A stretch of 64,000 nucleotides of DNA. Origin: Octopus sinensis (lineage: Eukaryota). Positions within the stretch are counted from its first letter, which is position 1; the number at the start of each line of letters is the position of its first letter. The stretch spans positions 54,064,001 to 54,128,000 of the forward strand of contig NC_043010.1 of NCBI RefSeq assembly GCF_006345805.1, read 5' to 3'. Below are positions 1 to 64,000 of this stretch, piece by piece. The notes under the pieces are model-generated. The model worked only from the letters and a program-made list of their open reading frames with translations, did not search any database and was not told the origin of the DNA. The translations under genes and the position numbers were made by a program.

Positions 1-2
1 CT

Positions 3-210
3 GAGGCAGCGAGCTGGCATAGTGGTTAGCACGCTGGACGAAATACATAGCACTATTTCGCCCGTCGTTACGTTCTGAGTTTAAATTCCACCGAGATCGA
101 CATTGCCTTTCATCCTATCGCGATCGATAAATGAAGTATTGGGGTCGATCTAATCGATTGACCCCTCCCCCCAAAATTTCGGGCCTTGCGCTTAGAGTAG
201 AAAAGAAAAG
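3..210 (+). mobile_element. tRNA-derived SINE, family B (Nin/Deu-like core), short-tail variant
   Basis: A-box-like TGGCATAGTGG head, core GCCTTTCATCCT..GATCGATAAA, tail CCCTCCCCCCAAAATTTCGGGCCTTG..AGAGTAGAAAAG; homologous to copies at 229, 9891, 38047, 41885, 59524-60072. Confidence 0.85.
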
Positions 211-228
211 AGTATTAATACACGGACT

Positions 229-442
229 GAGGCGGTAAGCTGGCAGAGTCGTTAGCACCCAGAAAGAAATGCTTAGCGGTATTTCGCCTGTTGCAACGTT
301 CTGAAATAAAATTCTGCCAAGGTTGACTTTGCCTTTCATCCTTTCAGGGTCGATAAATTAAGTACCAGTGAAATTATAGAGTCGATATAATCGAGTAGTC
401 CCCTCCCCCAAAGCTTCGGGCCTTGTGCCTATAAAAGAAAGG
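229..442 (+). mobile_element. SINE family B, short-tail variant (tandem second copy)
   Basis: GGCGGTAAGCTGGCAGAGTCGTTAGC head, GACTTTGCCTTTCATCCTTTCAGGGTCGATAAATTAAGTACC core, same tail as copy 1. Confidence 0.85.
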
Positions 443-490
443 ATTTTTCGCACACAGACTGGTTCAGTTCCATTCCTCTATTATTGATCA

Positions 491-680
491 ATTGGTTAGA
501 TATCCAACTAAATAACCACATGGTTCCGGGTTCAGTCTCGCTGCGTGGCACCTTGAGCAAGTGTCTTCTACTATAGCCTCGGGCTGATCAAAGCTTTGTG
601 AGTGGATTTGGTAGACGGAAACTGAACGAAGCCCGGCGTGTATATGTATACAGATATATGTATGTGTGTGTGTGTGTGTA
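491..680 (+). mobile_element. SINE family A, 5' half
   Basis: AACCACATGGTTCCGGGTTCAGTC..GCGTGGCACCTTGAGCAAGTGTCTTCTACTATAGCCTCGGG..GGTAGACGGAAACTGAA matches the full copies at 8584, 30109, 46290. Confidence 0.85.
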
Positions 681-900
681 AATGTATGCATTGTCAACAG
701 ATGAGATCCAGAGATTCTCGTTATAGAAAATACTGTGTAGCACTAAAGTGATTCCAACTCCTATGTCTTCTCCTCAGAGCAAGTCTGCGGGGTAAAGTGC
801 AGCTATAATATGAATCAAGGTGATAATGCGGCGGCGGTTTGAGCGCTACGATGTGTATCCTATAGCGATAATCTATGTATGTTTGTACATAAATGCTTAC

Positions 901-923
901 ATATATATATATATATATGTAGG

Positions 924-970
<47 letters not shown>

Positions 971-993
971 TATATACATACATACATACATAC

Positions 994-1036
<43 letters not shown>

Positions 1037-1040
1037 TATC
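901..1040. repeat. (TA)n/(TACA)n microsatellite (representative of dozens in the window)
   Basis: direct reading. Confidence 0.95.
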
Positions 1041-1193
1041 CTTTGTTGATCTATATCTAGCGTAAGAGCGTCCGCATAGTGGATTCTCTCTCATAGTTGT
1101 GTATTAATAATATTTACTGAATCTCAGTCTTTTATACGCTAGGCCACTGGTGTTTAAATTGATGTTATTAAATTCATATCCAATTGTTCACCC

Positions 1194-1270
<77 letters not shown>

Positions 1271-2132
1271 GCACACACACACCTACATATATAACGATAT
1301 GCAATAGAAACAATTGTTGTCTTCATAAGGTGACATTTATAATAAAGACATAATTTTCTCTTTGGAAATTCTCTGTTATAGGAATACTCTGAATCACTCG
1401 GAATTCTACAAATGGATATTTGGGATTTACTTACTATGTATAAGCATTTAGCTGGGAAATGGATTCTACTTAGATATGATTGGTGAACATTTCTAACCAA
1501 ATTCTTTTAATACTCAGTGTTTCTTGATATCTGCCAGGATTTCTTAACAGTTGACAATATATTGTCTGTTAACAATACATACGTTGATAGTCTGTGGGAT
1601 GATTCAAATAATTAGTTATAAATATGTCGGTATATCAGCTATCAATATAAAGATTCAGCAAGGAAATATGCATATATATATTTAAATGCACTCTGACAAA
1701 ATAAGATCCACTTATAGTTTCTTGTTTATATATGTATACATACACACAAAACACACAGAGAAACACACAGACACACAGAGACACACTCCGCATATACATA
1801 CATATATATATATATATTGCCACCTCGCCTCGTTATGTCTTAGCTGTTTGTTTTCACTGTCCTGTTACCAACTTTGTTGCCAGCTTTGGCTCTCCGCAAA
1901 TGCCAAATTCCATTTTGCTTTTCGGGAGCAACTGTTTCTCGAAGACACATCTTGTCGTAATTGCTCGCAATCTGGAGTAGATAAAACAACCGACAAATGA
2001 TGAAAGGTAATCCTTTGTGTTACTTGCCTTGTTTTCCATTCAATTGCTTTCGTTGTTCGCCAAAAATATTCGTGTTTCATATTTTCGTATTTCGTATTTC
2101 ATGGTGCTTAATTTTTAGGACATCCTGTACCC

Positions 2133-2164
<32 letters not shown>

Positions 2165-2386
2165 CATATATATATATACATGAAAGTATATACATATGTA
2201 TGTAAATATGCATATATATATATATATATTATTTATATTATATATTTAAATATATACTCTTATACATATATTTATTTATGTAAATGCATGTGTGTTTGTG
2301 TAATATGTGTAATTATAGCAGATATGTGTTCGTACGGGCACACACACTCACGCACACACACACACACATACACACATCTATCTATT

Positions 2387-2423
<37 letters not shown>

Positions 2424-2429
2424 TATATA

Positions 2430-2465
<36 letters not shown>

Positions 2466-2915
2466 CTTAGGTATATATTTACTTATATATATATAGTTTT
2501 ATATATACATATTCCTTATATATATATATATATATATATATATCTTATACATATATACATATACACATACACACGAATCTGTTCAGAAACATAAATACCA
2601 GCATGCATACACTCATACAAAGACATACTCATACATACACACAGGGACACACACACGAACATACACACACACAAACGTACATTATTATGTTCGTGTGTTT
2701 AAATTTTAATTTAGCTCCAACAGCAATAAATCTGCAATTCTCCGTTGATGACGTACCGTAATTACCAACTATTACTCTTCACCACACGAATTCAGTGGAG
2801 AAAATTAAAATTGGGAATACAAACAAAAGTTCATGTATAGGAATCCATGCTTTAGTGAAAATCAATACCTCTATCGCAATATAGTCACGTGATAATTATA
2901 TGAATCATGATAGAA

Positions 2916-2967
2916 ATAGTAATAATAATAATAATGGCGATGATGACGATGATGATGATAATAATAA

Positions 2968-3003
<36 letters not shown>

Positions 3004-3019
3004 AATAACAACAACAACG

Positions 3020-3057
<38 letters not shown>

Positions 3058-3103
3058 TAGGATAACAACAACAATAATAATAATAATAACAATAATAATG
3101 ATG

Positions 3104-3145
<42 letters not shown>

Positions 3146-3308
3146 TTAACAATAATAATAATAACAATAATAATAATAATAATAACAATAATAATGATGA
3201 GAATAATAATCATGATAATGATGAGAATAATAATAATAATGATAATAATAATAATAACAATAATAATAATAATAATAATAATAACAATAATAATGATGAT
3301 AATAATAA

Positions 3309-3351
<43 letters not shown>

Positions 3352-3431
3352 GAATAATAATGAGAATAATAATCATAATAATGATGAGAATAATAATAAT
3401 AATAATAATAATAATGATGATAATAATGATA

Positions 3432-3496
<65 letters not shown>

Positions 3497-3510
3497 TAAT
3501 AATAATGATA
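2916..3510. repeat. long compound (AAT)n microsatellite with GAT/AAC/GAG interruptions
   Basis: direct reading; source of poly-Ile/Asn/Tyr/Leu pseudo-ORFs. Confidence 0.95.
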
Positions 3511-3967
3511 TCAGCTTATCTACCACCAGTGTGTATGGACAATTTAAAATTAATACACTGATTTCAATATATATATATATAATATTATATATATATATAT
3601 ATATATTACATTGTTATTACATTTCGGTTCCTGAATAGAAGACATGAGGTTGAATTAGAGGAAAATAATTAATTTTTATTTATTTCTTTCATTTTATTTC
3701 AGCATCTTTATTGCTGGCGCCAAAAATAGGATCCTTTTCTGATAAGTAATTCGATCTACATGTATAAATACACATATGCGTGTACCCATACATACGTACG
3801 TGCATATTTATAGGTGGATGTGTGGATATATGTGCGTAGCTCTATATACATATATACATAATACATACATATATATAACACATACATACACACACACAAA
3901 CACACACACACACAAACACACAAACACACACTCACACACATATATATACTCTTCTTTCCATCCATCC

Positions 3968-4021
<54 letters not shown>

Positions 4022-4080
4022 TTATTCATTTATATAGTTATATCTTTCTCACTCTCTCTCTAATATATACATATATATAT

Positions 4081-4417
4081 AAAGGGTAAAGACCCCCTTC
4101 GGTCATGAATGACCATGGGATTGCACCTAGAAAGTTACCCTCCTAGACACAAGTCCGGGCAATGTTGTTTATGGAAGACCAGCAGTCGCCCATGCATACC
4201 AGCCTCCCCCCTCCACGCCACCAGTGTTGTCCAAGGGAAAGACAAAGGTCGATACAGCTTGGCATCAGTGACGTCGCAACTGATTTCTACAGCTGAGTGA
4301 ACTGGAGCAACGTGAAATAAAGTGCCTTGCTCAAGAACACAACACGCAGCCCGGTCCGGGATTCGAGATCACAACCTCACGATCGTAAGCTCGACGCTCT
4401 AACCACTGAGACATGCG

Positions 4418-4420
<3 letters not shown>
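4081..4420 (-). mobile_element. tRNA-derived SINE, family D (CORE/V-like central domain)
   Basis: minus strand reads AGGCGCATGTCTCAGTGGTTAGAGCG..GATCTCGAATCCCGG head, then TTCTTGAGCAAGGCACTTTATTTCACGTTGCTCCAGTTCACTCAGCTG; homologous to 8250-8495 and 29177-29440. Confidence 0.85.
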
Positions 4421-4454
<34 letters not shown>

Positions 4455-4622
4455 CTAGCCACTATATAATCTTTTTTGCTCTCTCCTGTTTCTTTCTGTG
4501 TTCCTTTTGTGGAAAGCGTAGGCTCAAAATGTTAACGACTTTTACTTCTCGAGCGTTAAATAATACATTGTTGTTGTCTACACCACTGTCTTCATCTTTT
4601 GTCTTTTTTTGTGAATTTTCCC

Positions 4623-4674
<52 letters not shown>

Positions 4675-5304
4675 ATGTGTATACAAACAACACACAACAT
4701 ATAATATACCTACATATATCATGTTTTCGTAGAATGCATACACGTAGTGGCATTTGGTGCATTATGAGTTGTTTTGTAGCACTGCACTTTAATGCTGGGC
4801 ACACAAGAGTGCTTATAATATATTAAGTAGAATAAGTCGAATTGTAACAAGCGACATAACTGAATAACAAATGGCTTACTTCACGGGAAATTTGTTATTA
4901 AATATTCATTTCCGAAGATAAAAATAATTGACTTGCGGTACTCATATATCGTAAAGTATATATAACCTATGTGTGGACTGAGAATTCTCCATGAAATGTC
5001 ACACTCTCAATTTATGATGAAGTGTACGTTGGATGTGATGTGTCCTACATCATTTATCATAATGTGTTACCTTGCCAGCTTCCTTTAAGTTCAGAATAGA
5101 ATATCATCTATTTCTTCATTCAAAGTTTGGTGAAATTCATTCTTTGGCGCATGCTACTATCTAATTTTATCGTTTATTCACCTATATCAATATATGTGAC
5201 TATGTGGAAATTTCATAAATACGTCAAGATCAAAATTGAATTTTATTTTGAAAGGAACAATAGAAAATGTACCGTTTAAATGATTTAGTGTTTATACTGG
5301 TGCT

Positions 5305-5400
5305 TGCGAACTCTGTGTTTAACGCGGAGCGAAATGGTACACGGAAGCTGTTTTGGCGACGGTACGTTTTAGCAACCGATTCAAATGCGCGCGTTACGGA
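5305..5400. promoter_or_regulatory. CpG-rich promoter-like patch (candidate)
   Basis: about 13 CpGs in ~95 bp in an AT-rich background; CGGAAG (ETS-like), TTAGCAACC (RFX half-site-like), GCGCGCG next to TTCAAA (CDE/CHR-like on minus); TGACGTCA at 5652-5659. Confidence 0.3.
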
Positions 5401-6863
5401 GCAGAGAAATGCACACATACAGATAGAGCAATTGAGAGAGGTAGAAGGAGAGAAAGAGAGAGAGAGGCAAGGAGCGATGGAGGGAGAGAAAGGAGAGGGA
5501 AGAAAGGAGAGTGAAGAGGAAGATTATCAAAATTTATTTGCTGAACACGATTGACATAAGTACTTTTTCTCTCCTCAAAGAAGGAAATGAAAATATGTTC
5601 ACTTATACACAAACATAGACAGGGGAAGAATGAGAGAAACATTAGAAAGTCTGACGTCAAGGAAGTCAACGCCATCTCAACGATTCTAAATATGCAGCGC
5701 CACAAGAGCCACGCCCAAACATCTCATGTCCATCAATTGAGTTATTCATATATCGAAATTAATTTACGGGTAATTTTTTTTTTAATACAAAACTGTATTA
5801 ATACCAAACTATGAATCAGAGTTATAACAAAACGAGCAATATGCAGGAAAATAAACTGCTAAAATAAATCGATTTCTAACGGTTATAAAAATGTCAGTTT
5901 TGTAGCTCTATTTTTTCAGGTACCTGTAGTACATGGGTCCATTATATTAAGTTGTCAAAACCGAGATTCATTTTAAGTATATTCAATTTACTTCTGAAAC
6001 GATTATACTGCATATAATGACACATATGAAAAGATTTCCTTAAAAGCATATTAGCGAATTTCATTATGCAAAATATAGAAAAATAAACAGCATAGCTTTC
6101 ATTCCCACAGGAAACTGAGAAATTGACAATCAATTATGTGAATAGCTTTAAAATTAGCACGTTTTGATTCGCTGCTAAAAAAAGTAAAGCCTTCTTTGTT
6201 TCAGTATGAAATATGTCCTTTAAGATAGATTTCATTAAATTATATTATTTGTATGTTGTAATAGCGCAGTAAACGTTTTCTTCATGAGATAATCACATAT
6301 GGTACGGACTTTGAAATGACAAGGAACAGAATAAAAATTAGAAAAAAAAAAGGAGTATTTAAGCATCTCACTTTAAACCAAATTGTTTCCGTTTATATAT
6401 TTTATAAAACTCTTGTTTATGAATACAATTATTGTAATAGTTGTCTCAGAAAAGCCAACGCGAAGATATGCGTGTGTATGTATGCAGGGGGACATTTTAT
6501 TACAAGGAATTCTCAATATATCGCTATAAAAATATGGCTGTCCACATATCTTTGCTTTTACCAACTTCCATGCATCAATACAGATATACAATTAAATATG
6601 TATATGTATATATATATATACAGAGTTATATACACGTACACACTAACAGACACACGCATATATAATACCAAACATCCAAACATAACAGGTGATATAATTA
6701 ATCGTTTCACTTTATTCTCCGCTAAACTATTGAATAAGAAGTTATGTAAATTGTATTGTTCATATCTGATCTGTCTCATCTTTGCACGCGCACACATATA
6801 TTAGCACAGACACATATTTCGTACATAAACAGACAGATATATATCTATATTTATATCTAGCTG

Positions 6864-6984
<121 letters not shown>

Positions 6985-7009
6985 TTCTCTCTCTCTCCTC
7001 TCTCTCTCT

Positions 7010-7041
<32 letters not shown>

Positions 7042-7766
7042 CACATATATATCAGTTAAAAAATACGGAAATCGATTTAATCAAGAATAAATTTCCTTGG
7101 ATTTAATTGTGTAGGGGGCGTAACCACTTCATCAGTGTAAGCAACATCTCAGAATGTTTTCGCTCACTCGTCATAGATATTCAAAATTCAAGAATGATGA
7201 AATCTATACCAAACGATTATACGAAACCCAGAGACGATATAATATCAAGAAATATTAAATGATGTATGTATAATGGAATCAGAAGCACATTTAGTAGCGG
7301 TGGTATAACCGCGAATCTCTCGTCAGCTGTTTATCATATGAATTTGATAATTATAGGAAGCCATAAGGCTGTCGAAGACAAACTAGAAATAACGTACTGA
7401 GATTTCTTAAGCTGTCGTATATTCCTATCTTCTAGAAATTACATATGTTAATTAATACTTTTAATTAGTCTTTGTTTGATAAACAACAAATGTTAACAAT
7501 CAATACTGACGCTTTATCTGTTTCAGTTCTACACACTTTGCATTTGTGTTATAATGAGATTTTCATAAGTTCATGCTCTTATTTAATAACTATAGACAAC
7601 TTCAGTGACTGATGTAAGCCTCTATTTGATAGCAGTTTGTTTAATATATATATTATGTATAATACAGCTTTTGCACAACGACAAATATTTGTGCTCACAA
7701 CATTATGACCTAAGAACCGTGATGAAGTTTGGAACGTTCTTGTTTATATGATATTCTAAACAAATG

Positions 7767-8160
7767 TTTATATATAAAAGTGAAGTTGTGTGTCTGTCTC
7801 CTACGACTTAGATTCCTAACTACTCCCACATTTTGTGGTGCAGTTTAACCAAAACCGGGTATCTTATAGTCGTGATTCATATCGAGCCCTTCTGGGTATT
7901 AGCGCGTGTCTACGATGAGTCTACGATTTAAAAAAATTTACCATCATTTTTTTTCCCTTTTAATGCATTTTTCGCTATTATATAAGGGAAGTAACTCTCT
8001 AAAAATGTCTACGATGAGTCAACGATTAAAAAAAAAAAATTACCATAATTTTTTTCCACTTTTAATGCATTTTTTGCTATTTTTTGACTATAACTCTCTA
8101 AAAATGCTTATATAGTTATTTCCCTTACAAACCCGAGCAACGGCGGGTGATACTGCTAGT
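7767..8160 (+). mobile_element. non-autonomous Helitron-like element
   Basis: 3' end ACCCG-AGCAACGG-CGGGT hairpin (8131-8148) followed by CTAG|T (8156-8160); 5' end TATATATAAAAGTGAAG; internal ~100-bp tandem duplication. Confidence 0.7.
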
Positions 8161-8249
8161 ATATATATAAACGTGCTGTGTTTCTGCGCACATCAACATC
8201 TAAGTATCTACAAAGGTATAGACAAATAAACAGAACCCTCAAGGAAAAC

Positions 8250-8495
8250 AAAAAAGTGAAAGGTTCACAGGTCGTCCCGGACCGATAGGTTCGTAAGTGC
8301 TGGATTCTGTGTCATATTGGACGAGATACTGAACCGTCCTAGGATTACTCATTCTTGTGACAGCTTAGCGGACAGGACCAATATGAAATAAAGTGTTTCG
8401 GTCATGAACCCAAAATATGATCCGACTTAGGAATCGAAACCGCAATCCTACGATTGATTGCGTGACCCTCTAACCACTAACTGATGCGCTTCCAC
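8250..8495 (-). mobile_element. SINE family D, diverged
   Basis: tRNA-like head on minus (TGTGGAAGCGCATCAGTTAGTGGTTAG..GGTTTCGATTCC) and ACACTTTATTTCA core like 4081-4420. Confidence 0.7.
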
Positions 8496-8583
8496 AATGG
8501 ATTCACACTTAAATATACGTGTGTTTGTTCGTGAGTGTGAGCGTGTGTATACATGCATGTTATGTATGTTTGTATGAATATAT

Positions 8584-8983
8584 AGGCGCAGGAGTGGCTG
8601 TGTGGTAAGTAGCTTGTTTACCAACCACATAGTTCCGGGTTCAGTCCCACTGCGTGGCACCTAGGGCAAGTGTCTTCTACTATAGCCTCGGGCTGACCAA
8701 AGCCTTGTGAGTGGATTTGGTAGACGGAAACTGAAAGAAGCCAGTCGTATATATGTATATATATATGTATGCGCGTGTATGTTCGTGTGTCTGTGTTTGT
8801 CCCCCTAGCATTGCTTGACAACCGATGCAGGTGTGTTTACGTCCCCGTAACTTAGCGGTTCGGCAAAAGAGACCGATAGAATCAGTACTGGGCTTACGAA
8901 GAATAAGTCCCGGGGTCGATTTGCTCGACTAAAGGCGGTGCTCCGGCATGGCCGCAGTCAAATGACTGAAACAAGTAAAAGAG
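8584..8983 (+). mobile_element. SINE family A, full length
   Basis: GGCGCAGGAGTGGCTGTGTGGTAAG head, internal (TA)/(TG) tract, GTTTACGTCCCCGTAACTTAGCGGTTCGGC domain, tail GGCGGTGCTCCGGCATGGCCGCAGTCAAATGACTGAAACAAGTAAAAGAG. Confidence 0.9.
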
Positions 8984-9667
8984 ATATGTATCTCTCTCAC
9001 TCTATATGTATAATATCTATGTATATTATATGTAACTCATGGTATATTTATAAACAGGGCAAATTTTAGCCAGTTCTGCGCAGACTGAAAGAAATGACGA
9101 ACATCCTTAATAGCTTAGATCAGAGGCGTCTACATCATTCTGACAGTCTCCAGAGAAACACGCTTCCAAACTGTTTATATACTCAACTAATGCAGCAGTT
9201 ACATTATGAAGGAGACTCTAATTTGCATACCGAAAGTGTTTAACATTATAATTACCAGTGGCCTGTCAACGAGGAGCTTAGTCCACATGGTATGAAGGTT
9301 TAGTATAATATATAAGTAACACACACACACACACACACACCACACACACACACACATATATATATATATAATATATATATATATATATAATATATATATA
9401 TATATTTGAGTAGTTGAATGAATTATCTTGTTATGGATAATTCGGTTAACCGATACCTGGGTAGCAAATTCACATCACTATGGGCTCCGTGTGAGCAGTT
9501 TTTTTGTGCATCTTGATGTTGACATAAGTTCCTTGCTTTTCCTGATGAGAAAGCGGCATAATATACTCCTTATTCCTTCGCAATTAGGAAAATGCAGCCT
9601 TCGAAACATATGTCGAAAATAAAGGAAATTTGTTAATTCGTCGTTCAACTCCATTCTTTCATATATT

Positions 9668-9752
<85 letters not shown>

Positions 9753-9890
9753 GTGACAAAGTGAAGAAGGATCTCATCGATATGGAACCGAGTTACGTGG
9801 AGGTATGTTACAGTAATGTGTTGTTATATTTGTGTGTGTGAGAGTGTGTGTGTGTGTGTGTTTGTGAGTGTGTGTGTGTGTGTGAATACC

Positions 9891-10116
9891 TATTTCTTTA
9901 TTACCCACAAGGGGCTAAACATAGAAGGGACAAACAAGGACAAACATAGGTATTAAATCGATTACATCGACCCCAGTGCGTAACTGGTACTTAATTTATC
10001 GACCCCGAAAGGATGAAAGGTAAAGTCGACCTCGGTGGAATTTGAACTCACAACGTAACGGCAGACGAAATACCGCTAAGCATTTCGCCCGATGTGCTAA
10101 CGTTTTCTTCCAGCTC
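9891..10116 (-). mobile_element. SINE family B, long-tail variant, with 14-bp TSD
   Basis: homology to family B; flanked by TGTGTGTGAATACC at 9877-9890 and 10117-10130. Confidence 0.9.
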
Positions 10117-10174
10117 TGTGTGTGAATACCGTCGTCAAACAAATCATACAGGGGACATGTGGTTCTCTAAAAGG

Positions 10175-10219
10175 ATTGTATTGGCATCCTTTCTCTCTCG
10201 GGAGACAATGGAGTTGCGC
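10175..10219 (-). mobile_element. RTE LINE extreme 3' tail fragment (45 bp)
   Basis: reverse complement matches 21222-21266 at 43/45 nt. Confidence 0.8.
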
Positions 10220-10918
10220 TTTTTTTTTTTTTTTTTTTTACCTTATTGCATCGGCATTTATCCCCGCTGGTTGGAGCAACCGGAACTTAAGGGACGCTTA
10301 GTCATTTCGGAATGAACGTGCGAAATTCAAGCAGTGGCATTCTTATGTACGGAATAAAGAGAAACATAATTACAATATAATAGCCTATTTTTACCAAGAC
10401 ACGTACAAACTGAAGAAGTATGTCACCAATCTAAGATATGAACAAATTTCTATATGCGCATCAGATAGAGTTATTCTTTTTTTTACCCCATTTGCCTCCG
10501 TGCAATGACGTTGTATCTAGTAATTATTCATACGAGGGTTTGAAATTAACCGGAAATATATACTGATCGATTAATAGCTGTCTGGAAGTTTCATAACCGA
10601 TTATTAACTAGCTAATCGTTTTGTATTACGAAACTAATAATTATATGTCGTAAAGGAAGATAAAAGAAAAAGAAAACTTACATTTCAATACTTTTCTCTC
10701 TGGAAAAGAAAACGTATTTATGATTTTGTTTTGGAAATAACTATGTATACATCAACGAAGAAGATGTTCGTCAGTTGAACAAAACAGGAAATATTCTGTT
10801 GAATAATTTAGCTACTCAAAAGTTTCAGTTACCGCCTACCTTTCTAAAGACTTCAGTGTACGATGCAATGGTGTCTGTTTATAAATATCTATGGGGCAAG
10901 AGAAGCAGAGGTACCCCA

Positions 10919-10971
<53 letters not shown>

Positions 10972-11059
10972 TATATACCTATATATTTATACATGTATGT
11001 GTTTATACATATATATGTGTGTATATATGTATATACATATATATATATACATGCATACA

Positions 11060-11095
<36 letters not shown>

Positions 11096-11099
11096 TATA

Positions 11100-11161
<62 letters not shown>

Positions 11162-11379
11162 GGCATGTATGTATCATTAAGGCATATATTTCTGTCGAAT
11201 TGCCACGAAAGCAATAAGAGCGACAACTCATGAATGAATGTTTCTTGTTTCACTTTGCTTGTCGATGTAATTATAAAACGATGCTAATAAAATGATATAT
11301 TTCCTTCCAATGAAAAATGCTTCGATATCGTAAATAGTGTTAATAAAAGTACAGACAATTATTTTATTGCATAATTGTG

Positions 11380-14300
11380 CGTTAGAGAAGCACATCTCAA
11401 CATTGTGAAAATTTTCATGAGAACAAGTTTAATGGAGTTTTGGAATGTACCCATTGTAATAACACATTTTTGCGTATAATACCTTACTAAACACAGGCAA
11501 TTGTGCAACAGCAGATGTTAAAATTTCGAGGATAGTATACTACCACATATGAACTCATTACTGTATAACTAACACTGCAATCAAGCACCAACGTAACATC
11601 AACTGGAAAAAGCCATTACTAATATATTCTTCCCTTAGTCAAGTGCAAATGCTAATAAATGAAAATAATGACATCAGATATGTCTAAATTTTATATTATT
11701 TGTGCCTACGCCTACTTAAGCATATTTGTTTAGCAGTTTTGTTCTTCTCTAATCATGCGTATATTTTAGGCAAACCTGAATTTTTCAGTAAATATTAAAC
11801 ACTTTTAGCTGAACATTTCAAATGCGTGTGTTAATCACAAAATGTAAGTTATTTCGCTTCATTCACCATCGAGGTCTGTGTAGAATTTACGCAAAAGAAT
11901 ATCCTTGACATAATAAAAAAAAAAGCCACATACTATTTTATCTTGTTAGTACAATATTGGCACAGGAAATATTTGGCTTATAAATTTGGCTTATAAAATG
12001 GGTAAAGAGTTCTCTTTTCTCAATTGAAAACATAAACTGAATCAAAAAAGAAACGTCGCACGCATTCTATATAGAAACTGTTTTATTAACAGACTGCCAT
12101 AGTATTGATTGAAGTGTGCTAATTAAGAAAACATTCTTTTCTTATGATAAAACATAATTTTCTGAAATATGTTTGACGTTACATGGTGTCACGTGAGGAC
12201 GGATTGTCCTGGATCCAAAGAGATGAACTCAATTTTCCCTGTGGCTACCGTTAGCATTGGTTACCGCCAGGCATCTTTTGTACATTGAATGCACCAAATG
12301 ACAAATGAATGAATGCCGTGGGGATAGTAACCGACACTCTGTTAAAATTGGATCATGTGCTTTTGGAGGAAGTCTGTAGTGAGCCTGGCAGTATAGGTAC
12401 GGGCGTTGTCGTGTTGGAACACGTGATTCCGATAACTTGCAAAGTATGACACAACGTGAGGCCTCAAAACTTGGTCGTTCTAGCGAGCAGCAGTTACTCC
12501 ATTGCTCCGACCTTAGGCGATGGTTTGGAAGACCACCAGCCCACGTTTCTGGCTGAGAGCAATCCCGCACCATATCATGAAACTCTGTCTTCTCCATGTG
12601 TGTGTCTCTCCCACACACTCATCTGCATGGCATTCACCCCTACTTCTGCAAACCCTAGCTGTGCCGTCTGCCAGAGAAATTCAGAATCGATTTTGTCAGA
12701 GAGTACTACAGTCCTCTACTGCTGATATTTCCAATTATGACGTTTTTGAGCTCATTACGGATGTACCCTTCGACGGCGATCTATGAGGACGGAGCCTCTA
12801 GATAGACGTTGACAAGGCAGATTGAAGGATCTCAGCCGGCGGCGAACTGTCTCTACCCCAATGGGTTCGTAGTGAGTCATTATGGTCTACCTAGCTGAGT
12901 CTGTTGCCCTCCTGAATCGGACCTGCAAGGGCTGTCGGTGCAGATCGCGATCTTGAGGTAACTCGGTCAGCCACTGCCTGACAATCGTGGTGTTTGTGGA
13001 ATTGTATCACTCCCTGCAATTCAAGTCATTAACAATGAACCATGGACGTTGACCATCATGGAGACGGCCGATGGCTTGCGACCTCTGATTTCATGTCAGT
13101 CTTGGTATGTTTTCTGCCTTCGGGAAAGGAATGACAGGCTGATAAATTTGGGTGCCTTTTATGCCAATGTATCAACGTTTTGCACGTGCATCATTCTTTT
13201 CATACAGATGCCTTGGTGAGCATTATCATGTTTACGAAAAGCGAGCGAACCATACACTTGTGATTTTAAAAAGAGAGTAGTTTTGTTGTCAGTGACATCT
13301 TTCTGGTGTCAAATTACTTAGAAATGTGATAAAACCCATATAGTCTCAATATCCTATGTGAAACAAATAATCTTTTACAATGCGACATTTGTTTTATAGT
13401 TCAGTATAAATAATTTGTTCGATAACTTCACGAGAAAGGTTGTATAGGAATTTATACACTAACAATGACTGCTTTAGAACTTGTAAAGTTAAACTCTAGT
13501 GTCTGAATTAGACAAGCTTATGATAATAGATACTATATGCTTTAAGATATGTTAACAATTTTAATACATATGTTGTCCATTATAATAAAGGCCACAAGGG
13601 CTTAAAAGTATTGAGTTTGCTATGAATCGGTTATTTGCTTTCAAGTGTTTCAACAAATATTCGGAAAGTAGATATCAAACAACAGTTAGTTATTTTGATA
13701 GAAACGCGGTTTCTTTGAATGAAATCTCCGGGGTTAAATGCAGTATACGTGATGTTGAACAGCAATTACTTACACTACGAGAATAAATACCATTTATGTA
13801 CAAGTGTACTGGGTAACATTTACTGAAAATGATCCACGGCAGAAACTGTTGTATAAATTATATTTCTACAAATATGAGAATAATGAAGTTCAATTCTTAC
13901 AAAAGGTAAAGTATTGTGCGGAGAAGTTTAGAATTCAATCTGAATTCCCCACTAACTTTTCATTACCAAATCAGTTTGATATCAGGCAAATCAAATACTT
14001 TATTACCAGAGACTCTATTTGCTATGATTTTGAACAAAATTGAAGTCACCGTATTTGATGTGCATTCACTTTGGATCAATTTGTCAGTTCAATAACTTAA
14101 ACGAGGAAGAAATGCTTTCAGCAATGGAACAATTTCTGCGACAGTATTGCAAAGAGGTATCGAGTGATTTTAGAAATGAGTTTCTATTTCTTAAACGAAT
14201 ACGTTGAGTAGGCATTAAATTGGATCGAAAACCCAATAAACCGCTGTTTGAGATTTAAACTTTGAGAAAATCTCCAATTACTTTTATTGTCGTGACAATT

Positions 14301-14510
14301 TATATAAGTTTGCCAAGAATGCCTTGTTCTGGGAGGAAGAAATATACTCAAGATGGAACACGTGAAGAATAAGCAAAAATTCGAATATGGATTTCAGCTA
14401 GTGGTCATTAAGGAAGGAGTGAAATTTAAGCTTCTGGAGGGGGATGTTGTTTACAGATATACTTACATATCTGAGATGTCATTAAAGAAAGCTATAAAAG
14501 GAGTCAGATG
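11380..14510 (+). pseudogene. decayed hAT-superfamily (ZMYM1-like) transposase, interrupted by a Tc1 insertion
   Basis: collinear degraded motifs: SKY*TLLAEHF and NVSYF..KNILDIIKKKATYY (11770-11960); RQAYDN after the Tc1 (~13510); CAEKFRIQSEFP..QFD (~13920); FGSICQF..LNEEEM..QYCKEVSSDFRNEFLFLK (~14070-14200); hAT dimerization-like PITFIVVTIYISLPRMPCSG (~14275-14330); many stops and frameshifts. Confidence 0.55.
12035..13406 (-). mobile_element. Tc1-like transposon (~1.37 kb), decayed transposase ~13108-12175
   Basis: minus-strand PRLT*NQRSQAIGRL (N-terminus), ADGTARVCRSRGECHADECVG..SFMIWCGI, FQHDNAR, LLSPRHSFICHL; imperfect TIRs AACTGAATCAAAAAAGAAACGTCGCA / TGCGACATTTGTTTTATAGTTCAG with TA flanks. 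Confidence 0.85.
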
Positions 14511-14679
14511 TGTCAGAGATTTTGCCCCTTGAAGTACGAGAAACTGAGGCATGTTCTCAAAGTTTAGGACATAACCGTAGGGAGAAACACAGAAAGAGAG
14601 TCGAAAAGAAGGAGAGAGGAGAGTGTGCCCATAATTTTGTCAAGAAGAGGGTTATCTCAGTAACGCTTCAATTCAATGT

Positions 14680-15026
14680 CATCAAGGGGGCAATTTAAAT
14701 GGCCAGTGATCCCGTTGCCAGCTCATGAAATTAACGTGCAAGTAGCTGAGCACTCCACAGACACGTGTATCCTTAACGTAGTTCTCGGTGAGATTCACCG
14801 TGACACAGTGTGACAAGACTGACCCTTTGAAATACAGGTACCAGAGAAATAGGAAGACAGAGTGAGAGAAAGTTGTGGTGAACGAGTACAGCCGGGTTCG
14901 CCACCACCACCTGCCGGAGCCTCTTGGAGCTTTAGGTGTTTTCGCTGAATAAACACTCTCAACGCCTGGTCTGGGTATCAAAACCGCGAGCCCGCCGCCC
15001 TAACCACTGGGCTATTGCACCTCCAC
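14680..15026 (-). mobile_element. tRNA-derived SINE, family C (GTGAAATTAACGTG-type tail)
   Basis: minus head GTGGAGGTGCAATAGCCCAGTGGTTAGGG..; body AGAGTGAGAGAAAGTTGTGG; homologous to 41471-41857. Confidence 0.85.
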
Positions 15027-15034
15027 TCTTTTAA

Positions 15035-16355
15035 AATGATACAGGTGTTTATATCCTTCTACAATTTGAATAGTTTTAATGCGTACTTAATTCAAATTAT
15101 TAAAAATTGTCGGCCAAATATGTTTGAGACCGTACCGACATTATTTTGTTTAATTTCATAATTCACGACACAAACAATCAATGAGCAAAAATTTATTATT
15201 AGTATCAAGTTCCATTATTTTCAATTACAGCCTTACAACTGCCGATATGGAGTTCGACGATGGGCACAAAAATTATTTGGAATATTCTGTAATAGTTCTT
15301 CAATAAAATTATATAATTGGGACAATTTGTTTTTAACATGGACTCTTTTAGAAAAATAATTCTATAAATTTTCTATCAGATTCAAATAACCACCATATTA
15401 TTGCACTCAAAATATTGCAAAATTTTTCCGGTGACATCTGATTATTTAAAAATAGCAGCACATTTTCGTTTACTAATTGCAGATAGCCTACACCGTTCTG
15501 TCTGCCATCAACATCAACAATAGAACCAACACCTAAGCTGCTAAACGTGGCCCACACCATGACCCCACCACCTCCCACTTGCGCCGTTTTGTTGATACAC
15601 TTAGGATGAACTACTTCAGTTGGATGGCGTATAAAATAAGTCTTTCCTTCTGATCCAAAGATGCAGAAGTGAGATTCGTCGCTCCAAAGATCTTTTGACG
15701 AGTGTTCGGCCATCCATTTAATATGGCTTTTAGCAAACTTGATCCACTTCCCTCGGTTCGTCTCAGGAATTATCTGCTTCTTTCGAGCGATCCGGTCGAA
15801 GAACTCGAATTCTTTTTGGCGGTTTCTGACAGTTTGTGATGTAAAGCTGATGTCAGTTTTATGAGTTAATTGCTTGCAAATGTCCACTGCTGTTAGCATT
15901 CTTTTACCTCCAGGGAGCCTATGAATTCGCCGATCCATCTGTACTTTTCTTTTTTTTTCTCGGAGCTCCCGTTCTTTGCCGATATTTTTATTGGTCAGCG
16001 GCTTGGTTAAGTTTCCATGCTTGAACACAAATCTGTTTTGCTGCATCCTAATTGCTTGATAATATTTAGGAAAGACACAGTTTGCTGATGAGGCAACACA
16101 AGCTTTGATGTAGTAAATTTCTCATAGCGAATTAATGTCTCACAATGATTGATCATTAAAGAAAACAGTGCAGTACGACCAGCCACATGACCACACATTT
16201 GGTTTATTAATTTGCATAATCTTGGTACGGTCTTCAATTTATTTTGCCGACAGTTTCTAATCATTTGAATTAATTGTGCATTAAAATAATTCGAATTGAA
16301 GAAAGATATATAACACCTGTGTCATTCGAAAGGGAAAAAAAGTCTACATAAACTG
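15035..16355 (-). mobile_element. Tc1-like transposon with ~100-bp inverted repeats
   Basis: IR 15035-15136 vs 16224-16326 (AATGA(T/C)ACAGGTG..TGTCGG..GACCGTACC); possible outer end ACTG|TA at 16352-16357. Confidence 0.9.
15207..16190 (-). pseudogene. Tc1 DDE transposase pseudogene (includes ORF 15348-16046)
   Basis: motifs RIARKK, WSDESHF (first Asp), GGGGVMVWATFS, then out-of-frame LNLIENL*, QNIP, CKAVIENNG; the FQQDNAP and WPAQSPD segments are deleted. Confidence 0.9.
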
Positions 16356-16709
16356 TAAAAAGTAAAATGACTTTATACATTTCATTTTTGGATATGGTTT
16401 GCAAGTTTTTATATGAGTTCGTGTGTTGGAGCATATTCTGTTGCGTCTGGAGAGAGCCATTTTCTTTTTGTGCTTTATAATTTAACACACTCAACGGTAA
16501 AATTTCCACTTATTTCTAATTATTATTTTCTAATTATTATTTTCCTACAATTTTCGTCTTTCAACCTTTTCAAGACGCAACCACATTAAGTGGAAACATT
16601 ATAAGGCACAAAAAGAAATTGATTTTATACAGTTTTGTTAAAAATAAATTAATGAAGGAATAGAACTGTCATTATCGTTGTAAAACTTATCTTGGTCAGT
16701 GTAGATGAG

Positions 16710-16740
<31 letters not shown>

Positions 16741-16751
16741 ATATATATATT

Positions 16752-16782
<31 letters not shown>

Positions 16783-16927
16783 GCATATATATATCAGTGT
16801 GTGTGTGTATACATATATATATATATACATACACATACATGCATAATTCATACATACACCCACATATATACATACATACATACGTGCGAGCAAACAAGAT
16901 ACAGACTTTAAAATATATTCTTTTATT

Positions 16928-17300
16928 CTCCTTTTCCTTTACTTGTTTCTGTTATAATTTGACTGCAGCCATGCTGGAGCGCCGTCTGGAACTGTATTTG
17001 TCGAACAATTCGGCTCCAGGTTTTATTTTAAGCTTAGAACACCTCCTACCACTTTCCTTGCAGTACAGTTGTGAAGTGATGATGGTGGTACAAATGCAGA
17101 CACACACACAAACACAGATATATAATTATGTGAGTGTGTGTGTGTGTGTGTGTAGTATGGGCACCTGTCAGTGTCCGTCCACCAAAACTACTCCCAAGCT
17201 TTTGCTCGGCCGAGGCCATAGTAGAAAATACTTGACCAAACTGCAACGCAGTGGGACTGCCCTCGAGGTTATGTGTCTAGAAACAAGGTTCTTATCATAG
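16928..17300 (-). mobile_element. SINE family A, diverged
   Basis: TTTACTTGTTTC..GACTGCAGCCATGCTGGAGCGCC tail and GGCCGAGGCCATAGTAGAAAATACTTG..GCAGTGGGACTG head, both in reverse. Confidence 0.75.
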
Positions 17301-18102
17301 GTGAAGCCATGACTTCACCTATATATGAGAATTTATTAATGTACAGATTTGCTTTCAGGAAACATTCTAATTCAAAACTTTCAGTTTCGAGACGCATTCC
17401 TTAATACAATTTCTTACGATATGAAGACAAAAAATCAAATAGCTATGATACATGTCTTGTGGCAAAACGATTTGCACTTTTGCCCTACCTGGTTGGAATG
17501 AATATCTGAGTATATAGTTTTCAGAAAACTTACTTTGCGAATACGTTGTAGAAGAATGCAATTATTATTCCGATTCAAAAGATGATACATGCACCATTTA
17601 TATATATTTTTAGAGAATGTCTATGCAACTGTGTACGATAAATTGTTACAGTTAATGCGGGATATCTTCTAAGTTATTCCATGGAAATACGCTGGTTTGT
17701 ATAGTAAATCGATTTATATTTTAAATAACAGGTTTGAATATTCGTAATTTACAGGAAATATTACAGGATAATTTTATAAATATGAAAGAACTGAATCATT
17801 TCAATTTGAGATTCGTATGAACTCAGTAAATCTAACATTATTGTGAAACACAAAAGTTCATAAATTCAGAGATTTCAAAGAAAGAAATTATAACTTCCCG
17901 GGCATGTATATGTGCCCTTCTTTGACCGGTGATATCTACAAATATTTTCATTCTCTTTCTCTTTATTTTCTCTTATTCCTTTCTATTGAAGATCGCAAGC
18001 TCGAAACGTAGAAAACTTTTTCATTTTCCCGAGCGTCAAACTAAAACACTTGTTTGTTGTCCATACACCTGTCATCGTCATTTGTTTGTCTGTAAATATT
18101 TC

Positions 18103-18151
<49 letters not shown>

Positions 18152-20924
18152 ATACATACATGTGGGGTGGGATGATGTATAGGCTTGTATGTGTATGCAT
18201 AAACTCGGACAGAATAGAAGAACCCGTCAAGAAGAAACTAAATGAATTATCGATGACAATGTAGACATGCATATACTTGGAACGAAATAAAAGTTTTCTA
18301 ATCCGCCACTTAAAAAACAGCCGAAGAATATAGAATATTATATTCATGCTACCATAGAAACATATTTAGTTACTGTCAGATACAATTTACATAAAATCAT
18401 TTGTACTTTTCAAATAACTGGCTCAAAGGTATATTTGATCATCGTGTTATAATAACATCATCCCATGGAAACAGTAGAAGAGAAAAGCAATTATTATCCC
18501 CATATAAGTGTTGATGCATGCGGCAAACAAATCTATTTTCACAGACTTTTTCTTTAATTAGCTGTGATACAAGATTTAGCTACTTGGATGACTTTCAAGT
18601 TATTTTATTCACGTATGTACTTTTGTATAGAACGTGTGCTTAACGTTTCAATAATATACGGTGTAAAGAATCTACAGTCGGTTTTCTGAGATGATATACT
18701 ACTCCAGTTGTTGAATCTTACGGCTGTTTGCCTTAAGGATCAGGTAACTGAGTGTTGGGGTTGTATATCATACTTGAAATTTCAATCCATATTCAAGATT
18801 CTTGCAGGCAATGGAAAATACAGTATAATACTGAAGATAGAAGAGTAGTTTTCTGTTACAGTGTTAAACAGTAACTGTGGGTGTATATTACACCTGCTGC
18901 ATTGGTGACGGTATGTCGACTGTCATGCTATACTGGATGATATGTCAATGTTGATGATCCTTGAACGGCGAACTCCTAACATGAAATTATAGTAAAACGC
19001 TTTCTCCAATTACATGGGAAATGTTAGACTGCATAAACATTGGAATATTACAGTTTATATTAGCTTCCAAATAGCATCATATCTGGCAAATTCTGCAGTA
19101 TCTTGCATATATATATATATATCAAATAATTGACCGGTTTAAATGAGGTTGGATCATAAAGACAGCGCAAGAGCAATCTGTGATAGAAATACCTTATGCA
19201 ATTTGCCTCATTTAACATCGGGTTTTCAAGATGGCATTAAATTGTTTCAAATGCATTGGGAGATCGGAAAGCAATTAAATATGTCTAAAGTGATATTATA
19301 TCATAAGTGTACCCGTGTACGTATGACTGAGCCTAAGAGAGATATGTAAGAAATACTCGGAAAATTTTTGTGCACAAAAATAATGCCCTGCCCAAATCTG
19401 CATGGGAAATAATACCTTTCCTCCAAAAGCCTGATTTTCATGCAAGTCTTTTGAACTTAAACCAATATATCTGATAAGCTATATGCTCAAAACACAGTGG
19501 CACTACATCTTTTTAAAATTATACTTGATTTACTACAGATGGAGGTTTGGCGGAATATCTGTATTTTAGATGTAAAATGAAATCTAGACCCAATTAATGA
19601 CATTTTATGAGACTTTATATATATATGTGTATGTGTGTGTATCTCTGTTTGTACAAGAACCCCCAAGTTCGTGCTCCAGCTTGGCTACAGTGAAATGACT
19701 GAAACAAATAATATAACAGAAGTAATACACACACACTCACATACACACACACACACATACACACTCACATACACACACACACACATATATACTCACATAC
19801 ACACACACACATATATACGTGCTTGTCTGTCTGTACATATATATATGTGTGTGTGTATACATACGGGTCCTTTCCTGTTTGCCTGCTCATTTGGAAGTTA
19901 CACATTTCACAGAATTGTTTTTTTGGGTTCTTTTTTCAAATTGGTGCATTGATATAAGTTTTCACGGTGAATCTCACGGGATATTTCACTTTTACCAGGA
20001 AATTTTTGTAAAAGGGTACAGCGGTTGAAATTTTGATCATTTTTTGTTTTTCGCCCAGTCTGAAAACAGGATTTGAAGCTATTATTTTGTGCGTGACTCT
20101 CACAGAATTCTACATTACGAACGCCGTATAACCCATCATAACTTGCTCTCTGAAATTCTCAGTAAAACTTTGAGATTTTGTATACTACACACGGGAATTC
20201 ATACGATTACGCAATACCCATTCTCCACGCAATAATTGGGTCGTGATTTAAATTCCATTTAATTATTATTTTTAGCACATGTGACAACTACCTCTGTTTT
20301 ATGCATTTAATTAACAAAAATGACCATGTGGTTAAGCAGCTACGTAACATCTTGGCTTGTTACTAATTGAAACATGCAACTATAATCCTGTGGCTTTCCA
20401 TTGGCTGAAATGACCTCAAATTTATTGATTTGCAGCGAAAATGAATTTCTTGTCAATGTCTACCATAAAATACTATATCAACACATCAAATATGAAATCA
20501 ATTGGAACGAAAATGGAAAAGAAATTGAAAATATCCTATATCCATACATACGTGTGTGTGTGTGTATCTTTAAGTAGAGAAGCTGAGGGAAATACAATAT
20601 GAGAACTGGAAGAGGAAAATTTTGAATAAATAGTTATAGCTGCACACATAAAAGCATAGGTGCACGACATACAAACATACACACACACATACACATACAC
20701 AAACACAGACACACACACACACGCACGCATAAACATACACACATACACGTATGTTTATATGAGCACACATACATATATATATATATTAGTATATATGTAT
20801 GTACATCTATACGTATACGTATACATGTATGCATATATATGTATATACGTGCATATCTTTCTATCTACCTATATATAGCACACATATTAGTATTATGTTA
20901 AATTATTATTAGATTTTTTTTAAG

Positions 20925-21266
20925 GGACATGAAGGCCTGCAACATCAATATTAGTGGTTGGGAGGCAGTTGCCGGCAACCGTGGAGAATGGAGACGTACC
21001 GTAAAAGAGGGAATATAAAGGAGTGACAGAGGGAGAGAGGAGAAATGGAAAGAAAGGAAGAGACGTAAACAAGAGACTATGGCACTACAACCAGCCAGGA
21101 ACAGTCTTCGCTACATTTGCGGTACCTGCCAGAGGGAGTGTTTGTCCAGGATAGGACTACACAGCCACAGTAGGAGATGCATCAGGACATGAAATGTAAA
21201 AGCCGGATTAGACTACTTCATGCGCAACTCCATCGTCTCCCGAGACAGAAAGGATGCCAATACAAT
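20925..21266 (+). mobile_element. RTE-clade LINE 3' fragment
   Basis: DMKACNINISGWEAVAGNRGEWRRTVKEG..YICGTCQRECLSRIGLHSHSRRC* (C-terminal Cys/His motif typical of RTE) and 3' tail CCATCGTCTCCCGAGACAGAAAGGATGCCAA. Confidence 0.9.
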
Positions 21267-21765
21267 TAGTATTATACACATTTTACACATCAGCGTAAGT
21301 AAATTTAATAGAATAACAAAGGCAATGTGTTTCTATGTGATAGTGCTATATGCATACAGTTGGTCGTTTTTCTAAGCCTCAATATAAATAAAAAATACAA
21401 GACTTAATTATATTGAAACGAGGAATATAATATATGCATAAATATAATTTATTCGCAGTGATAGTCTTAATATTATTGGAGACCAGCATCATTATACCGA
21501 TTGTTTCATTCATTGTTACAACTATAATTTGTTTGGGGTTCTTTAAGATTTGTAGCATAATTCGTTTAGGCATGCAATTTGTTACATGCTTCTCCATGGC
21601 AATTATAAATTAACGCATAATAATTTCCCTGGATGAAGCTGAAATAGGTTCCTGCTTAAAATATATTTATGCATATATGTATATATATATACATGCATGC
21701 ATACACACATACACACATATATATATATACACATACGGAGATACACACACGCACAGACGCATATA

Positions 21766-21766
<1 letters not shown>

Positions 21767-21814
<48 letters not shown>

Positions 21815-21972
21815 GTTGTTGTTGTTGTTGTTACTATTATCATTATTATTATTGATATTGTTCTTCATGGGATTAATCTTATCAAGAATATGTTTATAAA
21901 TAAGTTTCTGATTACAATATTATTAATATTAACATTGCTAGCATCATCATCGTTGTTACAATAAAAATAATG

Positions 21973-22054
<82 letters not shown>

Positions 22055-22250
22055 CCAAATATAATGATAATAATAATGATAGTAATAATAATGGTAATGA
22101 TAATAATAACAATAACCAAATAGAATAATAATACTAATGATAATAATAACAATAGCAATAATTAATACTAGTGATGCTAATATTAATAATGCTGATAATA
22201 ATAAATACAATAATAGTAATAATAATTATTACTATTACTATTATTATTAA

Positions 22251-22308
<58 letters not shown>

Positions 22309-22345
22309 GATATTATTATTGTTATCATCATCATCATCATCATCA
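21767..22345. repeat. compound (TAT)n/(AAT)n/(CAT)n microsatellite block
   Basis: direct reading. Confidence 0.9.
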
Positions 22346-22767
22346 TCTTTTATTAATGTTCTCGCTTCAAAATCATTTCGCTATTCCATTATTCATTAGG
22401 ATGTGTTTTATTATCAAATTAAAATGTTAAATTGCATTGAAAATCTCTCACTGAGGAAATTTATAATTTCAATGAAATTCTTGCGTTATTTTCATCTACC
22501 TAAATATACATACACACACACACACACACACACACGTACAGATCCATAATGTATATATCGTTTGATATTTATATATGTAAGTATATATATGCATATGTAT
22601 GTATCATTATAGAAGTTTATATGTGTGTGCGTGAATTTGATGGTGTGTGTGTGTATATGAGTATATGATGCATATATACATACACAGTTACACACACGCA
22701 CATGCATACATACATAATACATACATATAAATATATATATACATACATATATATATACATATATATA

Positions 22768-22846
<79 letters not shown>

Positions 22847-23065
22847 CTAGTTCCACGTATGTGCATATATATATACCTATACATGTATATGTACGTGTGT
22901 GTGCATATAAAGGCGCAAGAAACTTAATGAAAACAAATTAAAAACAGTAATTAACAATGCAACAATACGAAGAGAACGGTATTAGGTTAAATCCTGCAAG
23001 AATCTACAAAATATTGGCTGTATTCTTCTTCTCCGTCTTCTTCTTCTTTTGTTCTTGTTCTTGTT

Positions 23066-23128
<63 letters not shown>

Positions 23129-23925
23129 TATTATTATTATATTATTATTATTATTATTATAGATATTATTATTGTTATCATCATCATCATCATCATCATC
23201 TTTTATTAATGTTCTCGCTTCAAAATCATTTCGCTATTCCATTATTCATTAGGATGTGTTTTATTATCAAATTAAAATGTTAAATTGCATTTGAAAATCT
23301 CTCACTGAGGAAATTTATAATTTCAATGAAATTCTTGCGTTATTTTCATCTACCTAAATATACATACACACACACACACACACACACGTACAGATCCATA
23401 ATGTATATATCGTTTGATATTTATATATGTAAGTATATATATGCATATGTATGTATCATTATAGAAGTTTATATGTGTGTGCGTGAATTTGATGGTGTGT
23501 GTGTGTATATGAGTATATTGATGCATATATACATACACAGTTACACACACGCACATGCATACATACATAATACATACATATAAATATATATATACATACG
23601 TATAAACAAATATATATACATATAGATATATACATACATATATATATACATATATATAAACAAATATATATATATATATATTATATATATATATATGACT
23701 AGTTCCACGTATGTGCATATATATATACCTATACATGTATATGTACGTGTGTGTGCATATAAAGGCGCAAGAAACTTAATGAAAACAAATTAAAAACAGT
23801 AATTTAACAATGCAACAATACGAAGAGAACGGTATTAGGTTAAATCCTGCAAGAATCTACAAAATATTGGCTGTATTCTTCTTCTCCGTCTTCTTCTTCT
23901 TTTTGTTCTTGTTCTTGTTCTTGTT

Positions 23926-23993
<68 letters not shown>

Positions 23994-24000
23994 TATTATT
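22305..24000. repeat. tandem duplication, ~853-bp period
   Basis: units start TATAGATATTATTATTGTTATCATC at 22305 and 23158; unique segments identical except three single-T indels; microsatellite lengths differ. Confidence 0.9.
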
Positions 24001-24002
24001 AC

Positions 24003-24034
<32 letters not shown>

Positions 24035-24204
24035 GTAGTAGTAGTAGTAGTAGTATAGTAGTAGTAGTAGTATTCATCTTCTTCTTTCTCTCCCTCTTCT
24101 TTTCTTTTTTGTCTTTTTCTTGTTCTTCTTCTTCGTCTTCTTCTCCTTCTTCTTCGTCTACTTCTCCTTCTTCTTGTTCTTATTATTATTATCATTATTA
24201 TTAC

Positions 24205-24245
<41 letters not shown>

Positions 24246-24259
24246 GTAGTAGTAGTAGT

Positions 24260-24301
<42 letters not shown>

Positions 24302-24857
24302 TTCATCTTCTTCTTTCTCTACCTCTTCTTTTTCTTCTTCTTTTCTTCTTTGTCTTTTTCTTGTTCTTCTTCGTCTTCTTCTTCTTCTTTTCCTTCTTAC
24401 CTCCGAGAATTGATGCGAATTAAAGTACATATAAAACCACACCAGAATATCGACCGATTTATAGTTGAGATTGCGACCGACATCTGAACCTTCGCTCCCG
24501 CCTGACCAATCCGATAAAAGCGTGAGCTATTCGGAAGGTCGAATAAAATTTCATTTGCTGGATTGATAATTTGTTATGAATAAACTGTCCATCTCCCTAA
24601 GGAATACACCTCTTGAAGGAACCATTTGTTACAAGGTTATTCTACACAATACTCTGATTTTCTAAAATAATTCAATGTTATAAATATAATTATCTTCTAT
24701 ATTTTATGATAGTGCTGTATATTCTAACAGTACCAGTGACCCTTCTTGACCTACTCAGTTTCATGTGCAAACATGAAATTGTAAATCATCACATTTTCGA
24801 ACAGTTAAAACAAAACATATTTGCATCTATCTTTTTATCTATCTATCTATCTATTTG

Positions 24858-24891
<34 letters not shown>

Positions 24892-25216
24892 ATCTATCTA
24901 TCTATCTATCTATCATCTATCTATCTATCTATCTATCTATCATCTATCTATCTATCTATAGATAGATAGATAGAGAGATAGATATACTGAGAGATACATG
25001 TATAGATGTAGATAGATACATACAAATTAAGAGGAATAACCCCCAAAGTGGATTCCTAATATGCTAAATATAGACGTCAAATCGCCTTACTTACCGTGGT
25101 TGGTTTGTCAGAATGTGTTCTCTTAATTTGTATGTAATATAATTTTTAATCTTTGGATTTTTTTAAATACGCCAAACCGCTTGTTTTAATTGATTAATAT
25201 AAATTTCTACGCTCAT

Positions 25217-25277
<61 letters not shown>

Positions 25278-25873
25278 TAGATAGTTAAACGTAGAGAGAA
25301 AATAGATATAAGGAAGTTAGCAATCATTCATTATTAACAAATGGTCATTTTCGCTCCTTACAACCGTTTCAATTAATACTCAAAAATTAAAATTAAAAAT
25401 TTGTACATTAAATTTGCATTCATGAGCGAAATTTCATTGGGGTATAAAAGATGTACCTTGCGATGTTATATGTAGGCATATCACTTCATTTTAGCAGACT
25501 AAATTTTACAGTTTATGGTTTCTATTATTATATACTCGGGGAAGGGTGAAGTGTTTACGGATTGAACAGAATGTAATTGGGTACAAAGTAAACTAAATAA
25601 AATAAAACTAGAAAAATATATAAAATATAAATGAAGATGGTTGAGGAAAGATTAAATATAAGTAATATAAATTTATAAATAATAAAAAATAAAATATTCA
25701 TTTATGATGTATGAATAAAATTATAAAAAATTGTATGTGTATACTTACATATATATATACACACACGCTCACACACAAACATACACATATACATATACAC
25801 AGGTATGCACGCATACACACATGCATACACATACATGCGTATATACGCATGCATACACTTACACACATAAACA

Positions 25874-25917
<44 letters not shown>

Positions 25918-26588
25918 TTTCACGCACATACATACACACATATGGATATATATGTATTCTTCGTACCAACCGCCCCTAAGAGTGAAATTAATATAGATTT
26001 ATATTAGTCAATTAGTGCCCATTGGTTAATGAAATTTTCAATTAGTGTGTCTACACGATAGCGTTTATAGGAAAGATCTATTCTTAACGGTTTTAGTAAA
26101 ACGTTGACATCAAAATGTGAATATGAATATAACATCGCGCACACACATACGTATGCGTGCATAAGTACGTACACAAACCCATATACATACATATACATAC
26201 ACACACAAGCATATACATAAACACACAAACATATGCATGACCGTTCATATACATTCATATACATATGTAAAAATATATACGTGTGTATATATACATATAT
26301 ACATAAGTACATGCACACATACACATATATTACTATACATATATACACACGTTCATTACGTAATTACATACAAACGTGCATATACACACACATGTTTGTG
26401 TAGACATACACGCCAACGTACTCGTATATATGCCTGAATGTATGTATGTACTCATATATGTATACACATTTAAGTAAGCATACATATATGTACACACCTA
26501 TACTTGTACATGCGCACATATATTTATATATAAATACACATTCAGATATGCCTTAACAAATATACACATATATATAATAATGTGTATG

Positions 26589-26641
<53 letters not shown>

Positions 26642-26651
26642 TATATATATA

Positions 26652-26936
26652 TCACCGTCACCGTCACCGTCCAGGCTATCAGATGTCACATCGCTGGTCA
26701 CATTGTTTTAGCCTTCCAATGACGCCACCCGCTGGCTAAGCGACCAGGCCAACAGAAGAAAGAGTGAGAGAAAGTTGTGGCGAAAGAGTACAGCAGGGAG
26801 AGCCACTAACCCCTGCCGGAGCAGCGTGGAGGTTTTAGGCGTTTTCGCTCAATAAACACTCACAATGCCTGGTCTGGGAATCGAAACTGCGATCCTACGA
26901 CCACGAGTCAGCTGCCCTAACCACTGGGCCATTGCT

Positions 26937-26940
<4 letters not shown>
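26652..26940 (-). mobile_element. SINE family C, alternative tail ending in (CGGTGA)n
   Basis: head and AGAGTGAGAGAAAGTTGTGG body as 14680/41471, but 3' part is CCTTCCAATGACGCCACCCGCTGGCTA..(TCACCG)3 on plus. Confidence 0.8.
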
Positions 26941-27003
<63 letters not shown>

Positions 27004-27491
27004 TATATATAGGTGTATATATTTACTTACATACATACACACATAGGTACTTATATACCAACACACATACACACTTAAAATGTGTCTATGCATACCAATT
27101 ATTATTTACGTATATGTATGTAAGCCTACACTCCTATAACTACATAGATTCTTACGAGCATATGATCTATATATCATGTAGAATAAGTTATTTTCACTCA
27201 CATATGATCTAAGTTTCATGAAAAATAGGTTATAAATATGTGCCAATCGGTAAAGTTAATTAAGTAAGGTATTAAATGTACCGATATCTAATATCGGCTA
27301 TATTCAATTTTGTTTAGTTATATATAGAACTTTTTAAATCCATTTTCCTCGTAAGCAACCTAGTGCTAACGGAGTGCAAATTCCAAATCGTTTATAGCTG
27401 TTTCACCTCTATTATCCGTAGCATAGGCGTTGTTCCTCCAGTGCCTTAATTATAATTACAACAATATAATTTCATATATATATATATATAT

Positions 27492-27534
<43 letters not shown>

Positions 27535-27642
27535 AAGTTAATCCAAACAAGAAAACATAAAAAAAAACACAGCAACGCGAGGACGTGGAACAAATAAAGT
27601 ATTATTGGACGCTCAGGAAAGAAGGGAAGAAGGAGGGTTTAT

Positions 27643-27705
<63 letters not shown>

Positions 27706-27710
27706 TATAT

Positions 27711-27760
<50 letters not shown>

Positions 27761-27855
27761 TCACATGATAGAATGCCTCGTCGAAGACAGCGTATGGATG
27801 TTCGGGATTTTTTGACCGACCTGCAGAAATTTATTTTTTAAGATTATTTATACAT

Positions 27856-28250
27856 AGATACAGGAGTAGCCGTGTGGTAAATAGTTTACTTAAGAACCAC
27901 ATGATTCTGGGTTCAGTCCCACAGCGTGGCACCTTGGGCAAGTATCTTCTACTATAGCCTCGGGCCGACCAAAACCTTGTGAGTGGATTTGGTAGACGGA
28001 AACTGAAAGAAGCCAGTCGTATATATATATATATATATATATAAGCCTTTGTGTTTGTGTTTGTCCCCACACCATCGCTTGACACCGATTGTGGTGTGTT
28101 TACGTCCGTGTAACTTAACGATTAGGCAAAAGAACCCGATAGAATAAGTACTAGGGTTACAAAGAATAAATTTTGGGGCCGATTCGTTCGACTAAAGGCG
28201 TTGCCCCAGCATGGCCGCAGTCAAATGACTGAAAAAAATAAAATAAAAGA
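27856..28250 (+). mobile_element. SINE family A, full length
   Basis: homology to 8584-8983. Confidence 0.9.
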
Positions 28251-29176
28251 ATATATAATGTGTGTGTCTGGTGCGTGTGTGAATGTGTATGTGTGTGTTT
28301 GTGCGCGCGTGTGCGTTTACGAACTCACAAGCACATACATATAAGCCACTTTGCTCACAATTTTCTTATTCAGAATGCCACTCACATGGCCTTTTCCCGA
28401 TTGAGTCTATACTAAAAGACATTTATGCAATCAAGCAGCCCTTGATCACTACTCAAGTAACAATTTGTTGTGGGAAATAATGGTTACAATGGACCAAGAA
28501 TTTATTTAAAATCAGTTCTTGCTGTCCAATATAAACTTACAGCATTCAGACCTTTCATATATTGCGCTTTCGAATAACATGGTCGTGTATTAGAATAGAG
28601 GGGTTAACATCTATACCTTCTGTTGTGATCCTTTATTATTCTATGCACACAGAAGAACATATGATTATGTAAGCTTCGTAAGTTACCCCTCGTTTGAATG
28701 GTCAGACCAATTGAGGATTATATTACAAGGACATCTGCTAGCACTTCATTAATTAATGGTTTTATTCATCTAATCACCATGCGGCTGTTAGACATGTTGT
28801 TTGCCTTTCGTTATGGTATTATAGATACATCTCATTCGTTACGGCTATTAATTAAATATGAAATTTGAAATGCATATAAAATCTTTTGGGGATATCGCAG
28901 TTCAGAAATTTGAGAATAATATTTGCTATATTTATGCGTAAAGTAATAATTATCAGGAAAATTGAGAGTGAAGCCAAACAGGGCAATGGATAGAATTTTC
29001 AGTTATTAAATTTCAATCTTTGAATCATATCCGTTGATGAAATTTTGTATTCTCTTTGAGATTTACCATTTGACTCAGCTTTTAATCTCATGTCTGCTCG
29101 AGCTAAGAAAAGCTAGAATCTTACGCTTTGCAGACTTACCATGCTATTCATTTAAGAAATAGTATATCTTAGATAT

Positions 29177-29440
29177 GTGGAGGCGAGTGGCTCAGTGGTT
29201 AGGGTGTCAGCATCATGATCGTAAGATTGTGGTTTCGATTGCTGGACTGGGCGACGCGTTGTATTCTTGAGCAAAACACTTCATTTCACGTTGCTCCAGT
29301 CCACTCAGCTTACAAAAATGAGTAACGCTGCGATAGACTGGTGTCCCGTCCAGCTGGGGAACGCATACGCCATTGAAACTGGAAAACCAGGCCCATAAGT
29401 CTGGCTAGGCTTTAAAAGGGCGCATTTATATTTATTTATA
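29177..29440 (+). mobile_element. SINE family D with 11-bp TSD
   Basis: GTGGAGGCGAGTGGCTCAGTGGTTAGG head, GGTTTCGATTGC B-box-like, TTCACGTTGCTCCAGTCCACTCAGC core; CTTAGATATGT at 29168-29178 and 29442-29452. Confidence 0.85.
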
Positions 29441-29871
29441 CCTTAGATATGTTTTTTTTTAAATTTAAAGTCAAATTTTGACGGCAGTTTTAGCTGTTAT
29501 ATTTAGTCAGTGAACAGTCCACTTCGGAGTTTTTCCTCGTTCTGTCTTGCCTGTATTAAAGAAGAGAATTTATGAGTGGCCGACGTCTCGCTTATATAGT
29601 CGCAAGGCACCGTCGTATTCGATTAGAATGAATTTGATTCCCTGTGCACACCATTACGGTTTCCATGTTTCAGTAGTACTTGTAAGGCCGGCTAACGTTA
29701 ATCCACCTACTTGATTTGAATAGTTAAGTGATCATCTTCGCCTATTGTAACTCTGATAACATAATCCGTTCGGAAATTCAGTGTAAGTTGAGGTTATCGG
29801 TTAATTATACCACAGAGATAATTTTGGCGCATCTGATTTAGCATACTTTACAAATTTGACGAAGATGTATA

Positions 29872-29990
29872 CTCTTTACTTGTTTCAGTCATTTGACTGT
29901 GGCCTTAGTCGAGGAAATCGACACCAGGACTTATTCCATCGGACACTTTTGTTGAACCGCTGAAGTACGGGAACGTAAACACAAACACAC
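29872..29990 (-). mobile_element. SINE family A 3' fragment
   Basis: TTTACTTGTTTCAGTCATTTGACTGTGGCC tail in reverse. Confidence 0.8.
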
Positions 29991-30026
29991 AAACACACAA
30001 ATATATACGCATATATATATATATAG

Positions 30027-30108
<82 letters not shown>

Positions 30109-30109
<1 letters not shown>

Positions 30110-30492
30110 GGCGCAGGAGTGGCTGTGTGGTATGTAGCTTGTTTACCAACCACATGCTTCCGGGTTCAATCACACTGCGTGGCATCTTGGCAAGTGTCTT
30201 CTACTATAGCATCGGGCCAACCAAAGCCTTGTGAGTGGATTTGGTAGACGGAAACTGAAAGAAGCCCGTCGTATATATGTATATATATATATATGTGTGT
30301 GTATGTTTGTGTGTCTGTGTTTGTCCCCCTAGCATTGCTTGACAACCGATGCTAGTGTGTTCGCCAAAAGAAACCGATAGAATAAGTACTGGGCTTACAG
30401 GGAGTAAGTCCTGGGAACGATTTGCTCGACTAAAGGCGGTGCTCCAGCATGGCCTCGGTCAAATGACTGAAACAAGTAAAAGAGTAAAAGAG
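30109..30492 (+). mobile_element. SINE family A, near full length
   Basis: homology to 8584-8983, with a small internal deletion. Confidence 0.9.
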
Positions 30493-30571
<79 letters not shown>

Positions 30572-30829
30572 GAGAAAGATACGGTTGGTAAGCAAGCCAC
30601 TTACTCACAGTCACTCCTACGCCTATGTATATAAAGATGTATATAAATATTTGAATTCCACTTATTATTTCAAACACGGACTTTAACTATTCCGATTTAA
30701 ATATAGGCCTTTGAAATTCAAACGTGCTCAAGAAACACTCTTCCTCTCTAGTAATTCTTCTACCTCTTCTTCAGAGTAAACAAGCGATGGTTTTCAAGCA
30801 GAAAGTAATGTGCCGTCATTGAGCTCTTA

Positions 30830-31600
30830 GTGAAGTAGGAAACAGTAATGAAGATGGCAGGAGTCTTTAAGTGTGTGCAAAGTAGCTACTTTAGCAGAAG
30901 AAACGAAGAAACACAATGTGGAAGAGAGAAATGCGGACGTCCGATTTGATCTGCTAGAAGCGCTCCGATCTGGTGACAAGCTATGAAAGTTATCTTCAGG
31001 ATTTGGAAAACAATGTTTTATTTGTGATAGGGCATAATATATTGTTCCCAAAATTTTAGAACGACAAGATTAGAAAGTCAGTCGTCGAATACGAAAGTCA
31101 GTCTTTGAATACGAAATCAGTCTTTGAATACAGCTTAACCTTGAAAAGCAAGAGGTACACTGGGACATTTGAAATAGCTTACACATGCCTTTATGTAGAA
31201 GAAAGAAAAAACTTTGGACACGTCATGCATTTTACTGCTGAAAATGTAACCACACCCAACTTTGACAACAAGTCAAGCCATCGGTTGATTGGTTTGTCAG
31301 TAGTCCCTATTAACAGTATTGACCAATATGTCGTCCTTTGACATCCACCTTTGCGCTCAAAGGAATAACATACTTCGGGACCAAACATCTGGTGGACGAC
31401 ATGAAAGATGAAATAAAGAAATAGACACCACAGGGAGAAACTGAAATTTTTCCGAGGACTAGAGAATAGGCTTCAAAATCAGAGGACCTCAATCGCTTGT
31501 GATCATAGCTTTGTTGAATCATTATTGTGTTTAGAGGACAAGTACTCTAATAATCTGTGCTATTTGAATAAAAAAATTACAATACATTTTGCTTTGCCGT
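30830..31600 (+). pseudogene. degenerate coding-like remnant, possibly retroelement gag (unidentified)
   Basis: frame KVATLAEETKKHNVEERNADVRFDLLEALRSGDKL*..QCFICDRA*YIVPKI resembles a decayed CX2CX4HX4C knuckle; interrupted by a 3x20-bp tandem at 31073-31131. Confidence 0.25.
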
Positions 31601-31616
31601 AGGTATCATACTTGTG

Positions 31617-31808
31617 TACGAAGGAGTGCTGCAATATTCCTGACCTTGGGTAAAACAAAATAAATATTTCCCTCTCACATCTCCCTCACAAACTTATTGT
31701 AGCGGTTCTTCAGTTTTCTAAGCCCTGTAAAAGAACCCAGAAGACTGAACATTCAATCAACCGTTTCATGATATCCTTAAAAGCGGAAAATTTTCAGCAC
31801 CCTCTCTC
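31617..31808 (-). mobile_element. mariner-derived MITE
   Basis: TACGAAGGAGTGCTGCAATATTCCTG left end / TTTTCAGCACCCTCT right end; homologous to 33031 and 44133 copies. Confidence 0.7.
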
Positions 31809-32434
31809 AGATGATTACAAAATACATTGATTAGATTCTAGCAACGTATCAATGGACAGGTACCATTTGCAAGACTGGTAACAAGAATCGATCAGGCGCA
31901 TCTTACCACTGTTTTATCTCCTATCATAATTGAATCATCGACAACACCATAACTCATTTACTCTGCTATATTACTTTAATGAACCATAAACCAATACATA
32001 ATGTCCAGTAATAGTTTTATGATTAGTGAAGTAACTTACCACTTCCGCAATTTAATACTCTTAACCTCGGCATATACCACCAACACGTTGTGTAGCGCTT
32101 ATTAACGAAAAGATTGATTGAATAATCATTGAGAATCACAGAAAATCTAATTATCTCCCAATTCAGCAACTAAAATGGAAATGATTCTTATTTGTGCTCT
32201 TAATTCAATTGATATTTAATATAATTTACATTTCCTTACGACCGTATCAACTGAGTGTCGATCCACATCGAGAAGCATTGAAAAGATATATATGTGTGTG
32301 TCTGTATGCATATATATGGGTGTACATAATACATATATACATACACACACTCACACATATAAATGTATATATATTTATCTATCTATCTATATATGTCTTT
32401 CTATATCTATCTATCTATCTATCTATCTATCTAA

Positions 32435-32524
<90 letters not shown>

Positions 32525-32615
32525 CGCGCTGGGTCGATGTAATCGACATAATCCCTTTGTCTATCCTTCTTTGTTCCCTCTATGTTTAGCCCCTTGTGGG
32601 CAATAAAAAAATAAA
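32525..32615 (+). mobile_element. SINE family B 3' fragment (long tail)
   Basis: GGGTCGATGTAATCGAC..TATGTTTAGCCCCTTGTGGGCAATAAA. Confidence 0.8.
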
Positions 32616-33030
32616 TACTAACAATCTATCCTCTATGTTGCTTTTTAAAGACAATCAATCTCCAATCAGACCTATCTCAAACTAGCTATATATATATATC
32701 CTTATTCTAATTTATGTTGTTTAAGCTTGTCATCCTTGATCGAGAAGAAATTCGGCTAAATATTTACCGCCAGGAACATTACGTCTTCGTTTTTTTGCAG
32801 CCGATGTATTCAGAATTCATTTTCCTGCTCACCCTTTCTTTTACTAATGCAATTGTGATTTCAATGAAATTTGATAGCTACTTCTACCCAGTTGCATTAT
32901 CACTTAGAAGTCTCCGCAATACCTCATTATCAAAGGGATTCAGGCAGCTTTTTCTCATCATTGTTTTGGGAAATCTCGTACACCTTACTACCTTATTAAT
33001 CTGTACTGCTATTAAGATGATCTAGCTTAA

Positions 33031-33248
33031 ATTGAGGGTGTGTTGCAAATATTCATGGCTCTAGGTAAAGAAAATATTGTTGGATCAGTTATGATTTTAT
33101 TCAACATCTTCCCGTTTCAGATACACACACATATTGGAGTGGTCCGTCAGTTATTCTAAAGCCCGTAAAAGAACTTGGAAAGTTGAGCCTCCAGCCAGGG
33201 CCTTTCGCAATACCCTTAGAACCAGGAACTTCTCAGCAACCCCTCGTA
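33031..33248 (-). mobile_element. mariner-derived MITE
   Basis: TIR-like TTGAGGGTGTGTTGCAAATATTCATGGCT / AACCAGGAACTTCTCAGCAACCCCTCG|TA; minus strand keeps the mariner C-terminal remnant LEAQLSKFFYG..CVYLKREDVE*. Confidence 0.8.
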
Positions 33249-33489
33249 TGAGGCCGAGTGCCACAATGTGTTTCACTTCTTCCGGTGTTGTAGTTTTCTT
33301 TATCACATCATTTCATCTTGAAATAGTTTTATCAATTGAAACTTTTAAGCAGTGATATGAAAAACAAACATGTATAACCCTTTACTGATTAATTTAGAAC
33401 AAACGCGAGTAGCTAGATGCTAAGGTATTCGTTCGGTCTGCTTGGAGGTTGATTGTCTTTAATAAGCAATACAGAGGATAGATTGTAGT

Positions 33490-33580
33490 TAGTATTTATT
33501 TCTTTATTGCCCACAGGGGGTTAAACATAGAGGGAACAAAGAAAGACAGACACAGGGATTAAGTCGATTACATCGACCCT
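33490..33580 (-). mobile_element. SINE family B 3' fragment
   Basis: TATTTCTTTATTGCCCACAGGGGG..GTCGATTACATCGACCC. Confidence 0.8.
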
Positions 33581-35362
33581 GACAGGTAATTCATTGAAAA
33601 AAAATATGTACCCTCTACGCATATACCTGAGTGTGTAAATAAGAAGATCGAATTTCCAAATATGTGGTTTCGGTTGCAGTTCCTCTATTGCTTGACACTT
33701 TGGGCAGGTGTCTTCTACTTAGAATACCTTGTCAGTAAATTCTTTGGATTGAAACTTTGTGGAAACCCGCATTATACATACATGTGCATACATACACACA
33801 TACATAGATAAATTATAAGTTCATATTTATACCTGTAATTATTGGTGCCTTGGGATATGTAACACACTACTTAAATGCCAATCTCGAGTATTTAGGCTTC
33901 GCAAAACTATAAAAGGAGAAAGCTAATTCAAAAACTGCAGATCCAATCCATGACTGGAACTGTAGAAAAATCTGTAAACCTTTCCAGAAGTTTCTCATTT
34001 GAATATATATGAGCATGTCTAGATATGCAGCTATACGCATACATAATACATACATACATAATACTTACATACATGCATACACACATATATTAATACATAC
34101 ATACAAACAAAAATACCCTGTTGTTGATGTTGAAATTCCAAAGAAGGAGACTTGGATCTAGGTTAGAAACTGGTTCTTTCTCTATTGGCAAGGCATCTTG
34201 AAATAAACTGGATGATGGCATACATACATAAAAACATATATAGATATAAACATATATACATACATTTTGCTTTGAAAATCAAAGAGAAAGAAGATAACTG
34301 TGGATAACCGCTTCGAAACCTCTAGCTTCTATATCCGTATTACAAATTTAGAATCATACCAATAATAATTGGAGCGCATGGTTTTCTAAGACAATGTCAT
34401 TCTGGATAAGCTTGGATTATCAGAGAAAGAAATCACCCAATTGATTCGCATATGAAATATACAATCCCTAAGTGGAACAATAAAACGATGCAAGATTTTT
34501 CTCGGGCGAAAATGTGACATTGTCTTATTATCTTGATTAGAAACCGGCCAATTCAAAGGAATAATTTATATGATTAAATACAGAAGATTAATACACATAC
34601 GTCCATGCATAGATGTATCTCTATATAACCATTTATAACTAAGTTTACGTGTGTGTGTGTGTGCGTCTGCGTGTTCACTTGTGTGCGTATGTGTATGTGT
34701 ATGTGTCTGTGTGTGTGCCTGCGTGTTCATTTGTATGTGTTTATGCGTTCGCGTAAATACTTGAATCTTACATGTGTAATCCACAGTGTACTCCATAATT
34801 AATCTTGCAGAGTTAATATCCAATACTAATGCCAAACTGTTACCCCAAACATAATAAATTACACGCTTGTCTAAAACAAGTTCAGTGAGTGAATCAAAGG
34901 ATAGGAACGTTAAGATCTAAAGAATGACATAAACGAAACGGGCACGAAGAGTAATTCACTTCATGAAATGCTCGCACTCTGTGTGTAACTCATGCACACT
35001 TGCAGAAGCACACAGATACATACATGCATTCATACATATACATAAATATATATATATATATATGTATATATATAATATATATATCTATATACACACATAC
35101 ATAATATATATATATATATATATATATTATTATATATATATATAATATATATATATATGTATATATATACATATGTATATATTTATAATAATATACGTAT
35201 ATATATATATTAATTTATATATAGAGGGCATTATACATACATGCCAGAAGGCATTATACATACATGCCACACGCTAAGAGGGACAATTAGTCATTTCTAC
35301 CAAAAAATATTACTAATCCCACCGAATGCAATTTTTCAAAGTAAGACATTTAAAAAATATAT

Positions 35363-35410
35363 AGACCTGTATCACAATGATTTCATACTTACGTATTCAT
35401 CAGAAGGCCT
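35363..35410 (-). ncRNA. type I hammerhead ribozyme, 3' copy (U2.1-C1.1 mismatch)
   Basis: minus strand AGGCCUU-CUGAUGA-AUAC[GUAA]GUAU-GAA-AUCA[UUG]UGAU-A^CAGGUCU; predicted cleavage between 35370 and 35369. Confidence 0.8.
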
Positions 35411-35839
35411 GAATGTATTATAAATAAACAACGACCCTGCCCCGCTTAAGCCGATCAGCTAACTGATCAACATCAACGAAGCACATGGGTGAGTTTACAT
35501 ATATTACATCCGGATAAATGGCAAACTTTTACGAATTGCATTTCGGGAGAGGAAAAGTTTCGGAATAAAAATTTAGCAATTAAGGACAACTACTTAATAA
35601 GGAAAACTTAACAAGAAATTGTCAGGTAGATAGCGTGAACCTCATAAGAGAAAAAATTTCGAAAATAATTATTTCTTATTGAACATATTAATTTTATATA
35701 GAGGGCATTATACATACATGCCAGAAGGCATTATACATACATGCCACACGCTAAGAGGGACAATTAGTCATTTCTACCAAAAAATATTACTAATCCCACC
35801 GAATGCAATTTTTCAAAGTAAGACATTTAAAAAATATAT

Positions 35840-35887
35840 AGACCTGTATCACAGTGATTTCATACTTACGTATTCATCAGCAGGCCT
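35840..35887 (-). ncRNA. type I hammerhead ribozyme, 5' copy (fully paired)
   Basis: minus strand AGGCCUG-CUGAUGA-AUAC[GUAA]GUAU-GAA-AUCA[CUG]UGAU-A^CAGGUCU; 7-bp stem I, 4-bp stem II with GNRA loop, 4-bp stem III, AUA triplet; cleavage between 35847 and 35846. Confidence 0.88.
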
Positions 35888-36643
35888 GAATGTATTATAA
35901 ATAAACAACGTCCCTGCCCCGCTTAAGCCGATATATATATATATGTATATATATATATATTTATATGTATATATATATACATGTATGTATATATATATAT
36001 GTATATATTTATGTATATATGTATATATGTATATATATATATATGTATATATGTATATATATATATGTATATATAAATATATATGTATATTTATATGTAT
36101 ATAGAAATATATACGTATATATATATATATGTATATAGAAATATATATGTATATATAAATATATATATACTTATATATATATACCTATACACGTACATGT
36201 GTGTGTATGAATACCTCTATACAATACGAATAGTCACATGCATACATTACACATGGAGTATATTTATATACGTACCATATAAATATATATATCTATATAA
36301 ATATATATATATATATATATATGTACATATGATATAGATGAACGTAAAACTCACACAACAAAGAGAGAGAGAGGAGAGCGGTAACCATAACAAGAGAGAG
36401 AGAGAGAGAGACGAGCAGAGAAATAGTAAAGAGTGAAAAATCTACCTTCCTTCGTTGATCGTAAGTGCACAGAGGAATTAAATGCAAATCTATTATTTTG
36501 CTTGGATCCATCAAAGAACAATACTTGCTAATGAAGGCTTTCAACGATGCTTATATTTTCCAATTTGTATTTATCTCTTAAATCATGTTTACTTCGAACA
36601 CTCAGTGGATTCACCAACATATATATATAATATATATATATAT

Positions 36644-36682
<39 letters not shown>

Positions 36683-36941
36683 CATCACAATCAGGAATGG
36701 CCATAATAGGCCATTCACCCACTAGAAATAACGCAAATGGAAGATTGGCTTGATTTAATTTAATCAGGTTAGTTTACCATTAAACAATAGATGAACGGTG
36801 CATCGTATAAGAAATTACAGGGTAAATGTTTTTTAATTTCTCCTGGTTTGGCGGAATTAATGTTATTTTGCGGTTGAAGCTTTGGCTTGCTGTATTTCTA
36901 GTGGGTGAATGGCCTATTATGGCCATTCCTTGATTGTGATG
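36683..36941. repeat. inverted repeat (48/49-bp arms) / MITE-like element with a palindrome inside each arm
   Basis: CATCACAATCAGGAATGGCCATAATAGGCCATTCACCCACTAGAAATA (36683-36730) is the reverse complement of 36893-36941 except one base. Confidence 0.85.
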
Positions 36942-37037
36942 TTGAACTTAAAATGGTCTATGACTATTTAAATTTTTTCCCACTAGGCCGCTGGTGGCAA
37001 ATAAATTCTACGAAATTTTTTTGCCACCCTATATTGA

Positions 37038-37089
<52 letters not shown>

Positions 37090-38046
37090 ATATGTGTTGT
37101 GTGTTTATATATAAATACACATATCTATGTATCTGTCTATCTATTTATTTACCTACCTATATATATATTTATCTATATATAATGCGCGTATATGTGCTCA
37201 TATATCGATGTATTCCCATATATATGTTGTTTTTTGTTAAGCTTTTCATTTTTGCGTATAAGACCATTTTGTTTGTTTAAGGAGTATTACGTTTCTAAAC
37301 CCATTTGCTTTTAGAAACCTTTTCACCTTCATCTTTCGAATAAAAGCATTTTAGTGGCATGTGTTGCCACGTTTTGTCATTGAGAACAAACGATCTTGGG
37401 AATAATGTCATGGATCAATTACTTGTTGGCAGATTTAAACCTGATAATCAATTAGCTCATATTTCCTAAATATTGATATTTTCACTTTTTTTCATTTAAC
37501 AATTATGTAATTAATATTTTGTAATCGTAAATATTCCAAGCGAGTTGAAGATCTGGGGATGTTGAAATATCAATGAGATTTTTCGTTTACTACACATCCA
37601 AATATATTTAGCCCTTCAGATTTATTAAGAGACGATGCATGCAGTTAATAAGGCATTGAATAATCCTATATTGTTCTCTTGCATAAAACTCATAGTTTTC
37701 TTATACATATACGCAAAAGCATTCATCTAATGTTAAGTGATATGACGTAGTTATTACAAATCGTTGAATGTATAACCATGCCTGTAGCGAGTTTGATCTA
37801 TCCGTTCGTATTTATTTACTAGATAAAAGCTCCAGTACTATGTAGTAGTTATGTCATTGATGCGTAAATTGATTTACAATACCTGGTAACTGAGAACAGT
37901 ACGTAACCGTTTAACTGCTATACTGACAGGTTAAATGAAAGAAATATTTATGGGTTCATTCGAAACACCATGTTAGCGAGGACTGAAATATTTCGAGGCA
38001 GTGTTCTCGCATGGCCGACGCCTAATGATGGAAACTAGTAAAAATA

Positions 38047-38277
38047 TGTTTCTCTATTACCCACAAAGGGCTAAACATAGAGGGGACAAACGAGGACAGA
38101 GAAACGAATTAAGTCGATTAAACCGACCCCAGGGCGTAACTGGTACTTAATTTATCGACCCCGAAAGGATGAAAGGCAAAGTCGACCTCGGCGGAATTTG
38201 AACTCAGAACGTAACGGCAGACGATATACGGCTACGTATTTCGCCCGGCGTGCTAACGGTTCTGCCAATTCGCCGTC
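38047..38277 (-). mobile_element. SINE family B, long-tail variant, 12-bp TSD
   Basis: CTAGTAAAAATA at 38035-38046 and 38278-38289; inserted into an older SINE A tail. Confidence 0.9.
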
Positions 38278-38364
38278 CTAGTAAAAATAAAAAAAAGATG
38301 TAATATATCTCTTCGAAAGCATGGGTTCGAATCACTCCGCTGTCATGAGGAATATTTTATCAGG

Positions 38365-38772
38365 TGCAGACATGGCTGTATGGTAAGAACCTTGTGTTCG
38401 AAATGACATGATTCCTAGATCACTCCTTCTGAAGTGTCACCTCGGGCAAGCGCTTTCTACTATAACCTCGATCCGACCAATTGCTTGTGAGTGGATTTGG
38501 TGGTCGAAAACTAAAACAATCACATCATATACATAGAGACCGGTCGTGTATACATGGCTGTGGGTGTCGTTCAGTCTGTGTTTGCACTCCACCATCAATT
38601 GACGACAGGTATTGGCGTGTCAAGTCCTTGTAACTTAGCGACTCAGCAAAAGAGGCGATAAAATAGGTACTAAGCTTTTCTAAAATGTACTGGTGTCGAT
38701 TCATTGAACTAAAAATTCTTCAAGGCGTTGTCCCAACAAGGCCACACTTTAATGTAATGACTGAAACAAGAT
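38365..38772 (+). mobile_element. SINE family A, old and diverged
   Basis: ATGGCTGTATGGTAAG head, GTGAGTGGATTTGGT, GTAACTTAGCG, TGACTGAAACAAG tail. Confidence 0.75.
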
Positions 38773-38819
38773 ACGGAATAATATATATTTATGTGTGTGT
38801 ATGCATAGATATGTATGCG

Positions 38820-38858
<39 letters not shown>

Positions 38859-38966
38859 CTATATATGTATAAATATATATACATGTATGTATATATGTGT
38901 GTGTGTATACGTATGTGTGTATATCTGTGTGTGTTCGTCTGTCTATCTAATCTATATAAGGAAAGA

Positions 38967-39020
<54 letters not shown>

Positions 39021-39157
39021 GGTTGCCACGTCAGATTGCTACTTAAATGAATCGATGAATTTTACATCATATACATTCAGAATTCCTTGTCATTATGACA
39101 TTACAATCGTGCGTATATCTACATATACATGCATGTATATATATCAGAAATCTATCA

Positions 39158-39390
39158 TGATGCAGTGTGGAATCATTCAAATTGCAACTGGATAGATACT
39201 TAAGCACCATTAGAGATGAACCCCATCTCCCAGGATATACACAACGAGCACAAACTGACTCAAACTCGCTCCTGCACATGTCAAATTTAAGCAGAGAATA
39301 CAACCTGGCAACCACACCAGACTCTGAGGGTGGAGTCTTCGACTTGGCCTGAGCATGGACTCAAACCCAAATGAAATGAAATGAAATGAA

Positions 39391-39391
<1 letters not shown>
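39158..39391 (+). mobile_element. CR1/L2-group LINE 3' fragment with (AAATG)n tail
   Basis: ESFKLQLDRYLSTIRDEPHLPGYTQRAQTDSNSL, typical of the CR1-group RT C-terminus. Confidence 0.8.
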
Positions 39392-39429
<38 letters not shown>

Positions 39430-39821
39430 TGTGTGTGTGTGCGTGTGTGTGTGTGTTTGTGTGTGTGTAGATAGATAGGGAGATAGATAGATAGATAGAT
39501 TCATGCATACATACATATATACATACATGCATACACACATATTGAAATGTAGCTGGAAATTTCCTGCAGATTAAAAACCTCTCATATATATTTCATATTT
39601 TATATCAGTAATTAGCTCTTCCCATGTATATTGTAATTCTTTTGGTTTATGGTGCATTGAAAAATAATTCTCAATTTTATAAATATTTTGGAGGTATAAT
39701 GCTGAAAATATCTCTCACAGACTAATTATCTTGTCTCCTGTAGAGTATGTATATCTTTCCATCCATCCATCCATCCCTCCATCCATCCATCTATCTATCT
39801 ATCTATCAATCTATCAATCAT

Positions 39822-39874
<53 letters not shown>

Positions 39875-39889
39875 ATCTATCTCTATCTA

Positions 39890-39940
<51 letters not shown>

Positions 39941-40154
39941 CCATTTTCATCGTGATTGTGGCTATGGCGAAAGAATATGCATGGTGGACGCGTCTGAAAG
40001 GTCTAGAGACAAACACGTTCCTCTCTGGACAATCTCTCCTCAACGTCTTCAGGTATCACTTGAAAAGGAAGATGAAAGTACAGAGGGAAGTTTTGTCTAG
40101 TGAATGTTTCGAAAAAGATGGGTGCATGCAGCAAGGATGACACGTGTGAATGAC

Positions 40155-40259
40155 GAAGTGACATGATTCCGGGTTCAGTCGCACTGCGTGGCAATTTGGG
40201 CGTCTTCAACTCTTCCCTCAAGCAGACTAAAGCGGAAGAGGGAAACAGGACGAAGCTCA

Positions 40260-40323
<64 letters not shown>

Positions 40324-40580
40324 GTGTGTGTAAGTGTGTGTGTGTATTTATGTGTGCGTCTTTGCGTCGGTACCTGCTTCTACAATCGCTTGGGAACCGA
40401 TGTTAGTGTGTTTACGTTCCCGTGACTTATTAGCAGATCTGCAAGAGATCGATAAAAATAAGTGCTACAGCTTACAAAGCATAAGACCTACAGTCAATTA
40501 TTTCTAGTAAAAGACCCATCAAGGCGGTGCTCCAATATGGCCGTGGTCAGATGAGTGAAACTATTAAAAGAATAAAAGAA
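40155..40580 (+). mobile_element. SINE family A, old and diverged
   Basis: CATGATTCCGGGTTCAGTCGCACTGCGTGGCA head and AAGGCGGTGCTCCAATATGGCCG tail. Confidence 0.7.
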
Positions 40581-41470
40581 AACGTAACCTAACCCATAAT
40601 TTAATCAATAAAAATTTCTGCAAAACCCATCTCCAAAATTACACTGCATAAAACTATACCACTCTACTCAAACCCACAAATACAAGGAATATTTTAGTTG
40701 AAAAGAGACTATATAAAGCATCGGAGCCCGACGTTAGATTAACTGGCTTATACTTCGAAGTTACTGTCAATAATATTATTCGTTGAAGATGATAGGTGTG
40801 TTTGTGTATGTATGTGTGTGTATGTGTGTGTGTGTGAATGTGTATACGAAGGAAACAATGTTAAACTAACCACTATTCAAACTTGGAGTAAGACAGAGAT
40901 ATTGATTAAAAAAAATACAGTGCAACAATATAATGTAATGACATCTTGATTCGAGAATAGTTTACAGCAGGTGAGGTCTAGAGTGACATACAGACACACA
41001 GAGAAACACACAGACACACACACACACACACACACACACTTCACACGTACACACAAACAAGCACACAAATATATAGACAGACGGACAAGACATACGCAAA
41101 CAGCCGTCGTATCAAGAAAGCCACATACGCGCACGTACACACACAAACAATTAGAACTCGTTATTTATTATTAATCGTAATTACGCTGTCTTTTGTAACT
41201 ATTGATTAAAATCCAGTCGAGGGAATAGAATGTTACAAATTTAGTAGAACAGACCACTTTAAGTGGGTATGTTATTTTTATAGAGATTCGTAGACCGTTT
41301 AGTCGCGAATACGTTTCTCCGATGATATTACAAGAGTGACATACCCATGGCATATTAAATAAGTAATGGTGCTCTGATGTTGCTCAGATTGGTATTTTTT
41401 CTACAGAAAACCAAGAACAAAAACGGTAACATGGCCGGAAAAAAACTATCACTAATAAGTCTTTTCATAT

Positions 41471-41857
41471 GGAATGGAAGCACTCCGTCGGTTACGACGA
41501 TGAGGGTTCCGATTGATCCGATCAACGGAACAGCCTGCACGTGAAATTAACGTGTAAGTGGCTGAGCATTCCACAGACACGTGTACCCTTAACGTAGTTC
41601 TCGGGGATATTCAGCGTGACACAGAGAGTGACAAGGCCGGCCCTTTGAAATACAGGTACAACAGAAACAGGAAGTAAGAGTGAGAGAAAGTTGTGGTGAA
41701 AGAGTACAGCAGGGATCACCACCATCCCTGCCGGAGCCTCGTGGAGCTTTAGGTGTTTTCGCTCAATAAACACTCACAACGCCCGGTCTGGGAATCGAAA
41801 TCGCGATCCTACGACCGTGAGACCGCTGCCCTAACCACAGGGCGAATGTGCCGCCAC
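41471..41857 (-). mobile_element. SINE family C, full length
   Basis: homology to 14680-15026; GGAACAGCCTGCACGTGAAATTAACGTG..CCACAGACACGTGTACCC on plus. Confidence 0.9.
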
Positions 41858-41884
41858 CTTTTCATAATAATAATGATAATAACA

Positions 41885-42095
41885 CTTTCTACTATAGGCA
41901 CAAGTCCTGAAATTTTGGGAAAGGATTCAAGTCAATTGCATTGACCCAAGTACTTAAATGGTACGTACTTTATCGACCTCGACAGGATGAAAGACGAAGT
42001 CGGTCTCGGCGGAATTTGATCTCAGAGCGTAGCGGCACACGAAATACCGCTAAGAGTTTCGCATGGTGTGCTAAAGATTCAGCCATTTCGCCGCC
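41885..42095 (-). mobile_element. SINE family B, short-tail variant
   Basis: reverse homology to 3-210; flanked by CATAATAATAAT on both sides. Confidence 0.8.
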
Positions 42096-42168
<73 letters not shown>

Positions 42169-42187
42169 TGATGATGATGATGCTAAT

Positions 42188-42525
42188 AAGACACTTGGGC
42201 AAGTGTCTTCTACTATAGCCTCGGGCCGACCAAAGCGTTGTGAGTGGATTTGGTAGACGGAAACTGTAAGAAGCCCGTCGTATATATATATATATGAATA
42301 TATATATGTGTGTCTGTGTTTGTCCCCCGAACATCGCTTGACAACCGATGCAGGTGTGTTTACGTCCCCGTAACCTCGTGGTGCGGCAAAAGAGACCCAT
42401 AGAATACGTACTAGGCTAACAAAGAATAAGTGCTGGGGGTCAATTTGTGCGACTAAAGGCGGTACTCCAGCATGGCTCCATTCAAATGACTGAAACAAGT
42501 AGAAGAATAAAAGAATAAAAGAGTG
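42188..42525 (+). mobile_element. SINE family A, 5'-truncated
   Basis: starts at CTTGGGCAAGTGTCTTCTACTATAGCC after an (AAT)n tract; canonical tail. Confidence 0.85.
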
Positions 42526-43204
42526 TACCTCTAGGAAATAGAACTAGGCGAAGTAGTACCCGAAGAAAATGTGTTTCTAATAGATAATGTAAAACGATAT
42601 TGAAACCAGGAATAAACAGACTAGCCTCTAATACATTTAGGAGAAATTGAGCAAAAACCACTACATGACACGTTGGTTAAGTCTTTTGTAGCCATTGATA
42701 TTACTTTTCTACTTCCTTTGGCCGCATAATTTTGCAGTTCCCTTAATCACGTTACACTCGCTAAACATATGTATGTCTTTGGATTGCCATGAAACATAAC
42801 GCTATACAACGTATACATTGTAAACTTAGAAGTAAAACAATTCTACTCGACCTCTAACACTATCAAGTAACTCTCTCCCAAGGTTTAGTTATTATCTTGC
42901 TTTCAAGGGCTAAACGTATGTATTTTCAATCTCGAATTGAATTCTGTATGTATCACTTACATTGCTAATGTGTTGCGTAACAAAATCAAGCTTCTGCTGA
43001 ACAAAGAATTTCCTTTTCGGTTTGTTAGAAAAAGAATATTAAAGCAAATAATATTGTTGTCATACGTTATCTCATAACTAACGACTTCGATATATATATA
43101 TATATATACACACACACATTTTTTTAGATTTACTTGTATCAGATATAGTTAGGTATGCATACTGAAATACATGAACCCTCTCATTGCATGTGTTGTAAAG
43201 TATT

Positions 43205-43805
43205 GTTTATTTTTTATTTCATTAGTTTCAGCACACGAGCTCTGGCCATGCTGGGGCACCGCCATTTGTTGTTGCTATATAATTTTACTTCACGAATGCT
43301 TTTTAGCAATTGACTTTTGGTGCATGAGAGATTTTGATGCAGCTGCCCTCATCGGCACCTGCTGTGAAGTTGGTTCATCTGGACACCTGACAGGAAGACG
43401 TCTAGCTTTATTTTGAAGACACCTACATCTACCCCATGCAGGTCTCTCAGGTCCTTCGGGAGGAAATTAAAGAGCTGTGGACCTCTGAATCCCAGCCTAT
43501 TGCAGTATCTTGTCCTACATTTTGATATTAAATTTGGAGTCCTTGGCACTATGCAATGGCACCCAGTTCTAGTATTTGTGTAACTCTCAATGCCAAAGTT
43601 TGGGACAAGTCCTACCAGGATCTTCCAGATGTATATTATGGCATATCTTTCTCGCTTACGCTCTAAGGAATAGAGTCTTAATCTCTTGAGTCTTTCCCAA
43701 TAGCTTATATGCTGCATAGAGGCTATCTTCTTCGTGTAGCTTCGTTGGATTGCCTCAAGTTCTGAGATTAATTTGACTCTGGTTAGTGGCCATAGCTGAG
43801 AGCTA
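43205..43805 (-). mobile_element. CR1-group LINE 3' fragment (RT C-terminus plus 3' UTR)
   Basis: QLWPLTRVKLISELEAIQRSYTKKI..SYWERLKRLRLYSLERKRERYAIIYIWKIL..GPQLFNFLPKDLR..FKIKLDVFL; 3' end GGCGGTGCCCCAGCATGGCC..GCTGAAAC. Confidence 0.92.
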
Positions 43806-44132
43806 TGATAAAAAAATCAGACAACCAGTTACGCCTTTGATTTTAAGGCTCGCCTACGTAATACACAAGGCATTTTTAGTATAGGCATTATGCTAAAATA
43901 TCTGCATTTCAGCAAATGATTCATGCTGCATCGAGCACACAATTCTTGACTTTACATCTCAATGCACATGGAAAACTAAATGGATCATTATTTCACATAT
44001 GTAGCACAATCTTTACACGTAAGTTCTAAGGCAGATTTATTTCGTTTAATACATCGATTATTAAATACATGTTTATACGTAAGCAATTTTGTACCTAGGC
44101 AGAATCACTTTTATATACGCAAACTTGGCATA

Positions 44133-44340
44133 TTCGAGGGGGCACTGAAAAGTTCCCAATTTTGGTTAAAAAAATATATAGGAAGTTCAGTTAATTCCCA
44201 TTATAATATTCCCCATTAAAATTCATACACTTATAGTCAATCAATTTTCCTAACCCTCTTAAAGAACTCAGAGTATTGAGCCTCCAGCCAGGCCTTCCGC
44301 AATATCCTTAAAACCAGGAACATTTCAGCAGTCTGTTGTA
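44133..44340 (-). mobile_element. mariner-derived MITE
   Basis: TTCGAGGGGGCACTGAAAAGTTCC left end / AACCAGGAACATTTCAGC right end; homologous to 33031-33248. Confidence 0.75.
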
Positions 44341-46289
44341 TGCAAGCCCTCTACTGTGGTGCTGAAATATCATTACTTCATGTTCGAGATAAGCTTTTCT
44401 CATATGCTGTAATATTTGGATTTCGAAACTGTATTGGGATCTTAATAGTTACGCAACAATTTCGTATTAATTTATGTATATATTGGTGTATTTGATTAGC
44501 ACACTTATCGCGAAAAATCAGGCGGGGTATTGCCACTAATATGAAATAAGCTGTTGCGTAAGTAGTCAAATTGTTCTTGAAATGCAGAGACAGTAAGGGA
44601 CGACTGAGTGAATAATGATATTAACACACTTTCACTTAGCTGATGTCCATCCTCTTCATTGCGGTACAATCCGTTTGTTTTGTGTATTGCATTCGCCAGT
44701 AATATTTTGGAAACGACGTGTATTAAGTCATATTGAATTAGCTTAGGTGAAAACTGTTCTGGAGAAGCGAGTATTTCGACAAAAAATATTTCTGTTACAC
44801 TTCAAATCTGACAGCCGAATCGAAAAGGCTTATCTGCCTGAACAGAAATACACTAGCCCGACTTAAACCGGACAAACACGAACAAACGGGTGTCACAAAC
44901 TAACGCTCTTACTATATTTTATTGACAGCATCTAAAACTATGCTTCCGTTATCTTATAGTAATCTTTTACTAACTTCGTTTAATTGTCAAACTCAAAGAT
45001 ATTTACGTTTTGAGAGTTTCGAAATTCTTTTTGTTGTTTCACAAAAGTAAAGACATTATTCTTCTCAATAAATAATGTAAAGTTGAAATATCTTGCAGAA
45101 CTGCCGCAAAACTTAGAAATTATCACCTTAATTCGATAAATTTCATACTTGGTGAAATCGCAAATTACTAAGCTATACATTTAAAGCAGCCGTGACATTT
45201 TCCGTTCTTAGAATAAATTATATAGTGCAATGATATTTTGGGGTCATTATTACACTCTGCCCGCAAGAAGAGACATACGCAAACAATCGTTTATCTAGTT
45301 GAATTAGATGAAATAGACTTTAGTGATACCAGAGTGTCAGAACATCGTTCACATTTGCTATTTTTGAAATTGCACGCATTATACGTTTCCTACAGCACAA
45401 TCAGATTACTTGTGATGACTGTGCTTCAAAATGTTCTAAATCTCTTAGTAAAAACGATCGGTTTGAGCCCAGCTCATGGTTTGGATTATTTGATGTATTG
45501 CTGTCGCTAGGAAATTGAAATTGTGCACCAGTTACCCAATCGTAAAAGCCTGAAAGTATCTAGTATGTAGTCTTCCCTGGTGAAACTCTTTTATACACTC
45601 TCTTATACAGAAATACACCCTTTGGACATTCTCTTATATACTGAAATGAAAAAGAAAGTACAGCACACATGGACACACATACACACAAGTATATAATATA
45701 TAATTTGATGAATGTTTGTGAAAGTAATCCGAAATATCCAGTCTTCAGTGTTGCAATAACATTAATTACGTGGGTAAGTTGCTTCCTTATATTCTGGCTA
45801 TCACCATTTGACAGCTTAAAAACAATTCCTTATCTTTGTCACATGTTCATAGTAAATGGCATAGTAGCTGTGGATGATTAATGCTAGCCGAACTCTGGAA
45901 GATATCAATAGGTATGTCTGTGATACTTTTCCAATAGATTTTCCAAATGCAGCGTCTGCTGTCAACTTTCAGCATTCCGTATGGTTCTCGGGATGATCCC
46001 CATAGTGCGCAAGACTTGGCATTTGTAAGGAATCCTGTATAACCACTATACTTAAGAGATGTAATCATTGCGGTAGTAGATATATCTTACGACATTTCAT
46101 CTATTTCAGAAAGCTGCAGCAGTCGGAAAAGTAAGAACGAGTTTAGGCTCAGAAAACAGAATTTTCTCAGCTGTTCATACCAGTTCGAATATAATTACAG
46201 GGAGAAATTATGTTATGATTATGGAGACAGTCAGAATGATGTTGACGCCTCTGATGAGGACCCAATAAGGTTCGGATAATTGATATGGG

Positions 46290-46687
46290 GGAGGGTAATG
46301 GCTGTGTGGTAAGTAGCTTGCTTATGAACCACGTGGTTCCAGGTTTAGTCCCACTGCGTGGCACCTGGGGCAAGTGTCGTCTACTATAGCCTCAGGCCGA
46401 CCAACGCCTTGTGTGTGGATTTGGTAGACGGAAACGGATAGAAGCCCGTCGTATATATATATATGTATGTGTATATGTATATATGTGTGTGTGCTTGTGT
46501 TTGTCCCGCCAACATCTCTTGACAACCGATGCTGGTGAGTTTACGTCCCCGTAACTTAGCGGTTCGGCAAAAGAAACCGATAGAATAAGTACTAGGCTTA
46601 CAAAGAATAAGTCCTGGGGTCGATTTGCTCGACTAAAGGCAGTGCTCCAGCATGGCCATAGCCAAATAACTGAAACAAGTAAAAGAG
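46290..46687 (+). mobile_element. SINE family A, full length
   Basis: homology to 8584-8983. Confidence 0.9.
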
Positions 46688-49080
46688 TATAATATACACA
46701 AAAATGATTTGAAATACGCCCGCCCGCCCACCAGAATCGAGCGGATCATGAAGCGGGAAGATGGTGAATATAACCGATGTACTGAATAGAATAGTTAAAA
46801 ATGCTTAAGCTATTTGTTGTTTATTAAAGTTGATGAGTCCTCTAGTGATAATATACTTCATTGAAATATATTATAATCTGCGACAAAACTTGGAAATAAT
46901 CACCTTAATTTCTGAAGACAGTTATTATATTTTTCAAATCTGATGCGAATAATATCTTACTGAGAAATAGGGTATTATCTGTGAGGGATTTATTCCGTCT
47001 CACCGAACTTATAAAGTGGAAAAATTCTTTAAAACAGTGTAGAATATTAGAAATAATCTATAATCATGATTGACAATTGATTTTGTCGGATTAGAAACGG
47101 ACTGAAACGAAATAGTTGACAGAAGACAATAATTCTTTGTGGCCTCTTAACCTAACCACAACTTGTTTTGATTCAAAGACGAAATCCATAAAACAATGCA
47201 ACTTATATCCATCTATCTATAGACTTAGAATTGTTTTCCTGTGTTAAAGTAACTATCTGCATACATTTTCGTCGATCAAATTTAAGCATTTGGGAAACTT
47301 GCTTTCAAGTGGGCAACAACAAAAGGAAAAAGTTTCAAAAGAAAATTCTAATACATCATTTTAAAGTGAACTGGGGGAAATTTTAAACGGATTGGACAAC
47401 GAGGTGTTGACAGATTCTACGAAGATGTTGTGCGTTTAAGACATAACTTGGTTTGATTTTGCTAGGACGCAGTTGCAATTAATTGTATCAGACATAAACG
47501 TTTATATGGACCTGTCATGGGTAATACAAACATCGGTTCTATAACCATCATATAGAAGGTTTTACTAGGGATAATACAAAGTTTTGGTGATAAAGGTTCC
47601 CATTGTAAGTTGTTAATCTCCAACACCACGAAACCAATGTATGAAATAATAGTAATTGTATTTGATCCAGCAAGATTATTTAGTTATTATGGCCCTTATG
47701 AACACAGTGGAAATAAAACTGAGTTCATATTGGGTGATATCTATGACGCACATTATTGCACGATTGATTTTGCTATGTGAATGTGCACGGAGGCCATAAA
47801 CGTCGGAAATATTTCATGGATACCATGCAGCTTCACCGATATAAATTCACACTTAGGAAATTTCTTTCGAATTGATATGAACGTCAGCAGGCAAATATCT
47901 CAGAGAAACAAATATCCGACCGCTGATATGAAATGTGTGTATGTAGCTGGAAATAATCAATGCTAACACGTGTAGTTAAAAGGTGTGTGAGGATAGTAAA
48001 TACAATATTGTAAAAATAATGCATTGAAATATTAAATGGATGCTGTATAGGTAACACAAAAATCGCTTTCTTTTTTGGACTTCCCAGATTTACGAAATGT
48101 AAAAACCATAACAAACCATTGAATTTTTGAATCTGATGTAGAGAAACCACGCTATGTATCAGTACTTCAGATTGATGTTACACCGGTGTAGAGTTCTTTC
48201 TCATTCTTACAACAAGCTGCTCTACAATGTCTCCAGGAGACAGGAAATATTTCAAATAGAGCAGCTGAGTCCTGATAACATTCTAATATGTATACTTTAT
48301 TTGTTGTCCTTCTGCAACAAATCACTTTCTTGGGTTGATAAACGATGTTTATCCAAAAGAATGTATGACCTGTCTTCATCTAGCTTTTGTCTTTTACTTG
48401 AGTCAGTCAGTGGACTGCGACAATACTGGGATAGACCCGTGATGGCCTCCTGTACATTAACAATTTTTAGTCCGATAATTATTCTACAGTCTCTTTCACC
48501 GAACCACTCATTACGGAAAAATGAAAGAAACCAAGCACAGTTGCCTAGTGTTAGGGAGACAAATATAAATAGAATGACACACACACACATATGTACACAC
48601 AGACACACATACATACACACACATCCCCTACATGCAAAACACAAACACACATAATCACATATACGATTGGCTTCCACAGAGTTTCCCTTGAGAAAACTAA
48701 TTCATTCACGAAGCATTGGCCGGCCCGGAACGAGGAGAGAGAAGAAACTTGCTCAAGGTTAACATGTAGTATATCTGCAACAAGGGCGGAAACATTTGGA
48801 TCTAAATTCTTGTGTAGAAGAACCAAGTGGCTTCTTAGCAATTTTTGAAAATAACTGACTTAAATAGCAACTCTAGTAATAGTAGAGATATTAAAACCTA
48901 TATTACTCAACATGTATGAGTTTACATGGAGTTCGCCTAAAATAATACAACATGAACAAGGGACATAAACTGCAAATTTCCATATAGAACGACACTTATT
49001 TTACATGGTTTTTGTATTTGGTTTACAAGATACGATTCAGTGTGTAGAAACAAATCTGCAGTCCTGAGAGGGTTATTACA

Positions 49081-49170
49081 CTCTTTTACTCTTTTACTTG
49101 TTTCAGTCATTTGACTGCGGCCATGCTGGAGATGCTGGAGTACTTTTGCCGAACAGCTACGTTACAGGGA
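49081..49170 (-). mobile_element. SINE family A 3' tail fragment
   Basis: CTCTTTTACTCTTTTACTTGTTTCAGTCATTTGACTGCGGCCATGCTGGAG. Confidence 0.85.
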
Positions 49171-49517
49171 CGTAACATTAGTATATCGGCTGAGCAATAC
49201 AACTAGTCTCATTATACAAACAATCTGTTGCATTATCAAACAACTGTATTCTTGGAGAGCTACGTTGCGTCGAAACAATTGTAGGGAATAATAAAAAAAA
49301 ATGTCCAACTGTACTCCTTCGTATTCACTGCAACTTCTTCAATTTTACAGCCACGCACTACGAATGGCCAAATTTAAATTTGGAAGTATAGAACAACACT
49401 ACTGATAGTACTGGGCAATTCTGAAGGTGGATCAGCTTTATTCAGTACCCTACCACGTTCCTAAAAGAATATAAAATAGTTTTATATATATATATACATA
49501 GATAGAGAGATAGAGAG

Positions 49518-49585
<68 letters not shown>

Positions 49586-49588
<3 letters not shown>

Positions 49589-49835
49589 CAGTTTCAGCTG
49601 AAAGCTGTGGCCATGCTGGGGTACCGCCGTTTTGCTACACTGTTATTAGTGAGAGCCTCCTCTGATATGTGGTGAATAAGGGAGTTTGATGTGTGGTAAA
49701 TAAGGGAGTTTGATGTCACTGTCCTCATTTGCGCCTCCTGTCGCGAGACAGGTTCATGTAGGACTCTCGACAGAAAGAGATCCAGTTTTGATTTTAAAAC
49801 ACCTACATCCACTTTGTGTAGATTGCTCAGGCTCT
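49586..49835 (-). mobile_element. CR1-group LINE 3' fragment with (TCTA)n tail and an internal 22-bp duplication
   Basis: DVGVLKSKLDLFLSRVLHEPVSRQEAQMRTVTSNSL, homologous to the 43.3-kb copy; tail GGCGGTACCCCAGCATGGCCACAGCTTTCAGCTGAAAC. Confidence 0.85.
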
Positions 49836-49911
49836 TTCAATTAATCCTATCAGGTGGTGCTATTAAGTTAGACATGGCCTGGACCAAACTTTGGTCGAAA
49901 CATATCTAAGT

Positions 49912-49958
<47 letters not shown>

Positions 49959-51506
49959 ATTTTATCTTCGAGTTATTTCTAATATAGATATATCGATGAC
50001 CTAAGAGTTCAGTTGTGCCTTGTTCACTGATGACACTCTATTCATACCAGCTACAATATTCCTCTATTTTATAACCCTATTAAACCTATAAGGGCATGGT
50101 TTGAAAGTATATATTCCTAGTATATATTGGTATGAGTTTTCGCTTAATATATATAGGTCCGGTTGTTTTCTGCTTTGTTCCATGCGGTTAACAGCGTGCA
50201 GAACGTTGACTGAGTATGGGAATTTAATAACCTGGTAATCATTATTCTGTCTAACTTGACATCACTTCTAGAAATTGTGAAATGAACGGAGTATAAAGAA
50301 ATTAACTGTGTTTGATAGAAATCAAAAGGAATCAACAACGTACTCACGAGTCTAGTTTTAAAACTAATATTTCTTCGAGTTTATAAATCTTATATAAATT
50401 TCAACTGAGTGATCTTGATCATCCGTTGATTATAAAATGATTATAGATTCGTAAATTTCGAACGATTTAAGACTGGAAACAATACAAAATTTAAGTTAGT
50501 CTGAATTGAAACCTGTTTCTACGGCCACTAACTGACCAGAGTTATGAAAAACACGCCTTGCCTTTACGAAGACTCTTGTGATGAAGTGTGGAAGAATTTA
50601 CCGATGCAACAATATTGTCATCTTAAGATAAACAGCTAACAGTATGCTGCTTCCTGAAAAATTACATAAACCTTGCCAAAACCGCATTAAAAACAAACAA
50701 AATAAAACCCCAGAAAAGAACTAATATAGTATTTATCGATTGGAAAATTGAAAGTATATGAATGCTGCCTAACAGATTGTTACCTACGTAGATTATCGGC
50801 TTATATATACATAAGTACTTTACCTCAGAATATTTACTTTTTATCACCTTACAAATTATGTATAGAAATCTGCTCGAACGTGTACGCAGAAATATTACAT
50901 ACATATGCACGCACACACACACACACACTCACACACACACACATACACACACACACACGCGCATGCACAGACACGATTGAACACGCATACAATCACGTTA
51001 TAAATTTACATAAAGAATTATATATATATATATAGGTACATATATATGTATGTATCTATGCATGTATATATATGTATATATGAATATACATATACCATAT
51101 TTCTATAAATAATTATATATATATATATATATACACGGACGCACACACATGTGTATAATTTTATGACTTTACTCTCGCATATTAGCATTCCTCATAGCCT
51201 GTATCCGATTATAACAAATATTCAGGCGCGCAGAGACGAATACACACGTGAAAACTCAAGCACTGATATCTATACTCATATATGTATTTTTATGCGTGAC
51301 GAAAATATGTGTGGGTCTATGCATATACATATATATTTATCCTTTTATCTATGTATTTATTTTAAACAATTTACACACACACGCACGCTCGAGAACGCGC
51401 AAACTTCTGTATAAGGGTCGTAAAAAGAATATCAAAGTTATCCAACTTCGTGAAATTCTCGTAAATGTAAGCGTAATAATAATATTAATCATACCGGCTT
51501 ATATTA

Positions 51507-52085
51507 ATAATGAGGAGAAGAAGAAGAAGAAGAAGAAGAAGAAGAAGAAGAAGAAGAAGAAGAAGAAGAAGAAGAAGAAGAAGAAGAAGAAGAGAAGAAG
51601 AAGAAGAAGAAATAGACAAAAACAAGAGAGAAGAGGAGAAGAAAAAGGAGAAGAAGAAGAAGAAGAAGAAGAAGAAGAAGAAGAAGAAGAAGAAGAAGAA
51701 GAAGAAATAGACAAAAACAAGAGAGAAGAGGAGAAGAAAAAGGAGAAGAAGAAGCAGAAGAAGAAGAAGAAGAAGAAGGAGAAGAAGAAGGAGAAGTAGA
51801 AGAAGAAGAAGGAGAAGAAGAAGGAGAAGAAGAAGAAGAAGAAGAAGCAGTAAAGAAAAAGGAAAAGAAAAAGAAAAAGAGAAGAGGAAAAAGAAGAGGA
51901 AAAAGAAGAAAAAGGAGAAGACGACGAGGAAGAAGAAGAAGAAGAAGAAGAAAAGAAGAAATAGAAGAAAAAAGAAGAAGAAGAAGAAGAAGACAGAAAA
52001 AGTAGAAGAAGAAGAAGTGAAAGAAGAAGAAGAAGAAGAAGAAGAAGAAGAAAAAGAAGAAGAAGAAGAAGAAGAAGAAGAAGAA
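51507..52085. repeat. compound (GAA)n purine tract with duplicated GAAATAGACAAAAACAAGAGAG interruption
   Basis: direct reading. Confidence 0.95.
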
Positions 52086-52712
52086 TCGATTTCATGCTCT
52101 CTACCTTAAATCAGAATCACCGAAATTAAAGAAATAAAGTCTATATTCTCCGGTTATAAATTTAATTTTTTTTTCCTCTCAAGTCTATTTCTTTAGTTTA
52201 AGTTTACGAGAGAAATATGTAGAAAATGTATATTTGCTGACAATTTATTCATGCAAAAATTTATCCCTCTTAATTTCCTCAAACATTCATGAGGATATGT
52301 TTTATATTGTGCTCGGTATTTCGAGAGTTGATATTGAGAATTTATTTCTTTAATATTTTTCATGAAAATAAATTTTCTATAGATATTTTTAATAAAAATC
52401 AGGTTATAATATGATGAATTTTAATCTTTCGCAATATTCATTAAAATCTGTTATAAATTGCATAATATATTTAACGTTAGGATGTCAAAATTGTTATTAA
52501 GATTGCGGAATAATAGCATGTGTATATATCTAGATAATTTATATATATTGGTTTCGTTTTATTTCGAATGTTGTTATTCTTTGTTTTGTTTTACTTTAAT
52601 ATCTTTTTAAGAATGTGGTTGTCATAATTGATCTAGCTATTCATTTTGAATGTTGAATCACACACACAGAGATAAGTGCACACGCTTTCATACTTACATC
52701 TATATATATGTA

Positions 52713-52774
<62 letters not shown>

Positions 52775-53090
52775 ATATATTATATATATATATATATATA
52801 ATATATATATATATACATATATATATACATATATATATATAGATATATATTTGTGTATATACATACATATATATATATATGTATATATACATATGTATAT
52901 ATATATATATAAATGTATTTGAATACATTTATATGTGTGTGCATGTGTATTTCAATATATGCATGCGTGTTTTTGATATATTATATCCACATGTGTACGT
53001 GTGAATAGATTTTTTATTATATTTCTCCTTTTACTAATCTCTCTAACCACACATACCCACACGTATTGCCATGTATATATGTATATATTT

Positions 53091-53130
<40 letters not shown>

Positions 53131-53219
53131 GTGTGTGTATGTATTTGTGTGTTTGTGTGTGTGTGTTTGTGTGTGTGCGTGTGTGCATGTGTGCGTGTGT
53201 GCGTGTGTATATATATGTA

Positions 53220-53262
<43 letters not shown>

Positions 53263-53658
53263 CGATAGAGAGAGGGAGGGAGATAGATAGATAGATAGAT
53301 AGATATATAAGACTTGTTATCTGCTCGGTTATGAAAATTGAAGAGATGTAGTTTTATGTATAAAACTTATTTTTGTATAACTTTCAAGACTTCACTCCTT
53401 TCTTCACAGATCATAATACTCTGATTTGTACCAGAAAGTTAAGACAGACAACCTAAAATATTAACTATATCTAATACTTTTGATTTCAAAATATGAAGCG
53501 TTTCACTATATTTTTCAAATTTTGTGAACTATAGAATGTTTCACATTCAAAAAGTCGGTTGGAATATTATTTAATGATGGTGGTCCTGTATGAGTGTATA
53601 AGCGACAATTATTTCTATACATCTTCATAAGAAACTGTAAATAATAGTATTGAAGGTA

Positions 53659-53870
53659 AGTGGCACAGTAATTAGTGTCTGCCACTTATGCTAAGAAATG
53701 CATGGGTTCAGATCGTGGAGAGGGGCTACATATTTCTTTATCAAAGCATTTCTCTTCACGGCCTCGCAGTGTACGCTGTTAGTAACAAGCAAGCTTCAAT
53801 TGCTGGTGCAACCATCCCTCCCTGGTAACCCAGTGGTCATATCCTAAATGTTCTGAGAGAACAAAGGCCA
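53659..53870 (+). mobile_element. ancient tRNA-headed SINE remnant (candidate)
   Basis: TGGCACAGTAATTAG A-box-like and GGTTCAGATC B-box-like spacing. Confidence 0.35.
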
Positions 53871-54508
53871 GTAAACGTGTGTGCTTATATCTACCTGTAG
53901 CTATGTAGGTACTAAATCCTTTGGGTCTCATATGCTAGCAAATCCGAAATGGGTCTCATATACTAAGAAATCTTAAATAGGTCTCATTCTAGCAAAGCAC
54001 TCGCTCTCAGTAATTGTTAGTTGTGCGGTACATAACAACAACCATCGGAATCTCTTTTTGCAAACACATGCCCAATCCCGACTCAAAATGTTTGTGTCAA
54101 GTATGCGAGCCTTTCTTGTTCAAGTTATAACATATTTGAAGTTCCTTTTGAAACAGTAATAACCCTTCAGTATTACGCAGAAAAGAGCTCTCCTTTTACA
54201 ACTTATACTGACATCTTATACCGTTATCAAACTCCAAAATTTACCAAAAATATTCAAAGCACATGCGCGTAATCACACACACACACAAACACGAAAACAC
54301 ATACGCACACAAACAAAAACACACAATCACAGAGCTTTTGTGACTTTTCATTTAATGCCCTTAGCCTAGATTTTTGGCGCCTTCCAATCTTGAACAGTCT
54401 CAAATGTAGCAGGCCGAAACTATAATGATTATTGGAAGCTTAACGGATGAATAGAAAGCCACGAACCTTCCATCCCGGCTTTTCTGTTCGTGTCCCCATA
54501 TATTTTTG

Positions 54509-54567
<59 letters not shown>

Positions 54568-54582
54568 TCTTTTACATTTTTA

Positions 54583-54783
54583 CACTTTTACTCTTTTACT
54601 TGTTTCAGTCATTTGACTGTGGCCATGCTGGTGCAGTGCCTTTAGTCGAGCAAATCGACCCCAGGACTTATTCTTTGTAAGCCTAGGACTATTCTATCGG
54701 TCTCTTTTGCCAGCATCGTTTATCAAGCGATGTTGGGGGGACAAACACAGACACACAAACATACACACACACACACACACATG

Positions 54784-54823
<40 letters not shown>

Positions 54824-54970
54824 TACGTCGGGATTTTTTCAGTTTCCCTGTAGCAAATCCACTCACGAGGGTATAGTAGAAGACACTTGCTCAAGGTGCC
54901 ATGCAGAGGGACTGAGTACGGCACCATGTGGTTCGTAAGCAAGCTACTTACCACACAGCCCCATCTACGG

Positions 54971-54972
<2 letters not shown>
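54583..54972 (-). mobile_element. SINE family A with internal deletions
   Basis: reverse tail TTACTTGTTTCAGTCATTTGACTGTGGCCATGCTGG and head GTAGAAGACACTTGCTCAAGGTGCCATGCAG..CTTACCACACAGCC. Confidence 0.85.
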
Positions 54973-55006
<34 letters not shown>

Positions 55007-55494
55007 GTGTGTGTACATACAAATGTACACGTGTGTGTGTGTGGTGTGGATATTAAGCTAGATTGCTGGACTTTTTTAATCCCACTTATAAGATATTACT
55101 ATTACCATGTCAGTATTTCATAGAAAGAAAAAACGTCTTCATGTAGCTTATACATCAATTACAAAAGGAAAATAAAAATAAAAACGTTGTAAATGGCTTA
55201 TTATAATCTTTCCGAAAATATTATCCTGTTTGCTGCAATATGGCATAAAACTTTTATAAAATAGCACAGATGTTACGAAAGCATAATGTATCAAAACTTC
55301 AGTCGCATGTGTGACATTAAATTTATGTTAAGGGAGTTCCGAAACTACATACACATACTCTATACCTAGAGAAATGTACGCAGAAAAGTTCTCTAATATA
55401 TTCATACATACATATATACACACATACATACATATATCTGAGTATGTATGTCTTTTTCAGTGCATGTAAATATGTATGTATATGTATATATGTG

Positions 55495-55598
55495 TGTATG
55501 TATGTATGTATGTATGTATGTATGTATGTATGTATGTATGTGTGTATGTATGTATCTATCTATCTATCTATTTAACTATCTATATATCTATCTATTTG

Positions 55599-55667
<69 letters not shown>

Positions 55668-55668
55668 A

Positions 55669-55703
<35 letters not shown>

Positions 55704-55713
55704 GTATCTATCC

Positions 55714-55750
<37 letters not shown>
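55495..55750. repeat. (TATG)n-(TCTA)n microsatellite
   Basis: direct reading. Confidence 0.95.
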
Positions 55751-55754
<4 letters not shown>

Positions 55755-55852
55755 CCTATATATATATAGAAACCATGAAAGCGCGTTGATGTCTACACGC
55801 ACAAGCACACACATAGGCACAGACGTGTATATACACATTTTTTTACATATTC

Positions 55853-55884
<32 letters not shown>

Positions 55885-56315
55885 TTGTGATAGTGTAAGC
55901 AACATATTTCTGCGTGAATATAATGATAGCGATCGTTATTAAGCAGTAAGCGGTTACAACATATCTGTCAGGCAAAATCATTCATCACCTATTCTCATTT
56001 CATCATGGCACCGCCAATATTCGTCTTATTCGCCAATATTTCTCGTTCCTTTTGCTATTTTGAACTGATTCACATTTAAAATGTTTTTTTTTTTTCTTTT
56101 CCCCTTCTTACAGATTCATTTTCTCTTTGTCACATTTCCATTTAGCTCTGAATATTGCAATAACTATTCTGAAAGTGAAAAAAGCAAGCAAACAAACAAA
56201 AAGACCATATGCACCAGTTGCTAATTTAGGTATTGTTACTAAAATGAGAAATCATTATAAATAACCATGAATACAAGCACACATATACACACGCACATAT
56301 TCATACATACATACA

Positions 56316-56383
<68 letters not shown>

Positions 56384-56392
56384 ATATAATGT

Positions 56393-56427
<35 letters not shown>

Positions 56428-56431
56428 TGTA

Positions 56432-56462
<31 letters not shown>

Positions 56463-56556
56463 CATATATATGTGTGTGTGTATATATATATATGTATAAA
56501 TATATGTATACATATATGTATATATATATGTATATATATGTGTATACATATATGTG

Positions 56557-56605
<49 letters not shown>

Positions 56606-57310
56606 GTATATATATGTATATATATATATGTATATATATATGTGTATATATATGTATATATATATATATATACATAAATACATATAATAATGCATATATA
56701 AGAATTATATGTGTTTGTGTCTATGTTTGTGTGTGTGTGTGTGTGTGTGTTTTCTTTATACATTAATGTGTATGTACTTATGATGATGTTCATATTGAGT
56801 GGTGAGAATAATACGGAGCTGTGTACTGATATTTACAATTTAATCAGACTTTATTCATAATTAAATAAAATGATAATTCATATCTGCGTAGGAATCAAGC
56901 AGTAGGGAACATATATATTATAATAAATGTAAGGAATTGGAAAAAGAAACAAGACGTGTAGAGTGTAAGCTTATGCCTATATCTCTTTCATTCTGCATAT
57001 TATACCTGGTCTCTGTTAACGGAACAAACAAACTCCTAAGGTAATCAGTGCAGAAGTTGTTTTCAGTAAAACATTCACTCAAAAATATACGTCGATATAG
57101 GAATGTTCTTCAAGAAAATTGATATACGTGTGTGTGTGTGTGTGTGTAAACACTCGTGTGTATATGGCTTATGTATATTTTGTACACATGTATCGTTAAA
57201 TGTTTTAAACGTAAATACGTAAATATGCTTTCAAGAATATTTGGAAGTTACTTTATCGATAGATATATTGGGCAGAAACTTATATCTGATATACCATATT
57301 AATGACACAA

Positions 57311-57342
<32 letters not shown>

Positions 57343-57391
57343 ATACAACATACACTTAGATTGCATAAATATAAATATGCATATGTCAGTT

Positions 57392-57436
<45 letters not shown>

Positions 57437-57840
57437 ACAGAAAGAGGAGAGAAGGAGAAAAAGAGAGCGAGAGAGAGAGGAGAGAAAGAGAGAGATGTGT
57501 ATGTAAATTTATGAATAGAAATATACATACATACATATATATATACATATAGGTGTGTATATATATATATATGTATTTATATGTATTCCTTATATCACAC
57601 ACACACACATACACAGATACAGAAAGAGGAGAGAGAGAGAGAAAAACACACATACATACATATATACATAGAGAAAGAGGAGGGAAGGATTGAAAAAGAG
57701 TACGAGAGAGAGATGAGAGAAAGAGAGAGCGAGGGAGAGAGAGAGATGTGTATGTTAATTTTATGTATAGAAATATATGTGCATATATGTATATCTACAC
57801 GCATATATATGTACCACACACACACACACACAGTATATGT

Positions 57841-57890
<50 letters not shown>

Positions 57891-59024
57891 GTATGTATAT
57901 ATATATATATGTATATATCTATCTATGTACTCCCTTATATCTATAATAGCGTCAGTATACAAGTGCGTGATGTCTTCTGTCAAAGCTGCCCGCAATATGT
58001 TAACGTTACTCTAATAGATAGTCGATAAATTTTGTTTTCCTTGCTCTTTTTTCGATATCGATATCCGTTTTACTTTTAGAAATAATATGCCATTTATATT
58101 ATAATCGAACGTGATCTGTGTACCAAGCAGCTGATTTATATACCGATTATCCTGTATTACGCTATACAAACCGCATTTTAACTAGGAATAGCTTATATAA
58201 ATTGGTACAAGATGAAACAATTACAGCCCATTGCTATACATGTACGTATGCTCGTACATTTACTCACGTCTTTCTACATATCTACATATTTACACATACA
58301 TACACACCCATACACATATCTACATATTTACACATACATACACACCCATACACACATAAATATATGCGTTTATTAACTCATATTCCTGTAGGAAAGCATA
58401 AAAAGCGCCTAGAGTTTCATGGTAAGGCGACAATACACGTCTTTAATAAATTCATAGTTCCTTATGTAGTTTATTGAAAGGGAAATGTAGAAGATTGCGG
58501 AAAATACTCTATTAAGCATGTGGTTCATATTAGGATTTGTAAGCTCATTCAAATAATTTAATGTTAAAAATTGTGGAATGTAATTACGTGAATAGATATA
58601 CTCCTATACGCCCGTGCGCGTGTGCACGCGTAGAAATACACACACACAGACACACACACAGAGACACACACACACACACACACTCACATGTATACTGTTA
58701 TGTGTATGCATATGTACATGTATATATTTTTATATGCACTCTGCGCAAGTACTATGTATAATATTTACAAGATCGATAACGTCATATATATATATATATA
58801 TATATATAGATAGATAGATATATAGATATATACTGGAATAAGCACATAAATGGGAACGTGAACTCAAAGTAACTGCTTTTGTGATATATCTGCTGACGAT
58901 AAATAAAGTATATATGTATATATATAAGAAATAAAAAAAGGAAAATGTGCGTATTTTCCTTTTTTAATTTCTTGCATACATTACAACTCAACACGTGGGG
59001 ATAATCGAAATTCCTATTTTCTGT

Positions 59025-59071
<47 letters not shown>

Positions 59072-59523
59072 TATATACTGTAAAAAGCGCAAAGTAAGTT
59101 AGAATAAAGAAATATATGTGTCCGCTTGCTAACAAAAAATAAAGATTGTTAAAATATAATAATCGCGCAAAAGACCAGATGTCAAAAATTCCCATATACA
59201 TTACTATAAATTTCATACTGGACGACCTAATATATACGGCCACCAATCCAAGTACATGCCGTTCAATTAGGAAAAGCGATTAGATCAACCTTGAATTTAT
59301 TGGTTTCATTCGAATTTATTTGACGGTAGGACAAACTTTCAGCCATCTATTTAAACCTTATAAAAATATTCCATTTTCATTCACCAGTAGTAATGTAAAT
59401 GCTAACATTATTGAGATATATATTGTAATTAATAATTAGTAATATTATAAATACCGGCGATATTCCACCCTGAAAATAAAAAAATAAAAATTTTAATTCA
59501 TTTAGTAATGTGCGCAGGAAAAT

Positions 59524-60072
59524 TAAGGCAGCGAACTTTCTGAGTTCAAGTTCCGCCGAAGTCGTCTTTGCCTTACATCCCTTTCGGGGTCGATATATTA
59601 AGTAACAGTTGCGTACTGAGGTCGATCTAATCGACTGGCACTCTCACTCAAAATTTCGGGCCTTGTGCCTAGAGTAGAAAAGAATATACACAGCTAAATT
59701 AAGACGGCGTGCGAAATGCTTAACGGTATTTCGTCTGCCGCTACGTTCTGAGTTCAAATTCCGCCGAGGTCGACTTTGCGTTTCATCCTTTCGGAGTCGA
59801 TTAAATAAGAACCAGTTACGCACTGGGGTCGATATAATTGACTTAATCCGTTTGTCTGTCCTTGTTTGTCCTCTCTGTGTTTAGCCCCTTGTGGGTAGTA
59901 AAAAAATAGGTATTTCGTCTGTCTTTACGTTCTGAGTTCAAATTCTGCCGAGGTCGATTTTGCCTTTCATCCTTTCGGGGGTCGATAAATTAAATACCTC
60001 TTGTGTACTGGAGTCGATCTATTCGACTGACCCCTCCCCAAACTTTCGGCTTTGCGCCTAGAGTAGAAAAGT
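59524..60072 (+). mobile_element. cluster of three family B SINEs (short-tail, long-tail, short-tail)
   Basis: three CTGAGTTCAA..CCGCCGA.GTCG..TTTGC..CATCCT cores at ~59540, ~59750, ~59933. Confidence 0.85.
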
Positions 60073-61003
60073 GTTACACTGAGAAATTGTAAAGAAAAAT
60101 ATAAATTTACTTCTCGATTCACTATGATATTCTATCATTTCGTAACTTGCAAAATTAGCGAGAAAATATTCGTGCCATCGCGCACGTTTCAGTGCCGGGT
60201 ATGTTGTATCATGAGATAGTTTGCGCCTAGCGTAATGTTGAATTTATTTGGTATCCCTAAGGATTCGCTTCATGATGCATCCGAATTATGTGTTTAAAAT
60301 ATTTTAGCGTATAAATTCAACATACATAATTTACACAGCGTTCAGGTTTTAACGAAATATACAAATACTCTTTCATAACACGATTCACAAACTACTGCGT
60401 ATATTGAAAAATCTTCGCATTATGAAATGCAAGTATTCTAAGATTTAACTTCAGCACAGATATTACTGTATTTAATTTGTTAAACGTATTTGCAAAATAG
60501 TTTCCGCGTGGAAAAAAAAATCCTGACGGAATACTGAATTCCTTCAACAAGCACTCTAATCATCGATCGAAAAACCTTGCCTAGTGTTATCAGCAAATGG
60601 ATATTGGGATATATCACCCGCTACGAGAAAACATTAATCATGTAGCAAAAATGTGACGATGATGTATTAAAAACTGGCCTCTGTGCAATCAACAAATAAA
60701 GAGAAAAAAGTAATTTACTGGTAAATACAAATTCGTTGAAATAATACAAATAATGTCCAATATAATTTACCTCCATTTAACAAAACTTCACCGGAAGCTA
60801 TTATTTATCTCAAGCAGATTGAAGATTGTAGCTCCAAGCTAATCTGTTGCTAACTCTGGAAACTAAAACACCTCTCTAGCTCAATTCAATAGGGAAATCA
60901 TAACATTGTGTATGCATATATATATATACATACACACACACACACATATATAGATATATATATACATATACATATATACATAACATACATATATATATAT
61001 AAA

Positions 61004-61047
<44 letters not shown>

Positions 61048-61428
61048 TGCTTTTACATCATTCCCAGGAGAAAAATATCCTAATTAGAAGTCATATGGAT
61101 ACATACACCAGCTCAGCTCCTGTCTTCTAAAACATAAATAAACTGTAGCAGCCCATGTGTGTTTGTGTACACTTATATAGAGACGTTTATATCTACTTTC
61201 CTATTACCAATCCATCATAAGTAGTTTAATAGCGGCGCAATACTTCTTTTATTACTAGCAATTAACAACATCTTCATTTCTTAACTTGCATACCACGCCT
61301 GTTACACTAATTGTGTTTCTCTTGCTATTCCTCAAATGTGTGTCATCTTGAAATAACCATACCTAATAGTGGTGAGTGAATTGAAAATTATAGCTAGTTT
61401 TTTATCATTCTCTGTTGCAGATGATCAT

Positions 61429-62121
61429 CTACCACCCTAGCCCAACCGACTCTCCCCAAAGTTCTTTATTGATGGTTCCACTGTGTCGTTTGTTTTCATA
61501 CATAGCTAATCCTTTACTTTCATTTTCAAGAGACATTTTGTCAATTTCGACAACATAAAAAGCATCTTGGTTTCTTTTGTATTTTCCTTTTACGTATTCG
61601 CCAACATATTGTATCCATATTAACCTAATTTTCTACCTCATTTGAATATTTTCCAAGTAGTGATGTTCGCTTTCTGCATAGCGGTTTGGTAATAACATCT
61701 CGCTACATTGATGGAGACATTTCGAAAACAAACTTCCTTTGAACATCTTATTGATATGCAGACAAATAGCATATCGTGTCAGCGTTAAAGACAAGTTATA
61801 AAGTTCTTCTCTTGTATAGTCAGACGACTTGCAAATATTTGAAAATGTAATCCAATTGTAGTTTTAATATCATAAAGTGTAACACCTTCACGTAATGTTT
61901 ATTTTAGGACATGGTTTCACCATTGTAACTTTCAATTGTAATAATTCCTTCGGTGCTATTCTTCATAGAAATATTCTAACCATTCAGCATGATACTTTTA
62001 GAACTGGGTCATCCATCTAAACAATTTGCGACACATGAAAGAAAATGAAAGATGAGAATATATACTCACGTTTACCAGAAGAAAGAGAATAACATTACAT
62101 GAATACCAGGAACAACGTCAT
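61429..62121 (-). pseudogene. unidentified decayed coding sequence with signal-peptide-like first exon (candidate)
   Basis: 61860-61429 is 144 codons with one internal stop; upstream segment joins via two 1-nt frameshifts inferred from the paralog at 62935-63211; GT-AG 53-nt intron-like 62069-62017 keeps phase. Confidence 0.35.
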
Positions 62122-62151
62122 AAGTGTAAACGTGTTAGTTACTGATTTCTA

Positions 62152-62718
62152 TTGGATCGTTCGGAAAGTTCGTGCCAATTCATAGTAGCTCATGTTTCGA
62201 CTTATTTTAGAACCTGGTTAAGTCCATAAAATAGGATTTGACTACACCTCCATTTAGAGCACAGTTTAAGCTATCTTTTCGTGGAAGAAGGCATATGTTC
62301 CTATAACCTATGTTAATTCTGTAACCCTTTAAAATGGAAGAGAAGAAAGTTCATCTTGGGCACTTGATGCTTTGGGAACCAGACAAAAATTGCTGCAGCT
62401 CGGCTGGGATGTGTTACACCACCCTCCATATTCGCCAGATATTGCTCCTTCAGATTTCCACTTATTCAGGTCTTAGCAGAATAGTTTTAATGGTAAAAAA
62501 TTCAATTCCTTGGATGACGTAAAAATATACCTTGATGAATTCTTTGCTATGAAACCACATCAATTCTGGGAAGAGAGAATACTCAAGTTAAAGGAAAGAT
62601 GGAGACGCTTTGTGCCACAAAATGGTTCATATTTGGTTGATTAAAAATGTAATGGCAAGTATTTATTGACCTTTTACTTTCTTTTCAAAAACGGCACGAA
62701 CTTTCTGGGCAAACCCAA
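62152..62718 (+). mobile_element. internally deleted mariner (D,D34D-type) element with TA TSD
   Basis: TIRs TA|TTGGATCGTTCGGAAAGTTCGTGCC and GGCACGAACTTTCTGGGCAAACCCAA|TA; MEEKKVHLGHLMLW fused to TRQKLLQLGWDVLHHPPYSPDIAPSDFHLFRS..RWRRFVPQNGSYLVD*. Confidence 0.92.
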
Positions 62719-62934
62719 TATTTTAGAAATAATTTCTATTTTAGTAATTATTTCTATTTTAGGCCAGAAATTTTGATGTTGACGGGGTTAGTGTATACTA
62801 TTGATCCCAGTTTTTTATCCAAGGCTGATAAAAGAAAACATTGATTAACATGGGATTTGATCCAAGAGCACAAACTACAAGAAGTCAGAACAAATGTCAC
62901 AATGCATTTTGTTCGATGCTCTCAGGATAGTTAC

Positions 62935-63211
62935 AATGTAATGCACTCGTTGTTTTTTTTATCATAAAGCATAACGTCTCCATTTAATGTTTTTTTTTGC
63001 GACTTCGTTCTACCATTGTTACTTTCAATTATAATAATCCTTTGGGTACTGGTCTTCACAGGAATATTTCAACCATCTCGCCTACGCAAAAAAGAACAGG
63101 GTTGATACAACCGATTGCATAGGTACCAGTCAGGTGTGTCTGTACTGTGCCCTTCGCCACTCTGACAAGACATCCAGTCGTTGACAGACAATACCGGTAC
63201 TTCTGCTACTG
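62935..63211 (-). pseudogene. diverged duplicate of the 61.84-62.01 kb coding-like segment
   Basis: 62935-63101 aligns to 61844-62008; minus-strand acceptor TTTTCTTGCAG at 63212; frame VAEVPVLSVNDWMSC..YQPCSFL..DG*NIPVKTSTQRIIIIESNNG..LYD. Confidence 0.35.
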
Positions 63212-63241
63212 CTGCAAGAAAATCAAGAACAACAACGACTG

Positions 63242-63283
<42 letters not shown>

Positions 63284-63325
63284 TAACAACAGCAACAACT
63301 TCCACTGATCTATATGTTGAGACAC

Positions 63326-63418
<93 letters not shown>

Positions 63419-63757
63419 AGGAGAGAGAGAAGGGGGAGAGAGAGATTGTGTGAGATAATTACATATACGTCTAATTAAAATATGTTTCATTAAGAAACGA
63501 TTTCGAGATTATATTTATCTTTTTGATCTTAATATAGTAGAACATGCCCCATATTTTTTATAAGCTATACATATTATTATGATGTCCAAAGTTATGTTCA
63601 ACAAACTTCAACAGATGATGTATTCTCACGCACGTAACAAACTGTAATTATGGATTAGATCTTACCCTTAGTAACAAGTGGTTTAAAGCCAGACATTAAA
63701 AAAAAAAAGTTTATAGTGTGCATTAAGTAACGATAGCTGAATATTTGTACCAGTACA

Positions 63758-63759
<2 letters not shown>

Positions 63760-63834
<75 letters not shown>

Positions 63835-63845
63835 ATATATATATA

Positions 63846-63903
<58 letters not shown>

Positions 63904-64000
63904 TATTTATATGTATATATATATACATATATATATATTATATATATATATATATATATTTATATAAATATATATATTTATATAAATATTATATATATAT
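63760..64000. repeat. (TA)n microsatellite
   Basis: direct reading. Confidence 0.95.

What the first reader, a model, noticed from the sequence alone, without database searches (positions are those of the whole stretch)
35363..35887. Two complete type I hammerhead ribozymes in tandem on the minus strand
Seen in sequence: both copies read stem I 5' strand - CUGAUGA - AUAC/GUAA/GUAU (4-bp stem II, GNRA loop) - GAAA - UCA/loop/UGA-U-A - stem I 3' strand (CAGGUCU pairing with AGGCCUG, 7 bp with one G-U). Established: this is the hammerhead core (C3-A9, G12-A14, A15.1-U16.1, NUH = AUA), and minimal type I hammerheads occur in tandem in animal retrozymes and Penelope-like elements. Inference: this is a self-cleaving RNA locus that may be unannotated in this lineage.
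Basis: partly seen in the sequence, partly recalled or inferred. Interest (0 to 1): 0.92.

Follow-up and report, generated by a model that had tools for sequence, protein, structure and literature searches.

The report
Retrozyme-like tandem hammerhead ribozyme element
A small non-coding mobile-element insertion in an animal-type genome carries two copies of a self-cleaving hammerhead RNA motif 477 bases apart, the known layout that lets such elements release small circular RNAs; it looks like an ordinary though unannotated member of a known class.

Summary
Two 48-nt type I hammerhead motifs lie on the minus strand at 35887-35840 and 35410-35363. Each has the full conserved core, a 4-bp helix II with a GUAA loop, a 4-bp helix III, and cleavage triplet AUA. 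Helix I is 7 bp in copy 1 and 6 bp plus a U:C mismatch beside the core in copy 2.

They sit in two 248-nt direct repeats (98% identical) flanking a 229-nt unique segment. This A-B-A block of 726 nt is 1.5 units of a 477-nt repeat. It is non-coding, 33% GC, and embedded in a long impure (TA)n tract. Double cleavage would release a 477-nt RNA that folds much better than shuffles (z = -7.4), but only about 2 sd better than native sequence from the same window.

This matches animal non-LTR retrozymes, which are non-autonomous derivatives of Penelope-like elements.

Caveats:
- No Rfam hammerhead model scores it usefully.
- The 10.1-11.1 pair is A-U, not the usual G-C.
- No relatives turned up in any searchable collection, so covariation is untested.
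- Cleavage is untested, and the organism was not identified.

Verdict: a probable new member of a known kind, of modest interest.

The parts
35840..35887 (-). Hammerhead motif, copy 1 (type I). Helix I 7 bp (one G-U), core CUGAUGA / GAA, helix II AUAC-GUAA-GUAU, helix III AUCA-CUG-UGAU, H17 = A. Predicted cleavage between 35847 and 35846.
35363..35410 (-). Hammerhead motif, copy 2. Identical except U at 2.1 (a U:C mismatch at the innermost helix I pair) and loop 3 UUG. Predicted cleavage between 35370 and 35369.
35685..35932 (-). Direct repeat A (upstream copy on the minus strand, about 248 nt), pseudo-LTR-like, containing hammerhead copy 1.
35456..35684 (-). Unique internal segment B (229 nt). 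No ORF with homologs, and no PBS or polypurine tract by reading. Contains a 28-nt arm (35515-35542) that is 79% complementary to 35802-35829 and 35325-35352 in the A repeats.
35207..35455 (-). Direct repeat A' (downstream copy), 98% identical to A, containing hammerhead copy 2.
35370..35846 (-). Predicted 477-nt RNA released by double self-cleavage (5' end at 35846, 3' end at 35370), the candidate circular RNA. Circular MFE is -128.8 kcal/mol with 67% of bases paired.
35030..35206 (.). Impure (TA)n tract abutting the element on its low-coordinate side.
35933..36200 (.). Impure (TA)n/(TACA)n tract abutting the element on its high-coordinate side. Together with 35030-35206 it reads as one microsatellite split by the insertion, so a target-site duplication cannot be read.

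Best explanation
This is a single insertion of a non-autonomous, retrozyme-type retroelement: the animal 'non-LTR retrozyme' class, now regarded as derived from Penelope-like elements.

Its genomic form is a partial tandem, A-B-A, equal to 1.52 units of a 477-nt repeat. Each A repeat carries a compact type I hammerhead on the minus strand.

Proposed mechanism (all steps below are inferred from the literature, not shown here):
1. A minus-strand transcript crosses the locus.
2. Each hammerhead folds and cleaves after A17, at 35847|35846 and 35370|35369.
3. This releases a 477-nt linear RNA with a 5'-OH and a 2',3'-cyclic phosphate.
4. A cellular RtcB-type tRNA ligase can close that RNA into a highly self-paired circular RNA.
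5. The circle can serve as template for the reverse transcriptase and endonuclease of an autonomous Penelope-like element. That would make more-than-unit copies and insert them, apparently with a preference for (TA)n.

What is shown here: the motif, its significance against chance, the A-B-A architecture, the lack of coding capacity, the (TA)n context, and strand-specific excess folding.

The upstream hammerhead looks competent as a monomer because its helix III is stable (4 bp). The downstream one is probably weakened by the U2.1:C1.1 mismatch.
For: - Every invariant core position is present, three helices surround the core, and H17 = A.
- The AUA triplet occurs in active natural hammerheads such as ELVd(+). 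That ribozyme shares the 7-bp helix I and the 4-bp helix II with a GNRA loop.
- The chance expectation is far below one for this window, and the control set of 92 core-only matches had no helices.
- Both motifs lie on the same strand inside 98% identical direct repeats spaced 477 nt apart.
- TRF reports a 477-nt period, and both hammerhead segments have an MFE below -5 kcal/mol. This meets the operational definition of an 'active retrozyme' in bioRxiv 10.64898/2026.07.22.740005.
- The 477-nt unit lies within that preprint's family range of 51-972 bp and just above the 150-450 bp quoted in PMC7229834. GC is 33%, against the <50% described there.
- No LTR, PBS or PPT features are present, and no ORF has homologs.
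- The circular monomer has an MFE of -128.8 kcal/mol against -88.5 +/- 5.5 for dinucleotide shuffles (z = -7.4). The opposite strand reaches only -92.0.
- That strand asymmetry falls in the top 3% of native windows, and the MFE in the top 5%.
- The partial-tandem 'pseudo-LTR' form and insertion into (TA)n are both described for Penelope-like elements.
Against: - Rfam 15 hammerhead models do not recognise either copy.
- The pair closing helix II is A10.1-U11.1. The literature calls G10.1-C11.1 highly conserved, although covariation at this pair is reported in cricket satellites.
- The nearest-neighbour MFE of each 48-mer is an alternative fold in which core UGAU pairs with AUCA. It is 2.4 kcal/mol (copy 1) and 3.3 kcal/mol (copy 2) better than the hammerhead fold.
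- Against native, low-repeat sequence from the same window, the monomer's folding energy is only about 2 sd out: 13 of 266 folds are as low.
- Only one locus is visible and no homolog was found anywhere. There is therefore no covariation, no copy-number evidence and no expression evidence.
- No Penelope-like ORF was detected among the ORFs between 32.7 and 46.3 kb.
- (TA)n-rich tracts cover about 6% of this window, so the flank context is only suggestive.
Confidence: 0.62

Rival explanations
1. A genuine retrozyme or PLE-derived insertion that is now a dead relic. The hammerhead descends from an active one, but this locus no longer releases RNA. Possible causes are A10.1-U11.1, the U2.1:C1.1 mismatch in copy 2, the competing UGAU/AUCA fold, or a lack of transcription.
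For: The copy 2 mismatch lies beside the cleavage site. The 10.1-11.1 pair is atypical. The MFE is not the hammerhead fold. There is no Rfam score. This is a single, isolated 1.5-unit locus with no other copy in 64 kb.
Against: The two repeats differ at only 4 positions in 248, which suggests a recent insertion. Copy 1 is intact. Natural hammerheads with a weak base of helix II (axolotl HHR_Amex2, a U:U mismatch) still cleave. In cricket satellites most potentially active hammerheads are also not the MFE structure.
Confidence: 0.22
2. A chance hammerhead-like string that happens to lie inside an ordinary local duplication or other repeat, with no ribozyme ancestry.
For: The two copies are one independent event. 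With very liberal loop lengths a few such motifs are expected per Gb-sized genome, and the first stage may have read many windows. Rfam gives no support. No homologs were found.
Against: For compact geometries like the one observed, the expectation is 0.001-0.1 per Gb. The motif also sits in exactly the architecture known for retrozymes: same strand, period 477, non-coding, AT-rich. The hammerhead-polarity RNA is unusually structured while the other strand is not. None of 92 core-only matches elsewhere formed the helices.
Confidence: 0.1
3. A small LTR-type non-autonomous element (plant-style LTR retrozyme or TRIM-like), with A as true LTRs.
For: The A-B-A layout, with 248-nt direct repeats flanking a short internal region, looks superficially like the LTR retrozymes of plants (PMC4918200).
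Against: The hammerhead is type I, not type III. Read from the sequence, the repeats lack TG..CA termini. There is no tRNA-complementary primer binding site after the first repeat and no polypurine tract before the second. No short target-site duplication can be read in the (TA)n flanks. PMC7229834 states that animal elements lack these features.
Confidence: 0.04

Closest known systems
Animal non-LTR retrozymes (Cervera & de la Pena 2020, PMC7229834; Li, Clavereau & Pollet 2026 preprint 10.64898/2026.07.22.740005)
   Same: Type I hammerheads repeated on one strand of a short, non-coding, low-GC repeat. The unit length is within the reported range. The predicted product is a self-paired small RNA bounded by hammerhead cleavage sites. 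[quoted passage not shown]
   Different: Only 1.5 units at a single locus are visible here, not a multi-copy array. The 477-nt unit exceeds the ~170-400 nt circles described for invertebrates. Helix III is 4 bp, against the usual 1-2 bp. The 10.1-11.1 pair is A-U. Archetypal loop 1 - loop 2 contacts could not be recognised. Copy number, expression and circularity are unknown.
Penelope-like element pseudo-LTRs with hammerhead motifs (Cervera & de la Pena 2014, PMC4209133; Craig et al. 2021)
   Same: A partial-tandem 'pLTR - body - pLTR' layout with the hammerhead inside the repeat. Insertion into a (TA)n microsatellite, which is a reported PLE target.
   Different: There is no RT/GIY-YIG ORF; the body is 229 nt of non-coding sequence. 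PLE hammerheads are usually 'minimal', with no or a tiny palindromic helix III, a long helix II, an extra nucleotide before 10.1, and G10.1-C11.1. This one has none of those traits.
pDo500 satellite of Dolichopoda cave crickets (PMC2837043)
   Same: A repeat unit of about 463-505 bp carrying a 49-nt hammerhead. Hammerhead-mediated processing of multimeric transcripts. Covariation at 10.1-11.1 is tolerated.
   Different: The hammerhead sequence is unrelated. pDo500 is a high-copy satellite array, not an isolated A-B-A insertion.
Eggplant latent viroid (+) hammerhead (PMC1636495)
   Same: The same helix dimensions (helix I 7 bp, helix II 4 bp with a GNRA tetraloop) and the uncommon AUA cleavage triplet. 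This shows that such a design can be active.
   Different: The viroid ribozyme is type III, in an infectious circular RNA of plants, with loop 1 - loop 2 contacts and G-C-rich helices. There is no sequence relationship.

Membership tests
Hammerhead ribozyme, type I | Invariant core: C3 U4 G5 A6 N7 G8 A9, G12 A13 A14, A15.1-U16.1, H17 not G | tested here: met
   Both copies read CUGAUGA ... GAA A...U A.
Hammerhead ribozyme, type I | Three helices around the core, with helix I open and helices II and III capped | tested here: met
   Helix I is 7 bp (copy 1) or 6 bp plus a mismatch (copy 2). Helix II is 4 bp with a GUAA loop. Helix III is 4 bp with a 3-nt loop.
Hammerhead ribozyme, type I | G10.1-C11.1 pair at the base of helix II (highly conserved rather than absolute) | tested here: not met
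   The pair is A10.1-U11.1 in both copies. The literature calls the G-C pair highly conserved, with covariation seen in crickets.
Hammerhead ribozyme, type I | Score at or above the gathering threshold of an Rfam hammerhead covariance model (clan CL00010) | tested here: not met
   There was no hit at gathering. There was no Hammerhead_1 hit at E<=10 on 1.6 kb or on 76-nt slices. Hammerhead_3 scored 11.9 bits against a gathering score of 48.5 on copy 2 only.
Hammerhead ribozyme, type I | Tertiary contact between loop 1 (an internal loop in helix I) and loop 2 | tested here: inconclusive
   After the 7 bp of helix I come C:A and U:U mismatches followed by A-U pairs, and loop 2 is GNRA. The geometry is compatible, but the conserved contact nucleotides could not be checked.
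Hammerhead ribozyme, type I | Helices supported by compensatory changes among homologs | tested here: inconclusive
   Only two near-identical copies are available. No relative was found in the metagenome, viral, prokaryote-genome or protein collections.
Hammerhead ribozyme, type I | Site-specific Mg2+-dependent self-cleavage | not testable with these tools
   This needs in vitro transcription.
Animal non-LTR retrozyme | Tandem repeat of a few hundred bp with a type I hammerhead in at least two consecutive units on the same strand | tested here: met
   The period is 477 and there are two hammerheads on the minus strand. The criterion is described.
Animal non-LTR retrozyme | Non-coding, GC below 50%, no LTR/PBS/PPT hallmarks | tested here: met
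   GC is 0.33. The longest ORF, 88 aa on the opposite strand, has no homolog and no Pfam family. No PBS or PPT was seen by reading.
Animal non-LTR retrozyme | The monomer RNA adopts a stable, highly self-paired structure | tested here: inconclusive
   z = -7.4 against shuffles with 67% of bases paired, but only about 2 sd from native windows of the same genome.
Animal non-LTR retrozyme | Multi-copy family in the genome, expressed as linear and circular RNA, co-resident with autonomous PLEs | not testable with these tools
   Only one 64-kb window is available and it holds no other copy. No PLE domains were found among the ORFs between 32.7 and 46.3 kb.
Autonomous Penelope-like element | ORF encoding a reverse transcriptase plus a GIY-YIG endonuclease between the pseudo-LTRs | tested here: not met
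   The internal segment is 229 nt. No Pfam family was found and no protein homolog.
Plant-type LTR retrozyme | Type III hammerhead in LTRs, tRNA-Met PBS, PPT, 4-bp target-site duplication | tested here: not met
   The topology is type I. No PBS or PPT was seen by reading. The flanks are (TA)n, so no TSD can be read.

The most novel reading that the evidence does not exclude
This hammerhead represents a catalytically active, previously undescribed retrozyme family that covariance-model annotation cannot see. It would combine an A10.1-U11.1 base of helix II, an AUA cleavage triplet and a stable helix III that allows monomeric cleavage. It would propagate as minimal A-B-A units targeted to (TA)n microsatellites. 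That would tie retrozyme mobilisation to the (TA)n-targeting clades of Penelope-like elements, in a lineage where retrozymes have not been catalogued.
Probability: 0.3. Interest if true: 0.45.

Novelty: new member of a known kind. Interest (0 to 1): 0.33.

Why it matters
If it is active, the locus adds a retrozyme family in a very microsatellite-rich animal genome.

It also shows that standard Rfam-based annotation misses compact type I hammerheads of this design (A-U at 10.1-11.1, AUA site, 4-bp helix III).

The clean A-B-A insertion inside a (TA)n tract is a tidy example of the pseudo-LTR geometry that links animal retrozymes to Penelope-like elements. It would make a convenient small construct (726 nt) for testing circular RNA biogenesis.

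It does not open a new class of biology. Tandem type I hammerheads in invertebrate repeats, their circular RNAs and their PLE connection are all already described.

Tried and rejected
- **Rfam:** searched at gathering on the whole window and at E<=10 on 1.6 kb and on two 76-nt slices. No useful hammerhead hit. The many mir-297, mir-466 and similar hits are TA/CA microsatellite artefacts.
- **Exact and degenerate DNA pattern scans:** run against metagenome, viral and prokaryote-genome collections. No relative found. The 92 degenerate-pattern hits lacked the helices and served only as a negative control.
- **Protein-space route to other copies:** tried the 88-aa antisense ORF over the element. 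No homolog.
- **Organism identification:**
  - The Tc1-like ORF has hits of at most 40% identity.
  - The LINE RT fragment has 66-73% hits only to unnamed ENA/Logan contigs and one record labelled E. coli.
  - The organism stays unidentified. The SSR census (AT > AAT > AC > AGAT > AAG) makes me guess a decapod crustacean or similar invertebrate. That is a guess from memory, not a result.
- **Literature search for the hammerhead string:** nothing found.
- **Dolichopoda pDo500:** considered because of its ~500-bp unit and 49-nt hammerhead. Rejected because the sequence is unrelated.
- **LTR-type reading:** rejected; no PBS, PPT or TG..CA termini.
- **Minimal PLE-type hammerheads elsewhere in the window:** none found.
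- **TRF's '2.4 copies, 35015-36177':** the 477-nt alignment extends into the AT-rich flanks at 66% matches. I treat that extension as a low-complexity artefact. The solid repeat is 35207-35932.
- **Folding z-score:** the shuffle-based z-score alone overstates the structure signal, so I added native-window controls.

Full report
**What is in the sequence**

Read 5' to 3' on the minus strand, positions 35887-35840 are AGGCCUG CUGAUGA AUAC-GUAA-GUAU GAA AUCA-CUG-UGAU A CAGGUCU. In standard hammerhead numbering this gives:
- helix I strand 2.7-2.1;
- core C3-A9;
- helix II, 4 bp (A10.1-U11.1 to C10.4-G11.4) closed by a GNRA loop;
- G12 A13 A14;
- helix III, 4 bp (A15.1-U16.1 to A15.4-U16.4) closed by a 3-nt loop;
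- H17 = A;
- helix I strand 1.1-1.7.

Helix I is 7 bp with one G-U. The 5' and 3' ends lie in helix I, so the topology is type I.

A second copy lies exactly 477 nt downstream (35410-35363). It differs at two positions: loop 3 reads UUG rather than CUG, and position 2.1 is U rather than G. The second change turns the innermost helix I pair into a U:C mismatch.

My descriptor scan of both strands of the window found these two sites and no others. A scan for minimal Penelope-type variants found nothing further. A covariance model built from the two copies also found nothing further: 79.3 and 77.4 bits for the two copies, against 17 bits for the next hit.

**Is it more than chance?**

A relaxed descriptor gives 0.02 hits per 64-kb window in Markov-1 random sequence. 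For the helix lengths actually observed, the analytic probability is 5e-13 per position. That corresponds to about 7e-8 to 2.5e-4 per window. For a 1-Gb genome it is about 0.001 to 0.1 if only compact loop geometries are allowed, and about 4 if every loop length up to 70 nt is allowed.

The two copies are duplicates and count once.

As an empirical control, 92 metagenome sequences share the primary-sequence core CUGAUGA-N10-16-GAAAUCA-N3-5-UGAUAC. None of them had both helix I and helix II.

The motif alone would be a rare accident, though not an impossible one at genome scale. The context has to carry part of the argument.

**Context**

The two motifs sit in direct repeats of about 248 nt: A at 35932-35685 and A' at 35455-35207 on the minus strand. 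The repeats are 98% identical, with three substitutions and one 1-nt indel. They flank a 229-nt unique segment B at 35684-35456. The 726-nt block is therefore 1.52 units of a 477-nt repeat.

- The block is 33% GC.
- There is no other copy in the window.
- It has no coding potential that I can support. The longest frame is 88 aa on the opposite strand, with no homolog among 5.8 billion proteins and no Pfam family.
- B does not begin with a tRNA-complementary site or end with a polypurine tract, and the repeats lack TG..CA ends (reading).
- On both sides the block abuts an impure (TA)n tract, at about 35030-35206 and 35933-36200. It reads as an insertion into one ~450-bp microsatellite, and no target-site duplication can be read.
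- TA-rich tracts cover roughly 6% of this very repeat-rich window, so this context is suggestive rather than significant.
- No protein domains were found among ORFs between 32.7 and 46.3 kb.

**RNA structure**

The RNA bounded by the two cleavage sites (35846 to 35370, 477 nt), folded as a circle, has an MFE of -128.8 kcal/mol with 67% of bases paired. Dinucleotide shuffles give -88.5 +/- 5.5, so z = -7.4, and none of 200 shuffles folds as well. The complementary strand reaches only -92.0. Part of the pairing is long-range, between A and B: 28-nt arms, 79% complementary.

Shuffles flatter this number, because the genome is full of self-complementary repeats. Among all native 477-nt windows, 27 of 262 folds are at least as stable. 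Among low-repeat windows, 13 of 266 are as stable; their mean is -95.2 with sd 17.1, and most of those 13 are GC-richer. A strand asymmetry this large is seen in 4 of 133 windows. I therefore rate the structure signal as real but moderate, at about 2 sd.

For the isolated 48-mers, the hammerhead fold costs -9.7 kcal/mol (copy 1) and -7.5 kcal/mol (copy 2). An alternative fold, in which core UGAU pairs with the 5' strand of helix III, reaches -12.1 and -10.8. This is not disqualifying. In the cricket satellite, most potentially active hammerheads are also not the MFE structure.

**Comparison with curated models**

Rfam 15 gives nothing at gathering thresholds for the whole window. Even at E<=10, on 1.6 kb and on 76-nt slices, there is no Hammerhead_1 hit. 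The only clan member reported is Hammerhead_3, at 11.9 bits (gathering score 48.5, E = 3.8), on copy 2 and in a poor alignment.

The likely reasons are features that depart from the seed alignments: A-U instead of G-C at 10.1-11.1, U-A at 15.2-16.2 with an AUA site instead of GUC, and AU-rich helices. This explanation is inferred; I could not inspect the models.

**What the literature says about such things**

- PMC7229834 describes type I hammerheads in short tandem repeats (150-450 bp) across metazoan phyla, including molluscs, crustaceans and insects. The repeats have low GC, no LTR/PBS/PPT and larger or absent target-site duplications. They are expressed as ~170-400 nt linear and circular RNAs that fold into highly self-paired structures and are circularised by RtcB-type ligase rather than by the ribozyme. 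The same paper shows that an axolotl hammerhead with a U:U mismatch at the base of helix II still cleaves.
- PMC4209133 gives the canonical metazoan design: helix I 6 bp, helix II 4 bp, helix III 1-2 bp. It places hammerheads in the pseudo-LTRs of Penelope-like elements and calls G10.1-C11.1 highly conserved.
- Craig et al. 2021 describe the partial-tandem pseudo-LTR layout and (TA)n as a preferred PLE target.
- A 2026 preprint argues that animal retrozymes are non-autonomous PLE derivatives. It reports family consensus lengths of 51-972 bp and mostly seven or fewer units. It defines an active retrozyme as a tandem repeat with at least two consecutive complete hammerheads of MFE below -5 kcal/mol. 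The present locus meets that definition.
- PMC1636495 shows that AUA is a natural, active but sub-optimal cleavage triplet. It also shows that the ELVd(+) hammerhead has the same dimensions as this one (helix I 7 bp, helix II 4 bp with a GNRA loop).

**Most likely mechanism**

A minus-strand transcript across the locus folds two hammerheads. Because helix III is a stable 4-bp stem, each can act as a monomer, unlike the dimer-dependent newt, axolotl and PLE motifs. Cleavage after A17 at both sites releases a 477-nt RNA with 5'-OH and 2',3'-cyclic phosphate ends. A tRNA ligase circularises it. The circle would carry the copy 2 version of the ribozyme, whose mismatch should disfavour re-cleavage. 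A Penelope-like reverse transcriptase and endonuclease acting in trans copies it into more-than-unit cDNA and inserts it, here into (TA)n, which would produce the A-B-A form.

The anatomy and statistics are shown here. Every biochemical step is inferred from the cited work on related elements. I put about 0.6 on this reading, about 0.2 on the same origin but a now-inactive locus, about 0.1 on a chance motif in an unrelated duplication, and a few percent on an LTR-type element.

**Membership versus resemblance**

The locus meets the defining sequence and structure features of a type I hammerhead, except for two: the conserved (not absolute) G10.1-C11.1 pair and recognition by the curated covariance models. 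It meets the architectural definition of an animal non-LTR retrozyme.

It fails the definition of an autonomous PLE because it has no ORF. It fails that of a plant LTR retrozyme because the hammerhead is type I and there is no PBS or PPT.

Covariation, copy number, expression, circularity and cleavage could not be tested here. I therefore file it as a probable new member of a known kind.

**Limits**

No relative of the element was found in the JGI metagenome, IMG/VR or GTDB genome collections, or in protein space. Those collections are mostly not animal genomes.

The organism was not identified:
- The Tc1-like ORF has hits of at most 40% identity.
- A LINE fragment has 66-73% hits to unnamed contigs.
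- The window is clearly a repeat-rich animal-type genome: 33% GC, about 9% perfect microsatellite, and a ~400-bp interspersed repeat in ten or more copies.

**Score**

However, tandem type I hammerheads in invertebrate repeats are well described, so interest is modest (0.33).

Noticed in passing
window 514-675, 8578-8983, 27850-28243, 30103-30484, 38362-38677, 42194-42506, 46299-46687, 54591-54995 and others: An interspersed repeat of about 400 bp, present in ten or more copies at 70-89% identity, usually with an internal (TA)n/(CA)n microsatellite. It looks like a SINE or MITE family that seeds microsatellites. No tRNA or Rfam match was found.
   Followed up: partly
window 15351-16121 (-): A Tc1/mariner-type transposase remnant of 257 aa (stop to stop), matching Pfam HTH_Tnp_Tc3_2. 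The best database relatives are only 30-40% identical and include a rotifer protein, so the host genome seems poorly represented in public protein sets.
   Followed up: partly
window 43352-43816 (-): The C-terminal fragment of a non-LTR (LINE-like) retrotransposon ORF. It is 66-73% identical to ORFs on short unnamed ENA and Logan contigs, and to a partial protein filed under Escherichia coli. That last record is probably eukaryotic contamination of the assembly.
   Followed up: partly
whole window: The microsatellite load is extreme. About 9% of bases lie in perfect SSRs, ordered AT > AAT > AC > AGAT > AAG > AG, and there are 61 TA-rich tracts. No telomere-type repeats were found. These tracts produce many spurious sub-threshold Rfam hits (mir-297, mir-466, mir-1277, mir-3149, a pestivirus 3' UTR model).
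   Followed up: partly
window 35223-35269 and 35700-35746: Inside each A repeat there is a 23-nt unit (minus strand GGCAUGUAUGUAUAAUGCC plus a UUCU spacer) present twice in tandem at 95% identity. Each unit is a perfect small hairpin, so the retrozyme RNA carries twin hairpins. Their function is unknown.
   Followed up: no
window 35370-35846: The unit length of 477 nt is exactly 159 codons. The strand opposite the hammerhead has an 88-aa open frame (35634-35897) that spans the cleavage site. It has no homolog and no Pfam family, so it is probably meaningless.
   Followed up: yes
window 14685-14999 (-) and 41525-41773 (-): Two distant segments share a translated stretch (…NLTENYVKDTRVCGVLSYLHVNF… and …NIPENYVKGTRVCGMLSHLHVNF…). 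This suggests another dispersed repeat family. Neither segment has a Pfam match.
   Followed up: no
window 62325-62641 (+): Two short overlapping frames resemble, from memory, the C-terminal end of a mariner-type transposase. Pfam gave no match, so this is unverified.
   Followed up: partly
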